In this document: piece after piece, positions 1 to 64,000 of the stretch | Layout of the letters: each line of letters opens with the position of its first letter | Numbering within the stretch: the stretch's first letter is position 1 | Source: an uncultured Verrucomicrobiae bacterium | Lineage (GTDB): Bacteria; Verrucomicrobiota; Verrucomicrobiia; Palsa-1439 | Length of the DNA stretch: 64,000 nt | NCBI GenBank assembly: GCA_963812605.1 | Contig: CAWEWF010000014.1 | Location: forward strand, 544,001 to 608,000 | Direction of reading: 5' to 3' | Notes under the pieces: generated by a model | Database searches by the model: none | What the model was told of the DNA's origin: nothing | Seen by the model: only the letters and a program-made list of their open reading frames with translations | Translations under genes and position numbers: made by a program

Positions 1-109
1 GATGAACTACTTGAAGCGTCACACTACCTGGGTCTTTATCATCTATCGACTCGTTCTCGGCGCGGGATTGCTGGCGCTATTGTCCAGCGGAAGACTGCAG
101 CCCTTCTAG
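1..109 (+). CDS. uppP: 3' end of undecaprenyl-diphosphate phosphatase (partial)
   Basis: Frame from nt 2 reads MNYLKRHTTWVFIIYRLVLGAGLLALL...; F-x-x-YR-x-x-LG is the UppP/BacA C-terminal motif; stop TAG at 107-109. Confidence 0.7.
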   Translation, partial: MNYLKRHTTWVFIIYRLVLGAGLLALLSSGRLQPF

Positions 110-831
110 AGCGGAACCTGCCTGCTCCCCGGTACAAGTCGCATCAGGAACAGCAGGGGCCAGCCCAGATACCGTTGCGCGCGCTCCAGACGGCTTGCCA
201 GCGCCTCATCGACGGCCTGTTCGCTCAAATGGTCGAGGATAAACCCGGCCCCAACCGCTGCCATAACGTAGTCACTCAACTGATGCGGGCAACTGGCCGG
301 GCGGATTTCCCGTCCGCTGGCGGGATCGCGGAAGCGGGCCTGGACGCCCCGTAGCATCATGGCCGGGTGCATGACGGAGACGACGACAAAGCCGGCGGGA
401 CGGCAAATGCGGTGCATCTCCCGGAATAACCCGGGGAGATCGGCGATATGATCGATTACCAACCCGCAGACGACACGGTCGAAAGATTTGTCTGCGAAAG
501 GCAGCAGTTGAGCCAGATCATGCGCGTGAAAGGTGATGTTCAACCCTTGCGCCTTCGTTCGCGCCCGTTCCAACATCGCTGCGGAAAAATCCAGCGCATG
601 GACGGCCGCTCCCGCCGACGCGAAACGAATCGCGTGTCGTCCCGTCCCGCAGCCGACGTCCGCCACGGCCAGCCCGCGAACATCACCGAGTAGACGATCC
701 ACCTGCGGTTCTTCGATGGCGATCAGTGGATTACCGTCTTCGTCGTAGATCGCCGCCCAGAGATCGTAACCGTCCTTCGTGGACAGAAGATCAATCGGAA
801 CCGCCGGGGAGTTGGTGGATTCTTGCGTCAT
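106..831 (-). CDS. Class I SAM-dependent methyltransferase
   Basis: ADVGCGTGR motif I, ALDFSAAML, LPFADKSFDRVV motif. Confidence 0.9.
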   Translation of the reverse strand: MTQESTNSPAVPIDLLSTKDGYDLWAAIYDEDGNPLIAIEEPQVDRLLGDVRGLAVADVGCGTGRHAIRFASAGAAVHALDFSAAMLERARTKAQGLNITFHAHDLAQLLPFADKSFDRVVCGLVIDHIADLPGLFREMHRICRPAGFVVVSVMHPAMMLRGVQARFRDPASGREIRPASCPHQLSDYVMAAVGAGFILDHLSEQAVDEALASRLERAQRYLGWPLLFLMRLVPGSRQVPL

Positions 832-939
832 ACCCTGTTACCGCCGTCACGATACCACCCACCGCTTTTCGGTGAAAGAACAAGTGTAATCCCGCATTCG
901 TGTAGACGCACGCGGACAGTCACGATAATCTCCGCCAGT

Positions 940-2343
940 ATGTCAGTCATCAAGTTTGGCACATCGGGTTGGCGGGGAATTATCAGTGACACATTCACGT
1001 TTGGGAATGTCGATCTGACTGCGCACGCGATTGCGCAATACCTGGACGAAAACCCTCCGCCGAACGCGAGGAAACTGTTGATTGTCGGCCACGACACACG
1101 CTTTTTGTCCCGCGCCTTTGCTACCCGTTGCGCCGCGATTGCCGCTGGGTACGGCTTTGAGGTCTGGCTCACGGATCGCGACGCGCCGACGCCGGTTATC
1201 GCGCATGCGATTCGCCTTCACCGGGCCAGTGGCGGCATTAATATCACCGCCAGTCATAATCCCGCCGAATGGAATGGGCTGAAGTTCAATGAATCGAACG
1301 GCGCGCCCTGTTTGCCCGAAACGGCCAAGGCAATTGAGGAGAGGGCGAATGCACTGGGCGAACAGCCGTTGCTGGTTGGCCAACAGGCCAGGGCCGTAAA
1401 AACGTTTAATCCGCAACCGGCGTATTTCGCCCAACTCCGCAAGCTCATCGATTTTTCTGCGCTCAAGAAGCACCGAAAAAAAGCGGTAGTCGATTTGATG
1501 TACGGCACGGGCCGCGGTTACCTCGACGAACTGCTTGCCGGTAGCGGCTGGAAAGTCGAGGCGCTGCACGGGTATGTGGATCCTCTCTTTGGCAGCGGGC
1601 ATCCCGAACCGATTCGAGAAAATCTGGGCGAACTGCTCGCGCGCTTGAAGAAATCGAAGGCGGTGCTTGGACTGGGACTTGATCCGGACGCCGACCGTTT
1701 CGCCATCATCGACCGCGAGGGAACGTTCATCAATGCGAATCAGGTTCTCGCCCTGGCGCTTTACCATCTGGTGAAGAACCGCCACTGGACGGGCGCGGTG
1801 GTGCGGACGGTTGCGACGAGTCACCTGGTGGATGCGGTGGCGCGGAAATTTAAGGTCAAAGTGCATGAGACGCCCGTGGGCTTCAAGTACATCGGCGCGC
1901 TGATGGAGAGCGAACCGATTATTGTCGGAGGCGAGGAAAGCGGCGGCCTGAGCGTGAAAGGGCATGTGCCGGAGAAGGACGGGATTCTGGCGTGCTTGTT
2001 GATGGCGGAATTGGTTGCTTATGAGGGCCGGGCACTGGGCAGCATTTTAAAGGAAATTCAAAAGTGGGCTGGCGGAATCGTCAGCGACCGTATCAACCTG
2101 CACGTGACCCCGGAACGGAAGGAAGAATTGCTCCAGCGATTCCAGAACGGGCTGGATGAGTTCGGTGGGCAGAAGGTCAGGGACGTTGTCACCACGGACG
2201 GGTATAAATTCTTGCTTGAGGACGGTTGCTGGGCGATGTTTCGCGCGTCGGGCACCGAGCCTGTGTTCCGTTGCTACCTCGAAACGCGAACAGCCCGCCA
2301 GATGGCTGTCTTTCGCAAGGCGGCGTTGGATCTGATCAAATAG
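940..2343 (+). CDS. Phosphoglucomutase/phosphomannomutase family protein
   Basis: IKFGTSGWRG, ITASHNP phosphoserine loop, DPDADR metal loop, GEESGG, RASGTEP. Start set at ATG 940. Confidence 0.95.
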   Translation: MSVIKFGTSGWRGIISDTFTFGNVDLTAHAIAQYLDENPPPNARKLLIVGHDTRFLSRAFATRCAAIAAGYGFEVWLTDRDAPTPVIAHAIRLHRASGGINITASHNPAEWNGLKFNESNGAPCLPETAKAIEERANALGEQPLLVGQQARAVKTFNPQPAYFAQLRKLIDFSALKKHRKKAVVDLMYGTGRGYLDELLAGSGWKVEALHGYVDPLFGSGHPEPIRENLGELLARLKKSKAVLGLGLDPDADRFAIIDREGTFINANQVLALALYHLVKNRHWTGAVVRTVATSHLVDAVARKFKVKVHETPVGFKYIGALMESEPIIVGGEESGGLSVKGHVPEKDGILACLLMAELVAYEGRALGSILKEIQKWAGGIVSDRINLHVTPERKEELLQRFQNGLDEFGGQKVRDVVTTDGYKFLLEDGCWAMFRASGTEPVFRCYLETRTARQMAVFRKAALDLIK

Positions 2344-2357
2344 TCGAAGGCCTTTTC

Positions 2358-3056
2358 ATGCGATGTCGGAGATCAGCATTCGCGATGTTGTACCTGCTGT
2401 GCGGAACGGCAGCGCTCCCGGCCGCCGAAATCCGCTATGATGACGTTATCTACCTCGATGAGTGGAAGCAACCCGCCCTGCACCTGAAGGCGCTGCACCG
2501 CACCCCGCTCACGTTTTCGCGCGACCAGAGCAGCGTCCTGGCGTACCTCGCGCCGGGAGAGGTGGTGGAGATTGTCGGGCTGGGTGAAACCCAGCATTAT
2601 GTAGCGGCCCGCATTGCGACCGGGCCTGCGAGAGGCTGGGTGGACGCGCAGGCATTGGAGGCGCCGCCCGCTGACCTTGTGGCGAAATTACGCGCGCGCC
2701 GCGAGAAAGCGCAAGCGCATCGTGAAATGATCGAGCGCCACGAAATCGCCCTCACCATGACCCGAGCCGAGGTGCGGGCCAGTCTTGGCAAGCCGGACCA
2801 TACCTCGCGACTGCGCTCCCGGGAGGGCGACGAAGAGCAGTGGTTTTATACCGAATACAAGTACCTGCCGTATTATACCCAGACGTACGATGGCAGTGGC
2901 GAACTGCGGCAGGTGGTAAGTTATCGGCGCGAACCCACCGGGCGCAAGGTCATCACGTTCCGAAATGATGAAGCCATGGAGATCGCTGAGGAACAAGGGG
3001 AGAAAGCCGCCCCGCCTTCCGTTATCATCGTTCCGCCCGCGCCGGCTGGCAATTGA
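2358..3056 (+). CDS. Secreted hypothetical protein (SH3-like region plus BamE/SmpA-like 'MT..EVRASLGKPD' segment)
   Basis: Signal-peptide-like N-terminus, LAPGEVVEIVG...RGWVDA SH3b-like stretch; co-oriented in operon. Confidence 0.6.
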   Translation: MRCRRSAFAMLYLLCGTAALPAAEIRYDDVIYLDEWKQPALHLKALHRTPLTFSRDQSSVLAYLAPGEVVEIVGLGETQHYVAARIATGPARGWVDAQALEAPPADLVAKLRARREKAQAHREMIERHEIALTMTRAEVRASLGKPDHTSRLRSREGDEEQWFYTEYKYLPYYTQTYDGSGELRQVVSYRREPTGRKVITFRNDEAMEIAEEQGEKAAPPSVIIVPPAPAGN

Positions 3057-3182
3057 AGTGCACGCTTGATTCACCCTCACTATCACCGTATGGTAAGCGG
3101 GTTGCAGGTTCGCGGCGCCGAGGATATTTGAGCGAATGCCTTTGCCGGCGGTCAAAGTAGAGGAACTTTTACGAGAAATTTT

Positions 3183-4520
3183 ATGAGCATGAAACGCATT
3201 ACCGTCGCGGTGATTGTCGTGGGGTTGGGAATCAACCTGGCCATCGCCGCGCGGATTTATTCCGAAGCCTCCACCAAACAGGACAAGGACAACCCGTACG
3301 CGCAGATGGAACTCATGACCCAGGTCATGGAGTTGGTCCGCAAGGAGTACGTGGACGGCAATGCCGTGTCGTACCGGGACCTGACGTATGGCGCGCTCAA
3401 GGGAATGGTCAACTCGCTCGATCCCCACAGCCAGTTCATGGAACCGCAGGCGTATGAGGACATGAAGGAGGACACTGAAGGCAAGTTTGGCGGCATCGGC
3501 ATCGTCATCAGCATGTCCAAGGAAGGATTCCTCACCGTTGTCACGCCGATGGAGGACACCCCGGGTGCCAAGGCCGGACTGCTGCCCGGCGATCGCATTA
3601 TCAAAATCAACGGCAAGGTCACGGAGAAGATGGGCCTGCAGGATGCCGTACGGCAGTTGCGCGGCGACCCGGGCACCAAGGTCACAATCACCATGTTCCG
3701 CTCCAAAGCCAAAGATCCCGGCGACAAAGTCAAGGACTACACCATCGAGCGCGCCGAGATCAAGGTGGACAGCGTCAAGGACGCGAAGATCCTCGGGGAC
3801 GGCATCGGCTATGTGCGGATCACGCAATTCAACGACCCGACGGCCGACGAATTTGAGAAGGCGCTGACCAAGCTCGAAGGGCAGGGGATGGACGCCCTGA
3901 TCATCGATTTGCGCAATAATCCCGGTGGCCTGCTCGAATCCGCCCGGAGGATTGCCAGTGAATTCATCCCGGCCGGTGAATTGATTGTGTCCACCGAAGG
4001 ACGCGATCCGGCCCAAAAGGTCGTGTACCGCTCGGAACGCGGCAAGAAGCGATTGACCTATCCTGTCGTGCTGCTCGTCAACGCCGGCAGCGCCAGCGGC
4101 AGTGAAATCGTGGCGGGTGCGCTGCAAGATCTGCGGCGCGCGGTGCTGGTTGGTGAGACCACCTTCGGCAAGGGTTCGGTCCAAAGCATTCTCCAACTCA
4201 AGGATGGGTCGGCGGTGCGCCTGACAACGGCCAAATACTACACGCCCAGCCACAAGGTCATTCACGAGCATGGGGTCACCCCGGACATCATGGTGCCCAT
4301 TTCCGAAGAGGATGAACGCAAGCTGCAGGAGCAACGCGCCACGGCCAGCCTGCCGCAGACGGATGGCACGGAAAAGACCGCGCCCATTGCGGACGTGCAG
4401 TTGGACCGGGCCATCGACGTGATCAAGGGCGTCAAGCTCTTCGCCAAACAGGCGAAGGTTGCCAAACAGAATGTGAAGGCTACCGCGACCACTGCCGCCG
4501 CCACGGCAACGACGGAGTAA
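3183..4520 (+). CDS. ctpA: Carboxyl-terminal processing protease (S41 family, PDZ)
   Basis: LDPHS, GIGI PDZ, IIDLRNNPGG, SASGSEIVAGALQD, TFGKGSVQ. Confidence 0.95.
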   Translation: MSMKRITVAVIVVGLGINLAIAARIYSEASTKQDKDNPYAQMELMTQVMELVRKEYVDGNAVSYRDLTYGALKGMVNSLDPHSQFMEPQAYEDMKEDTEGKFGGIGIVISMSKEGFLTVVTPMEDTPGAKAGLLPGDRIIKINGKVTEKMGLQDAVRQLRGDPGTKVTITMFRSKAKDPGDKVKDYTIERAEIKVDSVKDAKILGDGIGYVRITQFNDPTADEFEKALTKLEGQGMDALIIDLRNNPGGLLESARRIASEFIPAGELIVSTEGRDPAQKVVYRSERGKKRLTYPVVLLVNAGSASGSEIVAGALQDLRRAVLVGETTFGKGSVQSILQLKDGSAVRLTTAKYYTPSHKVIHEHGVTPDIMVPISEEDERKLQEQRATASLPQTDGTEKTAPIADVQLDRAIDVIKGVKLFAKQAKVAKQNVKATATTAAATATTE

Positions 4521-4554
4521 AGGCGTCGAACGAACGCTGGCGGGTCGCAATACT

Positions 4555-5565
4555 GTGAACGTGCTCGGTGTCGAAACCTCCTGCGACGAGACTTCCGCCG
4601 CAGTTGTACGCAATGGCGGCGAGATCCTGTCCAACGTCGTCAGTTCCCAAATCGCGCTGCATCGTCCGTATGGCGGCGTAGTACCCGAACTCGCATCGCG
4701 CAACCATCTTCGTTTGATCGGCTCCGTGGTCGAAGAGGCGCTGGCAGAAGCCGGAACTTCCCTGGAACAGATCGACGCCATCGCAGCCACGTATGGTCCC
4801 GGCCTGGCCTCGTCGCTACTGATCGGCCTGAACACCGCCAAAGGCATTGCGTTCGCCACCGGAAAGCCGTTCGTTGGCATCAACCACCTTGAAGCGCATC
4901 TTTACTCGCCCATTATGGCAAATGCCGCCGGCGAGGCGTTCCCCATGGTTTCCCTCATTGTCTCGGGCGGCCATACCATTCTCGCGCACGCGACGGGCAT
5001 TGGAGAACACGAGATCCTGGGGCAAACCGTCGATGACGCCGCCGGCGAGGCGTTTGACAAAATTGCCAAGCTATTGGGATTGGGTTATCCCGGCGGCCCA
5101 GAGGTCGAGAAGCGCGCCGAACAGGGGAATCCCGCCGCCATCGAATTTCCCCGGAGCATGCTGCGCGACGCGAGCTACAACTTCAGCTTCAGCGGACTGA
5201 AAACCGCCGTGCTCTATTTTCTGCGCAAAAACCCGCAAACACGCGTCGAGGATATCTGCGCCAGCTTTCAGGAGGCGGTCGTGGATGTGCTGGTTGGCAA
5301 GACCGTGCGGGCGGCGACCGAACGGCACGTCAGGACCGTGAGCGCCTCGGGGGGCGTTTCCGTGAACGGTCGTTTTCGCAGGGCATTGACGGCGGGGTGC
5401 GCCGAGCACGGCCTGCAATTGCTGCTCGCGCCGCCGGGATTATGCACGGATAATGCGGCGATGATCGCGGCGTTGGGGTACTATAAATTCCAGTCCGGGA
5501 AACCGAACGACTTTTCATTGGAGGTCGCCCCGTCCATGGGATTGGGAGCAGGAGGCATTCGATGA
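4555..5565 (+). CDS. tsaD: tRNA N6-threonylcarbamoyladenosine transferase TsaD
   Basis: VLGVETSCDET, GGVVPELASRNH, NHLEAH, SGGHT, DDAAGEAFDK, CTDNAAMIA. Confidence 0.97.
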   Translation: MNVLGVETSCDETSAAVVRNGGEILSNVVSSQIALHRPYGGVVPELASRNHLRLIGSVVEEALAEAGTSLEQIDAIAATYGPGLASSLLIGLNTAKGIAFATGKPFVGINHLEAHLYSPIMANAAGEAFPMVSLIVSGGHTILAHATGIGEHEILGQTVDDAAGEAFDKIAKLLGLGYPGGPEVEKRAEQGNPAAIEFPRSMLRDASYNFSFSGLKTAVLYFLRKNPQTRVEDICASFQEAVVDVLVGKTVRAATERHVRTVSASGGVSVNGRFRRALTAGCAEHGLQLLLAPPGLCTDNAAMIAALGYYKFQSGKPNDFSLEVAPSMGLGAGGIR

Positions 5566-6677
5566 CCGCACGGTTGATGGTGGCCGATAGCGAACGGGAC
5601 GCGAATATGCTGTATGCCACGCGTCTGTTCGTGCCGGATCCGTTCATTTGGTTCGAGGTCCGTGGCCGGACTTATGCGGTGATGAGCGACCTGGAGATCG
5701 ACCGCGCGCGCAAACACGCCCAAGTGGACCGCGTACTTTCCTTCGCGGCCTACCAGAAACAATTGAAACTGGCCGGCGTCAAACAACCGCGTTTCAGTGA
5801 TATCTTGAACCGCGTTCTTCGCGACTACCGCATTCGGAATGTGGAAGTGCCGATGTCTTTTCCGATTGGCCTCGCAAAGCAATTGCGCGGTATTCGCCTG
5901 AGGGTGAAATCGGATCCCTTCTTCCCCGGGCGCGAGATCAAGACACCGACGGAAGTGGCCCGGCTGGCGGATGCGATGCACCTCGCGGAAGAAGGGATGC
6001 AGTCCGCCGTGAACGCGCTGCGGATGAGCCGGATCGGCCGGGGTGGATTCCTCTACTGGCGTGGGAAGAAATTAACGTCCCGAGGATGTCCAGGGCGTCA
6101 TCAACGCGACCATCGCCGGCCTGGGCGGCATCGCGTCGCATACCATCGTCGCCTGCGGGAACCAGGGCTGCGATCCGCACGAAGGCGGTCACGGCCCGCT
6201 CCGCGCGCATACAACGATCATCCTCGACATCTTTCCGCGCGACACACACACGGCTACTGCGGTGACATCACGCGAACGGTCGTCCGCGGGCGCGCCAGCG
6301 AAGCGGTGAAGAAAATGTACGCGGTGGTCGGCATGGCCCAACAGCTCGCCTTTCGCAAGCTGCGCGACGGCGTGAATGGCCAGGAGGTTCACGGTAGCAT
6401 CCAAAAGCTGTTTGTCGATGAAGGCTACCAGACCGGCCGCGTGCGCGGGCGAATGCAGGGCTTCTTCCACGGCACGGGCCACGGCCTTGGGCTGGAAGTG
6501 CACGAGCGACCCCGCGTCAGCGCGGTCTCGGAAGTGCTGCGCGCCGGCCAGGTGGTGACCGTTGAGCCGGGCCTGTATTATTGGGGGGTAGGGGGCGTGC
6601 GGCTCGAAGATGTCGCGGTGGTCCAGCGGAATGGCGCGCGCAATCTCGCGCGTTTTCCCAAGGCACTTGAAATTTGA
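5562..6677 (+). CDS. Xaa-Pro aminopeptidase (M24 family); two compensating frameshifts ~6080-6250
   Basis: GYCGDITRT, HGTGHGLGLEVHE, TVEPGLY, GVRLED. The middle reads IVACGNQGCDPHEGGHGPL...IILDIFPR in another frame. Confidence 0.9.
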   Translation: MTARLMVADSERDANMLYATRLFVPDPFIWFEVRGRTYAVMSDLEIDRARKHAQVDRVLSFAAYQKQLKLAGVKQPRFSDILNRVLRDYRIRNVEVPMSFPIGLAKQLRGIRLRVKSDPFFPGREIKTPTEVARLADAMHLAEEGMQSAVNALRMSRIGRGGFLYWRGKKLTSRGCPGRHQRDHRRPGRHRVAYHRRLREPGLRSARRRSRPAPRAYNDHPRHLSARHTHGYCGDITRTVVRGRASEAVKKMYAVVGMAQQLAFRKLRDGVNGQEVHGSIQKLFVDEGYQTGRVRGRMQGFFHGTGHGLGLEVHERPRVSAVSEVLRAGQVVTVEPGLYYWGVGGVRLEDVAVVQRNGARNLARFPKALEI

Positions 6678-6718
6678 AACATATGCGCTAGTTTGTGGCC
6701 GTTGGAGATATTGCGAGC

Positions 6719-7390
6719 ATGGAACTATGGATTTTACTTTTGTTTCTGATTCTGGTGCCGGGAATTATCGCGCAAATCAGTGTGCGAGCGGCACTGAATA
6801 AATACTCGCGGATACCGGCGCATTCGGGGCGCTCCGGCGCGGAAGCCGCCGCAGAATTGATGGACGACGCGAACATCCACGACGTTCAGATCACCCGCAC
6901 AGACAGTTTTTTGGGTGACCATTACGATCCACGAACGAAGACGCTTGCACTATCACCGGCGGTGTACGATGGCCGCTCGGTTGCCGCGCTGGGCATTGCG
7001 GCGCACGAAACGGGCCACGCGATCCAGCACCAGCATGCCTACGCTCCCTTACAGATACGGATGGCGATCGTCCCGGCCACCATGTTTGTCTCGCATTTGA
7101 TGCCCTGGATCATCTTCGGCGCTTTCTGGTCACGGATTCCGATGTTCATCACTCTGGGTATCGCCGTGTACGCGGTGATTGTGTTGTTCCAGTTGATTAC
7201 CCTTCCCGTCGAGTTCGACGCCAGTTCGCGCGCCAAGTTGATTCTGCAAAAGAGCGGGCTCATTGCCCGTGACGAAATGCCGGGGGTCAATCGCGTTCTC
7301 AACGCGGCGGCCCTGACCTACGTAGCGGCGTTGATTGCGGCGGCCGCGCAGTTGCTCCAACTCGTGCTGTTGAACAGGAACCGGCGCTAA
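6719..7390 (+). CDS. Membrane neutral zinc metallopeptidase (YugP/Zn_peptidase_2)
   Basis: DHYDP, AAHETGHAIQH (HExxH), TLPVEFDASSRA, VLNAAALTYVAA. Confidence 0.93.
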   Translation: MELWILLLFLILVPGIIAQISVRAALNKYSRIPAHSGRSGAEAAAELMDDANIHDVQITRTDSFLGDHYDPRTKTLALSPAVYDGRSVAALGIAAHETGHAIQHQHAYAPLQIRMAIVPATMFVSHLMPWIIFGAFWSRIPMFITLGIAVYAVIVLFQLITLPVEFDASSRAKLILQKSGLIARDEMPGVNRVLNAAALTYVAALIAAAAQLLQLVLLNRNRR

Positions 7391-7512
7391 TCGCCGCGGT
7401 CCGCATCTTTCTCCGCTACAGGCCAAAAGGAAATTTTCTTTGACTTTGGCGAGCCAGTCCAGCTACGGTCTTGCCTCGGTTTCGCGTTTTCGGTTTCACC
7501 TAAAAGCAATTC

Positions 7513-8847
7513 ATGGATCAGACATCGACCCTTTCTGATACGAGCGTCCTCGAGTATCCCAAGGGTTTCCGGGCTCGCCGCGGCTTGAATTGGGGATTTC
7601 TCGGGCTGCTTTATACCTCCTATTACCTGTGCCGTTATAATTTTTCGATCGCCAATCCCTACATCAGCGCGCAGTACGGATTCAATGAATCCCAAATGGG
7701 ATTGATTATCACGGCGAATCTCCTGGCCTACGCGTTCGGCCAGATCATCAACGGCCTTTTGACGGACCGGCTCGGCGGGCGGAAGGCGATGATGATCGGT
7801 GCGCTGGGAACAGTGACGATGAACTTGTTGTTTGGCGCGTCGTCGTTTTTTGGGATGCTGGGCCTATTCGTCGCCATCTGGGGCGTGAACGGCTATATCC
7901 AGTCCTTCGGCGCCCCGGGCATGATCAAGATCAACACGGCCTGGTTTGCCCATCGTGAGCGCGGCCGGTTCGCCGGTATTTTTGGGTTCATGATCAATCT
8001 GGGGCGTTTTGGCATCTTCAAACTTGAGACCGGATTGCTGGCCGGTTCTCTTTGTTTCGGTTTGGTTCATTTTGCGCCGTTGCATTGGCGCTGGCTGTTT
8101 TGGGCGCCCTCGATCATCTGTTTGATTGTCGCGGTAGGAATGTGGTTGACCGTCAAGGAAACCCCGGAAGAAGCCGGGTATACGACGCCTGGTGAAGCGG
8201 CTGTCGTTCCCGGGGCCACTGACGTACACGCCAGTATAGAGACCGTTGTCAAGGCAATCCTCTCGAAGCCGACGGTATGGGTTGTCGCGCTGGCGTACGC
8301 GTGCACGGGCGCTGTCCGCCAGGGGATTGACCAATGGTTTCCGAAATACATGACGAAGGTATACGGTCTCGACATTCGGCATTCGGGGCAATTTGACTGG
8401 ATGGCCTTTTGGATTCCGTTCGTCGCCTCCGTCGGATCATGGGCGTCTGGTTATATTTCCGACACCATGTTCAAAGGGCGCCGCGCACCCGTGGCAGCGG
8501 TCCTCTATTTTATCGAATCGGTGATCATCTTGTTGGCCGCCCAGTTTCACACGACCAACGCGACGATTGTCTTCTTTGTTCTCATTTCGCTCACGGCGAA
8601 CTCGACGCATTCGATTCTCGGGACAGCCGCAGCCATGGACATTGGCGGACGCAAGATGGCCGGGTTCGTGTCCGGTGTGATCGACAGTTTCCAGTATTTT
8701 GGCGGAAGCCTAGCTGGTCTCTTATTGGGTTGGCTGATCGACCGTCACGGCTGGGGGGTATATTTCTATTTCATGGTGCCATTTGGCGTGATGGGCGGTC
8801 TGCTGATGCTGAGCATCCTCGGCAAGGTCACGAAACCCACACATTGA
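7513..8847 (+). CDS. MFS transporter, organophosphate:Pi antiporter (GlpT/UhpC-like)
   Basis: ~12 TM helices, [32 protein letters not shown] motifs. Confidence 0.85.
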
Positions 8848-8853
8848 CGGCGC

Positions 8854-9627
<774 letters not shown>

Positions 9628-9628
<1 letters not shown>

Positions 9629-11544
9629 TACTTGTAACTCCTCTGCGCCAAATGGACTTCCTCGTAAACCAGCGGCTCCTTGTTCAGCGTGGGCGCCTTG
9701 CCGACACCGGTGAACTCCCACGCCGCAACGTAGGCATACTGTTCATCGTTGCGCTGGCACTCGCCGTCCGCCGTCTGGTGTTCCTCGCGGAAATGGCAGC
9801 CGCAGGATTCATCGCGCATCAACGCGTCATAGACGAGCAATTCCGCCAATTCGAGGTAATCGGCCACGCGGCCGGCGCGTTCCAGCGACTGATTGAGATC
9901 TTCGCCACTGCCGGGCACGTTCACGTTTTTCCAGAACTCATCACGCAACGCGGGAATCAGGGTGAGGGCCTCCTTCAGGCTCTTTTCGTTGCGCGCCATC
10001 CCACAATGCGTCCATAGAATCCTGCCCAACTCCTTGTGAAAATCCGTCACGGTTTTCTGGCCGCGAATCGCCAGCAGCTTCTGGATACGTTCATTTGTCG
10101 CTTGTTCCGCCTGCTTGAACTCGGCGGCGTCCGCTTTTGGACGCGACCCCGGTTTTTGCGAAGCGAGGTAATCACCGATGGTGTAGGGGAGCACGAAATA
10201 ACCATCCGCCAAACCCTGCATGAGCGCGCTGGCGCCGAGGCGGTTCGCGCCGTGGTCGGAAAAATTCGCTTCCCCGATCACGAAAAGGCCCGGCAAGTTG
10301 CTCATCAAGTTGTAGTCCACCCACAATCCGCCCATGGTGTAGTGGATCGCTGGGAAAATGCGCATGGGCGTGTGGTAGGCGTCCTCGTGGGTGATCTCGT
10401 GGTACATGTCGAACAGATTGCCGTAACGCTCACGAATCTTGTCGGTGCCGAGTCGCTGGATCGCGTCGGCGAAATCCAGATAGACGCCGAGACCGCTCTC
10501 GCCAACGCCGCGGCCTTCGTCGCAGACCTGTTTGGCCGCGCGCGAGGCGATGTCGCGGGGCGCGAGGTTGCCATAGCTGGGATACTTGCGCTCCAGGTAA
10601 TAATCGCGTTCGCTTTCGGGAATTTCACCCGGGGGACGCTTGTCGCCCTTTTTCTTCGGCACCCAGACGCGCCCGTCGTTGCGCAACGACTCGCTCATCA
10701 GGGTGAGCTTCGATTGATAATCGCCGGTGACGGGGATACAGGTCGGATGGATCTGCGTGAAGCACGGATTGGCGAACGTCGCGCCCTTTTTGTAGGCGCG
10801 CCAAATGGCGGTGGCATTGGAGCCGCGGCCGTAGGTCGAAAGGTAATAGGCGTTACCGTAACCGCCGGTCGCCAGGACGACCGCATCGGCGGAATGCGAT
10901 GAGATTTTACCGGTGACCATGTCCCGCACCACAATGCCTTTGGCATGACCATTGACGACCACCAACTCGAGCATCTCGGAGCGGGGGAGCAACTCGACCT
11001 GCCCGAGCCCGACCTGCCGCATCAGCGCCTGGTAGGCACCGAGCAGGAGTTGTTGGCCCGTTTGACCGCGCGCGTAAAACGTCCGCGAAACCTGCGCGCC
11101 GCCAAAGGAGCGGTTCGCCAAAGCGCCGCCATATTCGCGGGCAAATGGCACGCCTTGCGCGACGCACTGATCGATGATGTTGACGCTGACTTGCGCGAGG
11201 CGATGAACGTTGGCTTCGCGTGAGCGGAAGTCGCCGCCCTTGATCGTATCGTAAAAGAGACGAAAGACGCTGTCGCCGTCGTTCTGGTAATTCTTCGCCG
11301 CGTTAATGCCACCTTGCGCGGCGACGCTATGCGCGCGGCGCGGGCTGTCCTGGATGCAAAGAGATTTGACGTTGTAACCCAGTTCGGCGAGCGAGGCCGC
11401 CGCGGAAGCCCCGGCCAACCCCGTCCCGACGACAATGATCTCGTACTTGCGTTTGTTGGATGGGTTAACCAACTTGATGCTGGCCTTGTGCATGTCCCAC
11501 TTCTGCGGGAGCGGTCCTGGAGGAATTCTGGCGTCGAGGTTCAT
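9628..11544 (-). CDS. sdhA: Succinate dehydrogenase flavoprotein subunit
   Basis: [22 protein letters not shown] covalent-FAD motif, [17 protein letters not shown]. Confidence 0.97.
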
Positions 11545-11545
11545 G

Positions 11546-12223
11546 TTATTTCACCACTCCGGCCAGTACCGCGATGGGGATTGAGATGTAACCGAGAAAG
11601 ATCAGGAGCGCCGCGGCCCTTGCCAGGCGGTCAATCATAGTGGCGTAGGCGGCGTTTTTCAAACCGAGCGATTGAAACATCGCGCTGGTGCCGTGACCAA
11701 GATGAATACAGAGCAGGCCGATACTCAAGACGTAGAACCCGGACACCCAGCAGTTCGAGAAACCAAGAACCATCATCTGATAAATGTCATGTTGGCCCTG
11801 GGCGTCCATCAGGTTGCGATACTCCGGGTGAACCACCAGCAAGGTGTAATGCGCGAGGTGGAAACAGATGAAGGCGAAAATAATGAGACCGCTCCAAATC
11901 ATGGTCCGCGAAGCGGTGCTGGCGGCCACCAATTCCTTCACTTCATACCCTGTCGTGCGCGCCGCGCGATTTTCGATCGTCAGGGAAATCGAGGCCCAGA
12001 TGTGGATAATTACGAACGCCAGCAACCCGATGCGGGCCGGCCAGAGTATCTCCGGCGTCGTTTGGAGGAAATGGCCGTAGCGGTTGATCGATTCCGGACC
12101 GAGGAAGATCTGCAGATTCCCCACCAAATGGCCGATCACGAAAAGGAAAAGCCCCGCGCCCGTGATGGCCATCAAAAACTTCTTTCCAAGCGTGGAGGTA
12201 AAAAGCCGCAGCAAAATGTTCAT
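11546..12223 (-). CDS. sdhC: Succinate dehydrogenase cytochrome b subunit
   Basis: [20 protein letters not shown]...SLG; 5 TM; directly upstream of sdhA. Confidence 0.93.
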
Positions 12224-12297
12224 GAATACAACCAAGTTGTTAATGAAATGCGGCGCAGAATGCCAGAAGTTTCTTGCAATACGCGACTGGTGTCGCG

Positions 12298-12978
12298 TCA
12301 ACGCGCGCTGGCAACCGCAATACGGTCGCGCTTCTGGCCGTAGGAAAGCTTGCGAAAGCGGCGGATTTCCGCCGTGCGGCGAGTGCGCGAGAGACCGTCG
12401 AGATGGCGCACGTAGCGTCGCGCCAATCGATTCGTCTCGTGATAGCGCTCGGCGAGCAACGGCGATTCCAGGTCCGAACGTTCCCGATCAAAGACGCAGG
12501 CTTTCAGCCAGCGCCGATCCGCAGCGGTCAGCCGCTGCGGTTTATTGAAAAAAGCGCAATACTTTTGGAGAATCAGATAGGTATCAACCTTTGCTTGCAG
12601 TTCGAGATCGCGCACGAAGGCTTCGCTATGGATGTCCAGTTTGCCGTCGCGGAATTTTAACGCGGCATGAACGGCATGGTCGAGTTCCTCGAGAAATACC
12701 ATGAAGGACAGGATGTTTTCATCGTTCAATCCACAGGCAGGATTATTCTTCTCCAGTGATTCGATCACGCTGGAATCATAATGGATTCCCAAGCGGAGCT
12801 TGCCCCCCACAATTCGCAGAAAAACGCGCCCCAAGTCGGAAATCTGCGCGGCACTGGGGCCCGCCATTTCCGACAGCGCGCGGCTGCGTCCCTGACAGAG
12901 CAGAAAATCCTCGAAATTCACCCCCGTGGGGCCGTAGGTGCGCTCCAGTAGAATTTGGACCTCGCCGAGCAGAGTCAT
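12298..12978 (-). CDS. Hypothetical protein with EExxH...ELQAKVD motif (possible zincin-like fold)
   Basis: ORF from ATG 12978 (MTLLGEVQILLERTYG), FLEELDHAVH and LELQAKVDTY. Confidence 0.7.
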   Translation of the reverse strand: MTLLGEVQILLERTYGPTGVNFEDFLLCQGRSRALSEMAGPSAAQISDLGRVFLRIVGGKLRLGIHYDSSVIESLEKNNPACGLNDENILSFMVFLEELDHAVHAALKFRDGKLDIHSEAFVRDLELQAKVDTYLILQKYCAFFNKPQRLTAADRRWLKACVFDRERSDLESPLLAERYHETNRLARRYVRHLDGLSRTRRTAEIRRFRKLSYGQKRDRIAVASAR

Positions 12979-13110
12979 CCCCCACGTAATAAGCAGCTTA
13001 GGTGCCACGCGGGCTGGCCATGGAAGGCAGATAAAACAAGTGCCGCAAGTCCGTCGCTTGCATTCTGTCCGTTCTTCGTGCATAGAATGGTGTGTGGATG
13101 TGAGAACTCT

Positions 13111-13446
13111 ATGAGCAAACCGAAAATTACTGCGTGGCTGAAACCGAGTTGCGGATGGAGCAATGGCGTGCGGGCCGTGCTGCGGAAGTATGATCTTCCG
13201 TTTGACGACCGCAACGTCATCAACAACGCCGAGTACTACCAGGAGATGGTGGCAAGAAGCGGCCAGCCCCTGCAGCCAACGCTCGAAATCGACGGCCAGA
13301 TTCTTCCCGACGTGAGCGGCGAGGAAGTGGAAGCGTGGCTCATCCAAAACGGCTACGTCAAACCCAACGCAGCCGCCACCGATGTCCCGACCAACGCGGC
13401 CTGCCAGGAGCACCCGGCGCCAACGATCAAGTTTGGTCGCGGTTAG
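13111..13446 (+). CDS. Glutaredoxin-like protein (CGWS)
   Basis: KPSCGWSNGVR, SGQPLQPTLEIDG. Confidence 0.85.
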   Translation: MSKPKITAWLKPSCGWSNGVRAVLRKYDLPFDDRNVINNAEYYQEMVARSGQPLQPTLEIDGQILPDVSGEEVEAWLIQNGYVKPNAAATDVPTNAACQEHPAPTIKFGRG

Positions 13447-13586
13447 TCCGCTAACGAACCGCAGCCGTGCATCAACCATAGAGGGTTGATATTTGCTTTC
13501 TGCGGGATGTTTGACCATTTCTCTGTTCCAATGCTACAAGTGTGCGCGACGCGGAGCGACTGGCCGCGCCCAAATCAAACATTCAC

Positions 13587-14594
13587 ATGGCGTATCTAGA
13601 ACATACACATGTAGGGCAACACCTGTTCATTGGGTTCACGGGCGCTGAGTTGACCGCCGACATACGCCGCCTGCTGAACACGATCCAGCCCGGAGGCGTT
13701 GTTCTCTTTGCCCGCAATATCGATACGGCCACCGGATTGCGCGCGCTCGGACGCGCACTACGGACGGAATTTTCCTATCGTCCGCTCGTAGCCATCGACC
13801 AGGAGCACAATCGTGTCAATCGCCTGCGCAATATCATCGGGGAAACCCCGACGATTGCCGACGTGAAGAAAGAGGGTAATGTCGAAAGGGCCGAGGATTT
13901 TGGGCGCACGACGGGACGCTGGTTGCATCAGTTCGGCATCGACATTGATTTCGCGCCGGTTTTCGATCTCGAGTTGTTCGATGCCAACACAGACAACGCG
14001 CTACGGGAGCGTTGCTGGGGCAGGACAGCCGAGGAAGTGTTCCGTTGGGCGGGCGCGTTTTTGGAGGGACTGGAACGCGAGGGCGTCGCCGCCTGTCCCA
14101 AGCATTTCCCAGGCCTCGGGGGCTCGACGCTTGATTCGCATGAAAAGTTGCCGACCATTACGCGCACTCGTGAGGAACTGTTGGAGGAAGACGTTGTGCC
14201 ATATGCCCGACTCATGCGGCGTCTGACGGCGATTATGGTTGGACACGGGCATTATCCTGCGTTCGATGGGGAGAAGCCCCGACCAGCTTCGCTCTCGCCG
14301 ACGATCATCACCGACTTGTTGCGGAAGCAACTTGGCTTTACCGGAATCGTCCTCACGGACGACATGGAGATGGGTGCGATCCTGGAGATGGGCTCCTTCG
14401 GGAACGCCGTGGCGGAGGCGTTTCAGGCGGGGGCGGACATGTTACTCGTCTGTCATACTGCCGAAAAAATCCTTGCCGCACACGAGGCGCTGACCAAGGC
14501 GATCGAGTCCGGCCGGATCGGCTTTCAACAGCTTTTTGAATCCCAACAACGCATCCAACAATTTCGCGAGGAATGGATCGCGCACAAGATCTGA
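13587..14594 (+). CDS. nagZ: Beta-N-acetylhexosaminidase (GH3)
   Basis: GVVLFARNI, AIDQE, KHFPGLG...DSH, LTDDMEMGA. Confidence 0.92.
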   Translation: MAYLEHTHVGQHLFIGFTGAELTADIRRLLNTIQPGGVVLFARNIDTATGLRALGRALRTEFSYRPLVAIDQEHNRVNRLRNIIGETPTIADVKKEGNVERAEDFGRTTGRWLHQFGIDIDFAPVFDLELFDANTDNALRERCWGRTAEEVFRWAGAFLEGLEREGVAACPKHFPGLGGSTLDSHEKLPTITRTREELLEEDVVPYARLMRRLTAIMVGHGHYPAFDGEKPRPASLSPTIITDLLRKQLGFTGIVLTDDMEMGAILEMGSFGNAVAEAFQAGADMLLVCHTAEKILAAHEALTKAIESGRIGFQQLFESQQRIQQFREEWIAHKI

Positions 14595-14600
14595 ATCCGC

Positions 14601-15293
14601 ATGAACTGGCAGGACAAGTTGAATCAGCGGATTATTCGCTGCCGGCTTTGTTCGCGGCTCGTACCGTATCGCGAACGCATCGGTCGCGAGAAGAAGCGCG
14701 AATTCCGCGACTGGGATTATTGGGCCAGGGCGTTACCAAGTTTGGGCGATCCACGGGCGCGACTGCTGATTATCGGTCTGGCTCCCGCGGCGCACGGGGC
14801 CAATCGCACCGGGCGCATGTTTACTGGCGATTCCTCGGGGCGATGGCTGTTCCGCGCGCTTCACAAGGCTGGATTCGCGAACCAACCAAGTTGGCAGCGT
14901 CGCGATGACGGTTTGAAGCTCATCGGTTCCTACATCACCGCGGTCTGCCACTGCGCGCCGCCGGACAATAAACCGTTGCCCCGAGAGATTGAGAACTGCA
15001 GCGTTTACCTCGATGAAGAGCTGAATCGTCTCCAGAATGCGCGCGTGGTGATTGTGCTGGGAAAGATTGCCTTCGACAATTATCTGAAGGGGTTGCGCCG
15101 GCAGGGTGTGAGGTTGCCAAAGCCACTGCCGCGGTTCGCACACGACGCCGTCTACCGGTTCAGCCATAATCTGCCGGCGCTGATCGCTTCCTATCATCCG
15201 AGCCGACAAAACACGAACACCGGCAAATTGACCGAACCGATGTTCGACGCCGTGTTCTCTCGCGCGCGAAAGCTGGTGGACGCGGCGAATTAA
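14601..15293 (+). CDS. Uracil-DNA glycosylase, family 5 (Fe-S)
   Basis: CRLCSRL, GLAPAAHGANRTGRMFTGDSSG, CAPPDNKP, SYHPSRQN. Confidence 0.93.
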   Translation: MNWQDKLNQRIIRCRLCSRLVPYRERIGREKKREFRDWDYWARALPSLGDPRARLLIIGLAPAAHGANRTGRMFTGDSSGRWLFRALHKAGFANQPSWQRRDDGLKLIGSYITAVCHCAPPDNKPLPREIENCSVYLDEELNRLQNARVVIVLGKIAFDNYLKGLRRQGVRLPKPLPRFAHDAVYRFSHNLPALIASYHPSRQNTNTGKLTEPMFDAVFSRARKLVDAAN

Positions 15294-15310
15294 TGCCTGC
15301 GGGCCGCCGC

Positions 15311-17005
15311 TTACTGGCCGGCTTGCAGTCGCGCCAGCCCGTTTTGAGCCACGGCGAAGCCTGGCCGGAGCTTCAGCGCCTGCTCGTATTGCGCGACGGC
15401 CTCCGGCGTGCGGCCGAGCGTTTCGAAGGCGGCTCCCAAATTACAGTGTGCTTCAGCGAAATCGGGACTAATTCGTACGGCTTGTTCCCACTGAGCGATC
15501 GCCGCCTGTGTCTCGCCCAATCGCATCAAGGCGAGGCCGAGATTATAGTGTGCGTTGGCGTAATCGGGCCAAATTCTCAGCGCCTCCTCGTAGTTCCCGA
15601 TGGCCTCCGACGCGCGGTTTAGCTTCTCCAAGGCAATTCCCAGGTTGCAGTGTGCTTCCGCGTAATCGGGAAGAATTCGCACCGCCTGCTCGTACTCTTC
15701 GATGGCCTCCTGGGTCCTGCCGGCTTGCGCGAGGGCCAACCCGAGGGTGTAGTGCCCGACAGCAAAGTCCGGGAAGTGCGTGAGCACGGTCCTAAAGAGC
15801 ACTTCGTCGTTGCGCCAAACGGGCGTCAGGGTCCGGGTACGCCATCCGAAAAAGCAAAGTTCGCCTGCCAGCAGACATCCCAGTGCAAGACGGTTGATCG
15901 TCGCGCTGCGCCGCCACGCCCAAACTACCATGCCACCCAACAACAGCAGCAGGGGCAGCATCGCCAGGTAGGCGTGTCGCGTCGCGACCGTTTGGAGACC
16001 AGTCTGTAACAGGCCCGAGACAGGCAGAACCAACGCCAGATAGGCTCCAAGCCCAGCCAACAAGGCTGGCGTGCGTTGCCCGCGCCAAATACACAGTCCC
16101 ACTATGGCCGCGACGCTCAACGCCATCGGAAAGACCGGCAACAGCCGTGATGAAGGGCCTGAAAGCAACGGATAAAATGGCTCCAGCGACGCGGGCCATA
16201 CCAGCTTCCAAGGGTAAAAGAGAAGACTCTGCACTGCCAAAAACACGCGTTGCGGCCAATGGACCACCGCCAATGGGACCATCAGACCGCCGGTGTGCGA
16301 CTCGCTGATAATGGTGACGGCCGCCATCGCCAACGCAAGGGCGATCAACGCCGCCTTCTCGCGGAGCAACGGCACCCAACCGAGTCGTTCAAACCGTCGC
16401 AGTGGAAAGTAATCAATCGCCAGCATGACGAAGGGCAACGTCACCGCCATCGGTTTGCTCAACAGTGCCCCGGCGAACAAAGTCCGCACCACCCATCGGC
16501 GCGCGCTGGAGACGTAAGCCCAAAGGCAGCCGATCCCGAACGTCGTGCAGAGCAATTGCGTTCGTCCCGACATCCAGGCCACCGACTCGACTTGCAGTGG
16601 GTGGATCGCGAAGACGGTGGCGACTCCGAAGGCCGTTGCAAGCCGCTCGCTGGTTGACAACGATGCCGCCCCCAACAGCGTCCACAGGAAACCGAAGACG
16701 AGCGCCGCGTTAAGGGCATGTAAAACTACGCTGGTCGCGTGATGTCCCGCCGCGTTGGTCCACCAAATCTGATAGTCCAGAAGGTGCGAAAGTCGCGGCA
16801 GTGGATGGTAATAGGGCTCCGTCTCCGTGAACGCCCATTTGACCGCGTCCCAGCTCAGGCCGTTCAACCGCGCCGCCTGCTGCAGATACTTGTCGTCGTC
16901 CATCCCTGTCAGGAACCCGCCTTGGACGCTGGGCCAGTGCAGCCAGAGTGCGCCCGCGAATATCACGAGGCACAGTCCAATCAATTTTGCGCGGCTGACG
17001 TTCAC
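15311..17005 (-). CDS. TMTC-like membrane glycosyltransferase (GT-C) with C-terminal TPR repeats
   Basis: DD motif, HPLQVESVAWMSGR, LLSKPMAVTLP, TPRs (AEAHCNLG). Confidence 0.85.
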   Translation of the reverse strand: MNVSRAKLIGLCLVIFAGALWLHWPSVQGGFLTGMDDDKYLQQAARLNGLSWDAVKWAFTETEPYYHPLPRLSHLLDYQIWWTNAAGHHATSVVLHALNAALVFGFLWTLLGAASLSTSERLATAFGVATVFAIHPLQVESVAWMSGRTQLLCTTFGIGCLWAYVSSARRWVVRTLFAGALLSKPMAVTLPFVMLAIDYFPLRRFERLGWVPLLREKAALIALALAMAAVTIISESHTGGLMVPLAVVHWPQRVFLAVQSLLFYPWKLVWPASLEPFYPLLSGPSSRLLPVFPMALSVAAIVGLCIWRGQRTPALLAGLGAYLALVLPVSGLLQTGLQTVATRHAYLAMLPLLLLLGGMVVWAWRRSATINRLALGCLLAGELCFFGWRTRTLTPVWRNDEVLFRTVLTHFPDFAVGHYTLGLALAQAGRTQEAIEEYEQAVRILPDYAEAHCNLGIALEKLNRASEAIGNYEEALRIWPDYANAHYNLGLALMRLGETQAAIAQWEQAVRISPDFAEAHCNLGAAFETLGRTPEAVAQYEQALKLRPGFAVAQNGLARLQAGQ

Positions 17006-17053
17006 TCAAACCTGAAACGATAGGGTTTTCAACCGCTCGATTGGTGCAATCGG

Positions 17054-17458
17054 TCAGTCACCCGCAGATTGACGCAGCGCCTTGATCGCCTTGCGAACAT
17101 CGGAGACGTGGGCGACGATCAACGCTTCCGATTGCAGGCTTCCTGCCGTAGCGTACAAGTAATCGATGTTCACTTTCGCGGCACCAAGCGCATCCGCGAT
17201 GCGCGCCAATGAACCCGGCCGATCTTTGGCAGGAATGCACAGCACTTTCGTTTCGCCCACGTCGAGACCTTTGCGACGCAAGACGGCCCGCGCCTTCGGG
17301 GCTTTATCCGGCACGAGACGGACGATGTTGTACTCGAAGCCGCCGGAGGCATCGATGGCGAGCAGGTTCACTTTTGCCTTGGCCAGAGCGTTGGTAATAT
17401 CGCCGAGGGTGCCCGGGCGGTTGGGCAGGATGATGGAAAGTTCGGTTCTTGTTGTCAT
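17054..17458 (-). CDS. Tandem ACT-domain protein
   Basis: PNRPGTLGDITNALAKAKVNL and KDRPGSLARIADALGAAKVNIDYLY. Confidence 0.88.
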   Translation of the reverse strand: MTTRTELSIILPNRPGTLGDITNALAKAKVNLLAIDASGGFEYNIVRLVPDKAPKARAVLRRKGLDVGETKVLCIPAKDRPGSLARIADALGAAKVNIDYLYATAGSLQSEALIVAHVSDVRKAIKALRQSAGD

Positions 17459-17482
17459 GGTGATTTCTGGGATCGGCCGGGT

Positions 17483-17845
17483 TCAGTGCGTCAGGGCATC
17501 GGTAAAAGAACAGGCAACGATGGCGTTCAGGCCAAGCGCCTTCGCTTTCTCGATAAGTTCGGGGCTATCGGCGCCGGGGTTCACCCACAATTCCTCGCAG
17601 CCTTTTTTAGCGATGTCGTCGAGCACCTTGATGCCGACAGCCGCGGGTAGGTACAGGCTGATGCGATTGAGCGCCACGGGGATTTCGGCCACGGACTTGT
17701 AGCATTTCAGGCCCTCGATCGTTTCTTCCTTCGGGTTGATGGGGTAAACGTCGTAGCCCGCCCGCAAATGCGCATGGATGGATTTGTTGCTGAATTTGTT
17801 CTGATCGGCCGACGCGCCGATGATTGCCACGGTTGGTTTGCTCAT
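17483..17845 (-). CDS. CoA-binding protein (YccU-like)
   Basis: VAIIGAS...VYPINP...GLKCY, WVNPGA. Confidence 0.9.
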   Translation of the reverse strand: MSKPTVAIIGASADQNKFSNKSIHAHLRAGYDVYPINPKEETIEGLKCYKSVAEIPVALNRISLYLPAAVGIKVLDDIAKKGCEELWVNPGADSPELIEKAKALGLNAIVACSFTDALTH

Positions 17846-17852
17846 TCTTACT

Positions 17853-18566
17853 TCAGCCTCCCAAATACGATTTCTTCACTTGCTCATTCTTTATCAGATT
17901 TTCTGCCGTGTCTTCCAACACAATTCTTCCTGTCTCGAGCACATAACCGCGCTGCGCGACATGCAATGCCATGTTCGCGTTCTGCTCGACCAACAGAATC
18001 GTCGTTCCCTGGCGGTTGATCTCGCGGATGATATCGAAGATCTTCGTCACAATCATGGGCGCGAGGCCAAGCGATGGCTCGTCGAGCAACAGCAATTTCG
18101 GCCGGGCCATCAACGCTCGCGAAATCGCCAGCATTTGTTGTTCGCCACCACTGAGCGTGCCGCCGAGTTGGGTTTGCCGCTCTTTCAAAATCGGGAACGT
18201 CGCGAACACTTGCTCGACATCCGCGCGCAAGGCCCTGTCAGCAACGCGCTGGAACGCGCCCATTTCCAGGTTTTCCCGCACCGTTAGCCGAGGGAAGATG
18301 CGACGCCCTTCCGGGGCCTGCGAAATCCCACGGCGCACAATCTCATGAGGCGGCTGGTTTTGAATTGGCGCATCCGCAAATGAAATCTGTCCCTGCCGAC
18401 ACTGATTGATGCCGCTGACCGTCATGAGCATCGTAGATTTCCCGGCACCGTTGGCCCCGAGCACCGCGACGATCTCGCCCTCGCCAACGCTGAGGTTAAT
18501 CCCCTTTAGGACCTCGATGAGACCGTATCCGGAATAAACGTTCTCAAGTTGTAGCAGTGTCTTCAT
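17853..18566 (-). CDS. livF: Branched-chain amino acid ABC transporter ATPase
   Basis: GANGAGKST, LSGGEQQML, LLLDEPSLGLAP, LVEQN. Confidence 0.95.
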   Translation of the reverse strand: MKTLLQLENVYSGYGLIEVLKGINLSVGEGEIVAVLGANGAGKSTMLMTVSGINQCRQGQISFADAPIQNQPPHEIVRRGISQAPEGRRIFPRLTVRENLEMGAFQRVADRALRADVEQVFATFPILKERQTQLGGTLSGGEQQMLAISRALMARPKLLLLDEPSLGLAPMIVTKIFDIIREINRQGTTILLVEQNANMALHVAQRGYVLETGRIVLEDTAENLIKNEQVKKSYLGG

Positions 18567-19590
18567 GGGCCTTTCCCAGATAGGCTTCGATGACCTTCGG
18601 GTCGCTGCGCACTGTTTCCGGCGTGCCCTCGGCGATTTTTTCCCCGTGGTCGAGAACGGCGATGTGGTCGGAAATTCCCATCACGACCTGCATGTGGTGC
18701 TCGATAAGCAACACCGTGATGCCGCGGTCGCGAATGTTATGGATCAGTTTCATCAATTCCTGCGCCTCGGCAGGGTTCATGCCCGCAGCGGGTTCGTCGA
18801 GCAGCAGGAGGCGAGGTTGCATGGCCAGGGCGCGAGCGATTTCGAGGCGCCGTTGATGGCCGTAGGAAAGGTTTTCCGCCAATTGATTGGCCTCTCGATC
18901 CAGATCGACGAAGCGCAGGATGTCCATCGCCTGCCGCGCCGATTCGTCTCGCTCACGCCAATATAATGGCAAACGTAGCGCCACGTGCCAAACGCGGGTG
19001 CGCAATTGGCTGTCCATTCCGAGCAACACGTTGTCGAGCGCGGTCATTTGATTGAAGAGACGGATATTCTGAAACGTCCGCGCGATACCGGCACGCGCGG
19101 CCACTTCCGGAGCACGCCGCGTCCGCTGCCAGATCGCAAAAGCGCCCGCCAGTCCGATGAGGCCGCCGATCAGAAACGGAATCGCGAATCGTTGGCCCAG
19201 CGCTTCGCTGAAGTAACTGGAGGCGGCGCTGAATGCTTTCGACCAGAGGAATGCCTGCTCATAAACGTAATTCGACGTGATGGCTGCGTCCCAAAGCGGT
19301 TCGACGTTCACGATCAGCACCAGACTGAGACCCGCAACCAGACCAACGAGCGCCAGCGCCAGTGCGGTCGTCCAGCGGAATGGGCGGCGTGCTTCCTGGC
19401 CGTTAAAGCAAATGCGACCGCTGGTGGGATCGTAGATTCCCGTGATGGCGTTGAAGAGGGTGGTTTTGCCCGCGCCGTTGGGACCGATGACCGACACGAT
19501 CTCTTTTGCGGGAATATCGAGCGACACCGCGTTGACAGCCGTGAGGCCGCCGAAACGCACGGTGAGGTCGGATATTTCGAGAATGTTCAT
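18544..19590 (-). CDS. livG: Branched-chain amino acid ABC ATPase with internal hydrophobic insertion
   Basis: FGGLTAV, GPNGAGKTT, RTFQNIRLF, LSYGHQRRLEIARAL, DEPAAGMN, VIEAYLG; ~90-aa TM-rich insert. Confidence 0.93.
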   Translation of the reverse strand: MNILEISDLTVRFGGLTAVNAVSLDIPAKEIVSVIGPNGAGKTTLFNAITGIYDPTSGRICFNGQEARRPFRWTTALALALVGLVAGLSLVLIVNVEPLWDAAITSNYVYEQAFLWSKAFSAASSYFSEALGQRFAIPFLIGGLIGLAGAFAIWQRTRRAPEVAARAGIARTFQNIRLFNQMTALDNVLLGMDSQLRTRVWHVALRLPLYWRERDESARQAMDILRFVDLDREANQLAENLSYGHQRRLEIARALAMQPRLLLLDEPAAGMNPAEAQELMKLIHNIRDRGITVLLIEHHMQVVMGISDHIAVLDHGEKIAEGTPETVRSDPKVIEAYLGKAHEDTATT

Positions 19591-20642
19591 GAAGGTGGGG
19601 GAAGTTGTGGTTCGCGTGGATGAATCTCCGCCTTGAACTGACGCGATGGCAGAAGGCCCTCGGGTCGAAAGCGCATCATCAGGATGAGGGCCAGTCCGTA
19701 GAGCATGTATTTCCAGTTGCCCGGCGCGGTGAAGACATTTGAACTGCTGATGAGCTGGTGCGCTTTGAGAAAATTCGTCACGGTTTCCAGCACGATGGAA
19801 TTGAAGCCCATGATCACCAGGGCGCCGAGGAGGACGCCGCCGACATTGCCCGTGCCGCCCACGATCACGATACACAAGGCGATGATCGAAACCTGGAAGT
19901 CGTAATTGCCCGGCTCGCCGCTGGACCCGAGATAGCTCGCCCACAATGCGCCGGCGAGGCTGCATTGCGCTGCACCGAGGGCAAACGCCAGCAGCTTCAT
20001 TTTCATCGGGTTGACACCCATGCACGAGGAGGCAAGCTCGTCTTCGCGGATGGAAATCCAGGCGCGACCGACGCGTGAGCGCTGGAGATTGCGGTTCAGG
20101 AGCACAAGCACGGCGAGGAACCCGAGAAAGAGGTAGTACCAGGGTTGGTAGGTCTCCGCGCGGAAATGGTAGCCGAACCAGGACGGCGATGGCAGGGGAT
20201 TGATGCCTTGGGTGCCCTTGGTGATGGAGTCGAGGTTCTTCAGGACGTCCTCGACAATTTCGCCGAAGCCGAGTGTGACAAGGGCAAGATAGTCGCCGCG
20301 CAGACGGATCGTTGGCAAACCGAGGAACAGTCCCACCGTCAAACCCACGAGAACGGTTAACATTGTCGCTGACCAGAAGCCAAGGCGAAAAGGATAGATG
20401 TCGCAGGTCAGAATGGCGTAGCTGTACGCGCCGACGGCCATGAACGCAGCGACGCCGAGATTCAGTTGGCCCGTGAAGCCAGTGAGAATATTCAAGCCGA
20501 GTCCGAGCATTGCCATGATGAAGATCGGCCGCAGAAGATCGCCGATGTGTGGATGTCCGGGGAGCAACAACTCGATGAGCGGAATCAGTGCCGCGACGAC
20601 AAGAAACGACCAATGAAAAGGGATGCGGCGCGGCACGGCCAT
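19587..20642 (-). CDS. livM: Branched-chain amino acid ABC permease
   Basis: GLNILTGFTGQLNLG, RLRGDYLALVTLGFGEI, IREDE, RPEGLL. Confidence 0.95.
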   Translation of the reverse strand: MAVPRRIPFHWSFLVVAALIPLIELLLPGHPHIGDLLRPIFIMAMLGLGLNILTGFTGQLNLGVAAFMAVGAYSYAILTCDIYPFRLGFWSATMLTVLVGLTVGLFLGLPTIRLRGDYLALVTLGFGEIVEDVLKNLDSITKGTQGINPLPSPSWFGYHFRAETYQPWYYLFLGFLAVLVLLNRNLQRSRVGRAWISIREDELASSCMGVNPMKMKLLAFALGAAQCSLAGALWASYLGSSGEPGNYDFQVSIIALCIVIVGGTGNVGGVLLGALVIMGFNSIVLETVTNFLKAHQLISSSNVFTAPGNWKYMLYGLALILMMRFRPEGLLPSRQFKAEIHPREPQLPPPS

Positions 20643-20696
20643 CAGATGATTGTCTCCTTCATACCGTTGAATCCATTGTAAGTGGAATGTCGCCAC

Positions 20697-20755
20697 TGTA
20701 GCCGCGAAGCTTCTTCGCGGTGGCGAGCGGGCCGCGAATGCGATTCGCGGCTACA
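20697..20755. repeat. GTAG-type REP doublet (REPIN-like)
   Basis: TGTAGCCGCGAAGCTTCTTCGCGG ... GCCGCGAATGCGATTCGCGGCTACA: inverted pair of GTAG-headed hairpins between livH and livM. Confidence 0.8.
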
Positions 20756-20778
20756 AACGAACTCGCGTCCGCTTCGCA

Positions 20779-21741
20779 TCAGACTTTCTCCTTGGCGCGG
20801 GCACCGAGCAGTCCTTGTGGCCGAAATACGAGCACCAGAATCAGAACGGTGAAGACCAGCACGTTTGTCCAGCGGGTCTCCAGGTATTGATCACACATGG
20901 CCCGCGCCAGGCCGATGACCAGTCCGCCCAGCAGCGCGCCCGGCAGGCTGCCGATTCCGCCGAGAACCGCAGCGGTAAACGCGTCCATGCCCGCGCGATA
21001 GCCCATCTGGAAGTAGATCGTGTTGTTGTAGACGGATGACACCACGCTGGCGACACCCGCCAGCGCGCCACCGATCAGAAACGTCTGGCCGATGACGCGA
21101 TCCACGGGAATGCCCATCAATCGCGCCGCCAGCCGGTCCTGCGCGACCGCGCGCATAGCCTTGCCGGCGCGCGTGCCTTTTACGAACCATGTCAGCAGAA
21201 TCATGAGCGGCAACGTCACCACGAAGACCATGAGATCTTTGGCCGTGAACTCGATGGGGCTTTGGCCGAGTAGATTGAAATTCGAGAGTAGGGCCGGGAA
21301 ATCCTTGGGGGAGGCGGCAGAGCGTCCCAACCCGAAAACGTTCATCGGGATGCCACCCCAGAGCAGGCCGATATTCATGAACACGAAGGAGAGCCCAATC
21401 GCTGAGACGAGCGGGGCCAGCTTGGTGGAGTCGCGGAGATGTCGATAAGCGAAACGGTCCGCGAGCCAGTTCAGGCCGCCGCAGAAGACCGGCACGATCA
21501 GCAGCATCAGGAACAGACCCAACCACATGCCCGGTGCGCCTGCGGCGAGGTGGTCGAGGCCGAGAAGTCCCACCAGCGTGAGCGCCGCGAAACTGCCGAG
21601 CATGAAGAGGTCGCCATGGGCGAAGTTGATGAGCTCGATGATGCCGTAGACCATCGTGTAGCCCAGGGCGATGAGGGCGATGATCATCCCGTTGGATAAT
21701 CCGATGATCAGTTGTTGCAGGAAAATCTCACTGCCGGACAT
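20779..21741 (-). CDS. livH: Branched-chain amino acid ABC permease
   Basis: ALIALGYTMVYGIIELINFAHG, AFTAAVLGGIGS, RPQGLLG. Confidence 0.95.
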   Translation of the reverse strand: MSGSEIFLQQLIIGLSNGMIIALIALGYTMVYGIIELINFAHGDLFMLGSFAALTLVGLLGLDHLAAGAPGMWLGLFLMLLIVPVFCGGLNWLADRFAYRHLRDSTKLAPLVSAIGLSFVFMNIGLLWGGIPMNVFGLGRSAASPKDFPALLSNFNLLGQSPIEFTAKDLMVFVVTLPLMILLTWFVKGTRAGKAMRAVAQDRLAARLMGIPVDRVIGQTFLIGGALAGVASVVSSVYNNTIYFQMGYRAGMDAFTAAVLGGIGSLPGALLGGLVIGLARAMCDQYLETRWTNVLVFTVLILVLVFRPQGLLGARAKEKV

Positions 21742-21750
21742 GCGGCCCAC

Positions 21751-21775
21751 TGTAGCGGCGCGCTACGAGCGTCGC
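21751..21775 (+). repeat. Single GTAG-headed REP-like hairpin
   Basis: TGTAGCGGCGCGCTACGAGCGTCGC at the edge of the TA insert. Confidence 0.5.
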
Positions 21776-21841
21776 AATCTGAATTGTAGTCGTGGGGCTG
21801 TTACGCTCGGGAACATTGGTGCGAGCCTTCGCAGCCAGCTA

Positions 21842-22097
21842 TCAACGATGCGCTTTCTCGATCTTGATGACTTTGAGCTCCTGCGTAGCATGGTCAGCCC
21901 AGTAGGTTAGCGCATAAGGGCCGATGATTTTGACTTGTAGTGGGCGTCCAAGTTCATCTTGGCCCTGATAATCCACGGTCTGGAATCCGGTCGTTCGCAA
22001 GGCGATTTAGGAAATCTAGAATCAAGCGTCTTTGCTGAGACGACGGGAGCGGAATGCCAAGCACCTCGTGCGTAATGAGGACGCGATAGGTGGGCAA
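21842..22097 (-). pseudogene. RelE/ParE-fold-like toxin, frameshifted
   Basis: Reads PTYRVLITHEVL...QRRLILDFLNRLAND / DYQGQDELGRPLQVKIIGPYALTYWADHATQELKVIKIEKAHR* with an indel near 21985; size and pattern fit RelE-like toxins. Confidence 0.6.
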
Positions 22098-22100
22098 GCG

Positions 22101-22295
22101 TTATTCTTTCCAGCGCTATTCGAGTTCGTTGAGCGATACCCAATGGGAAGGATCACGGTCATTGACGCTGCTGGCCAACTCTTTGCGAAGCTTCGGGTCA
22201 CGTTCATACCGAAAGTGGACAAGATACGCGGCCAGACGATCCTGTTGCTTTACTGTCAAGCCAGCGAGTTCTTTCTCGAGTTCCTTGATCGACTT
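22101..22295 (-). pseudogene. Putative antitoxin (addiction-module-like), start codon and one sense codon mutated
   Basis: (M)SIKELEKELAGLTVKQQDRLAAYLVHFRYERDPKLRKELASSVNDRDPSHWVSLNELE*RWKE*; AAG in place of ATG, internal TAG; abuts the toxin ORF. Confidence 0.55.
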
Positions 22296-22300
22296 GGCAA

Positions 22301-22329
22301 AATATAACAAATCGACACGGCAATATCAA
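22301..22329 (-). promoter_or_regulatory. Sigma70-type promoter of the TA pair
   Basis: Minus strand TTGATA-N17-TATATT, 5 nt upstream of the inferred antitoxin start (leaderless). Confidence 0.6.
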
Positions 22330-22351
22330 GACTGCTGCTCCGGTATCCCAC

Positions 22352-22413
22352 GCGATGATAATTCCGTTGGACACACGTGATCAGTTGTTGCAGGAAAATT
22401 CATACCCGGACAT
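22352..22413 (-). repeat. Diverged duplicate of the livH 5' end
   Basis: Aligns to 21677-21741; encodes ~MSGYEIFLQQLITGVSNGIIIA (with small indels) versus LivH MSGSEIFLQQLIIGLSNGMIIA. Confidence 0.85.
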
Positions 22414-22489
22414 ATCGGCGAGACTCTAGCGACGCGGGGGTGCAGGGTCAATTACAGTGTACGGTTCGCGTACGCGTTACGACGCGCTG

Positions 22490-22666
22490 CTAGTAATCTC
22501 GGAGCGCCTTGCGCACGTCAAGCTCTTGAGTTGCGATACGGACGGCTTCGTCGAATTTGTCCTTTTGAACAATCTTCGCATCCACAAGCGCATCAATGAC
22601 CGACCGACCCGCAGAATCTCTGCTCGAAAGTTTTCTACTTGGAACATCTGGTTGTTCTTCACCCAT
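22490..22666 (-). CDS. Small hypothetical protein
   Basis: MGEEQPD...VIDALVDAKIVQKDKFDEAVRIATQELDVRKALRDY; directly downstream of livK. Confidence 0.5.
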   Translation of the reverse strand: MGEEQPDVPSRKLSSRDSAGRSVIDALVDAKIVQKDKFDEAVRIATQELDVRKALRDY

Positions 22667-22671
22667 GATAT

Positions 22672-23871
22672 TCACATCCCCACGATTTTTACGGGCGTGA
22701 ATTTGCCGTCTTTGATTTCTTCAACCGCCATGACCTTCAAAGAAGTGTCGCCGTTTTGGTCGAAGGACCACTTGCCGAGGCGCCGTCAAAGTTGCGGAGG
22801 TTGGTGATGGCTTCGGTGATCGCGGCGCGGTCTTTCTTCCCGGCGCGTTTCGAGGCCTTCGAGCACCACGCGCGCGGCTTCGTAGCCGTAAACGGCGTAG
22901 GCTTCGGGCTCGGCGTTGTATTTCTTTTTATAGTTCTCGTAGAAGTCCTTGCCGCGACCTGGAGTTCGTTCGGGGGCAGGCCGCCAAAGGTGACGTAGGT
23001 ACGGTCATCGAGGTTGTCATTCCCGGCGGAATCGATGAGGGCTTGTTCGCGGCAGCCGTCGGGGACCATGAACTTCACCTTCGCGCCGACGGCGACGGAA
23101 TCTTTAGCGAACTGGCCCGCATTCGTCTGGGTGGTGCCGCCGAAATAAACCAAATCGGCGTCAGTGCTTTTGACCTTCGTCATCGAGGGAGCGATAATTC
23201 GCCCGCCTTCGGGTCGATGCCTTCGTAGCCGACGACGTGAATGCCGAGTTTGATGCAGGCCCGCTTGAACACGTCCGCGACGCCTTTGCCGTAGAGTTCG
23301 CGGTCGTGAAGAACGAAGACTTTCTTCACGCCGAGTTCCTTGGCCCATTGCGCGGCGACTTCGCCCTGGATGTCGTCGGCGGGGACAACGCGGAAAAAAT
23401 TGATTTTGCCTGAGACGGGCGGTACACCGGGTTCATTGGCTTCACCGAGCCGGGTTTGGTGAGGACCGGGGTACGTGTGGCGGGGCTGACCATCAGAAGG
23501 GAGGCTTCGTTAAGAATCGGCATCGGAGATTTTCGCGGCACCGGAGTTGTACGGTGCCGATGTAGGCCATGATGTCGGGGTCTTGGACGGCTTTCTGCGC
23601 GTTCTGGCGCCTCAACGGCCAGGGTCCCGTTGACCACGCTGGGGAGAAGCGTCGTCCCAGTCTTCATAGGCAAAGTGAAATCGCCGATCTTGCCCCCGGC
23701 TTCGTCGATGGCCATGCGGATGCCATTGACTAGCGTGGTGCTTCGCGCGGTCGCGCTACCTGTGCGTGGCAGGCTGGAGACGATTTTGATGAAGGGCGAA
23801 TCGGCGGCGTGCGCCAGGGAACAGATCATCGCACAGAATCTCAGGGAGCAAAGAAGGAACAATCGTTTCAT
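22672..23871 (-). CDS. livK: Branched-chain amino acid ABC substrate-binding protein (multiple frameshifts)
   Basis: Signal peptide, IKIVSSLPRTGS, NFFRVVPADDIQG, YAVYGYEAA, WSFDQNGDT fragments spread over several frames. Confidence 0.85.
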
Positions 23872-24028
23872 GGGGGCTTATGTGTCACAAAGACCCGGGC
23901 GCCTGCAATCTCAAAGGCCTGCTAAATCAGAGGTTAGCCATCCGGCGAGCCAAGCAAATTGAGAAATCCCGGAAAAAGCTTTTAAAAAACTGCCTGAAAT
24001 GATAACGTTTGCAGCCGGACGGATTTCT

Positions 24029-27000
24029 GTGAAAGAGCACACCATTCTGGGACTTGTGGCCGGGTTGACCTTGTGCTTGCAACCTGTGTTCACGGACAGA
24101 CCTTGTCGATACGAGCGGACCAAGCAGGCAGAACGATTTACGGCAGTGGCGGCACGAATTACGTTGGATCCCCCGGGCCCAACTGGGGGCCGCGGGTTGG
24201 GAGCTTCGGGCAAGGATCGGTACTTGTCCTGCCGTTCCAACTCCCGACACTGTCCGCCGGAGCGCAGTTCGCCACGGCCGATTTCCAAGTCTGGCTCTAC
24301 GACATTACCGGTCAGACGAATGTTCCCTTCCAGGTTGACTTATACGGACTGGCCTCGCGAAATACGAACACCGTTCTGGCCGCTGATTTCTACGTGAGCG
24401 GCGCGCCTGATCCCAGCAATACGTTGATCCAAGCGCGATATCTGACCCCTGTGTCAACGAACGGCCACGGCTCCATCAGCATTTCCGGGGGCGTGACGAC
24501 TCCTCCGTCAATTGTGACCGGGGCCGGCGGGAGCAGCGCATTGGTGAGCTACCTCAATGCCCAGTACAACAGCGGCGGGAGCGGGACGGTGAATTTCTTG
24601 CGGCTCAGTCCCGCGACGAATGTCTTTAACGGCAACTACGCGTACGATCCGCTGACATCGTTTGCCGGAGAGAGCCATGCACATCCGTTGCTTGAGTACA
24701 CGACGACGACAACAAACAGCGTGCCGTTTCGACCACGAACAGACGATCAATCTGGTGTTTCCCGTGCAAGGCCTGGCCTACGCCAAATTGGATGTTGCAC
24801 CGGCACGGATCAGCGTGACGCCAATTTCGCCGGAGGGCATCACCGCTCCTTCGGTCGCAATCCGACGGTCCCGGTAACCTACCAATACACTTTCCCGCCC
24901 AACACAACGATCACGATTGCCAAGAATCAATTCACGGGGACAGCGCCCAACACGGACATCCAGTTCAGCACCATCGACTATACCGGTCAGATCATCACCG
25001 GCCATCTGGTATCCACGCTGGCACTCGACGGCAGCACCTGGAATGTCCAGGTCTACGACGTGGCCGCCTCGAACACCAACGGCCTCAGCCCGCTGATTCC
25101 TGATCCCTACCAGGCACGGCGCCGCCACCCGTCACCGGGTCGTTCCCGCTCGTGGCGCCGTTGGATCAAGCGATGATCACGACACCCGTCGTCCCGTCTT
25201 TACTTGGGCGTCGGTAGCCGGGGCGGTGAAGTACGACCTTTATCTCAACATTAGCCGCACGGACTACGACTGGATGGCTCCGGGAAGTTTGCTTGACCGC
25301 TACACGCTGGTTGTCACAGTCACGGCCAGGCACCACGTACTGGCTCCAACAGGACCTGCCGGATCGCTGGACATATAAATGGTACGTCGTTGCGACTGAC
25401 GGTTCGAACGTCACGAGTCGTTCCGATCTCCGCACGTTCAGCGTCTACCTACCAAATGTAACGACGGTGGCGGATGGCACACCAATCATCAACGGCATGC
25501 GCGACCTTAACAGGGACGGCATTATCGAGCCGTATGAGGACTGGCATAATCCGCCCGCTGTGCGCGTCGCCGACCTCTTGTCGCGAATGACATTGCATGA
25601 GAAAGCCATGCAACTCTTCTTCAATGCCCAGGTTTATCCGAAATGCCGGTTTCGCCTTTGGTCGATTCCAAGCGAGCGATTTGTTGAACTATCAGTTGGC
25701 GGCCGCCACGAATCGCCTGGGAATTCCTTTCCTTTCCGCCCGGCGACACCGTCGCCGGGTACAAGACAACGTACCCGACCGAACCGGGTCTTGCGGCGAC
25801 GCGCGACCTGAATTCAATCTGGGCCGTCACCGATGTCCAACGGCGCGAGTCGGTCGCCATCGGTTATCGCGGCACGCTTTCGCCACTCGCCGAGGTAGGC
25901 ACCAAGGTGCTGTATCCGCGGATCCAGGAAGGCGGCGGTGAAGATGCCGACCTGGTGGCCGGAAAATCATTCGCGCGATGGTCGTCGGGTTGCAGGGCGG
26001 GCCGGTAATAACCCGCAGTCGATCATGATTACCACCAAGCATTGGCCCGGTGAGGGTGCCGGCGGCGAAAGCGGAATCGTTTATGATGGAACGACCATTC
26101 ACTATCACATGCGCCCGTGGCACGCGGCCATCGAAGCCGGCACCAGCGTCATTATGCCTGGTTATGCCGGAGCATTCTGCTTGGGCCGCAAGGCTTCGGC
26201 GCCTGCGACAATCCATCGATTATCGCCTACCTGCGAACCAATATGAATTACACCGGCGTCATCTGCACCGATTGGCTGCCCCCGGCGATTGGGTCCAGGC
26301 GGAGGAGGCCGTTTGAACGTCATGGGGGGCGCTGATCCAACGCAGATGGGAACGTTTGAGACGGATGTGCCCGAAAGCCCGTGGTATTGATGAGGCTGTC
26401 AGCCGTGTGCTCGACCTCAAGTTCCGCATGGGCATCTTCGAAGATCCGTACGGGAGCAACGTCAACGGCACCGTGACATGGCACACGCCGCAGAATGTCG
26501 CGGTGGTGCATCAGACAGCGGTGGAATCCCTGACGCTGCTGAAAAACGACGGTGTCCTGCCGCTCCGTCTGCCAGCCCGGCAGCGCCATCGTGGTGGCCG
26601 GCCCGCGTGCCGACGATCCCTCGTGTATGGTGACGTGGCGCAGCGATTTCCATAACACGGACTTCGGCAGCAAGACCATTTACCAGGCGATTGTCGCCCG
26701 CGCGGCCCAGGATGGCATCACCGTCTACAAGAATGCCGCGCCTGTCGGAACCAATGTGGCAGCCGCGATTGTGGTGGTCGGCGAGAGTTACTACACGCAC
26801 GGCACGTATTGGGACGATAACAGCCCATATCTTCCGGATGATCCGATCGGACCACCGCACGATACCAACGACGCGCCGCAATACGGCATCATCCAGGCGT
26901 TCCGCAGCAACAACGTCCCGACCACGACCATCTGCTTGCTCCCGCGGCCCTATGTGTTGACGAACGTGGCCGCGCTCAGTGACGCGTTGATGGTGGTGTA

Positions 27001-28692
27001 TCGACCCGGCGATGAAGGCGGCCCCGCGGTTGCCGAGACGCTGTTTGGCGATCATTTGCCGTCGGGTAAGACGCCGTGGCAGTTGCCGCGCGGGATGGAT
27101 CAGGTGGGCAACGATGACTCCGCGAACTGGAACAACCAGCCTGACAAGTGGGATCTCCCATTCGATTTGGGGGCGACCACGGCGGAGTTGAGTCAAATCC
27201 GATCCAATATCGCAGCCGGATTACCTGTCCCGCCCACGACCGGTGATCCGCTCTTTCAATACGGTTCCGGCATTTCAGGGGTTCGGCCTGACCGACACCA
27301 ATGCGCCGCTGGCGTTCACGCTATTGACGCCAACCAACGGCCAGAACGTCGCCGGTGCCATCCCGACCTTTACGTGGCAACCCAGTTCGGATCCGGATAC
27401 CGGCATCGCGCGCTACGAACTCTATGTGGACAACACTTTGGTCGCCAGCAACCATAATAGCACCTCCTATTCGCTGACCGGCACCATTTTGGGCAATGGA
27501 GCCCACACTTGGTACGTGGACGCCTACAATTGGGCCGGCGGTGTCACTACATCACCGACCTTCACGTTTACGATCAATGACGTGGTTCCGCCCACAGCAT
27601 TCCTTACCTTGCTGCCGACGGACGGCACGACGGTAAACACCCTCAACGCCGTGGTCTTTTATTGGGAGCAAACCACGGACAGCGGCACCGGCGTCGCCGA
27701 TTATATTCTGCAGATTGACGGGACCAATGTCGTCACGGTCACTCCGAGTGCATATGTGTCGCCCACCAAGAATCTCGCGCTTGGGCAGACGGCCTACGCC
27801 AGTTCCACGAGCTTCGGCACTCCCGGTGCCGCGGTGGATGGTGATCTGACGACGCGCTGGTCCAGTGACTGGGTTGCCGTGTCAAACGCCGACACCGAGT
27901 GGTTCGCCGTTGATCTGGGGGCGACCTATTCGATCAAGGAAGTTGTCCTCATGTGGGAAGCCGCCTACGGGAAGGAATACCTGATTCAAGTTTCCAACGA
28001 TAATGCCAAGCTGGAACACGATCTATCACAAGACCGGCGGCACGGGAGGCACCAATGACCTCACAGGCCTTGTCGGCGCCGGCGGGTACGTCCGCATGCA
28101 GGGGGTCCAGCGCGGCACCGGGTATGGCTACTCGCTGTGGGAATTTCAGGTCTTTGGCCTGGGCACCGAAGCAGCGGCGGCTTCTGTCCCGACCGGGACC
28201 AACACCTGGCAGGTCCAAGCGGTTGACGGCGCCGGCAACGTTGCTGCCAACAGCAATGGTGCTCTCACCATCATCGGCCCGCTCACGCCGCTCCAGCAGT
28301 GGCGTCAAACAAATTTCAGCACGCTCAACGCCAACGACCCTATCGGCGGTGACACCGCCAATCCTGCCGGCGATGGGCTAGCGAATCTTCTGAAGTATGG
28401 ACTTGGCCTCGACCCGCACCAAGCTGTGACCGCAGGCCTGCCGACGACGTCGCTATCGAATGGCACCTATCTCAGCCTCACGTTCACCAGGCTCAAGAGC
28501 GCCACGGACATCACCTACCATGTCGAAGTAAGCGGCGACTTGAAGGCTTGGAACGAAATCTGGAACAGCCTCGTTGTCCCCTACGGCGGCGGAACCAGCC
28601 CGTCGCAACAAGTCACGGTCATGGACGGCGTCCCAATCTCCGCGGCTCCCGGCGGTTGCCGGTTCCTCCGTCTCCGGGTTTCCCGGCCTTAG
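24029..28692 (+). CDS. Large secreted GH3 glycoside hydrolase with FN3-like repeats, F5/8 type C (CBM32) and C-terminal sorting-type domain; fragmented by frameshifts
   Basis: DLNRDGIIEPYEDW...RVADLLSRMTLHEK, TKHWPG, YTGVICTDW, ESLTLLKNDGVLPL, AVDGDLTTRWSS...WEAAYGKEY...YGYSLWEFQVFG, GDGLANLLKYGLGLDP...FLRLRV. Confidence 0.8.
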
Positions 28693-28825
28693 TTACCACG
28701 GCGCTTTGGGTGCTGAAAACGCTTGCATTTTTGTGCTAAATTTGTAGTATCGATTTTGGAGAAGCAGTGTAGCGAAGTACGGGCGAGTTAAACAAGAGAC
28801 CGAGTCTCAGTGGGAGGGCCATGGT

Positions 28826-29587
28826 ATGCAAACGTTTGCTTGGAAGCGAGTTGGCGGGATCTTCTCGAACTTTTTCGGTAAGTCTTTTTTCGCAATTGCG
28901 GCCGCACTGGCTGCGTTTGTCCTAACCGCTGGTTCAAGTCGGGCGGACACTTTCCTCCAACTCGATTTCACCCATTCGGGTGGACCAGTCACGGCGGGAT
29001 ATACCGGTGTGAACGGCAATTTTCTCGCCGATACGCCGAGCGCAGGCACCAACGTTGGCGCGTACACCTTTTCCATCGACCACGTTGGTGTTTATGACAA
29101 TGGTTCGGGCGCTACCGAGCCTTTGACCGCTTCCGGGTTCTATACATTTGGCAATGGCAATAGCGGCCTTGACCATGCCTTCAGCCTCAGCGGTCTGAAT
29201 GCGGGTGATACGGTAACGCTTTATGCGGTCGCTGCCTGGGACGGGAACGGCAGGGGTGGATATGTTATGTTTGGCAACAGCGGCACCAACGGGGTGCAGG
29301 CCCAGACCATCGGTGATCCTGGCACGGCCCCGGGCCTTACGAATTACACCGTGATCGGAACTGGGATCGCCGGCGCGGGCGGCATTCTGCAAGGCACACT
29401 GAATGGAGCTGCTGGTGTCTATACCACCTCTAATGGCAGCGGCACGAATTTCGTCAATGGCCAGGAGGGCCAGGTTGGCGCGTTTGTATTTGATATCGCT
29501 CCGGTCGCCGTCCCCGAACCTTCCACCTTCGTCATGCTGGGTTTGGGTGGTGTGGTGCTGTGTTTCTTGCGCCGCAAGAAAGCGTGA
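28826..29587 (+). CDS. PEP-CTERM sorting-domain surface protein
   Basis: Signal peptide; C-terminal VPEPSTFVMLGLGGVVLCFLRRKKA. Confidence 0.92.
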   Translation: MQTFAWKRVGGIFSNFFGKSFFAIAAALAAFVLTAGSSRADTFLQLDFTHSGGPVTAGYTGVNGNFLADTPSAGTNVGAYTFSIDHVGVYDNGSGATEPLTASGFYTFGNGNSGLDHAFSLSGLNAGDTVTLYAVAAWDGNGRGGYVMFGNSGTNGVQAQTIGDPGTAPGLTNYTVIGTGIAGAGGILQGTLNGAAGVYTTSNGSGTNFVNGQEGQVGAFVFDIAPVAVPEPSTFVMLGLGGVVLCFLRRKKA

Positions 29588-29712
29588 TCGGTTTCACAAG
29601 CGATTTCCAAGAAACTGGGCAACGATCCGCGCCAACAGCAGCGCGGTTGAGTCGTCCATGACGACTATTCCATTCGCTCATTGAATCACCAACCGTTGAA
29701 TCGTGTAGCTGG

Positions 29713-31325
29713 TCAGCGCGGTTGGTGAATCGTTGGTGACAGATGCCTTCGCGCGGTCGATGATTGGTCGTGGCGGGCCGTGCGGAAGGAGATGCCGGTA
29801 AACGCGGCTGTCGGCGCTGGCAATGGCTGATTTTTTGCGACGGGCGCACTCGATTTGAACAGCGTAAATTTGCCGGTCCTGGCATTGGCTTCAATTCGGC
29901 AAGCCAGCCGATCGCTCGTGAAGTCTTTCTTCGTCAATTCCCAGCGAACGGGGCATCGGTTGGTCGATCCGCTGAGTAATTCGATTTCGAGGGGCGTGTC
30001 ACCGACCTGGTTGGCGAACACGTCAAATGAGATGGTGACTTTCATCCTTGCCGGGAAGACTTGAAACGCCCGGGCGTAATCGTGGGGGTCGCGGTCTTCC
30101 AGACTCACTTCGGGAGCTTTGGTTAAACTGACGGGCGCCCATTTTGGACTGTATGTGTTCCAGGCGTCGGCGCTGTTTGTAAGCGGGATGCGGCTGATCC
30201 AGATGTCCTCTTTGTTGACGCTGTAAGCGACCCACAGGGCATCGTCTTTCCATGAGCCATCGTTCGACCATTCGGAGATGCCGCGAACATATTGGGGGCC
30301 GACGTTCTTGTTCAGGCCGACATAGCGCTGAAGCGGCAATTCGCCGTGAACGACCCGCATGTCGTGGAACGTGACGCCATCGTCGCTCGTAACCATGACC
30401 AGCGGGAAGCGGTTTTTATGGTCGGGATTGTAGACCAGCGCGTACCGGTTGTCGGAGGTGCGTTGGCCCCAGATTTGCCGGTGCCGGTGACCAGGGATTG
30501 CGGGATAACCGGCGGCGACCACGCGTCGCCATCGTTCGTCGAGATTGTGACCCAGCCTTTCTTGCAGATGCCGACGAGCGCGCCATCTTTGCGGTGGAAA
30601 AAGGAGAACGCCTTCAATGTCATGTCCTTGTCGTTGGATTCATGCCACTTCATGCGGCGGTCGCCCAGCAGCGCGCCGTAATCCTGTTGCTCAAGGAACG
30701 GGCGGTTGGCAAGTAGTTGATTGCACGCTTCGACGAAACCCTTGTCGGCGGAATTCGTGAAGAACTCGTTCCCAACCAGAGGCGTTGGCGTCAGGAGTGT
30801 GAACCAAGGGCCGAGCGTGTGATCGGCCAGTATCTCGCGGACGACCAGCGTGTCGCGGTTCTTGTCGGTCAGCTTGACCTCGCCACGGCGGAGCCCGGCG
30901 ATGGCCAGCATCCGGCCGTTCGGAGCGTGAAAGAAATGCATGCGCAACGGATTCGACACGCCTTGCGGGAACAGTTCGATCGGAGCCGACCAAGTGAAAC
31001 CATCCGTGGATGTGCTGTACACTTCGCGCCAGGGCCAGGTATCTTCGTCCTTCTCGCCCGAACTCCACGCCACGTACAAGCGGCCCTTCCAGCAGGCCAT
31101 GTCGATATGATGATTGTAGGTCCAGCCCTTGCCGTCGGCCAGTTCGGGTTTGTCGCGCGAGGCGCGGAAGATTTGGATGTTTCTAACGCCGATGGCCGGC
31201 GGCAGACCGCCATCGGGCAGGTTCGTGTCGATCTGGCTTTGCTCCAGGCCCTGAATCTGAATCGGGTCTCCAAACGCTGGAGCGATGGCGAGCGGCAGCA
31301 AAAGAATTAGTGGACGCAATCTCAT
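29713..31325 (-). CDS. Secreted BNR/sialidase-like beta-propeller glycosidase (frameshift ~30480)
   Basis: Signal peptide, YNHH, STDGFTW and STNDGDAW Asp-boxes, RFPLVMVTSDDG, GPQYVRGI, YSVNKEDIW. Confidence 0.8.
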
Positions 31326-31416
31326 CGGACACCGGCGCACAATGGCGCAACTCTCCGATTATACAGAAAACCGCTGGCTTGCCAATGGGTGGGCAGCGTG
31401 TTAGAAGGGCACCCAC

Positions 31417-32742
31417 ATGCTGAAGCAGCAGCAGACCATCAAACATCCCGTGTCGTTCTCGGGGATTGGCATCCACACGGGGTCGCAGGTCAACATGACC
31501 TGGAAACCCGCGCCGCTGGATCATGGCATCAAGTTTGTTCGCGTCGATCTCGAGGGACGGCCTGAAATTGACCCGAATATCCGCAACATCGGCGACACGA
31601 CGCGCTGGACGACCATCGGCACCAACGGGACGGTCGTTCACACCGTCGAGCACGTGCTGGCGACGCTGAACGGGTACGGGATCGACAACCTGATTATCGA
31701 GCTGGACGCGAGCGAACCGCCCGTGGGCGACGGCAGCGCGCTGCCGTACGTGAAGCTGGTCAAGCAAGCGGGCATCCAGCCGCAGGAAGGCAAGCGCGAG
31801 ATTTTTCGGCCGCAGGAGATGGTGCATGTCGAGGTGGGCGACTCGCTAGCGGTGGTGGTGCCGAGCGACACGTTGCGGATCAGTTGCACCATTCATTACG
31901 GTAAACCCGGGCTCGACGCGCAGTTTCTGAGTCTCGCCATCGAACCGGAAACATTTGAATCGCAGATTTCGCCTGCGCGGACGTTTGCGCTCTACGAAGA
32001 GATTCAGCATCTCATTGATCACGGATTGATCAAGGGCGGCAGCCTTGAGAACGCAGTGTTGATCCGCAATGAGAGCATCCTCGCGACCGAGCCGTTGCGG
32101 TTCCGCGATGAATTCGTGCGACACAAGATTCTCGACGTGCTCGGCGATATCGTATTGCTCGGACGCCCGCTGGCGGCGCATATCATCACCATTCGGCCGG
32201 GACATTCCTGCAATGCGGCCCTGACCAAGGCGCTGGCGAAGGTGATGGAGAAAGAGCAGCCCGCGCCGGTTTCGTTCGCGCCGCCCATGACGGCGGACAT
32301 GCCGATGGAACAAGCGATGGACATCGTGCAACTGCTGAACGTGCTGCCGCATCGCTATCCGTTCTTGCTGGTTGACCGTATCATCAAGATCGAGGGCGAA
32401 GAGAAAATCATCGGACTCAAGAACGTGACGATGAATGAGCCGTTCTTTCAGGGACATTTCCCCGGTTATCCGATCATGCCCGGTGTTTTGCAGTTGGAAG
32501 CGATGGCGCAGGTCGCGGGCGTGTTGATGCTGCGCTCCGGCGAGAATGCCGGCAAGGTCGCGTACTTCATGAGCGCCAACAACGTGAAATGGCGCAAGCC
32601 CGTTCGCCCCGGCGATCAACTCATCATCGAAATCGAAATGGGCCGCGCCCGCGGCAAGATCGCCAAAGCCAAAGGCGTCTGCAAAGTGGCCGGCGAAGTG
32701 GTCAGCGAAGCGGAAGTGATGTTTAGCGTGGTGGACGGGTAG
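31417..32742 (+). CDS. lpxC/fabZ: Bifunctional UDP-3-O-acyl-GlcNAc deacetylase / 3-hydroxyacyl-ACP dehydratase
   Basis: GIGIHTG, TVEHVLA, DGSA, RHKILD (LpxC); LPHRYPFLLVD, GHFPGYPIMPGVL (FabZ). Confidence 0.97.
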   Translation: MLKQQQTIKHPVSFSGIGIHTGSQVNMTWKPAPLDHGIKFVRVDLEGRPEIDPNIRNIGDTTRWTTIGTNGTVVHTVEHVLATLNGYGIDNLIIELDASEPPVGDGSALPYVKLVKQAGIQPQEGKREIFRPQEMVHVEVGDSLAVVVPSDTLRISCTIHYGKPGLDAQFLSLAIEPETFESQISPARTFALYEEIQHLIDHGLIKGGSLENAVLIRNESILATEPLRFRDEFVRHKILDVLGDIVLLGRPLAAHIITIRPGHSCNAALTKALAKVMEKEQPAPVSFAPPMTADMPMEQAMDIVQLLNVLPHRYPFLLVDRIIKIEGEEKIIGLKNVTMNEPFFQGHFPGYPIMPGVLQLEAMAQVAGVLMLRSGENAGKVAYFMSANNVKWRKPVRPGDQLIIEIEMGRARGKIAKAKGVCKVAGEVVSEAEVMFSVVDG

Positions 32743-32869
32743 AAGCACGAAGGACACGAAGACGGCGATTGAATCATCAAGGGTGGGGATCTGTAAGTGG
32801 TAAGGCGCTGAGCGGGAGGCAACAGGATTGCCCTTGTCGCGTGTCTTCGCGCCTTGTAATGTTTGCATC

Positions 32870-33265
32870 ATGAGACTTCCGCTCTACTTGTGCCTGGCCG
32901 CGATTCTCACGGTGGCCGGTGCAGCCGCGCGCGCAGAGCGCATGGACGGCACGAAGTGGAAGGTCAAAGTCACGCCTGACGAGGAATCCGCCAAGAAGGG
33001 AGCGAAAGGATTCGACGACGAATTCATCTTCGCCGAGGGCCGCTTCACCTCCACCACAATGCTCGCCCGCGGATTCAAAGCGGGTCCGTACCGGTACGAG
33101 ACCGAAGATGCCGACGTCGAATGGGCGGCCGACAAGCAAAATGACACGACAGACCTGGCTGGCTGGGGCGGCCGCGTCGACGGCAAGACCGCGAGTGGCA
33201 ATTTCCACTGGCAGAAAAGGGACGGCACATCACTTTTCTTCAAGTTTACCGGCACAAAGGAGTGA
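32870..33265 (+). CDS. Small secreted hypothetical protein
   Basis: Signal peptide ending AARA; beta-rich mature part. Confidence 0.7.
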   Translation: MRLPLYLCLAAILTVAGAAARAERMDGTKWKVKVTPDEESAKKGAKGFDDEFIFAEGRFTSTTMLARGFKAGPYRYETEDADVEWAADKQNDTTDLAGWGGRVDGKTASGNFHWQKRDGTSLFFKFTGTKE

Positions 33266-33395
33266 CAGAACTCGTTGTCGTTGCGATGTCTGGAAATTGG
33301 AAGCCCTTCGAGACCGCAGCGCCGACATTTTGCAGCTTTCCTTTCGAGACCGGGTCAAGTATCCTTCCCTTCAGGTCGCAGATCGAATTACGAAT

Positions 33396-34983
33396 ATGCC
33401 AACGCGCTTGAATCCCCGCTGGTTCGTTGCTTTCATCGGTATTGCCTCGCTGGCTCTACCGTCGCGCGCGCCGGCACAAACCGTCATCACCAACACGTTC
33501 GCCGAGGTGTCGCGCATGGCTTCCCTGTGGGAAGTCGATCCGGTACAGATTTCAAGCCTGGCGAACGCGCAATATTCATCGGTTGGTGGCGGCACCAGTA
33601 CATGGCAGTTCATTTTCCCGGCATTCTTGCTCGCTGCCGACGGCGACATCCATGTCAATATGGGGATCGATACCAACGGTACGGGATCGACCAGTGGCAA
33701 CCAGGGCGAATCGCCAATTGTCCCTGAAGTGATCAACGCCACGGCCGCGCAGCTTACGACCATTGATTCGCTTAACGGCTCGCAAACCATCGTGCGAGGG
33801 ATCTTCCGTTGGTATTCCGAACATACCGGCGAACGGAAATACGAAATCCATCCCGCGACCGAACTGCTCAAGTGGAGTGGCAGCGCGTTTGTGTTGACCA
33901 ACGACTACCGGCCAAACATCAAGTTCGACAACGGCAACACTTCGCAGTCCACCCAACACATGATTACCACGTTTGACGGGTCCGACGTGATGACTGCGGC
34001 TGTTATGGTCGCGGACAGCACCAAGATTGTGTTTACCTACCCGAGCCCGAGGTTCAACTACTGCATTTACGACGGCGTCACCCTGTCCGCGCTGACGAAC
34101 GATTTCGTCAGCCAGTATTTCCTGTTGAAGCCAAACCTGGTGCCGACCGCGGTCATCCGCTGCCGGATCGTCACCAATACCATCGCGGCGGCCGTCGCGG
34201 CCGGGTTGGTGTCCAACCAGACTGTCACGGTCAACGCCCTGACCCGTTGCGACCTGCTCGGGGTCTCGAACAAGATCGCTTCGCTGACGGCGGGCCACAC
34301 CAATGTTTTTGCGTGGCCGGTCGAATTCATCACGTTGAACATTACCAATCTGGGGTGGCCGCCGCCGGTGGCAATTTTTAGCGGCAGTCCCACGAACGGC
34401 ACCGAGCCACTGGCGGTGACCTTCACGGACGCATCGACCGGGAGTATCACGAATCGATCTGGGATTTTGGCGATGGCCGCACCACCAACGTCACGACGAC
34501 CACCGTGCTCCACACGTACGCCGCCGGGACGAACACCGTGAAACTGGTGGTCACCGCCCCGGTGGCGTCAACACCAATACCAAGCCGAATTACATCACGG
34601 TGTTGACGGCGTTCCAGGCCTGGCAGGTTCAGTACTTTGGCAGCACAACCAACCCGGCAGCGGCCAATGCCGATCCGGATGGCGACGGAATGTCCAACCT
34701 GCAGGAGTTCCTCGCCGGTACTGATCCCACCAATGGCGCCTCGGCGTTCCGCATCACCAGCGTGGTGCGCGCTGGCAGCGATCTTCTGGTCGCGTGGATG
34801 ACGGGCTCGGCGGACTAACGCGTTGCAATCCACGGCCGGGACGGGCGCTGGCAGTTACAACACGAATGGCTTCGCCGACATCTTCACCGTCACGAATACC
34901 ACCGCGCAGTCACCAACTACCTCGATCCCAACGCCGCCACCAATTTCCCCTCGCTCTTCTACCGTGTCCGCCTCGTGCCCTGA
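33396..34983 (+). CDS. Secreted protein with DGDxH...EIHP domain, PKD domain and C-terminal DPDGDG sorting-type domain (frameshifted 3' part)
   Basis: Signal peptide; ADGDIHV, YEIHPAT; PTNGTEPLAVTFTDASTG..WDFGDG (PKD); ADPDGDGMSNLQEFLAGTDPT...FYRVRLVP*. Confidence 0.75.
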
Positions 34984-35027
34984 GTGTGGTCTGACCGCAC
35001 CTCCGGGAAGTGTATGGATTCCAAGGT

Positions 35028-35129
35028 AGCCGCGCACGGGGTAAGATTGCCAAGGCCAAAGGCGTCTGCAAGGTGGCCGGTGAAGTGGTCAGCGAGGCGG
35101 AAGTGATGTTTAGTGTGGTGGATAGCTGA
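35028..35129 (+). repeat. Orphan duplicate of the fabZ 3' end
   Basis: Aligns without gaps to 32641-32742; RARGKIAKAKGVCKVAGEVVSEAEVMFSVVD identical in protein, with 10 third-position changes. Confidence 0.95.
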
Positions 35130-35146
35130 CGCCGACAGAATTCATG

Positions 35147-35246
35147 TGGAGGGCGAGTCTCCCGGTGAGTGAGGGGATTCACCACGAAGCCACGAAGAGC
35201 ACGAAGGCGGCGCGGATTGAACCACAGAGTCACAGAGGGCGGAGAA
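35147..35246 (+). repeat. Cluster of short REP-like units
   Basis: TGGAGGGCGAGTCTCCCGGTGAG hairpin unit, ACCACGAAG-CCACGAAG-AGCACGAAG and ACCACAGAG-TCACAGAG-GGCGGAG tandems; a similar GCACGAAG-GACACGAAG follows the intact fabZ at 32745-32761. Confidence 0.55.
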
Positions 35247-35344
35247 TTACTTGTGGTGCGAGTGGCTTGGGTGGCAGATCTGTAAATAGTAAAGCGCTGA
35301 CCTTGGCCACGGGTGATTGACTGTAGCCATCTGCAAGAACATAA

Positions 35345-36031
35345 TTGAAGACCATGATAGCGATCAGAAAACTGACGCTTGTAATTTTCCTGATCACAGT
35401 TCTGTTAGGTCTCTGCGTATGGATTTTGGTGCTTGTCCGTGGCCATTCTCTATCGACTCCGTCTGGACAATTGACTATCGAATCGCAGAAACAATTGGAG
35501 TTGGAGGCCGCACGGGAAGCCCAAGCCACAAACGACTGGCTTCCTGTGGTTGTCTCTCGGGGGGACATACCTGCCCGCACTAAAATCACCAAAGATATGT
35601 TGTCATTGATTCCATATCCCAAGGGTTTGATCGCCGATGGTGCACTCCTAGACTACAAGCCGGCTGAGGGTCATTTCAACTTGTTGCCACTCAAAGCCAA
35701 GGACCAAGTCCGCGTGTCCGATCTCCATACCGAAGAGCCGCCTTTGATCCCATGCGACGTTCCCGAAGGTATGCGAACCTACGTCATTAACGATAATGAG
35801 ATCCAAGTGGTGAGGGTTATCATAAAACCCTGTGACCGCGTGGATATTCTAGCAACATATTCCGAACCCGCTAGTCATCAAGAAACCACCCAGACAATCC
35901 TGCAAAATGTCCTAGTACTTATGCAGGGCACGAGTTCAGTGACAGTAGCGGTCAAGCCGGAAGAGGTGGAATTGCTTACGGCAGCAAATCGTGCTGGCAC
36001 CCCCTTGCGCGTGAAACTTCGCGCTCCCTAA
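35345..36031 (+). CDS. Flp pilus assembly protein CpaB-like (SAF + RcpC), orphan, lower GC
   Basis: N-terminal TM, VVVSRGDIPARTKITKDML (SAF), VPEGMR, IKPCDRVDILAT, TQTILQNVLVL, VTVAVKPEEVELL. Confidence 0.8.
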   Translation: MKTMIAIRKLTLVIFLITVLLGLCVWILVLVRGHSLSTPSGQLTIESQKQLELEAAREAQATNDWLPVVVSRGDIPARTKITKDMLSLIPYPKGLIADGALLDYKPAEGHFNLLPLKAKDQVRVSDLHTEEPPLIPCDVPEGMRTYVINDNEIQVVRVIIKPCDRVDILATYSEPASHQETTQTILQNVLVLMQGTSSVTVAVKPEEVELLTAANRAGTPLRVKLRAP

Positions 36032-36261
36032 ATCGATGGAGGTTTCGACGTGGTTGAGAGTCGAGGCAGGCACCTACCCCATTAACTGGTGCGAGGCAGA
36101 AACATCCTCGGTATCGTCAGCCAAAGAATTGAAGTGAATCGTCGATCACCATATGCGTTCACGCCGGGATCTGGTCTCGCAGACTGCCGTAGGCGATGGT
36201 ACGGGCCATCTCCTTGGCATACATGTCGTGCGGGAACCAGAGTTCAATGCGGTCAGCTTCG

Positions 36262-36930
36262 ACAGCAGAGATTTGCCGATACACGACGATCGGCCTCTTC
36301 GAGTTCCGCTTCCCTCAGGATGACAGACTAAGAGTCGAGCACCCGTCCCGAGTCCCCGCCGCGTGGGGCACGCGGCCTACAGCTACAAGGGAATATGCCC
36401 GCTGTATCGTTAATCGATAATTTTGCTGGACGGGGTGATTCCGGGCGGGTATAGTCGGGAAAACGGATGAACATACGGAGTTCAGAATCCAGAAGGCAGG
36501 AGCAGAAGCGGGCGGCAAAGCTCCAGCGAAGGGCGATATTTTAATAAACGGCGCGGCGCGATACCTAAACGACAGGCATCGCACCCTACAAAACCGACGG
36601 CGAGCAGGCGGGAGGGCAAAGCTGCGACGAGTCGCAGCACTCCAGAGGGGGGAGCACGAATCGGGAATACGGAAGGATACAGGCGGGGCGCCTGTTCAAC
36701 GCGAAGACGGAAGGACACGGGCGGGACGCCCGCGCCACTACCAGCGAGGGAAGGAAGTCGTAAAAACATGTGTTTCTGCGAAACGAACCCGATTTGTCCG
36801 CCTGAGAAAACAGCATTTATCCATCGGTGGTACAATGGGTTACGCGATGAAAAGTGAGGGAGTCCAATCGGGTTCGTTTGGGAAAGCCGATTCATTTTTG
36901 AGGGCGGCAACCGGGACGGTCGCCCTACCT
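36262..36930 (+). repeat. Composite non-coding element, copy 1 (head + REP-half stack + IR-71-IR tail)
   Basis: 36262-36472 matches the reverse complement of 47100-47306; tail 36773-36879 matches 46828-46934. Confidence 0.85.
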
Positions 36931-36949
36931 CGGCAGCAAAACCCTTGGA

Positions 36950-36978
36950 TTGACCTGATGAATGGGTTGTTGTACAAA
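36950..36978 (+). promoter_or_regulatory. Putative sigma70 promoter of lpxA
   Basis: TTGACC-N17-TACAAA, 26 nt upstream of ATG 37005. Confidence 0.45.
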
Positions 36979-37004
36979 TGCGGCGGGGAGTGGGGCATCT
37001 GCCC

Positions 37005-37784
37005 ATGACTTCGTTCAAAGTTCATCCTACTGCGATTGTCGATTCCGCCGCTCAGATCAGCGCGGGCTGCGAGATTGGGCCGTATTGTGTCGTGGGGGCG
37101 AACGTGAAACTGGGAGAGGGATGCCGGCTGTATTCGCATGTGGTGATGGACGGGTTGACGACGATTGGGGCGCGGTGCGAGTTTTTTCCGTTTGCGAGCA
37201 TCGGATTAAAGACGCAGGACTTGAAATATTCTGGGGGCAAATGTTACCTGGAAATCGGGTCGGACAACGTCTTTCGCGAGCATGTGACGGTACATACGGC
37301 GACGGGCGACGGCCTTTATACGCGGATCGGGTCGCATAACAATTTTCTGTCATATTCGCACGTGGCCCACGACTGCATCGTTGGTAACCACGTGATTTTC
37401 AGCAATAACGGGACTCTGGCGGGACATGTTGTGGTGGAAGACTTTGCGATTGTTGGCGGGCTGGCTGCGATCCATCAGTTTTGTCGGATTGGGACCATGT
37501 CGATCATCGGCGGCTGCGCGAAAGTGGTACAGGATGTGCCTCCGTACATGATGGCTGATGGTAACCCTGCGGAGACGCGGGGGGTCAACAAGGTCGGCAT
37601 GGAGCGCAATGGGGTGTCGGAGGAGGCCCAGCGGGGGCTGCGGGAGGCCTTTAAGATATTGTGTCGAGCGGGGTTGACAGTGAGCAATGCATTGGATAAG
37701 ATACAGTCAGAACTTCCGCCCAGCCACGAGCTGGAACATTTCATCGACTTCTGTCGCAAGTCTGAACGCGGAATAGCCCGATAG
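37005..37784 (+). CDS. lpxA: Acyl-ACP--UDP-N-acetylglucosamine O-acyltransferase
   Basis: VHPTAIV hexapeptide repeats, TQDLKY, HVAHDC, LAGHV, IHQFCRIG, QDVPPY. Confidence 0.97.
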   Translation: MTSFKVHPTAIVDSAAQISAGCEIGPYCVVGANVKLGEGCRLYSHVVMDGLTTIGARCEFFPFASIGLKTQDLKYSGGKCYLEIGSDNVFREHVTVHTATGDGLYTRIGSHNNFLSYSHVAHDCIVGNHVIFSNNGTLAGHVVVEDFAIVGGLAAIHQFCRIGTMSIIGGCAKVVQDVPPYMMADGNPAETRGVNKVGMERNGVSEEAQRGLREAFKILCRAGLTVSNALDKIQSELPPSHELEHFIDFCRKSERGIAR

Positions 37785-37805
37785 GCGATAAAGCTACACC
37801 CATTC

Positions 37806-38873
37806 ATGGCGAAGTTGAGTCGTAAGCCGATTCACGATTTGGAGCGCATTATCGAGTTCGATCTGGTGCGCGCGACGGAGGCTGCTGCGTTGAATGCCTC
37901 CCAGTGGATGGGGAAGGGCGACAAGAATGCGGCGGACCAGGCGGCTTGCGATGCGATACGGGGGATGTTTGACCTGATCCCGTGTTGCGGTGAAGTCGTA
38001 ATCGGTGAGGGCATCAAAGATGATGCACCGGGGATTTTTCTCGGCGAACACCTCGGGACGTGGCAACCCGGAGTCGTGCCGTTGGACATTGCGGTGGATC
38101 CCGTGGACGGCACCACGAACATTTCGAAGGGGTTGCCGAACGTGATTTCGGTGCTGGCGGCGGGCAGCGCGTACGACGGGTTGGGCAAGGCGCTGCGGAA
38201 TTTGCCGAGCTTCTATTCGGAGAAGCTGGCGTACGGGCCGCGGGTGCGAAATTACATGCTCAAGTCGGGAGTCGAGCAGGTGAAGCTGGGAGCGCCGATC
38301 GAGGAGAATGTGCTCCTGGTGGCGAAGATTCTGGGTACGCCCGTGCATGAGTTGACCATTACGATGCTGGACCGGCCACGGCACGAGGAGTTGGTCAAGC
38401 GCATCCGCAAGGTCGGGGCACGATTGCGAATGATTGGCGACGGGGACGTGGCCGGCGCCATTGCCCCGAGCCTGTCCGATAGCGGCACGGATTTGTACGT
38501 GGGCGTCGGGGGTTCGCCGGAAGCGGTCCTGGCGGCGACGGCGTTACGGTGCCTCGGCGGTGACATCCAGGTGAGAATGTGGCCACGCGACGAAGCCGAG
38601 CGAAAGCAGTTGATCCAGGAAGGATCGGAAGAGGAACTGAACAAAGTGTATTACGCGGAAGACCTAGCGCGAGGGGACGGCATCATGTTCTGCGCCACGG
38701 GTATCAGTGACAGCCCGTTGCTGCCGGGCGTGCGCTTCATCGGCCACACCGCCGTCACCCATTCGATCCTGATGCGCGCCAATACGCGCACGGTACGCCA
38801 CATCAAAGCGGTCCACGACCTGACAAAGAAAACCATACGCCTGCGTTCCACGCGGGCAGAGCAACCACTGTGA
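37806..38873 (+). CDS. glpX: Class II fructose-1,6-bisphosphatase
   Basis: VRATEAAA, VIGEG..D.AP, DPVDGT, LDRPRH, DGDVAG, GGSPEAVL, FCATGI. Confidence 0.95.
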   Translation: MAKLSRKPIHDLERIIEFDLVRATEAAALNASQWMGKGDKNAADQAACDAIRGMFDLIPCCGEVVIGEGIKDDAPGIFLGEHLGTWQPGVVPLDIAVDPVDGTTNISKGLPNVISVLAAGSAYDGLGKALRNLPSFYSEKLAYGPRVRNYMLKSGVEQVKLGAPIEENVLLVAKILGTPVHELTITMLDRPRHEELVKRIRKVGARLRMIGDGDVAGAIAPSLSDSGTDLYVGVGGSPEAVLAATALRCLGGDIQVRMWPRDEAERKQLIQEGSEEELNKVYYAEDLARGDGIMFCATGISDSPLLPGVRFIGHTAVTHSILMRANTRTVRHIKAVHDLTKKTIRLRSTRAEQPL

Positions 38874-40030
38874 ACGAAACAGAACAGCCGCAAACGCAAC
38901 CACAGCCGCCACCGCAACAATCCACCGAGGGCCAGGTCCGGGGCGTCCTCGAAGTCGGCGAGAAAGGGTTCGGATTCCTCCGCAACCCGGCCCGCAACTT
39001 CCAGATCAGCCCGAACGACATCTATGTGTCGCCGGACATCATTCGCAAATTCAAATTGCGACCGGGTCTTGAAATCGACGGGCGCGCCGTGCCGCCCAAA
39101 AAAGGCAGCCCGCAACTCGCCGAGATTTTCAAGATCAACAGCCAGCCGCCGGAGAAGTGGGCCAACCTGAAGAAATTTGACGACCTCACCAGCGTCAACC
39201 CGAACGAACGGTTCAACCTGGAAACGGTCGGGGACCGTTATACCACCCGCATCTTCGATCTCATCGCGCCGCTTGGCAAGGGCACGCGCGGCCTGATCGT
39301 CGCCGCGCCGCGCACCGGCAAGACGACATTGCTGCACCATATCGCCGATGCGGTGATCACCAATCATCCCGACGTTCACACGATGGTGCTGCTGGTGGAC
39401 GAGCGTCCGGAGGAAACCACCGATTTCCGCCGCTCGGTGAAGGGCGGCGAAGTCATCGCCTCGACCAACGACCAGACCATTGAAGAGCACGTTCGCACGG
39501 CCAAGATGGCCATTGAACGCGCCAAGCGGCTGGTCGAATTCGGCCGGGACGTCTTCATCGTGCTCGACTCGATCACGCGCCTGGCTCGCGCGTTTAACAA
39601 TTACATCGGTTCCACCGGCCGCACGATGACCGGCGGTCTCGATGCCCGCGCGATGGAACAGCCGCGCCGCATCTTCGCCTCGGCCCGCAAAGCGGAGGAG
39701 GGCGGCTCGCTCACGATCATCGCCACCGCGTTGATCGAAACCGGCTCGCGGATGGATGAATTGATTTTCCAGGAGTTCAAGGGCACGGGTAATTCGGAGT
39801 TGGTGCTTGACCGGAAGATCGCCGAGCAACGCTACTGGCCCGCGGTGGACATCAACGCTTCGGGAACGCGTCGCGAGGAATTGCTTCTGCCGCCGAAGGA
39901 CCTGGAGGCGATCACGCGTCTGCGCCGCGCTTTGAGTGGCGCGCCGCCCGTCGAGGCCCTGCAGAAACTTCTTACCGGTCTCGCGAAGTTCAAGACGAAC
40001 AAGGAATTCCTCAAGGCGATGGCGTCGTGA
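38870..40030 (+). CDS. rho: Transcription termination factor Rho
   Basis: GFGFLR, DIYVSP, PLGKGTRGLIVAAPRTGKT, DERPEE, LDSITRLARA, EFKGTGNSE, SGTRREELL. Confidence 0.97.
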   Translation: MNETEQPQTQPQPPPQQSTEGQVRGVLEVGEKGFGFLRNPARNFQISPNDIYVSPDIIRKFKLRPGLEIDGRAVPPKKGSPQLAEIFKINSQPPEKWANLKKFDDLTSVNPNERFNLETVGDRYTTRIFDLIAPLGKGTRGLIVAAPRTGKTTLLHHIADAVITNHPDVHTMVLLVDERPEETTDFRRSVKGGEVIASTNDQTIEEHVRTAKMAIERAKRLVEFGRDVFIVLDSITRLARAFNNYIGSTGRTMTGGLDARAMEQPRRIFASARKAEEGGSLTIIATALIETGSRMDELIFQEFKGTGNSELVLDRKIAEQRYWPAVDINASGTRREELLLPPKDLEAITRLRRALSGAPPVEALQKLLTGLAKFKTNKEFLKAMAS

Positions 40031-40067
40031 TTGTCACAACGGGAGCTCTGAGCCAGAAGTTAAGACC

Positions 40068-40827
40068 GTGGGTCGTGTCCGAGATTACAGCGAGATAGTG
40101 CAGCGACTGCGCGCTCTGCCGCGTCGCTGAATGGCGTGTCCAACAAGCCGGAGAAATCTGGGGATACCCGTTCTTTTGTTTGCGACGGAGGGTTGCCAAG
40201 CATGCCCCAACGGTTCTCCTCACCGCCGGAATTCACGGCGAAGAACCGGGGGGCGTCGCCGGCGCTTTGCGTTGGTTGGAGAGTGGCGAATGGGCGCGGT
40301 GGGACGTGAACTGGTTCGTATTACCATGCATAAATCCCTACGGTTGGGAGCGCAACCAGCGCAGCAACGCACAGCGCTACGACATCAACCGCCAATTCCG
40401 CAACGCCACGGACAGTCCCGAAGTGAGATTGATCAAACGGCTGGTGAAAGGCAATTGCTTCTTGTTCTCGCTCGATTTACACGAAGACGTGGATGCCCCC
40501 GGATACTATCTTTACGAATTGCGCCAAGGACCGCCTTTTATCGGCGAACGCATTGTGAAGGCCGTCAGCCGGGTGATTCCCATCAATCGCGACAAGGTGA
40601 TCGATGGCAACCAGGCAACGGGATTTGGGCTGATTCGTCGGGACTCGAGTGTCGGGATGTTGAAGCGCCGGCGCCGTTGGCCGATGGCATATCACCTGTT
40701 TCTCAATTACACGGGCCACATTCTTGGCAGCGAAACCCCTGTGCATTTTCCCTTGGAACAACGGGCCACGGCCCATCATATAGCCCTGCGAACTGCGCTC
40801 CAAGCTATCGTGGAGAGACGTCGATGA
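40068..40827 (+). CDS. M14 family metallopeptidase / succinylglutamate desuccinylase-like (frameshift ~40130)
   Basis: TAGIHGEEPGG, PCINPYG, DINRQF, DLHED, ETP. Confidence 0.85.
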
Positions 40828-41864
40828 CACGGCATTTTCCTTGTTCGGGTCCCGGTCAGCATGCTAGCCTTCTTCTTGTGCGTCGGTCCATGATTTTCAT
40901 CTTGTTCGCTGCGATGGTTGCGCCACGGATGGCTCAAGCTCAGATCTCGGTGCAAATCACAATGGAGCGAGACGCGCTGATGCTCTTCGAGTCGATTCCC
41001 GTGGTGGCGAACGTGCACAACTTTTCCGGCCGCGCCATCGAGCTCGCGGATGACAACCAAACGTCCTGGCTCAATTTCCTGGTCAGCGACGAGGCCGGCG
41101 CGACGATTTCACCGATCGGCAAACAGCTGACTTTCGATCCCGTGAAGATTGCGCCCGGACACAGCGTGAACGTGACGGTGAATCTGTTGCCGCACTACGA
41201 TCTTCGGCAACATGGCACCTTTATCGTACGCGCGGTGGTCGATGGCGGTGGCGTGCATGCGCTTTCAACACCGGTCAGGTTCACCATCACCAGCGGCCGC
41301 GAGGTCTGGAAACAAACCGTTGGCCTGCCGGTTGCCGCCGGCGAAACCAATGAAGATTACCGGACCTATGCGCTTCTCTCACGCCGCGCCGAGCACAGTG
41401 AAACACTGTACGCAAGCGTGCAGGATGACGCGCATGAATTGGTCTACGGTACGATTCCGCTCGGTGAAACCATCTCGACGGGCGACCCGACGGCGATGAT
41501 TGACAGCGCCGGCCACCTTCACGTGTTGTTTCGCAGTGGCCCGCGCTCGCACAGCTATGCCGAGGTCGATCCTGACGCGAAGGTAGTGAAGCGAGCCATA
41601 TATTCCGATATGCTTTCCGCGCCGCAACTCGTTGCCGAAGCCGATGGCGCGGTGGTCGTGCAAGGCGGTGAGCAAACGTATCCCCGTGTCGAGCGAGTGA
41701 TGACGGATCAGGAACTCAAACCGCCGCCCCCGCCAGCCCCGGAGAAACCGCCGAAGAAAAAATGGTGGTGGCCGTTCGGTTCCAACAGAACTTCCACGAA
41801 TGCCAGCGCGAATTCCGCGATGTCCACCAACCGTCCTCCGAACAACACTTGGACGGGTAGCTAG
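40824..41864 (+). CDS. Secreted hypothetical protein
   Basis: Signal-like segment ending AQA, beta-rich domains, Pro-rich tail with KKKWWWPF. Confidence 0.7.
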   Translation: MTRHFPCSGPGQHASLLLVRRSMIFILFAAMVAPRMAQAQISVQITMERDALMLFESIPVVANVHNFSGRAIELADDNQTSWLNFLVSDEAGATISPIGKQLTFDPVKIAPGHSVNVTVNLLPHYDLRQHGTFIVRAVVDGGGVHALSTPVRFTITSGREVWKQTVGLPVAAGETNEDYRTYALLSRRAEHSETLYASVQDDAHELVYGTIPLGETISTGDPTAMIDSAGHLHVLFRSGPRSHSYAEVDPDAKVVKRAIYSDMLSAPQLVAEADGAVVVQGGEQTYPRVERVMTDQELKPPPPPAPEKPPKKKWWWPFGSNRTSTNASANSAMSTNRPPNNTWTGS

Positions 41865-41889
41865 AACGGTCGACAGACTGCGCCGGTTC

Positions 41890-42339
41890 TCACGCCGCTG
41901 CCCGCGCCTGTGGGCAAACCTCCAGCGCTTGAATGGCGTGTTCATCATTCGTGGTCTTGAAAACCGCGACAAACTGGTCGCCACCCGCCGAGGAAGCGTA
42001 CGAGTAGAGAATCTCGATCCCGGCCATGCCCAGATGCATGCCGATCCGGGCCGCCGCGCCAACTTCGTCCGAGGCGCCGACGAGCACGACAGAATTGGCC
42101 TTACAGGAAAAACCCGCCGATTGCAGGGCCTCTTTGGCGGCTAGCGCGTTGTCGGTAATCAGCAGAACGATGAGATCGTCACCGTCAGAGTACGTGCAGT
42201 AAGCGAGTACATTGACGCCGTGATTGGCGACGGCAGCCAATACGCCTCCTAACGCGGCAGGTTTGTTGCCCACGCGCACCGCAAGCTCCACCTCTTTCCT
42301 CGCCTTTGCCACAGCACCTCCAAATGACTCAAACATCAT
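41890..42339 (-). CDS. Tandem ACT-domain protein
   Basis: GNKPAALGGVLAAVANHGVNVL, DEVGAAARIGMHLGMAGIEILYSY; paralog of 17054-17458. Confidence 0.85.
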   Translation of the reverse strand: MMFESFGGAVAKARKEVELAVRVGNKPAALGGVLAAVANHGVNVLAYCTYSDGDDLIVLLITDNALAAKEALQSAGFSCKANSVVLVGASDEVGAAARIGMHLGMAGIEILYSYASSAGGDQFVAVFKTTNDEHAIQALEVCPQARAAA

Positions 42340-42416
42340 ACACGCGTCCGGAAGAAGTGCAAATGAAATTATCTGGGCCGCAAGCGCTTACAGGTGGTAA
42401 CCATGAAAGCTTTCAT

Positions 42417-45232
42417 TTAACTGGGTTCTGCGCCTGTGGTCGTATAAGCCTCGACCGGCAAGCAGGTGCACACGACATGGCGATCACCGTAAACATTATC
42501 TACACGACCGACGGAGGGCCAAAACTTGTGCTCGCGTGTCCACGGCGCGGGGAAAGCCGCCTGCTCACGGCTGTACGGATGTTGCCATTTCTCGGCAACC
42601 ACCACTTGCGCCATATGCGGCGCGTTTTTCAGCGGATTATCGGCGCGATCCATCGAACCGGACTCAATGGCTTTGATCTCGGCATGGATCGCGATCATGG
42701 CATCGCAAAACCGGTCGAGTTCGGCTTTGGACTCGCTTTCGGTTGGCTCGATCATGAGCGTACCGGGCACCGGCCACGACATCGTTGGGGCATGAAATCC
42801 ATAATCAATCAGCCGCTTCGCGATGTCCTCGACTTCCACGTTCGCGGTGGCCTTGAATTGACGGCAATCAACGATGCACTCGTGCGCGACAAGATTGCCG
42901 TGCCCTTTGTAAAGCGTCGAGAAATGCGGTTCGAGCCGCTTCGCAATGTAGTTGGCGTTCAGGATCGCCACTTTCGTCGCGTCGGTGAGCCCTTCGCCGC
43001 CCATGAGCGCGATATACATCCACGGAATGGTAAGAATGCTGGCGCTGCCCCATGGCGCCGCGGATACCGGGCCGATACCTTGCGGGCCGCCGACCTCGCC
43101 CAGCGGATGCTTCGGCAAGTACGGAGCCAGGTGTCCCGCGACACCGATCGGCCCCATGCCTGGACCGCCGCCGCCGTGAGGGATACAAAAGGTCTTGTGC
43201 AGATTAAGATGACAGACATCGGCGCCCATGTCCCCGGGACGGCATAACCCAACCTGTGCGTTCATGTTTGCGCCGTCCATGTAGACCTGCCCGCCGTTGT
43301 CGTGAACGATGCGGCAGACCTCCTGGATGGTTTCTTCGAACACGCCGTGGGTGGAGGGATACGTCGCCATGAGCGCGCCAAGATTATCGCGGTGCGCCTC
43401 GTGCCTTGGCGCGTAGATCCGCAACGTCAATGTTGCCTTCTGCATCGCACGCGACAGCGACGACCTGGAAGCCCGCCATCACCGCGCTCGCCGGGTTCGT
43501 GCCATGTGCGGAGAGGGGAATCAGGCAAATATTGCGGTGGCCCTGGCCGCGTTGCTTCTGATACTCGCGGATGACCAGCAGCCCGGCGTACTCGCCCTGC
43601 GAACCAGCATTCGGTTGCAATGAAACAGCCGCGAAACCAGTGATCTCCGCCAACCAGGTTTCCAGTTGTCGGAATAACGTCTGATACCCCTCGGTCTGTT
43701 CGCGGGGCGCAAATGGATGCAATCTGCCGACCTCCGGCCATGTCAACGGAATCATCTCGGCTGTCGCGTTTAATTTCATCGTGCACGAACCGAGCGGAAT
43801 CATCGAGGTCGTGAGCGAGAGGTCCTTCGCCTCGAGCCGCTTCATGTACCGGAGCATCTCGTGCTCCGTGTGATACCGCTGGAAGACTTGATGCGTGAGA
43901 AACGACGTTGTGCGCGCGAATGCGCCAAGCTCTTGGTTCAAAAGGCCGGCCTCGATGTTACGCTCTGCAAGACGGTTCAAATCATCCGCTCGTTGTTGTT
44001 TCATCGAACGACACACCCCACGAACCGTCAGGAGTGCTCGCGCGCATTCAGGCCCTGCGGCTTTGGCGCTCGGCGAAAACGGCAGTGTATCGAAAAATGG
44101 CCCCTTCGGCAGTTCGCCCTGCACTGGTCGCGCAAAGGCTGCGGCCAGCGTATGGATCCGCCGGGCAATCCGCTTCAGTCCCTCCGGTCCATGATAAACC
44201 GCGTACATCGAAGCCATGACGGCGAGGAGCACCTGGGCCGTGCAGATGTTGCTGGTGGCCTTCTCGCGGCGGATGTGTTGCTCGCGCGTCTGGAGCGCTA
44301 GACGCAGGGCAGGATTTCCATGTGCATCTTTCGAGACGCCGACGAGTCGGCCGGGCATGTGGCGTTTGTACGCGTCCCGCGTGGCGAAGAATGCGGCGTG
44401 CGGACCGCCGTAGCCCATCGGCACCCCAAAGCGTTGCGCGCTGCCCACGGCAATGTCCGCGCCAAATTCTCCCGGCGGCTTCAAAAGCGTGAGGGCAAGT
44501 AGGTCAGTCGCGACGACCGCCAGCGCCTTGTGCCCATGCGCCTGTCTGAATAAACGGCTGGTAATCAAGAATCCTGCCATCGGTCGCGGGATATTGCAGC
44601 AGCACCCCGAAGACCTTTTCGTCGAGCGAGAATCCCGCGTAGTCCCCAACGACAACTTCGATTCCAATTGGCAGGGCGCGTGTTTGCACTACCGCGATGG
44701 TTTGCGGGTGGCAGGTATCGGAGACAAAGAAAATGTTTCGATCTTCACGACCTTGCAAGCCGTAGCACATGGTCATCGCCTCGGCAGCCGCCGTCGCTTC
44801 ATCGAGCAAGGAGGCATTGGCCACTTCCATCCCCGTAAGGTCGCTGACCATGGTCTGGAAATTGAGCAGCGCTTCGAGCCGGCCCTGTGAAATCTCGGCC
44901 TGATAGGGGGTGTACGCCGTGTACCAGCCAGGATTTTCCAGGATGTTGCGCTGGATCACGGGCGGCGTGATGCAATCATAATAGCCCATGCCGATGTACG
45001 AGCGGCACACCTTGTTCTGCGACATGATGGCCTTTAGTTCGGCGAGCAACTCCGACTCGCTACGGGCTGCGGGAAGCGAGAGCGGTTTCTCGCGGCGAAT
45101 TTGCTGGGGCACCGCCGCGTCGATCATCGCATCGAGATCTGGGAATCCCACGACGCGGAGCATTTCCCGAACGTCTTCAGGGCTCGGGCCAATATGCCGA
45201 TCCGCAAACTGATCAGGGTGTCCCGTGTTCAT
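42417..45232 (-). CDS. gcvP: Glycine dehydrogenase (glycine cleavage P protein); several indels
   Basis: [65 protein letters not shown], across three ORFs. Confidence 0.95.
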
Positions 45233-45609
45233 GCGCCAATATGGTGGGCGTAGTCGTCAGTACTGAGTAAGTCGTTAAGCTCGCTGGGATCGCTCATCTT
45301 GATTTTGAACATCCAACCCTTGTCGTACGGGTCTTGATTGAGCAATTCAGGCGTGCTGCTGAGTTCTTCATTTACGGCAACGATGTCCCCCGACAGGGGC
45401 GCATAGATATCGCTGGCGGCCTTCACACTCTCCACGACAGCACATTCTTTGCCCGCCTCAACGGGCGAGCCGACCGCCGGCGTCTCGACGTACACCACAT
45501 CCGTTAACTCATGCTGCGCATGATCGGTGATGCCGACCACTGCGACATCGCCCTCGACTCGCACCCATTCGTGAGTTTTCGCGTATTTCAGATTTTTCGG
45601 AACGTTCAT
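45229..45609 (-). CDS. gcvH: Glycine cleavage H protein
   Basis: [23 protein letters not shown] lipoyl-lysine, NQDPY..GW. Confidence 0.97.
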
Positions 45610-46697
45610 GGGCCTTTCTTCAGGATTGGTTTCTTCTGGATCATCGCTGCGAACTTCTTCCCGCGAATTTCAATCTCAATCGGGGCGCCCACCGATGCGG
45701 CAGCGGTTTCCACGTAGCCCATGCCGATGCCGCAACCCAGGGTGGGCGATTGCGTGCCGCTGGTGATTTCACCGATCTTCCGGCCATTGGCCAGAATGGC
45801 GTAGTGCGGTCGCGGCGGTGGCGATTTCTCGGTCATCGTAAACGCGACGAGTTTGCGATCCACCCCTTCGGCCTTTTGTTCCATGAGGACGTCACTTCCG
45901 ATGAACGCGTCTTTCTCGAACGCGACAAACTTCCCGAGGCCTGCTTCCAGGGGCGTGGTCTTTTCGGTAAGATCGTTACCGTAAAGCGGATAACACATCT
46001 CCAGCCGCAGCGTGTCGCGGGCGCCAAGCCCACACGGCTGGATACCAAATGGTTCGCCCTCGGCCAATAGGATCCGCCATAAGTGCGGTGCGTCAGTCGC
46101 TTCGCAGAAAAGCTCAAAGCCATCCTCACCGGTGTAACCGGTCCGGGCCACCCAGCATTCCTTGCCGAAAACCTGCCGTCGTTGCACATGGAAATGTGGA
46201 AGCGTATCCGAAAAGTCGAAGAACTTGCTGGCAGCTGGACCTTGGAGCGCCAACGCTGCAAACCGATCGCTCAGGTTGGAGATCACCGCCGACACCGTCG
46301 CCTCCGCGTTCATCCACACGAAATCGCCTTCGATATTGCCAGCGTTCACGATGACAAGAAAGACGCTTGGCTCAAGGCGATACACGATCAAGTCATCCAC
46401 GATCCCGCCCTCGTGGTTGCACATCAAGGTGTATTGGGCCTGTCCGACGGCGAGTTTGCTCACGTCGTTGGTCAACAAATGGTTGAGCCCCCGTTCCGCA
46501 TTCGGCCCCGCGACCAGGAATTCGCCCATGTGCGAGATGTCGAAGAGGCCGACCCGCTCCCGCACCGCCGCGTGTTCCGCGAGAATGCTCGAGTATTGCA
46601 CAGGCATTTCCCAGCCGCCGAACGGCACCATTTTCGCGCCCCACTCAAGGTGCGAGGCGTACAAAGGCGTGCGTTTGAGCGTTTCAGCACTATGCAT
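45606..46697 (-). CDS. gcvT: Glycine cleavage aminomethyltransferase
   Basis: [39 protein letters not shown]. Confidence 0.97.
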
Positions 46698-46705
46698 GGC
46701 GCGTT

Positions 46706-46734
46706 ACGTTAATGGCGGGGTGAGTGGGTGTCAA
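46706..46734 (-). promoter_or_regulatory. Sigma70 promoter of gcvTHP (near-leaderless)
   Basis: Minus strand TTGACA-N17-TAACGT, 8 nt before ATG. Confidence 0.65.
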
Positions 46735-46809
46735 TTTAGGAATACGCAGCATGAATCTGCGCCCCAAACCACGCAACTTCCGCCCTTCAACCCCTTCAAA
46801 AGGCCCTCC

Positions 46810-47306
46810 CGGTGGGTTCGTTCTGGAAAACGAACCCACCGTTTTCCGTCGCCATTTTATTATGCAACTCATTGTGGCCATGTTGGATAACTGCTGTTTT
46901 CCAAGATAAAATCGGTGGGTTCGTTTCGCAGAAACGTATAGGGGGGGTCTTCTTCCTTGCCGTGAGGGCGACATTCTGTCGCGATTCCTCGTCGTATTCT
47001 TTCGCCTCTCCCCTTGGGGGAGAGGGTTAGGGTGAGGGGTGTTCGCAACCTCGCGAAGTGGGCTTGAGAGCCTTCCTCGAATCCTTCTCTGGGTTCAACG
47101 TTCATCTGTTTCCCCGACTATACCCATCCGGAATCACCGAGTCCAGCAGAATTATCAATTACCGATAATCCCTCGGCGTGCTTCCCCAGTAGTTGTAGGC
47201 CGCGTGCCCCCACGCGGCGGGGATTCAGGGTGCTCCTCAGCCCGTCATCCGGAGCGAAGCGAAACTCGAAGAGGCCGATTGTCGTGTATCGGCAAATCTC
47301 TGTTGT
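46810..47306 (-). repeat. Composite non-coding element, copy 2
   Basis: Head 47100-47306 and tail 46828-46934 homologous to copy 1; different REP units in the middle (47005-47039, 46962-46985). Confidence 0.85.
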
Positions 47307-47415
47307 TAAAGTCGTCTCCGTTAGGTTGGGGCTGTAGGCCTTGCCACTATCACTAAATCCGTGCACCCATGTTGTTGCGTCGTCCCACTGATTCTTCAGG
47401 GAAACAGCCTCTTTA

Positions 47416-47444
47416 CGTAGGTTCGAGTCCTGCCTGCCGACTCC
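47416..47444 (+). other. tRNA 3'-end remnant (T-arm + acceptor strand; Asn-like)
   Basis: CGTAGG-TTCGAGT-CCTGC-CTGCCGA: canonical T-loop and 5-bp T-stem, but no matching 5' half upstream. Confidence 0.5.
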
Positions 47445-47525
47445 TTTTTGTGCTTTCCTTGCCGCGCTAGTAGAGGTCTAATCACAAATTGGTGAAGGTG
47501 AAGCGGGGACAATCCCAGGGAAGAG

Positions 47526-48032
47526 GTGAAATATATGAAATTCGCTACATTGATGGTTCTCAGTTTCCTTGTGTGTTCGCAACAAGCGGTGTGGTCTCAG
47601 CAACACGCCCAAGCTGCCAGCAATAATGACGCGCTGCTGGCAAAGTGTACGAAGCTTCTTACTTACGGCGAACAGCAGGAGCTTTACAAGCCTAGCAAGC
47701 TGGACGCGGTAGTTACCTTAGGGCTTTTGGGCGACGAGCGCGCAGTGCCCATTCTAATCGATCATCTTCAGAATGAAGAGGACAGGAATCTACGATTCCA
47801 TATCGCACAAGCACCGGGGTGGATTGGCAGCACGAATGCAGTGCCAGCGTTGGAGGACGCCTTGCACGACAAGTACCCGATGCTGCGAGTGGAGGCGGCG
47901 ACCGCTTTGAAAGACATTACCGGCAAAGATTACCAATACGACAAGGCGGGGTTGCCTGATATGGAGACTATGAAATTATTCCCTCATTCATCAACGAATG
48001 CCTCCGATAAGTCGATTGGGAGCAAACCCTAA
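47526..48032 (+). CDS. Secreted HEAT/PBS-lyase repeat protein
   Basis: Signal peptide; LGLLGDERAVPILIDHL, AVPALEDALHDKYPMLRVEAATAL. Confidence 0.8.
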   Translation: MKYMKFATLMVLSFLVCSQQAVWSQQHAQAASNNDALLAKCTKLLTYGEQQELYKPSKLDAVVTLGLLGDERAVPILIDHLQNEEDRNLRFHIAQAPGWIGSTNAVPALEDALHDKYPMLRVEAATALKDITGKDYQYDKAGLPDMETMKLFPHSSTNASDKSIGSKP

Positions 48033-48128
48033 CCTCCAGCCGACCGCAACCCGCAAGGCACGCAAACCGTCCAAAGCGGGGACTCCTTTTTGCTTTCCTC
48101 GCGGTCTGGCTAGGGGTCTAATGCTGCG

Positions 48129-48344
48129 GTGATGAGTAGCTTCGCTAGAACGGTGGACTCGAAAGCATCATCAGCCTCTAATCGCGGCATCCTGAGGACG
48201 TTGGTTCTTAGCTTGTTTGTGCTAGCCTTCGTAGGTTGTTCCACCCCGTATCGTGATGATACATCAACGGAATATTGGAACCAGCAAGCGGCACAGACTT
48301 TTGGTTTACCCCAGCTCCATACTCAGCACACCTGGTCGCCTTAA
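48129..48344 (+). CDS. Small putative lipoprotein
   Basis: Basic N-region, hydrophobic LVLSLFVLAFVG-C lipobox. Confidence 0.5.
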   Translation: MMSSFARTVDSKASSASNRGILRTLVLSLFVLAFVGCSTPYRDDTSTEYWNQQAAQTFGLPQLHTQHTWSP

Positions 48345-48524
48345 GTCCAAACAACTATCTCAAGAGCTTAAACCGCAAGGTTCGTAAATCGTCCAAACCG
48401 GGGAGCCAATTTCCTTCCAAACAGCGTCTGCGAGCCTCTCCATTCGGTCGGGGGGTTCAGTCGTGAATGAGAGAGCTGTCCACAGGGAGGAGCAGTGGGA
48501 ACTGGCATTCTTGTCTGTGTCTAG

Positions 48525-48556
48525 AAAAGGCGAGCCCCGCAAGAATGCGGGGCTCG
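48525..48556 (-). terminator. Rho-independent terminator of the PEP-CTERM gene
   Basis: CGAGCCCCGCA-loop-TGCGGGGCTCG 11-bp stem followed on the minus strand by CCTTTT. Confidence 0.75.
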
Positions 48557-48582
48557 AGAGCGAACAACCGACTGATTTGGCC

Positions 48583-49392
48583 TCAGGATTTGCGCCGGCG
48601 CAAAATCAACATGCCCGCCAAGCCTCCCCCGACCATCAGGATCGTGGAGGGTTCAGGCACCGCGCTCAGGCTCATATTGTTGTAGAAATCATTCTGGGAG
48701 GTGCCATTGCCGGCGTTGAAGTTGAACAGCCGCACCTGCGCGATAGAGGCTCCCGCGTCACCTTCCAACGAGATATTGTTGGTGCTGTAGCTAGAGGCGT
48801 TGCCATTCAATCCTGTGACCGACACATTCATCGTGTCCGCGCTCGTGAGGGTGAACGTCAAATGCAAGCCGGTATCCGTGAAGCCGATGCCGGTATCCGC
48901 GCCGCTGGTTGTTTGCAGCGTGTAATCCGATTGGCCGCCGACGAAAAAGAATTCGACGCGATTATTGCCGTTGGCTTCCTGCAACCCGAGCCCGACCGTG
49001 CCGCCGTTTTGGAGGAAGCCATTCTCAAAGTCGATCGAGAACGATTGGCCAAGTTGGAGTACGGACGAGAACGGGCGGACGGCAGAGGCGGTCTGACTGT
49101 TATTGCCGTACAAGCCCCAGGCTGCGCCGTTGCCTGAGTTGATCCCGGCGTGGCCGCCGGCGCCATTGGCGGTGGAATCGTTCAAGGTCTCGCCGCTCTG
49201 GGCGACGGTGCCGCTGTTGTTGAAGGACCATGGACCGTAGCCCGTGCCGCCATTACTGCCGTTTGTCCACGTGCTGCTGGCAATAGTGCCGTAATTGCCT
49301 GCATTGTCGGTGCTTTGTCCCCGTGCAGAGATCGCAAACAACACCGCTGCCGTGAATAAAGCGGGGAATAGGATGCTTGAGAACCTTTTCAT
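48583..49392 (-). CDS. PEP-CTERM sorting-domain surface protein
   Basis: Signal peptide; C-terminal VPEPSTILMVGGGLAGMLILRRRKS. Confidence 0.92.
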   Translation of the reverse strand: MKRFSSILFPALFTAAVLFAISARGQSTDNAGNYGTIASSTWTNGSNGGTGYGPWSFNNSGTVAQSGETLNDSTANGAGGHAGINSGNGAAWGLYGNNSQTASAVRPFSSVLQLGQSFSIDFENGFLQNGGTVGLGLQEANGNNRVEFFFVGGQSDYTLQTTSGADTGIGFTDTGLHLTFTLTSADTMNVSVTGLNGNASSYSTNNISLEGDAGASIAQVRLFNFNAGNGTSQNDFYNNMSLSAVPEPSTILMVGGGLAGMLILRRRKS

Positions 49393-49709
49393 GCCCGTAC
49401 TCCTTTACTCGCCGTGTTTCTCTTCTCGCCCTGACTTGTTAAACCGTTTTCGCTCACCACCGAATCACCCACCCATGTATCGACAGTGGGTTTATCCGTA
49501 AATTCTAGGGATCGAATAGCACAAAAATGCCCGCAATGTCAATACCTATTTGGCAGTCGGAGGTCTTTCGTGGGTGGCACTAGCCCGTAGATCCCAAGGT
49601 GTTGGGTTGTGTTCCGCTGGTCAGGTTCTAGCGGATTTTGGCCCCGGCCAGCCTCATCCCAAACAATTTTGGTTGAGTCTCCCGAAGCAACTTACTACCG
49701 TGGCGAAAT

Positions 49710-50096
49710 ATGAGCGACCCGATTCCAGTGGAGGCCGTGGTTGTCGAGAAGACATACGTGGGCAAGGTTTGCTTTCCCGCAGCCGTGCCGGAACGCTTTG
49801 TGGATCACTTGCGTTTTCCAGAGGATTTATACGAGCACGTGGAAAAAATGGGCTTGAACCAACGGACTGTAAAATTCCTGCTGGGCGCGCTCAATGGCCG
49901 CTGGTCGCTCACCGCTTCCGCCGACCTGCAAGACATCGCGATCAAGACAGCCATGCAGTACGCGGAAATGGATACGATCGTTCAAGACCTCATTGAGAAG
50001 AACTATGCGCGCCTGGATAAGCGCATCGACCTCTATCGCTTCTGGGTGGTCCTGCTTCACGTAAAAGGCGTCTACTTCGAACAGGCCGAGGACTAG
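49710..50096 (+). CDS. Hypothetical winged-helix protein resembling the DnaD N-terminal domain
   Basis: FPEDLYEHVEKMGLNQRTVKFLL...LQDIAIKTAMQYAEMDTIVQDLIEKNY...IDLYRFW pattern. Confidence 0.6.
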   Translation: MSDPIPVEAVVVEKTYVGKVCFPAAVPERFVDHLRFPEDLYEHVEKMGLNQRTVKFLLGALNGRWSLTASADLQDIAIKTAMQYAEMDTIVQDLIEKNYARLDKRIDLYRFWVVLLHVKGVYFEQAED

Positions 50097-50116
50097 AAAC
50101 GGCGTCATAAATCTCC

Positions 50117-50178
50117 GGTGGCACAGGCGTCCCTGCCTGTGTCGATGGATTTTGACAGGCACGGAGGCCTGTCCCACC
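50117..50178. repeat. GTGG-type REP doublet
   Basis: GGTGGCACAGGCGTCCCTGCCTGT ... ACAGGCACGGAGGCCTGTCCCACC inverted pair of hairpins. Confidence 0.85.
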
Positions 50179-50252
50179 ATTTATGAGATAGCCCCGAGGC
50201 TCGCACGGCGTTTGCCTTCCGCGACGGTTGCTGGTATCCTCAGGTTGTTGTC

Positions 50253-51473
50253 ATGACCGAGCCATTTCATACGCAGGCCGTCCGCTTCAATTCGATAGCG
50301 GAGTGCCTCGAAGATATCCGCCAGGGACGCATGATCATCGTCACCGACGACGAAGACCGTGAGAATGAGGGCGACCTCATCATGGCCGCCGAAAAAGTCA
50401 CGCCGGAAGCTGTCAATTTCATGACGAAACACGGGCGCGGTCTGATCTGCGTGCCCACGACCGAGTCGCGTCTCAAGGCGCTCGGCATTGGCCGCATGGT
50501 CGCCGAAAACCGCGAGAGCTTCAAAACCGATTTCATGGTCAGCGTCGACGCGCGCGATGGCATCACCACGGGCATCAGCGCCCATGATCGCGCGCGCAGT
50601 ATTCGTGTCCTCGCTGATCCGAACGCCGCTCCCAAAGATCTGGTGTCCCCGGGTCACATCTTTCCGCTCCAGGCCCGCGAAGGCGGCGTCCTTCGTCGCG
50701 CTGGTCACACCGAGGCGTCTGTCGATCTGGTGAAGATGGCGGGACTCTTTCCCGTCGCCGTTCTTTGCGAGATCCTGAATGAAGACGGCACCATGGCGCG
50801 CCTGACCGACCTGATGAAGTTCCGTGAACAATTTGGGTTGAAAACCTGCACCATTCGCGATCTCATCGAGTATCGCCGCGTGCGCGAGAAACTCGTCGCG
50901 AAAGAGCAGGAGGTCTTGCTGCCGACAGCCTATGGCGAATTCAAACTGCATCTCTATCGCTCGCTGGTGGATGGCCAGCATCATGCCGCGCTGGTGATGG
51001 GTGACGTGCGCGGCAAAGAGAATGTTCTGGTGCGCGTCCACAGCGAATGCCTGACGGGCGATGTATTTGGCTCGTTGCGGTGCGACTGCGGCCCGCAACT
51101 GCATGACGCCCTGAAACGCATCGCCGAAGAGGGTGAAGGCGTTCTGGTTTACATGCGGCAGGAGGGGCGGGGCATCGGCTTCGCCAATAAAATCCACGCT
51201 TACGCGCTCCAGGAGAAAGGGCTCGATACCGTCGAGGCCAATGAAAAACTCGGGTTCAAGCCCGACTTGCGTGAGTACGGCCTCGGCGCGCAGATCCTGG
51301 TCGATCTCGGCCTGCACAGCATTCGCCTGCTGACCAACAATCCGAAAAAAGTCGTGGGGTTGGAAGGCTTCAACCTCCAGATTGTCGAACAAGTGCCGAT
51401 TCGCTCCGAGCCGACGCCGCACAACAGCAAATACCTAGAAACCAAGAAGACGAAAATGGGCCACGTCCTGTAA
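50253..51473 (+). CDS. ribBA: Bifunctional DHBP synthase / GTP cyclohydrolase II
   Basis: DDEDRENEGD, RRAGHTEA, RVHSECLTGD...RCDCG, QEGRGIG, LLTNNP. Confidence 0.97.
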   Translation: MTEPFHTQAVRFNSIAECLEDIRQGRMIIVTDDEDRENEGDLIMAAEKVTPEAVNFMTKHGRGLICVPTTESRLKALGIGRMVAENRESFKTDFMVSVDARDGITTGISAHDRARSIRVLADPNAAPKDLVSPGHIFPLQAREGGVLRRAGHTEASVDLVKMAGLFPVAVLCEILNEDGTMARLTDLMKFREQFGLKTCTIRDLIEYRRVREKLVAKEQEVLLPTAYGEFKLHLYRSLVDGQHHAALVMGDVRGKENVLVRVHSECLTGDVFGSLRCDCGPQLHDALKRIAEEGEGVLVYMRQEGRGIGFANKIHAYALQEKGLDTVEANEKLGFKPDLREYGLGAQILVDLGLHSIRLLTNNPKKVVGLEGFNLQIVEQVPIRSEPTPHNSKYLETKKTKMGHVL

Positions 51474-51475
51474 CC

Positions 51476-51946
51476 ATGCTGCGTGGAAAGAAAATCGAAA
51501 GACGCCTGTCTGCCGCTGGTCTGCGATTCGGCATCGCGGCTGCGCGGTACAACACCGGCCTGGCTGATGCATTGCTCGCGAATTGCGTCGACACCCTGGC
51601 GAAAGCCGGTGCGGACACGCGCGACATCAAGGTTCTGCGTGTCCCCGGCACCTTCGAAGTTACTGTGGCTGCCGCGAGGCTCGCCAGGAACGACAAATGT
51701 GATTGTGTGATTGGTCTTGGCGTCTTGGTGGAAGGCGAAACGCGTCACGCCCGGCACATCGGCAGCGCGGTGGCCCACGGCCTCACGGACGTCGCGATTC
51801 GCACCGGCGTGCCGATGGTCTTCGGGATCGTTGCCGCGAACAATCTCCGGCAGGCGCGTGTGCGTTGCCTCGGCAAGAAACACAACCGCGGTCGGGAAGC
51901 GGCCCTGACCGCCATTGAAATGGCACGGCTATGGAAAAACCTGTAA
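51476..51946 (+). CDS. ribH: 6,7-dimethyl-8-ribityllumazine synthase
   Basis: ARYN, VPGTFE, IGLGVLVEGETRH, NRGREAALTAIEM. Confidence 0.93.
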   Translation: MLRGKKIERRLSAAGLRFGIAAARYNTGLADALLANCVDTLAKAGADTRDIKVLRVPGTFEVTVAAARLARNDKCDCVIGLGVLVEGETRHARHIGSAVAHGLTDVAIRTGVPMVFGIVAANNLRQARVRCLGKKHNRGREAALTAIEMARLWKNL

Positions 51947-52389
51947 AGCCGCCGGGAAAACGCCGCATCGCCCGCGAGCTGGCCGTTCAATTCCTCTATC
52001 AATTTGATATCAGTGGCGGATCGTTGGAGGAAGCGTTGCCGTTGTTCTGGCAGACGCAGTCGGAAGTCGCCGAAGACGGGCGCAAATTCGCCGAGGAACT
52101 CATTCACGGCGTGGTCGAGCGTCGCGCGGCTATCGACGAACGCATCGCCAAATACACGGATAATTGGGATTTGCCGCGCATCGCCGCCGTCGACCGCAAC
52201 ATCCTGAGACTGGCCATGTACGAGATGCTGTTTCGAGACGATATCCCGCCCGTGGTCAGCATCAATGAAGCGGTCGACATTGCCAAGAAATTTTCCACGC
52301 GCGAATCGGGCGCGTTCGTCAACGGGATTCTCGACCGCCTGAAGGCCGATCTGACCCGACCCTCGCGCACGGCCGCGTCTGCGCAATGA
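51931..52389 (+). CDS. nusB: Transcription antitermination factor NusB
   Basis: RRIARELAVQFLYQ, VDRNILRLA, INEAVDIAK, FVNGILD. Confidence 0.96.
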   Translation: MEKPVKPPGKRRIARELAVQFLYQFDISGGSLEEALPLFWQTQSEVAEDGRKFAEELIHGVVERRAAIDERIAKYTDNWDLPRIAAVDRNILRLAMYEMLFRDDIPPVVSINEAVDIAKKFSTRESGAFVNGILDRLKADLTRPSRTAASAQ

Positions 52390-53237
52390 GTTCGGCGGCG
52401 AATCCGGAGCGTTTCGCGGATTTGCACCTGCACACGCGCTATTCCGACGGGACGTTTACGCCACGCGAACTCGTCGAGAACGCCGGCAAACTTGGCTTCG
52501 CCGCGATTGCCGTTACCGACCACGATACACTCGACGCCGTTCCCGAGGCGCTCGCGGCCGGCCAGAAGTTGGGCATCGAAGTCATCCCCGGGGTCGAAAT
52601 CACCAGCCGCATCGATACGCAGGAACTGCACATGCTCGCGTACCTGTTCGGCGATTCGTGGCACGATGAGAATCTGCGCGCGGTCCTGAATCATGCCACG
52701 CGCATACGCAAGGAACGTGTCGAGCAGTTCGTGGCGAAGTTGAACGAATTGGGCGTCGCGCTGACTGTCGAAGACGTGTACGCGTGTTCTACGTGCGGCA
52801 CGGTCGGTCGCCCTCACGTGGCCCTGGCGTTGGTTAAACGCGGCTTCGTCTCCAGCGTGGAGGAAGCCTTCAACCGTTTTCTGAAACGCGGCAAGCCCGC
52901 ATACGTGGAGCGCTATCGTATGGAAGCCGCCGAAACCATCGGCCATATCAAGCGCGCGGGCGGCGTGGCCGTGATCGCCCACCCGGGTTTGAACTATCTC
53001 GACAAACGCCTTCACGAAATGGTCGATCAGGGGATGAGTGGCATCGAAGTGTGGCATTCGCGCCATACGCCCGCGCAGATTGCGCATTACGAAAAAATGG
53101 CGGCAACGCTCGGCGTTTGCGCCACCGGCGGCAGCGACTGCCATGGCCTCGGGCGCGATGGCATGCTACTGGGCAGAATCAAATTGCCTTACGAACGTGT
53201 CGAGGCGTTGAAAGCCCGCGCGCCAGTAAAACCGTGA
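52386..53237 (+). CDS. PHP-domain phosphoesterase (YciV/TrpH-like)
   Basis: DLHLHTRYSDG, VTDHD, GRPH, IAHPG, TGGSDCHG. Confidence 0.92.
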   Translation: MSSAANPERFADLHLHTRYSDGTFTPRELVENAGKLGFAAIAVTDHDTLDAVPEALAAGQKLGIEVIPGVEITSRIDTQELHMLAYLFGDSWHDENLRAVLNHATRIRKERVEQFVAKLNELGVALTVEDVYACSTCGTVGRPHVALALVKRGFVSSVEEAFNRFLKRGKPAYVERYRMEAAETIGHIKRAGGVAVIAHPGLNYLDKRLHEMVDQGMSGIEVWHSRHTPAQIAHYEKMAATLGVCATGGSDCHGLGRDGMLLGRIKLPYERVEALKARAPVKP

Positions 53238-54172
53238 TAGGTCTCTTCCAAAAATTTCGCGATGGACTGCGCAAGACGCAGCAAAAGCTTGCCGGCGAGA
53301 TCACGCGCATCGTTACCCGCGCGCCGAAACTCGATGCCGATTCCCTCGAAGAGCTGGAAACCGTCCTGATCTCGACGGACATCGGTGTCAGCACTGCCGC
53401 CAGGATTATCGAACAAACCAAGGAAGCCGCGAAGCAATCGGGCGAAGTCGATGTCTTTGCCATCGCTCGCCAGGAAATCGAACGCGAACTTTCAATTCCA
53501 TCCGTTGGTGGCACAGGCGTCCCTGCCTGTGTCTTGGCCAAAGCACCGCACCCGCCGACGGTCATCCTCGTGGCCGGCGTGAATGGCACCGGCAAAACCA
53601 CCTCGACCGCGAAACTGGCTCACTGGCTGAAAGGGCAGGGGAATACAGTGCTGCTGGCCGCCTGCGACACGTTCCGAGCGGCAGCGATCGAACAGTTGAA
53701 GATTTGGGGGCAACGCGTCGGTTGTGACGTGGTTGCGGGACAATACGGCGCCGACTCCGCGGCGATCGCGTACGACGCGCTGGAAGCCGCCATCAATCGC
53801 CACGTCGATTACCTGATCATCGACACCGCCGGGCGCTTACATACGAAGAAGAATCTCATGGAAGAGATGAAGAAGATGCGCCGTTCCTTGCAAAAAAAGC
53901 TGCCCGCCGCGCCGCATGAGACCCTGCTCGTGCTCGATTCCACCACAGGTTCCAACGCCTTGAATCAAGCCCGCGAATTCAACGAGGTGCTTGGTGTTAC
54001 GGGGCTTGTCGTGACCAAGCTCGATGGGACCGCCAAAGGCGGCATCGTCGTCGCCATCGCCCGCGAACTCAAAATCCCCGTGAAGTTCATCGGCCTCGGT
54101 GAGCAAGTGGACGATTTGCAACCGTTCGACCCAAAGCAGTACTCCCAGGCTCTATTCTCGGGCGCAGACTAG
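53234..54172 (+). CDS. ftsY: Signal recognition particle receptor
   Basis: GVNGTGKTT, DTFRAAAIEQL, DTAGRLH, TKLDGTAKGG, IGLGE. Confidence 0.96.
   Translation: MIGLFQKFRDGLRKTQQKLAGEITRIVTRAPKLDADSLEELETVLISTDIGVSTAARIIEQTKEAAKQSGEVDVFAIARQEIERELSIPSVGGTGVPACVLAKAPHPPTVILVAGVNGTGKTTSTAKLAHWLKGQGNTVLLAACDTFRAAAIEQLKIWGQRVGCDVVAGQYGADSAAIAYDALEAAINRHVDYLIIDTAGRLHTKKNLMEEMKKMRRSLQKKLPAAPHETLLVLDSTTGSNALNQAREFNEVLGVTGLVVTKLDGTAKGGIVVAIARELKIPVKFIGLGEQVDDLQPFDPKQYSQALFSGAD
53507..53533 (+). repeat. REP copy embedded in frame in ftsY
   Basis: 27/27 identical to 50117-50143. Confidence 0.85.
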
Positions 54173-54274
54173 GAAGCCGTTGATTGCTTCCTGTTGGCTT
54201 TCGGCTTGTGAACACCCTCAAGCACCTTATTATGGTGGCGGCGTCAAAGAATAACCGCCGACGGGAGGAGCGCT

Positions 54275-54790
54275 ATGCAACGACCAACGTCTGTGACCGT
54301 GTTTGGAGTCTTGAACATTATCTTCGGGTCGCTCGGGATTTTGTGTACGCCCTTGTCTATGGTGACCCTGTTTTCTCCTGGAGCATCCCAGAATCCGGTT
54401 CTTAAAATAATGCAGGATAATCCCGTGTTCCGCATCTGGATGATCACCGCGGCTATATTGGGGGTGATCGCGGCCATTGTGTTGCTCGCCGCCGGTATTG
54501 GGTTGCTTCGCCTCAGACCCTGGGCGCGAACGCTATCGATCGGATACGGAGTTTATGCGATCGTGGCAGGCTTGATTGGCATGGTCTTCAATGTCATCTA
54601 TGTGATCCTGCCCTTGCTGTCACAACCGGGACATCAGGCTCCCTTCGCCGCTGGGGCCATCGGAGGCGTAATCGGTGGATGCGTGGGACTCGCCTATCCC
54701 GTGTTGCTAATTATATTCATGACACGGCCACACATACGGTTGGCGTTTGCGAATGCAGATACGGTTACGCCGCTGCCTCCCGCTCAATGA
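54275..54790 (+). CDS. Four-TM membrane hypothetical protein
   Basis: RPTSVTVFGVLNIIFG...GIGLLRLRPWAR...YPVLLIIFMTRP. Confidence 0.8.
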   Translation: MQRPTSVTVFGVLNIIFGSLGILCTPLSMVTLFSPGASQNPVLKIMQDNPVFRIWMITAAILGVIAAIVLLAAGIGLLRLRPWARTLSIGYGVYAIVAGLIGMVFNVIYVILPLLSQPGHQAPFAAGAIGGVIGGCVGLAYPVLLIIFMTRPHIRLAFANADTVTPLPPAQ

Positions 54791-55905
54791 AACCCGGAAC
54801 GATACGCTTCTCACTGCAAGACGAACGATTGATGCAGCGGGCGCTGGCGCTGGCGCGGCGAGGACTGGGAAAAACGAGCCCGAACCCCGTTGTTGGCGCG
54901 GTCCTGGTTCGCAAAGGGCGTGTTCTTGCGGAAGGCTGGCACAAGCGCTCGGGCGGGCCGCATGCGGAAATATTTGCGTTGCGCGGTGTGAAGGCGCGGG
55001 GCGCGACGTTGTATGTGACAATGGAGCCCTGTTCCACGTGGGGAAAGACGCCGCCTTGCACGGAGGCGATCATCGCGGCGGGCGTAAAGCGCGTGGTTGT
55101 CGCGGCGCTCGATCCAAACCCGAAGCACAATGGACGGGGGTTGAAGATTCTCCGTCGAGCGGGGATTCGTATCGAGTCGGGATTGCTCGCTCAAGAAGCC
55201 GTTGCGATGAATGAAGCGTTCAACAAATGGATCACCACAGGAATGCCATTCGTGATCGCCAAGGCAGCGATGAGCCTCGATGGGAAGATTGCCACGCGAA
55301 CGGGTGATTCGAAGTGGATTACCAGCGAGATGGCGCGCCGGGAGTCGCACAAGCTCCGATCTTATGTTGACGCAATCATGGTCGGCGCGAACACGGTAAT
55401 CCGCGACGATCCGCAACTGACGCTGCGACACGGGGTGCGCGGACGACAGCCCCTGCGGGTGGTTGTGGATGCCCGGGGTCGAACGCCGATGAAGGCGAAG
55501 CTCTTCACGGACGCGCATCGTAAAGGCACTATTGTCCTGACAACGAATCTCTCATCCGCTCGTTGGCGTCGATGCCTAGTACTACTAGGTATCGATATTG
55601 TTGTCGTGAACCACAAGAAAGGCCGCGTGGATTTGCCGGCGACGCTAAAGAAACTGGGAAAGCGAAACGTGACGAGCTTGCTGGTGGAAGGTGGCGGAGA
55701 GTTGCTGGGTTCATTCTTCGATGCGCAGTTGGTGGACAAAGTCGCGCTGTTCTACGCACCGATGGTCATAGGTGGACGTGACGCGATCAGCGCGGTTGGA
55801 GGTGATGGAGCAGTTAGTGTGAAACAGTCAGTGCGGTTGGAAAACTGCAAATGGCGACGGATCGGCAAGAATGAAATGCTCGTGGAAGCGAGAATCAAGC
55901 GATGA
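54787..55905 (+). CDS. ribD: Riboflavin biosynthesis deaminase/reductase
   Basis: PNPVVGAV, HAE, TMEPC...TPPC, SLDGKIA, VEGG. Confidence 0.96.
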   Translation: MKPGTIRFSLQDERLMQRALALARRGLGKTSPNPVVGAVLVRKGRVLAEGWHKRSGGPHAEIFALRGVKARGATLYVTMEPCSTWGKTPPCTEAIIAAGVKRVVVAALDPNPKHNGRGLKILRRAGIRIESGLLAQEAVAMNEAFNKWITTGMPFVIAKAAMSLDGKIATRTGDSKWITSEMARRESHKLRSYVDAIMVGANTVIRDDPQLTLRHGVRGRQPLRVVVDARGRTPMKAKLFTDAHRKGTIVLTTNLSSARWRRCLVLLGIDIVVVNHKKGRVDLPATLKKLGKRNVTSLLVEGGGELLGSFFDAQLVDKVALFYAPMVIGGRDAISAVGGDGAVSVKQSVRLENCKWRRIGKNEMLVEARIKR

Positions 55906-56837
55906 TCCTGATCGTCGGCTTGTCTCCTGCCTGGCAACGGACGTTGGTGTTTGACGAGATCGTCCCCGGCAAGGTCAACCGCGCCGCGCGCGTCAGCGAG
56001 ACCGCGGCCGGCAAAGGGGTAAATGTCGCTCGTGTCGCGTCGATTCTCGGCGCGGACGTGAAACTTTTGACCGTTGCCGGCGGTAAGCGTGGACAGTTGC
56101 TAAAGGCGCAGTTGAAACGGCAACGATTGAACGCGCGCGTCGTGCCCGTGAATGCGGAAACGCGGATTTGCCAGACCCTGCTCTCTCAAGATAGGACGAC
56201 AGAGTTGGTGGAAGAAGCGGGAGCGCTTACTGCCGTGGAAGTCCGGGAAGTGTTGCGCGGATTTGCCCTGGACGTACGTGAGGCTGACCTGGTGGTCCTG
56301 ACAGGAACGGTGCCGAAAGGTTGCGGTGATGATTTCTATGCACGTCTGGTTGACGAGTCCGCGCGTCGCGGGGTGCGGGTACTAATCGACGCGCAGAAAG
56401 CCCAACTGCGGAACGCGCTCAAACGGCGGCCCTTTCTCGTCCGGATAAATCGCGATGAATTGACGGCGGCCACCGGTATTGATTGCGCAGGACGAAAAGG
56501 CGATTTACCTGCGCTGGGCAAATTAATGAGACATGGCCCGCGCTGGGCGGTGATCAGCGATGGTCCCGGGAGGATTTACGCGAGCGAGACGCCCGGGAGT
56601 CGGGTATCGGCCTTCACACCACCGCGAGTGGAAACAAAGAACCCGATTGGCTCCGGTGATGCGATGCTGGCCGGTATTGCGGTCGCATTGGTGCGCGGTC
56701 AGCCGATACTGGATGCCGTGCGTTTTGGCGCGGCCTGCGGCGCTGCCAATGCGATGACTGCCGAGCCCGGTTTCGTGCGAAGGCGGGATGTGCGAAGACT
56801 TTGCTCGACACTCAACAGACGCATCCCTATCGTCTAG
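55902..56837 (+). CDS. 1-phosphofructokinase-family (PfkB) hexose kinase
   Basis: GKGVNVAR, ETR, NPIGSGDAMLAG. Confidence 0.88.
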   Translation: MILIVGLSPAWQRTLVFDEIVPGKVNRAARVSETAAGKGVNVARVASILGADVKLLTVAGGKRGQLLKAQLKRQRLNARVVPVNAETRICQTLLSQDRTTELVEEAGALTAVEVREVLRGFALDVREADLVVLTGTVPKGCGDDFYARLVDESARRGVRVLIDAQKAQLRNALKRRPFLVRINRDELTAATGIDCAGRKGDLPALGKLMRHGPRWAVISDGPGRIYASETPGSRVSAFTPPRVETKNPIGSGDAMLAGIAVALVRGQPILDAVRFGAACGAANAMTAEPGFVRRRDVRRLCSTLNRRIPIV

Positions 56838-56840
56838 GGT

Positions 56841-57447
56841 ATGTTCACGGGAATCGTTGAAGAGGCCGGCCGAGTTATTCGCATTCGCTCCGGCAAACGC
56901 TCGACGGAATTGACGGTGCGCGCCCCTAAGATTGGCCAATTATTGCGTATGGGAAACAGCCTGGCCGTCAACGGAGCGTGTCTGACCGTGGTCGCCAAGC
57001 GCCGAGGCGCGCTCAGGTTCGACGTGCTCAACGAAACTCTTCAGCGGACAAATCTCGCATTCGTGCGCGAAGGTTCCCTGGTGAATCTCGAACGCCCACT
57101 TCGCGCGGACGCGCGGCTCGATGGTCACTTTGTGCTTGGACACGTCGACGCGCGTGGAAAAGTCCGCCGCTTCGAACGCGAGGGCGGGGACTACGTGCTG
57201 GACATCGAAGCGCCGCCGTCGGTCATGCGGTACGTCGTTGAGAAAGGCTCCATCGCCATCGATGGAATCAGCCTGACGGTCGCCACTGTCCGGCGCACTT
57301 GGTTTCGCGTCTGGATTATTCCGCACACGCGCAAGACCACGAATTTACAGGCTCGCCGCACCGGAGATCCTGTCAATCTGGAAGCGGATATTCTGGGCAA
57401 GTATGTTGCAGCAATTGATGAGGAGATCGCCGCGGGCGCGACGTTGA
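56841..57447 (+). CDS. ribE: Riboflavin synthase (3' end likely has a 1-nt indel)
   Basis: MFTGIVE, AVNGACLT, VNLER, GHFVLGHVD, KGSIAIDGISLT, VNLEADILGKYV; likely stop TGA 57445-57447 in a shifted frame. Confidence 0.92.
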
Positions 57448-57472
57448 CACTCCGCGCGCGGCCCTTTACACT
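57444..57472 (+). promoter_or_regulatory. Sigma70 promoter for the zinc-ribbon gene
   Basis: TTGACA-N17-TACACT, 19 nt upstream of ATG 57492. Confidence 0.7.
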
Positions 57473-57491
57473 AATGATAGGAAAAGATTTC

Positions 57492-58199
57492 ATGCTGCCA
57501 GTCCTCGAAAAACTGTTGGTACTCCAGGATCGCGACCGTCGCATCGCCCAGCTCAAGGCGGAGCGTACCCGCATCCCCGAGCAGGTCGCGGCCACGGAGC
57601 AAAGCCTCAAAGCCGAGTCCGCGCGCCTCGATTCCTTGCGCGACCAGGCCAAACATATCGAAGCCGATCGCAAAAAGTTGGAAATCGACGTTGAAGCCAG
57701 GCGCGGGCAGATCGCAAAATACCGTACCCAACTCTCGCTGATCAAATCGAACACCGAGTACCAGGCGTTACTCAAGGAGATTGCCAAGGCCGAGCAGGAA
57801 ATCGACGTGATCGAGACGCATGAGTTGGAAGTAATGGAGAAGGGCGATCAACTCCAGCCGGCCGTCAAGCAGGAGCAGGCCGTGCTGAAAGAAATCGCCG
57901 CGAAGGCCGAAGCGGAACGCGCCGACTTGCAGAAACGCATCGCGATGGTGGAACAGGAATTGGCGCGGCTGCAAGCCGAGCGCCAGAACCTCGTGCAGGA
58001 AGCCGACCCGGAGGCGCTCTACCGTTACGAACGACTCATGCACAGCAAGAGCGACTTCGCGATTGTTCCCATCCGCAATGGCAATTGCGGTGGTTGCCAC
58101 CTGAATATCCCGCCGCAACTCGTCCACAATGCGAAGAACGGTACCACGTTGACCAGTTGCGATTACTGCGGGCGTATCTTATATTGGCAACCGGAGTGA
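57492..58199 (+). CDS. Coiled-coil + C4 zinc-ribbon protein (CT398/HP0958 family)
   Basis: Long coiled coil, KSNTEYQALLKEI, CGGCH...CDYCGRILY. Confidence 0.9.
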   Translation: MLPVLEKLLVLQDRDRRIAQLKAERTRIPEQVAATEQSLKAESARLDSLRDQAKHIEADRKKLEIDVEARRGQIAKYRTQLSLIKSNTEYQALLKEIAKAEQEIDVIETHELEVMEKGDQLQPAVKQEQAVLKEIAAKAEAERADLQKRIAMVEQELARLQAERQNLVQEADPEALYRYERLMHSKSDFAIVPIRNGNCGGCHLNIPPQLVHNAKNGTTLTSCDYCGRILYWQPE

Positions 58200-58260
58200 C
58201 GGGGCCCGGCATTGTCGATGCAATCTGCCGGCATTTGTTATTTGATTTACATCAGTTTTT

Positions 58261-58622
<362 letters not shown>

Positions 58623-58633
58623 AATGAACGGAC

Positions 58634-58663
58634 GGCGGGGGTGACGATTGCGTCACCTCCGCC
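58634..58663 (+). terminator. Stem-loop downstream of rnpB
   Basis: GGCGGGGGTGACG-ATTG-CGTCACCTCCGCC 13-bp stem; weak U tract. Confidence 0.5.
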
Positions 58664-58677
58664 ACCAATTTCTGTAG

Positions 58678-59178
58678 ATGCGTTACCCACTTTTTCTTGA
58701 TCTCACCAATCAATCCGCTGTCGTCATTGGCGCGGGCAGTGTCGCCGCGCGTAAAATTCGGACGTTGCTCCGAACCGGGGCAAGGGTGACGATCGTCAGC
58801 CCGCAAGCCACCGTCTCCTTGTGCCGGCTCGCGCAAACGAAACGCGTGCGCTGGGTGCGACGGCGCTACCGCCGCGGTGATCTTCACGGTGCGCGTTTGG
58901 TCATTGCCGCCACGAATGACTCCGCCGTAAATGAAATCGTCTGCGCGGAAGCGAAACGCCGCGATCTGCTGGTGAACTGCATCACATCACCGGCCGTGGG
59001 CAATTTCTTCGTACCGTCGCTGGTGCGCCGTGGCGGAATTTCGCTCGCAATTTCCACGGATGGGGCCAGTCCCGCCTTCGCCAAACGCCTGCGCCGCGAT
59101 CTTGAACACTTTCTCGGTGACGAGTATCCTCAGCTCCTGAAAACGATGAGCGCGGCCCGCCGCGCAAAGAAGAAATAA
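58678..59178 (+). CDS. Precorrin-2 dehydrogenase / sirohydrochlorin ferrochelatase (CysG N-terminal/SirC-like)
   Basis: YPLFLDL, VIGAGSVAARK, IAATND, AISTDGASP. Confidence 0.9.
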   Translation: MRYPLFLDLTNQSAVVIGAGSVAARKIRTLLRTGARVTIVSPQATVSLCRLAQTKRVRWVRRRYRRGDLHGARLVIAATNDSAVNEIVCAEAKRRDLLVNCITSPAVGNFFVPSLVRRGGISLAISTDGASPAFAKRLRRDLEHFLGDEYPQLLKTMSAARRAKKK

Positions 59179-59978
59179 TGCTGACCGACCGAACATTTCT
59201 CTGGCTCGCGCAGGCATTCTACGCCGTCAGTTGCGTTCTCACACTGCGCCGACTGCGCGCCGGCGGCAGCGGCGCAACGCTGCAACGCATAAATTATGCG
59301 GCGATGGCGGCGGGCTTCGCCTTGCACACCATTTTCCTCTACCTGCGGGGCCAACAGGTCGGGCGTTGCCCACTGACGAACCTCTTTGAAACGCAGGCAT
59401 TCATCGCGTGGGCCGCGGTATTGTTTTTCCTGCTCATCGGCCCATCGTACCGTGTCTCGTTCCTCGGTGCGTTTACCGCGCCCCTGGTGTTGCTGATTTG
59501 TCTGGCAGCATTAATTCTGCCCATTGATATTGTGCAGCCGCAACCGGCGACCCGCAGCGCGTGGATTGAGTTTCATGCGGCCATCGCCATTCTTGCGTCG
59601 GGCGCGTTCGCGTTGGCATTTGTCACCGGCGGGATGTACCTGCGCCAGGAGCGGCAACTGAAGCGGCGCCGGCTCTCGTCGTCCTTTCTGCTTTTGCCGT
59701 CCATTGAACAACTTGACTTGATCAATATCCGCCTCTTGATCATGGGCTTTGTGATGCTGACAGCGGGGATGATCGGCGGCCTTATTTCGTATCACATCGT
59801 CGGACATTGGACGACCCCGAAAATCATTTGGGCGGTATCGGTCTGGATCCTGTACGGCGCGCTTGTGGCGGCGCGCGGATTGTGGACGCTTCGCGGACGA
59901 AAAGTTGCGTTGGCATCGATGGCCTCGTTCGTGTTCATGCTCGCCGGCTTTTGGGGAGTGAGTCTCCTCGGACCATGA
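59178..59978 (+). CDS. Cytochrome c biogenesis CcsA/HemX-family membrane protein
   Basis: RCPLTNLFE, WIEFHA, LPSIEQLD, GHWTTPK; upstream of hemA. Confidence 0.85.
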   Translation: MLTDRTFLWLAQAFYAVSCVLTLRRLRAGGSGATLQRINYAAMAAGFALHTIFLYLRGQQVGRCPLTNLFETQAFIAWAAVLFFLLIGPSYRVSFLGAFTAPLVLLICLAALILPIDIVQPQPATRSAWIEFHAAIAILASGAFALAFVTGGMYLRQERQLKRRRLSSSFLLLPSIEQLDLINIRLLIMGFVMLTAGMIGGLISYHIVGHWTTPKIIWAVSVWILYGALVAARGLWTLRGRKVALASMASFVFMLAGFWGVSLLGP

Positions 59979-61069
59979 ACCTGATCGTCATCGGCTTGAA
60001 TCATCGCAGCGCGCCTGTGGAGGTGCGCGAGCGTCTGGCCTTTGCTGAAAACAAGCTCGGCGAGGCAACGCGCGCACTGCTCGACACCGCGCCATTGCAT
60101 GAGGCGGCAATTCTCTCCACGTGCAACCGTGTCGAGATTTACGGCCTGGCCAATAGTGCCGCCGAGGCCGCGCTGGCGGCGCGTCGCTTCCTTCACGAAC
60201 ACCACAAACTCGCCGATTCGGTCGACGCATACCTCTACGAGCGCCACGACCGTGAATGCATCCAGCATCTGCTCGAAGTTGCCTGCGGGCTCGACTCGAT
60301 GGTGCTGGGAGAGACGGAGATTCTCGGCCAGGTCAAAGACGCCTATCACGCCGCGCAACAGGCGGGTGCGACCGGCGTCGTCCTCAATCGTCTTTTTCAG
60401 AAAGCCTTCTCCGCGGCCAAGCACATTCGTTCCAGCACCGCCATCACGCGCGGTTCCACCTCCGTCGGCACCGTCGCCGTCGATCTTGCGGAGAAAATCT
60501 TCGGCAAGCTGGGCAAATGCACGGTGATGGTCATCGGCACGGGCGAAATGAGCGGGGCGACCGCGCGCGCCTTGCAGAGCCGGGGCGCGGGCACGATCCT
60601 GGTTTGCAGTCGCACGCCTGAACGCGCGGAAACATTGGCCGCGCAACTGCAAGGCCGCGCCATCTCCTACGACCAGTGGCCGACCGAATTTTCCGCGGTC
60701 GATATTGTCATCAGTTCAACGGCGGCACCGCATCCGATCGTCACGAGGGAGAAGCTGATCCCGCTGATGAAAACACGGCGCCAGCGCCCGCTGTTCCTCA
60801 TCGACATCGCCGTGCCGCGCGATATCGAGCGGGCCTGCGGCGAATTGGAGAGCGTATACCTGTATGACATTGACGACCTCCAGCAAATTGCCCGGGAAAA
60901 CATGACCGCCCGCGAACGGGAGATCGCCGCCTGCCAGGTCCTGATCGCCCAGCACCTCCAGCGCTTCGCCGTTTGGTTGGAAGGCAATCGCGCCGCGCTG
61001 GAAGAGCGCTACCGCAACCGTGCGACCCCCGCTCGTTTTTCAAAGTCGGCTCCTACCCACGCGTCATGA
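59975..61069 (+). CDS. hemA: Glutamyl-tRNA reductase
   Basis: GLNHRSAP, LSTCNRVE, GLDSMVLGETEILGQVK, DIAVPRD. Confidence 0.97.
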   Translation: MNLIVIGLNHRSAPVEVRERLAFAENKLGEATRALLDTAPLHEAAILSTCNRVEIYGLANSAAEAALAARRFLHEHHKLADSVDAYLYERHDRECIQHLLEVACGLDSMVLGETEILGQVKDAYHAAQQAGATGVVLNRLFQKAFSAAKHIRSSTAITRGSTSVGTVAVDLAEKIFGKLGKCTVMVIGTGEMSGATARALQSRGAGTILVCSRTPERAETLAAQLQGRAISYDQWPTEFSAVDIVISSTAAPHPIVTREKLIPLMKTRRQRPLFLIDIAVPRDIERACGELESVYLYDIDDLQQIARENMTAREREIAACQVLIAQHLQRFAVWLEGNRAALEERYRNRATPARFSKSAPTHAS

Positions 61070-61969
61070 AGCCATTGATTATTGGCACGCGGGGCAGTCC
61101 GCTCGCTCTCGCGCAGGTGGAAATCATCCGCAGTCTGCTGCAAAACGCCAGTCCATCACTTCCTGTCGAAACGAAGACCATCAGCACCAGCGGTGATAAT
61201 TTTACAAACCTCTCCCTCACCGCCGGCGGCGGCAAGGGATTGTTCACGAAAGAGATTGAAGACCAGCTTCTCCGTAGCGAGATCCACATCGCGGTGCACA
61301 GCCTGAAGGATTTGCCCACAATTCTGCCAGAGGGCCTGATGATTGGCGCCATTCCAATGCGCGAAGACGCGCACGACGTGTTTATCTCGAGGAACTTCGG
61401 ATCAATCGAAGAGTTGCCGAACGGAGCCCGTGTAGCAACAAGCAGCATCCGCCGGCGTGCACAATTATTGGCCAAGCGGCCCGATCTGCAGGTCGAGGAA
61501 ATCCGCGGCAATGTGGAAACGCGATTGCGCAAGCTTGAGGAGAACAGTTCGCTGGATGCGCTCATTCTCGCGGCGGCCGGACTACGTCGGCTTGGGCTCT
61601 GGAAAACCTATGGCAGGCTCCATTGGCAACAAATCGATTTCGAGTGGATGATTCCAGCTGTGGGGCAGGGGGCCATCGCCTGTGAAGTTCGGGAGTCCGA
61701 CACATTGACGCGCGAGATCATGGCCCGCATCAACGATGCTGACGCGTCCGCCTGTACAACTGCTGAACGCGTCTTCCTCCAGGCGCTGGGTGGCGGCTGT
61801 CAGGTACCCTATGCAGCCTATGCGACGGTGGAAGGCGAACGCTTGCGAATGCTGGGCGCGACATTCGAGTCCATGACGGAAAGAACGTTCATCGAGCGGA
61901 GGTCATCGGATCGAAGAGTGATCCGCGTGAGGTCGGCGAGCGGGCGGCCAGAGACAGGTTCTCGGATGA
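61066..61969 (+). CDS. hemC: Hydroxymethylbilane synthase (indels near 3' end)
   Basis: IGTRGSPLA, GKGLFTKE, AVHSLKD, TSSIRR, RGNVETR, PAVGQG, GGCQVP; probable stop TGA overlapping the next ATG. Confidence 0.93.
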
Positions 61970-63492
61970 AAACCAAAGGCAAAGTCTATCTGGTAGGCGC
62001 CGGGCCAGGCGACGTTGGGTTGATCACCGTGCGTGGCGTGGAATGCATCCGGGCGGCCGACGTGATTCTGTACGATAATCTTGTCAATACTTCGCTGCTT
62101 CGCGATGCGCGCGCGGATGCGGAATTGATTTTTGTCGGGAAGACGGCCAGGAAACACACCCTGACGCAGGATGAAATCAACGCGCTGCTTGTCGAGAAGG
62201 CCCGTGAAGGCAAAGTCGTCACACGCTTGAAAGGTGGCGATCCATTTGTTTTTGGTCGCGGCGGAGAAGAAGCCGAAGAACTACAAAAGGCCGGGCTCGA
62301 ATTTGAAATCGTGCCGGGCATCAGTTCCTCGATCGCCGCGCCGGCTTATGCGGGCATTCCCGTGACCCATCGGGGCGTGGCGACGGCATTCATGGTGATC
62401 ACGGGGCACGAGGATCCGACCAAGGAAGAAGCCGACGTGGATTGGGCAACCGTGGCGAAGTTTTTCGGAACACGCGTGATCTTGATGGGTGTGGAGCGGA
62501 TCGGAACGATTGCCGATGAATTAATGCGACACGGTGCGCCATCGGAAACACCCGTCGCGATGGTGCGCTGGGGCACCACCGGGAAACAACAGACGATCCA
62601 GGGTACGCTGGCGACCATCGCCAGCGTCGCCACGAAGGCCGATTTCAAACCGCCGGCAGTCACCGTTATCGGTGAGGTGGCGCGGTTGCGCGAAAAACTG
62701 AATTGGTTTGAGCGGCGACCGCTCTTTGGCAAGCGGATCGTCGTGACACGCAGCCGCGAGCAGGCCAGTGAGTTGGTGCGCCAGCTTACCGACCTCGGCG
62801 CTGACGTGCTGGAGATTCCGACGATTCGCATCCAGCCGCCAAAGAAAGTCGCGCCATTGCGCGAAGCAATCGCCGGCATCGGCGTCTATGATTGGCTGGT
62901 CTTTACGAGCCCCAACGGCGTGGACGCCTTCTTCCACGCGTTCTTCGCGCGCTACAAGGACATTCGCGGGATCGGCGCTGTGAAAATCGCGACTATCGGC
63001 GCGGTGACGGCCCAGAAAGTCGGCGAATTGCATCTCGAAGTGGACCTGCAACCCGAAGAGTTTACTACCGAAGCGCTGCTGGCGGAGTTCAAGAAGTCGG
63101 TGAGTTGCGAGAACCTGAAAATGCTTCTGCCGCGGGCCGATTTGGCCGACCAGCGGCTGGCGCGTGGCCTAGAAGATTTGGGCGCGATTGTCGATGATCT
63201 GGATGCGTACCAGACCGTGCCCGATACGGAAGACCGCAACGGCCACCGGGCTCGGCTCCTCAGCGAAGGGGCTGATCTGGTGACATTCACGAGTTCATCG
63301 ACAGTGATTAATTTTTGCAATCTCCTGGATGTGCCCGGGTTATGTGCAAAATTTCCGCAACTGCGGTTTGCCAGCATTGGGCCACAAACGTCGCAGGCGG
63401 CGCGCGACAAAGGATTGGAGATCGCCGTGGAAGCAAAAGTGCATACGATCCCCGGTCTGGTGGACGCGATCATGGCGTTCATGGTGAAATAA
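61966..63492 (+). CDS. cobA/hemD: Uroporphyrinogen-III C-methyltransferase / synthase fusion
   Basis: VYLVGAGPGD, RLKGGDPFVFGRGGEE, GIPVTHR; VVTR..QA, FTSPNGV, FTSSSTV, SIGPQT. Confidence 0.95.
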   Translation: MKTKGKVYLVGAGPGDVGLITVRGVECIRAADVILYDNLVNTSLLRDARADAELIFVGKTARKHTLTQDEINALLVEKAREGKVVTRLKGGDPFVFGRGGEEAEELQKAGLEFEIVPGISSSIAAPAYAGIPVTHRGVATAFMVITGHEDPTKEEADVDWATVAKFFGTRVILMGVERIGTIADELMRHGAPSETPVAMVRWGTTGKQQTIQGTLATIASVATKADFKPPAVTVIGEVARLREKLNWFERRPLFGKRIVVTRSREQASELVRQLTDLGADVLEIPTIRIQPPKKVAPLREAIAGIGVYDWLVFTSPNGVDAFFHAFFARYKDIRGIGAVKIATIGAVTAQKVGELHLEVDLQPEEFTTEALLAEFKKSVSCENLKMLLPRADLADQRLARGLEDLGAIVDDLDAYQTVPDTEDRNGHRARLLSEGADLVTFTSSSTVINFCNLLDVPGLCAKFPQLRFASIGPQTSQAARDKGLEIAVEAKVHTIPGLVDAIMAFMVK

Positions 63493-63719
63493 TGCTCGGC
63501 GCGATACCAATTATCGCCGACAACCGGATCCGCGTCGCGATGGAGCAGGGTGAATTTGACCACCTTGAAGGCGCAGGCCAACCGGTCCACGATCTCGATA
63601 GCCATTACGATCCCGACTGGTGGCTCAAGCGGAAATTGCAACGCGAGGAATTGACAGCCGATGACATGGCGGTGACACGGGAAAAGTTGAACCAGGTGCG
63701 GTCACAAAGGAATTCATGA
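63492..63719 (+). CDS. DUF1992-like small protein
   Basis: IADNRIRVAMEQGEFDHLEGAGQP...DPDWWLKRK. Confidence 0.85.
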   Translation: MLGAIPIIADNRIRVAMEQGEFDHLEGAGQPVHDLDSHYDPDWWLKRKLQREELTADDMAVTREKLNQVRSQRNS

Positions 63720-64000
63720 CCAAGGAAGAACATTACGACGACGGAATGGCGGAGTTCGCGATGGCAGAGTACGAGAAGGCCATCGCGTGTTATCGAAAGG
63801 CCGTGGAACTTGCCCCGGATTATTTCGACGCGTGGCATGCGCTCGGGATGGCCTACCTGCGCGCCAGCAAAATCCCCGAGGCCATCGAAGCCGGCAAGCG
63901 CGCGATCAAGATCAATCCAAACGACATGCTCGCGCACACCAGCCTCTCGATGTACTACATGAAGGCCGGCGACAAAGCCGCCGCCGAAAAAGAAAAAGGC
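63716..64000 (+). CDS. TPR protein (partial, runs off window)
   Basis: MTKEEHYDDG...AIACYRKAVELAPDYFDAWHALGMAY...AHTSLSMYY. Confidence 0.85.
   Translation, partial: MTKEEHYDDGMAEFAMAEYEKAIACYRKAVELAPDYFDAWHALGMAYLRASKIPEAIEAGKRAIKINPNDMLAHTSLSMYYMKAGDKAAAEKEKG

Follow-up and report, generated by a model that had tools for sequence, protein, structure and literature searches.

The Correia/NEMIS elements of Neisseria are MITEs: small, non-coding and with terminal inverted repeats, they are found in many intergenic copies near gene starts and have possible promoter or RNA-hairpin side effects on neighbouring genes, all of which applies likewise to the hairpin family described here. In the BIME and RIB/RIP elements of Escherichia coli an IHF site lies between REPs, and these elements, like the family, are inverted palindromic units set in intergenic mosaics. 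The family also resembles the REPINs of Pseudomonas fluorescens SBW25 and others, which are hairpin-forming REP doublets that RAYT transposases mobilise. As outlined in PMC3116915, REPINs are intergenic units of ~100 nt with two highly conserved inverted ends and a spacer that is less conserved but kept in length, in which spacer length and hairpin matter and compensatory hairpin changes are common; they are present in tens to hundreds of copies, are lineage-restricted and are largely vertically inherited. REPs that bear GTAG or CGTC tags (Di Nocera et al. 2013, PMC3733652) differ from the family, which has neither tag and a different architecture.

The window analysed here, a 64,000-nt stretch of the genome of an uncultured member of the Verrucomicrobiia (G000), includes two copies of the repeat in opposite orientation (Table 1). 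A first-pass annotation had described them as two perfect pairs of 14-bp inverted arms with 71-nt spacers, and both pairs were read directly at the two sites. It had also aligned the spacers around GAAAACAGCA[T/G]TTATCCA-N8-ACAATG[G/A]GTT[A/G]C, and this alignment is indeed gap-free, but only when the + strand of copy 1 is set against the - strand of copy 2, a point that had gone unstated. The third arm noticed in copy 2 is present and forms, with the middle arm, an alternative 14-bp hairpin with a 4-nt loop (-23.5 kcal/mol as RNA). When folded, each 99-nt copy has a z score of -3.0 to -5.5 relative to shuffles, with the + and - strands alike. The invariant 16-mers of REPIN group I doublets are given as 71 bp apart from first residue to first residue (PMC3116915), which is a different measure from the 71-nt spacer, and we regard the equal number as a coincidence.

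Table 1. Features of the two hairpin copies and of the promoter-like sites next to them (positions in the window)
Feature	Sequence or composition	Position	Strand	Basis or remark
Copy 1 constant 5' flank	AAAAACATGTGTTTCTGCG	36762..36780	+	Flank type I; signature comparison
Copy 1 left arm	AAACGAACCCGATT (constant AAACGAACCC + variable inner GATT)	36781..36794	+	
Copy 1 interior	71 nt; AT-rich, G+T-rich on + strand	36795..36865	+	Alignment A1
Copy 1 box 1	TTTATC	36816-36821	+	Invariant A at 36819; column conservation
Copy 1 box 2	GTTACG	36839-36844	+	Near-invariant TT at 36840-36841; column conservation
Copy 1 right arm	AATCGGGTTCGTTT (AATC + GGGTTCGTTT)	36866..36879	+	
Copy 1 possible decayed third arm	GGGAAAGCCGATTCAT	36880..36895	+	Weak; by eye against intact third arms elsewhere
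lpxA promoter-like site	TTGACC-N17-TACAAA	36950..36978	+	Outside element, between copy 1 and probable lpxA start
Copy 2 constant 5' flank	CCTATACGTTTCTGCG on - strand	46927..46942	-	Flank type II
Copy 2 left arm, in element orientation	AAACGAACCCACCG on - strand; CGGTGGGTTCGTTT on + strand	46913..46926	-	
Copy 2 interior	71 nt	46842..46912	-	
Copy 2 right (middle) arm	AAACGAACCCACCG on + strand	46828..46841	-	
Copy 2 third arm	CGGTGGGTTCGTTC	46810..46823	-	4 nt from middle arm
gcvT promoter-like site	TTGACA-N17-TAACGT	46706..46734	-	Outside element, between copy 2 and gcvT start (46697, -)

When copy 1 was used to query its own 4.17-Mb genome with BLAST, 88 matches were returned. The arms are far commoner than expected by chance: the exact 10-mer arm occurs 128 times in the genome versus 7 times for the reversed (not complemented) motif, and the arm-spacer-arm pattern was found 45 times versus 0 for its reversal. 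One regex match (C1:224053, 90 nt, GC-rich) was a false positive and was excluded. The 5' signature TTTCTGCG+AAACGAACC, with up to 2 mismatches allowed, is present at 66 sites, of which 51 have a right arm (full copies) and 15 do not (short or solo forms). Most full copies are 97 nt long (30 copies) and the remainder are 99 nt (9), 98 nt (6), 100 nt (2), 96 nt (2), 76 nt (1) or 77 nt (1). We conclude that the two window sites are members of a dispersed non-coding repeat family.

The TTTCTGCG flank precedes the left arm in 51/51 full copies, within the 2 mismatches set by the design of the search, and upstream of it is either AAAACATGYG or CCTATAYG. The unit then continues through AAACGAACCC, 4 nt that vary, ~69 nt of interior, the complement of these 4 nt and GGGTTCGTTT. 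In 25 of the 51 full copies this is followed, after a loop of 3-6 nt, by a third arm, AAACGAACC, which offers an alternative hairpin, and the unit ends in a G-rich tail. The left end overlaps a 5-6-bp mini-hairpin (GTTTC-TGC-GAAAC), and only the 25 copies with the third arm have a right end that is fully palindromic. As the repeated unit also includes the unequal 5' flank and the 3' tail, the hairpin is probably the core of a unit of ~150-190 nt and not the whole element. A small ORF starting at the ATG in the AAAACATG flank, which lies behind a purine-rich tract, was considered and rejected, as the reading frame varies from copy to copy and the ATG is missing from flank type II (by eye).

The short forms (15 sites in G000, for example C1:453391, C3:50882, C4:396467 and C5:391026) have the 5' flank and left arm in common with the full copies. 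Some continue with CCCCAGTTAAC..TTTGCAAG.ACTTAGG, and any right arm in them is decayed. Others look like solo left arms with the G-rich tail immediately after them, which would fit deletion, or failure to insert, of the stretch from the left to the third arm.

The pattern AAACGAASC-N66-90-GSTTCGTTT was found in 15 of the 18 genomes of the genus (G000 included), at 6-140 per genome, and in 0/29 genomes from other genera of the order. The reversed control pattern gave 0 matches in the 18 and 1 in the 29. A covariance model (R1) built from 86 aligned copies found the family in 18/18 genomes of the genus and returned a single weak match (E 1.3e-5) from the 29 others; at most 88 candidates were scored per genome, so the per-genome counts from R1 are minima. 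Of the three genomes without a pattern match, G002 and G005 carry elements of 74-75 nt whose interiors are very alike, and G009 has a 99-nt form ending in GTTC. In most species the element spans 97-100 nt, and in two it spans 74-75 nt. In the G003 group, the arms are AAACGAAGCCAA/TTGGCTTCGTTT, with C replaced by G at arm position 8 and the partner changed to match, and mean interior identity is 66% versus 40% in G000. Four matches in IMG/VR viral contigs, with flanks and interiors that were all unrelated, were read as chance. Apart from the one weak match, the family is confined, among the genomes compared, to one genus of uncultured soil and peat Verrucomicrobiia and is lineage-specific. Titles and abstract openings of the literature on Verrucomicrobia MITEs and on REPIN/RAYT systems describe no such Verrucomicrobia family, and we regard it as a repeat family not described before, which takes up much of the intergenic DNA in this widespread genus.

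The arms were compared in an alignment of 86 copies (alignment A1), from which two wrongly oriented duplicates had been left out. The outer 9-10 nt are almost invariant, and 95.3% of the 1204 cells of the 14-bp stem are paired. Five of the 14 stem pairs never vary and six have changes on both sides. Cells with a double change number 118, compared with 34.3 in column shuffles, a value reached by 0/500 shuffles, although this control overstates significance because the copies are related. Two further lines of evidence are independent of the shuffles. When the partner is slid by one column, pairing falls to 49-56%, and in a second, orthologous copy upstream of lpxA the pair at arm position 8 is C:G in one and G:C in the other of G012 and G004, in a setting where the interior is ~85-90% identical (by eye). 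The first-pass claim that arm pairing is preserved by compensatory changes, made from two copies, is therefore sustained across the 86: the two 14-nt ends are kept complementary, and their outer 10 nt are kept in sequence. The inner arm falls into few matched classes, with CGATT (17), CACCG (12), GGATT (6) and CATTT (5) the commonest among 48 copies.

The interior has a GC content of 43%, compared with 58% for the genome, and is G+T-rich on one strand. Between G000 copies its identity is only ~40%, with length kept. An extended interior hairpin was looked for and rejected, as there is no fixed-register pairing past the 14 bp and the folding of the interior does not exceed that of shuffles (mean z +0.19); the folding advantage of the + strand, seen in 46/48 copies, is due to the G+T-rich composition of the interior. 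Conservation is confined to two boxes, approximately TGnAWC and GTTAnG, that lie at a fixed distance from both arms and are separated by a stretch that is free to vary. One A is invariant (86/86), the two positions of a TT are kept in 79 and 85 of the 86 copies, and the distance from A to TT is exactly 22 nt in 84/86. The first box is mostly TGTAAC, TGGATT, TTTATC or TGTATC. Both boxes persist in the short forms and the 75-nt version. Length and this small two-box core aside, the interior is free, as the alignment shows.

Comparison of orthologous sites revealed that copies turn over as species diverge. Copy 2 has orthologues in G004 and G012, in which the arms, loop and third arm are almost identical and the interior is ~70% identical (by eye). 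Arms that are kept while the interior diverges by ~30% at orthologous sites are not predicted by the simple decay of a dead insertion, which speaks against a MITE/REPIN-like element. At the copy 2 site, G012 has the other 5' flank type and an extra short form is found nearby in G004 only, while a different family member lies upstream of gcvT in G006. Upstream of lpxA, a ~190-nt unit comprising the G-rich tract, 5' flank, hairpin and tail is present in G012 and absent from G004. With the covariance model, an element was found within ~1.5 kb of the orthologous gene in 7/17 genomes for lpxA, 3/17 for rpoN and 2/15 for HSP20, and orthologous retention is mostly in the clade of G000, G004, G006 and G012. 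Copy number, arm variant and length differ by lineage, and orthologous copies have been gained, lost or replaced. The family behaves as an amplifying, recombining sequence population, with lineage-specific variants, bursts, gains, losses and replacement.

Because the REPIN signature of a less conserved spacer, a length and hairpin that matter and compensatory changes matches what is seen here, we conclude that the family is probably a new MITE/REPIN-like non-autonomous hairpin element without a linked transposase. It has the terminal inverted repeats, size below ~300 bp, non-coding content and multiple copies of a MITE, and it forms a hairpin as REPINs do, though only the basal stem pairs. It is not filed as a REPIN proper or as a classical MITE because no linked RAYT, target duplication or parent element was found. 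Unlike in REPINs, a RAYT neither flanks the family nor is linked to it, its two ends do not clearly form separate REP palindromes, self-complementarity does not continue into the interior past the 14-bp stem, the flanks are unequal and constant, and there is no GTAG or CGTC tag. Unlike in Correia/NEMIS-type MITEs, the family showed no target-site duplication, a search of G000 for a parent insertion sequence that shares its ends found none, divergence of the interior is near saturation while the ends are perfect, and the repeated unit runs past the inverted repeats. The first-pass annotation had inferred a selected structure and had named a match to a MITE end as evidence to the contrary. Such a match is in effect what was found, as the two sites belong to a dispersed inverted-repeat element with many copies, although the fixed spacing and arm covariation expected of a selected structure hold as well.

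Several features of the family are sharper than those of textbook MITEs, in that perfect arms surround a near-saturated but length-fixed interior, the few matched arm variants are unlinked to the interior, three invariant bases lie at a fixed phase and a subset of copies is directional. One of these features counts against the MITE/REPIN-like reading, namely that arm class hardly tracks interior identity (41.4% versus 39.3%). A MITE/REPIN-like element would multiply, be lost and recombine within the genomes of one genus. Its ends would act through base pairing between the two arms of one strand. As has been suggested for REPINs, this would most likely be single-stranded DNA in the course of replication or transposition, and the paired-arm duplex would be recognised by a putative enzyme or other protein. 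The family is a good test case for how such sequence populations are kept up and for the possible co-option of some copies as promoters, and its description should be useful for the annotation and assembly of these genomes, as repeats break contigs.

Marks of mobility and a mobilising enzyme were sought. No target-site duplication was seen at the one filled and empty pair (G012 versus G004) or beside the arms of 19 copies in G003, a weak test given that the boundaries of the unit are fuzzy, and no pair of arms at 300-5000 bp encloses a gene in G000 as would be expected of a parent insertion sequence. Five matches to PF01797 (Y1) were found in G000, and the only one flanked by repeats carries GTAG-type REPs. 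At 10 of the 13 loci examined for larger Y1 paralogues, there is no arm within ~1 kb. RAYT-like Y1 genes and the family do not co-occur across the 18 genomes: G005 has a Y1 gene, and G011 and G015 have the family with no Y1 match. These negative outcomes weigh against the MITE/REPIN-like reading. A RAYT/Y1 protein was rejected as the transposase of the family, as no linkage was found. An IS1595-type gene beside one copy was also rejected, as it has no inverted ends of >=13 nt.

The IS1595-type gene (DDE_Tnp_IS1595 plus zinc ribbon; G000:C4:128227-131051) lies between two direct repeats of ~100 nt, each of which contains the third-arm/right-arm end of the hairpin element. A PF01797 match (E 1.2e-6) forms the C-terminal part of a 370-aa frame at G000:C6:70666-71778, the N-terminal part of which resembles D-aminoacyl-tRNA deacylase (by eye). 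The window also includes a second repeat family, at 36563-36592, 36720-36745 and 36905-36930, made up of GC-rich hairpins followed by CCCTAC or CCACTAC, which are GTAG-tagged REPs on the other strand. Many copies of them in G000 flank a RAYT-like Y1 gene (G000:C14:656568-657380), and they are interleaved with the hairpin family in intergenic regions.

The genomic setting of the family was examined using gene positions from a home-made dicodon gene caller, which is crude. By these calls, 62/66 signature sites are intergenic, and the four inside called genes were left out of the context counts. Sites between co-directional genes number 24 with the genes on the element's strand and 15 with them on the opposite strand, and 19 sites lie between divergent and 4 between convergent genes; with 24/39 copies in co-directional pairs pointing along the genes, the orientation bias is weak overall. 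The next gene is a median of ~200 nt away on the right-arm side, compared with 460 nt on the 5' side, which is filled by other small repeats, GTAG-type REPs among them. Orientation agrees with GC skew in 44/66 copies (Fisher p 0.03), but this was set aside as evidence for single-strand transposition because it is too weak and is confounded with gene orientation.

A stronger bias is associated with the third arm. A same-strand gene lies downstream of 22/25 copies that have a third arm and of 13/26 copies that do not (Fisher p 0.006), and in the 22 cases the gene is 52-480 nt downstream. This hints at a host-level role for some copies and counts against a purely MITE/REPIN-like reading. An alternative that would account for it is a regulatory cassette, in which TGnAWC-17 nt-GTTAnG serves an alternative sigma factor of the ECF type as a promoter directed at the right arm, the resulting RNA begins with the middle-arm/third-arm hairpin and runs into the downstream gene, and the inverted arms are the ends of the mobile unit that spreads the promoter. 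We consider this rather unlikely. The invariant A and the TT at a fixed 22 nt, the fixed distance of both from the arms, the free stretch between the boxes and the persistence of the boxes in the short and 75-nt forms are what such a promoter would have, and the arrangement resembles that of ECF promoters of the sigmaH/sigmaE type, given in PMC10012870 as GGAA(C/T), 17-19 nt and GTT. However, while the GTT columns agree with an ECF -10 element (G in 63, T in 79 and T in 85 of 86), strict GGAAY-N17/18-GTT is found in just 2/86 copies, and outside the elements the degenerate two-box motif is not enriched (29 matches versus 93 for the reversed control).

Functions were mixed among the 42 downstream genes that were scanned, the two in the window among them. 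In favour of a cassette, these genes include HSP20, AhpC/TSA, DEAD-box helicases, cyclophilin, rpoN, psd and lpxA, and an ECF sigma gene follows one short form. Against it, no sigma gene was found with its own copy of the motif, copies that lack the third arm are randomly oriented (13 versus 13), only 24/39 copies in co-directional pairs point with the genes, and few genomes of the genus (2-7 of 15-17) retain an element by the same gene. A scan for sigma-70 promoters found none in copy 1 and only one in copy 2, on the opposite strand. That a genus-wide mobile cassette upstream of dozens of unrelated genes is wired to one alternative sigma factor, or to another factor that binds the arms, therefore seems doubtful to us. 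If it were so, the cassette would link stress and envelope genes (HSP20, AhpC, DEAD-box helicases, rpoN, psd and lpxA), and the new transcripts would gain a 5' hairpin from the third arm.

The first-pass annotation had also suggested a folded switch. As an RNA switch, or a processing or stability hairpin, the element would alternate between left/right-arm and right/third-arm stems, which are mutually exclusive, and both the covarying arms and the presence of the alternative hairpin in 25/51 copies fit this, but the left and right arms covary in the inner 4 nt and the right and third arms mostly do not (by eye). The interior has no excess structure, the two strands fold equally and orientation relative to genes is only weakly biased overall. 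Scanning the whole window with the 4227 covariance models of Rfam at gathering thresholds gave no match at either copy, and the region of copy 1 (36650-37000) gave 0 matches at E<=10, in line with the first-pass annotation, which could not assign the structure to a named family. The sole Rfam match in the window at gathering thresholds is a bacterial RNase P RNA of class A (58259-58628, 229 bits). No intrinsic terminator was found at copy 1, while at copy 2 the short third-arm hairpin, which is followed by a T-run on the + strand, is listed as terminator-like and is the only candidate.

The two genes next to the copies each have their own promoter-like site downstream of the element (Table 1), which also speaks against an RNA switch. 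The gene downstream of copy 1 is LpxA-like by Pfam, and its start is probably the ATG at 37005, as orthologues align from residue 11-12 and the longest frame (36978) begins inside the promoter-like -10 box. All 17 genomes compared share, upstream of lpxA, a box of the TTGAC type together with (G)TA(C/G/T)A(A/G)A (printed sequences, by eye). The site upstream of gcvT, the product of which has a GCV_T domain, is conserved in G000, G004 and G012. Contigs from a soil RNA library do cover the constant 5' flank and left arm, and one joins both arms around another interior, but the library may include DNA, and transcript ends are not visible in contigs. Overall, a role as an RNA switch now appears improbable, and caution is warranted in reading the 'conserved hairpins' of these genomes as riboswitches.

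The remaining suggestion of the first-pass annotation, an IHF site in the spacer, is not supported by the comparison of copies. A bent protein-DNA site of the BIME/RIB type, in which IHF or another nucleoid protein binds between the inverted repeats for recombination or DNA organisation, would suit an AT-rich interior (43% GC in a 58% GC genome) and elements that lie in mosaics with other REP-type repeats. The weak core CAA-N4-TTR is present at one fixed position in 26/86 copies and anywhere in the interior in 31/86, compared with 5.4 expected from shuffles. Unlike in BIME and RIB elements, though, the full 13-nt IHF consensus WATCAANNNNTTR is found in 1/86 copies, only the TTA part of the core is conserved family-wide, and in G000 the core is at the fixed place in 7/48 copies. 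Moreover, a protein bound to double-stranded ends would not need the variable inner arm bases to be complementary. We regard a site of this type as highly improbable.

When public sequencing runs were searched, none contained half of the stretch's words. Contigs assembled from the one soil RNA library and three DNA runs pile up on 36702-36835 and represent other copies and relatives. The joint 36792>36868, seen in a contig with both arms around other letters, was considered as an excision and was read instead as another copy.

Around the two copies, some further features were recorded. In the region of about 2 kb upstream of copy 1 (34600-36350) gene calls are few and weak, and the frame at 35354-36031 stands out. 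Just upstream of copy 2 is a small palindrome, CTCTCCCC-N-GGGGAGAG (47007-47031), and palindromes of the same kind precede several other copies in G000.
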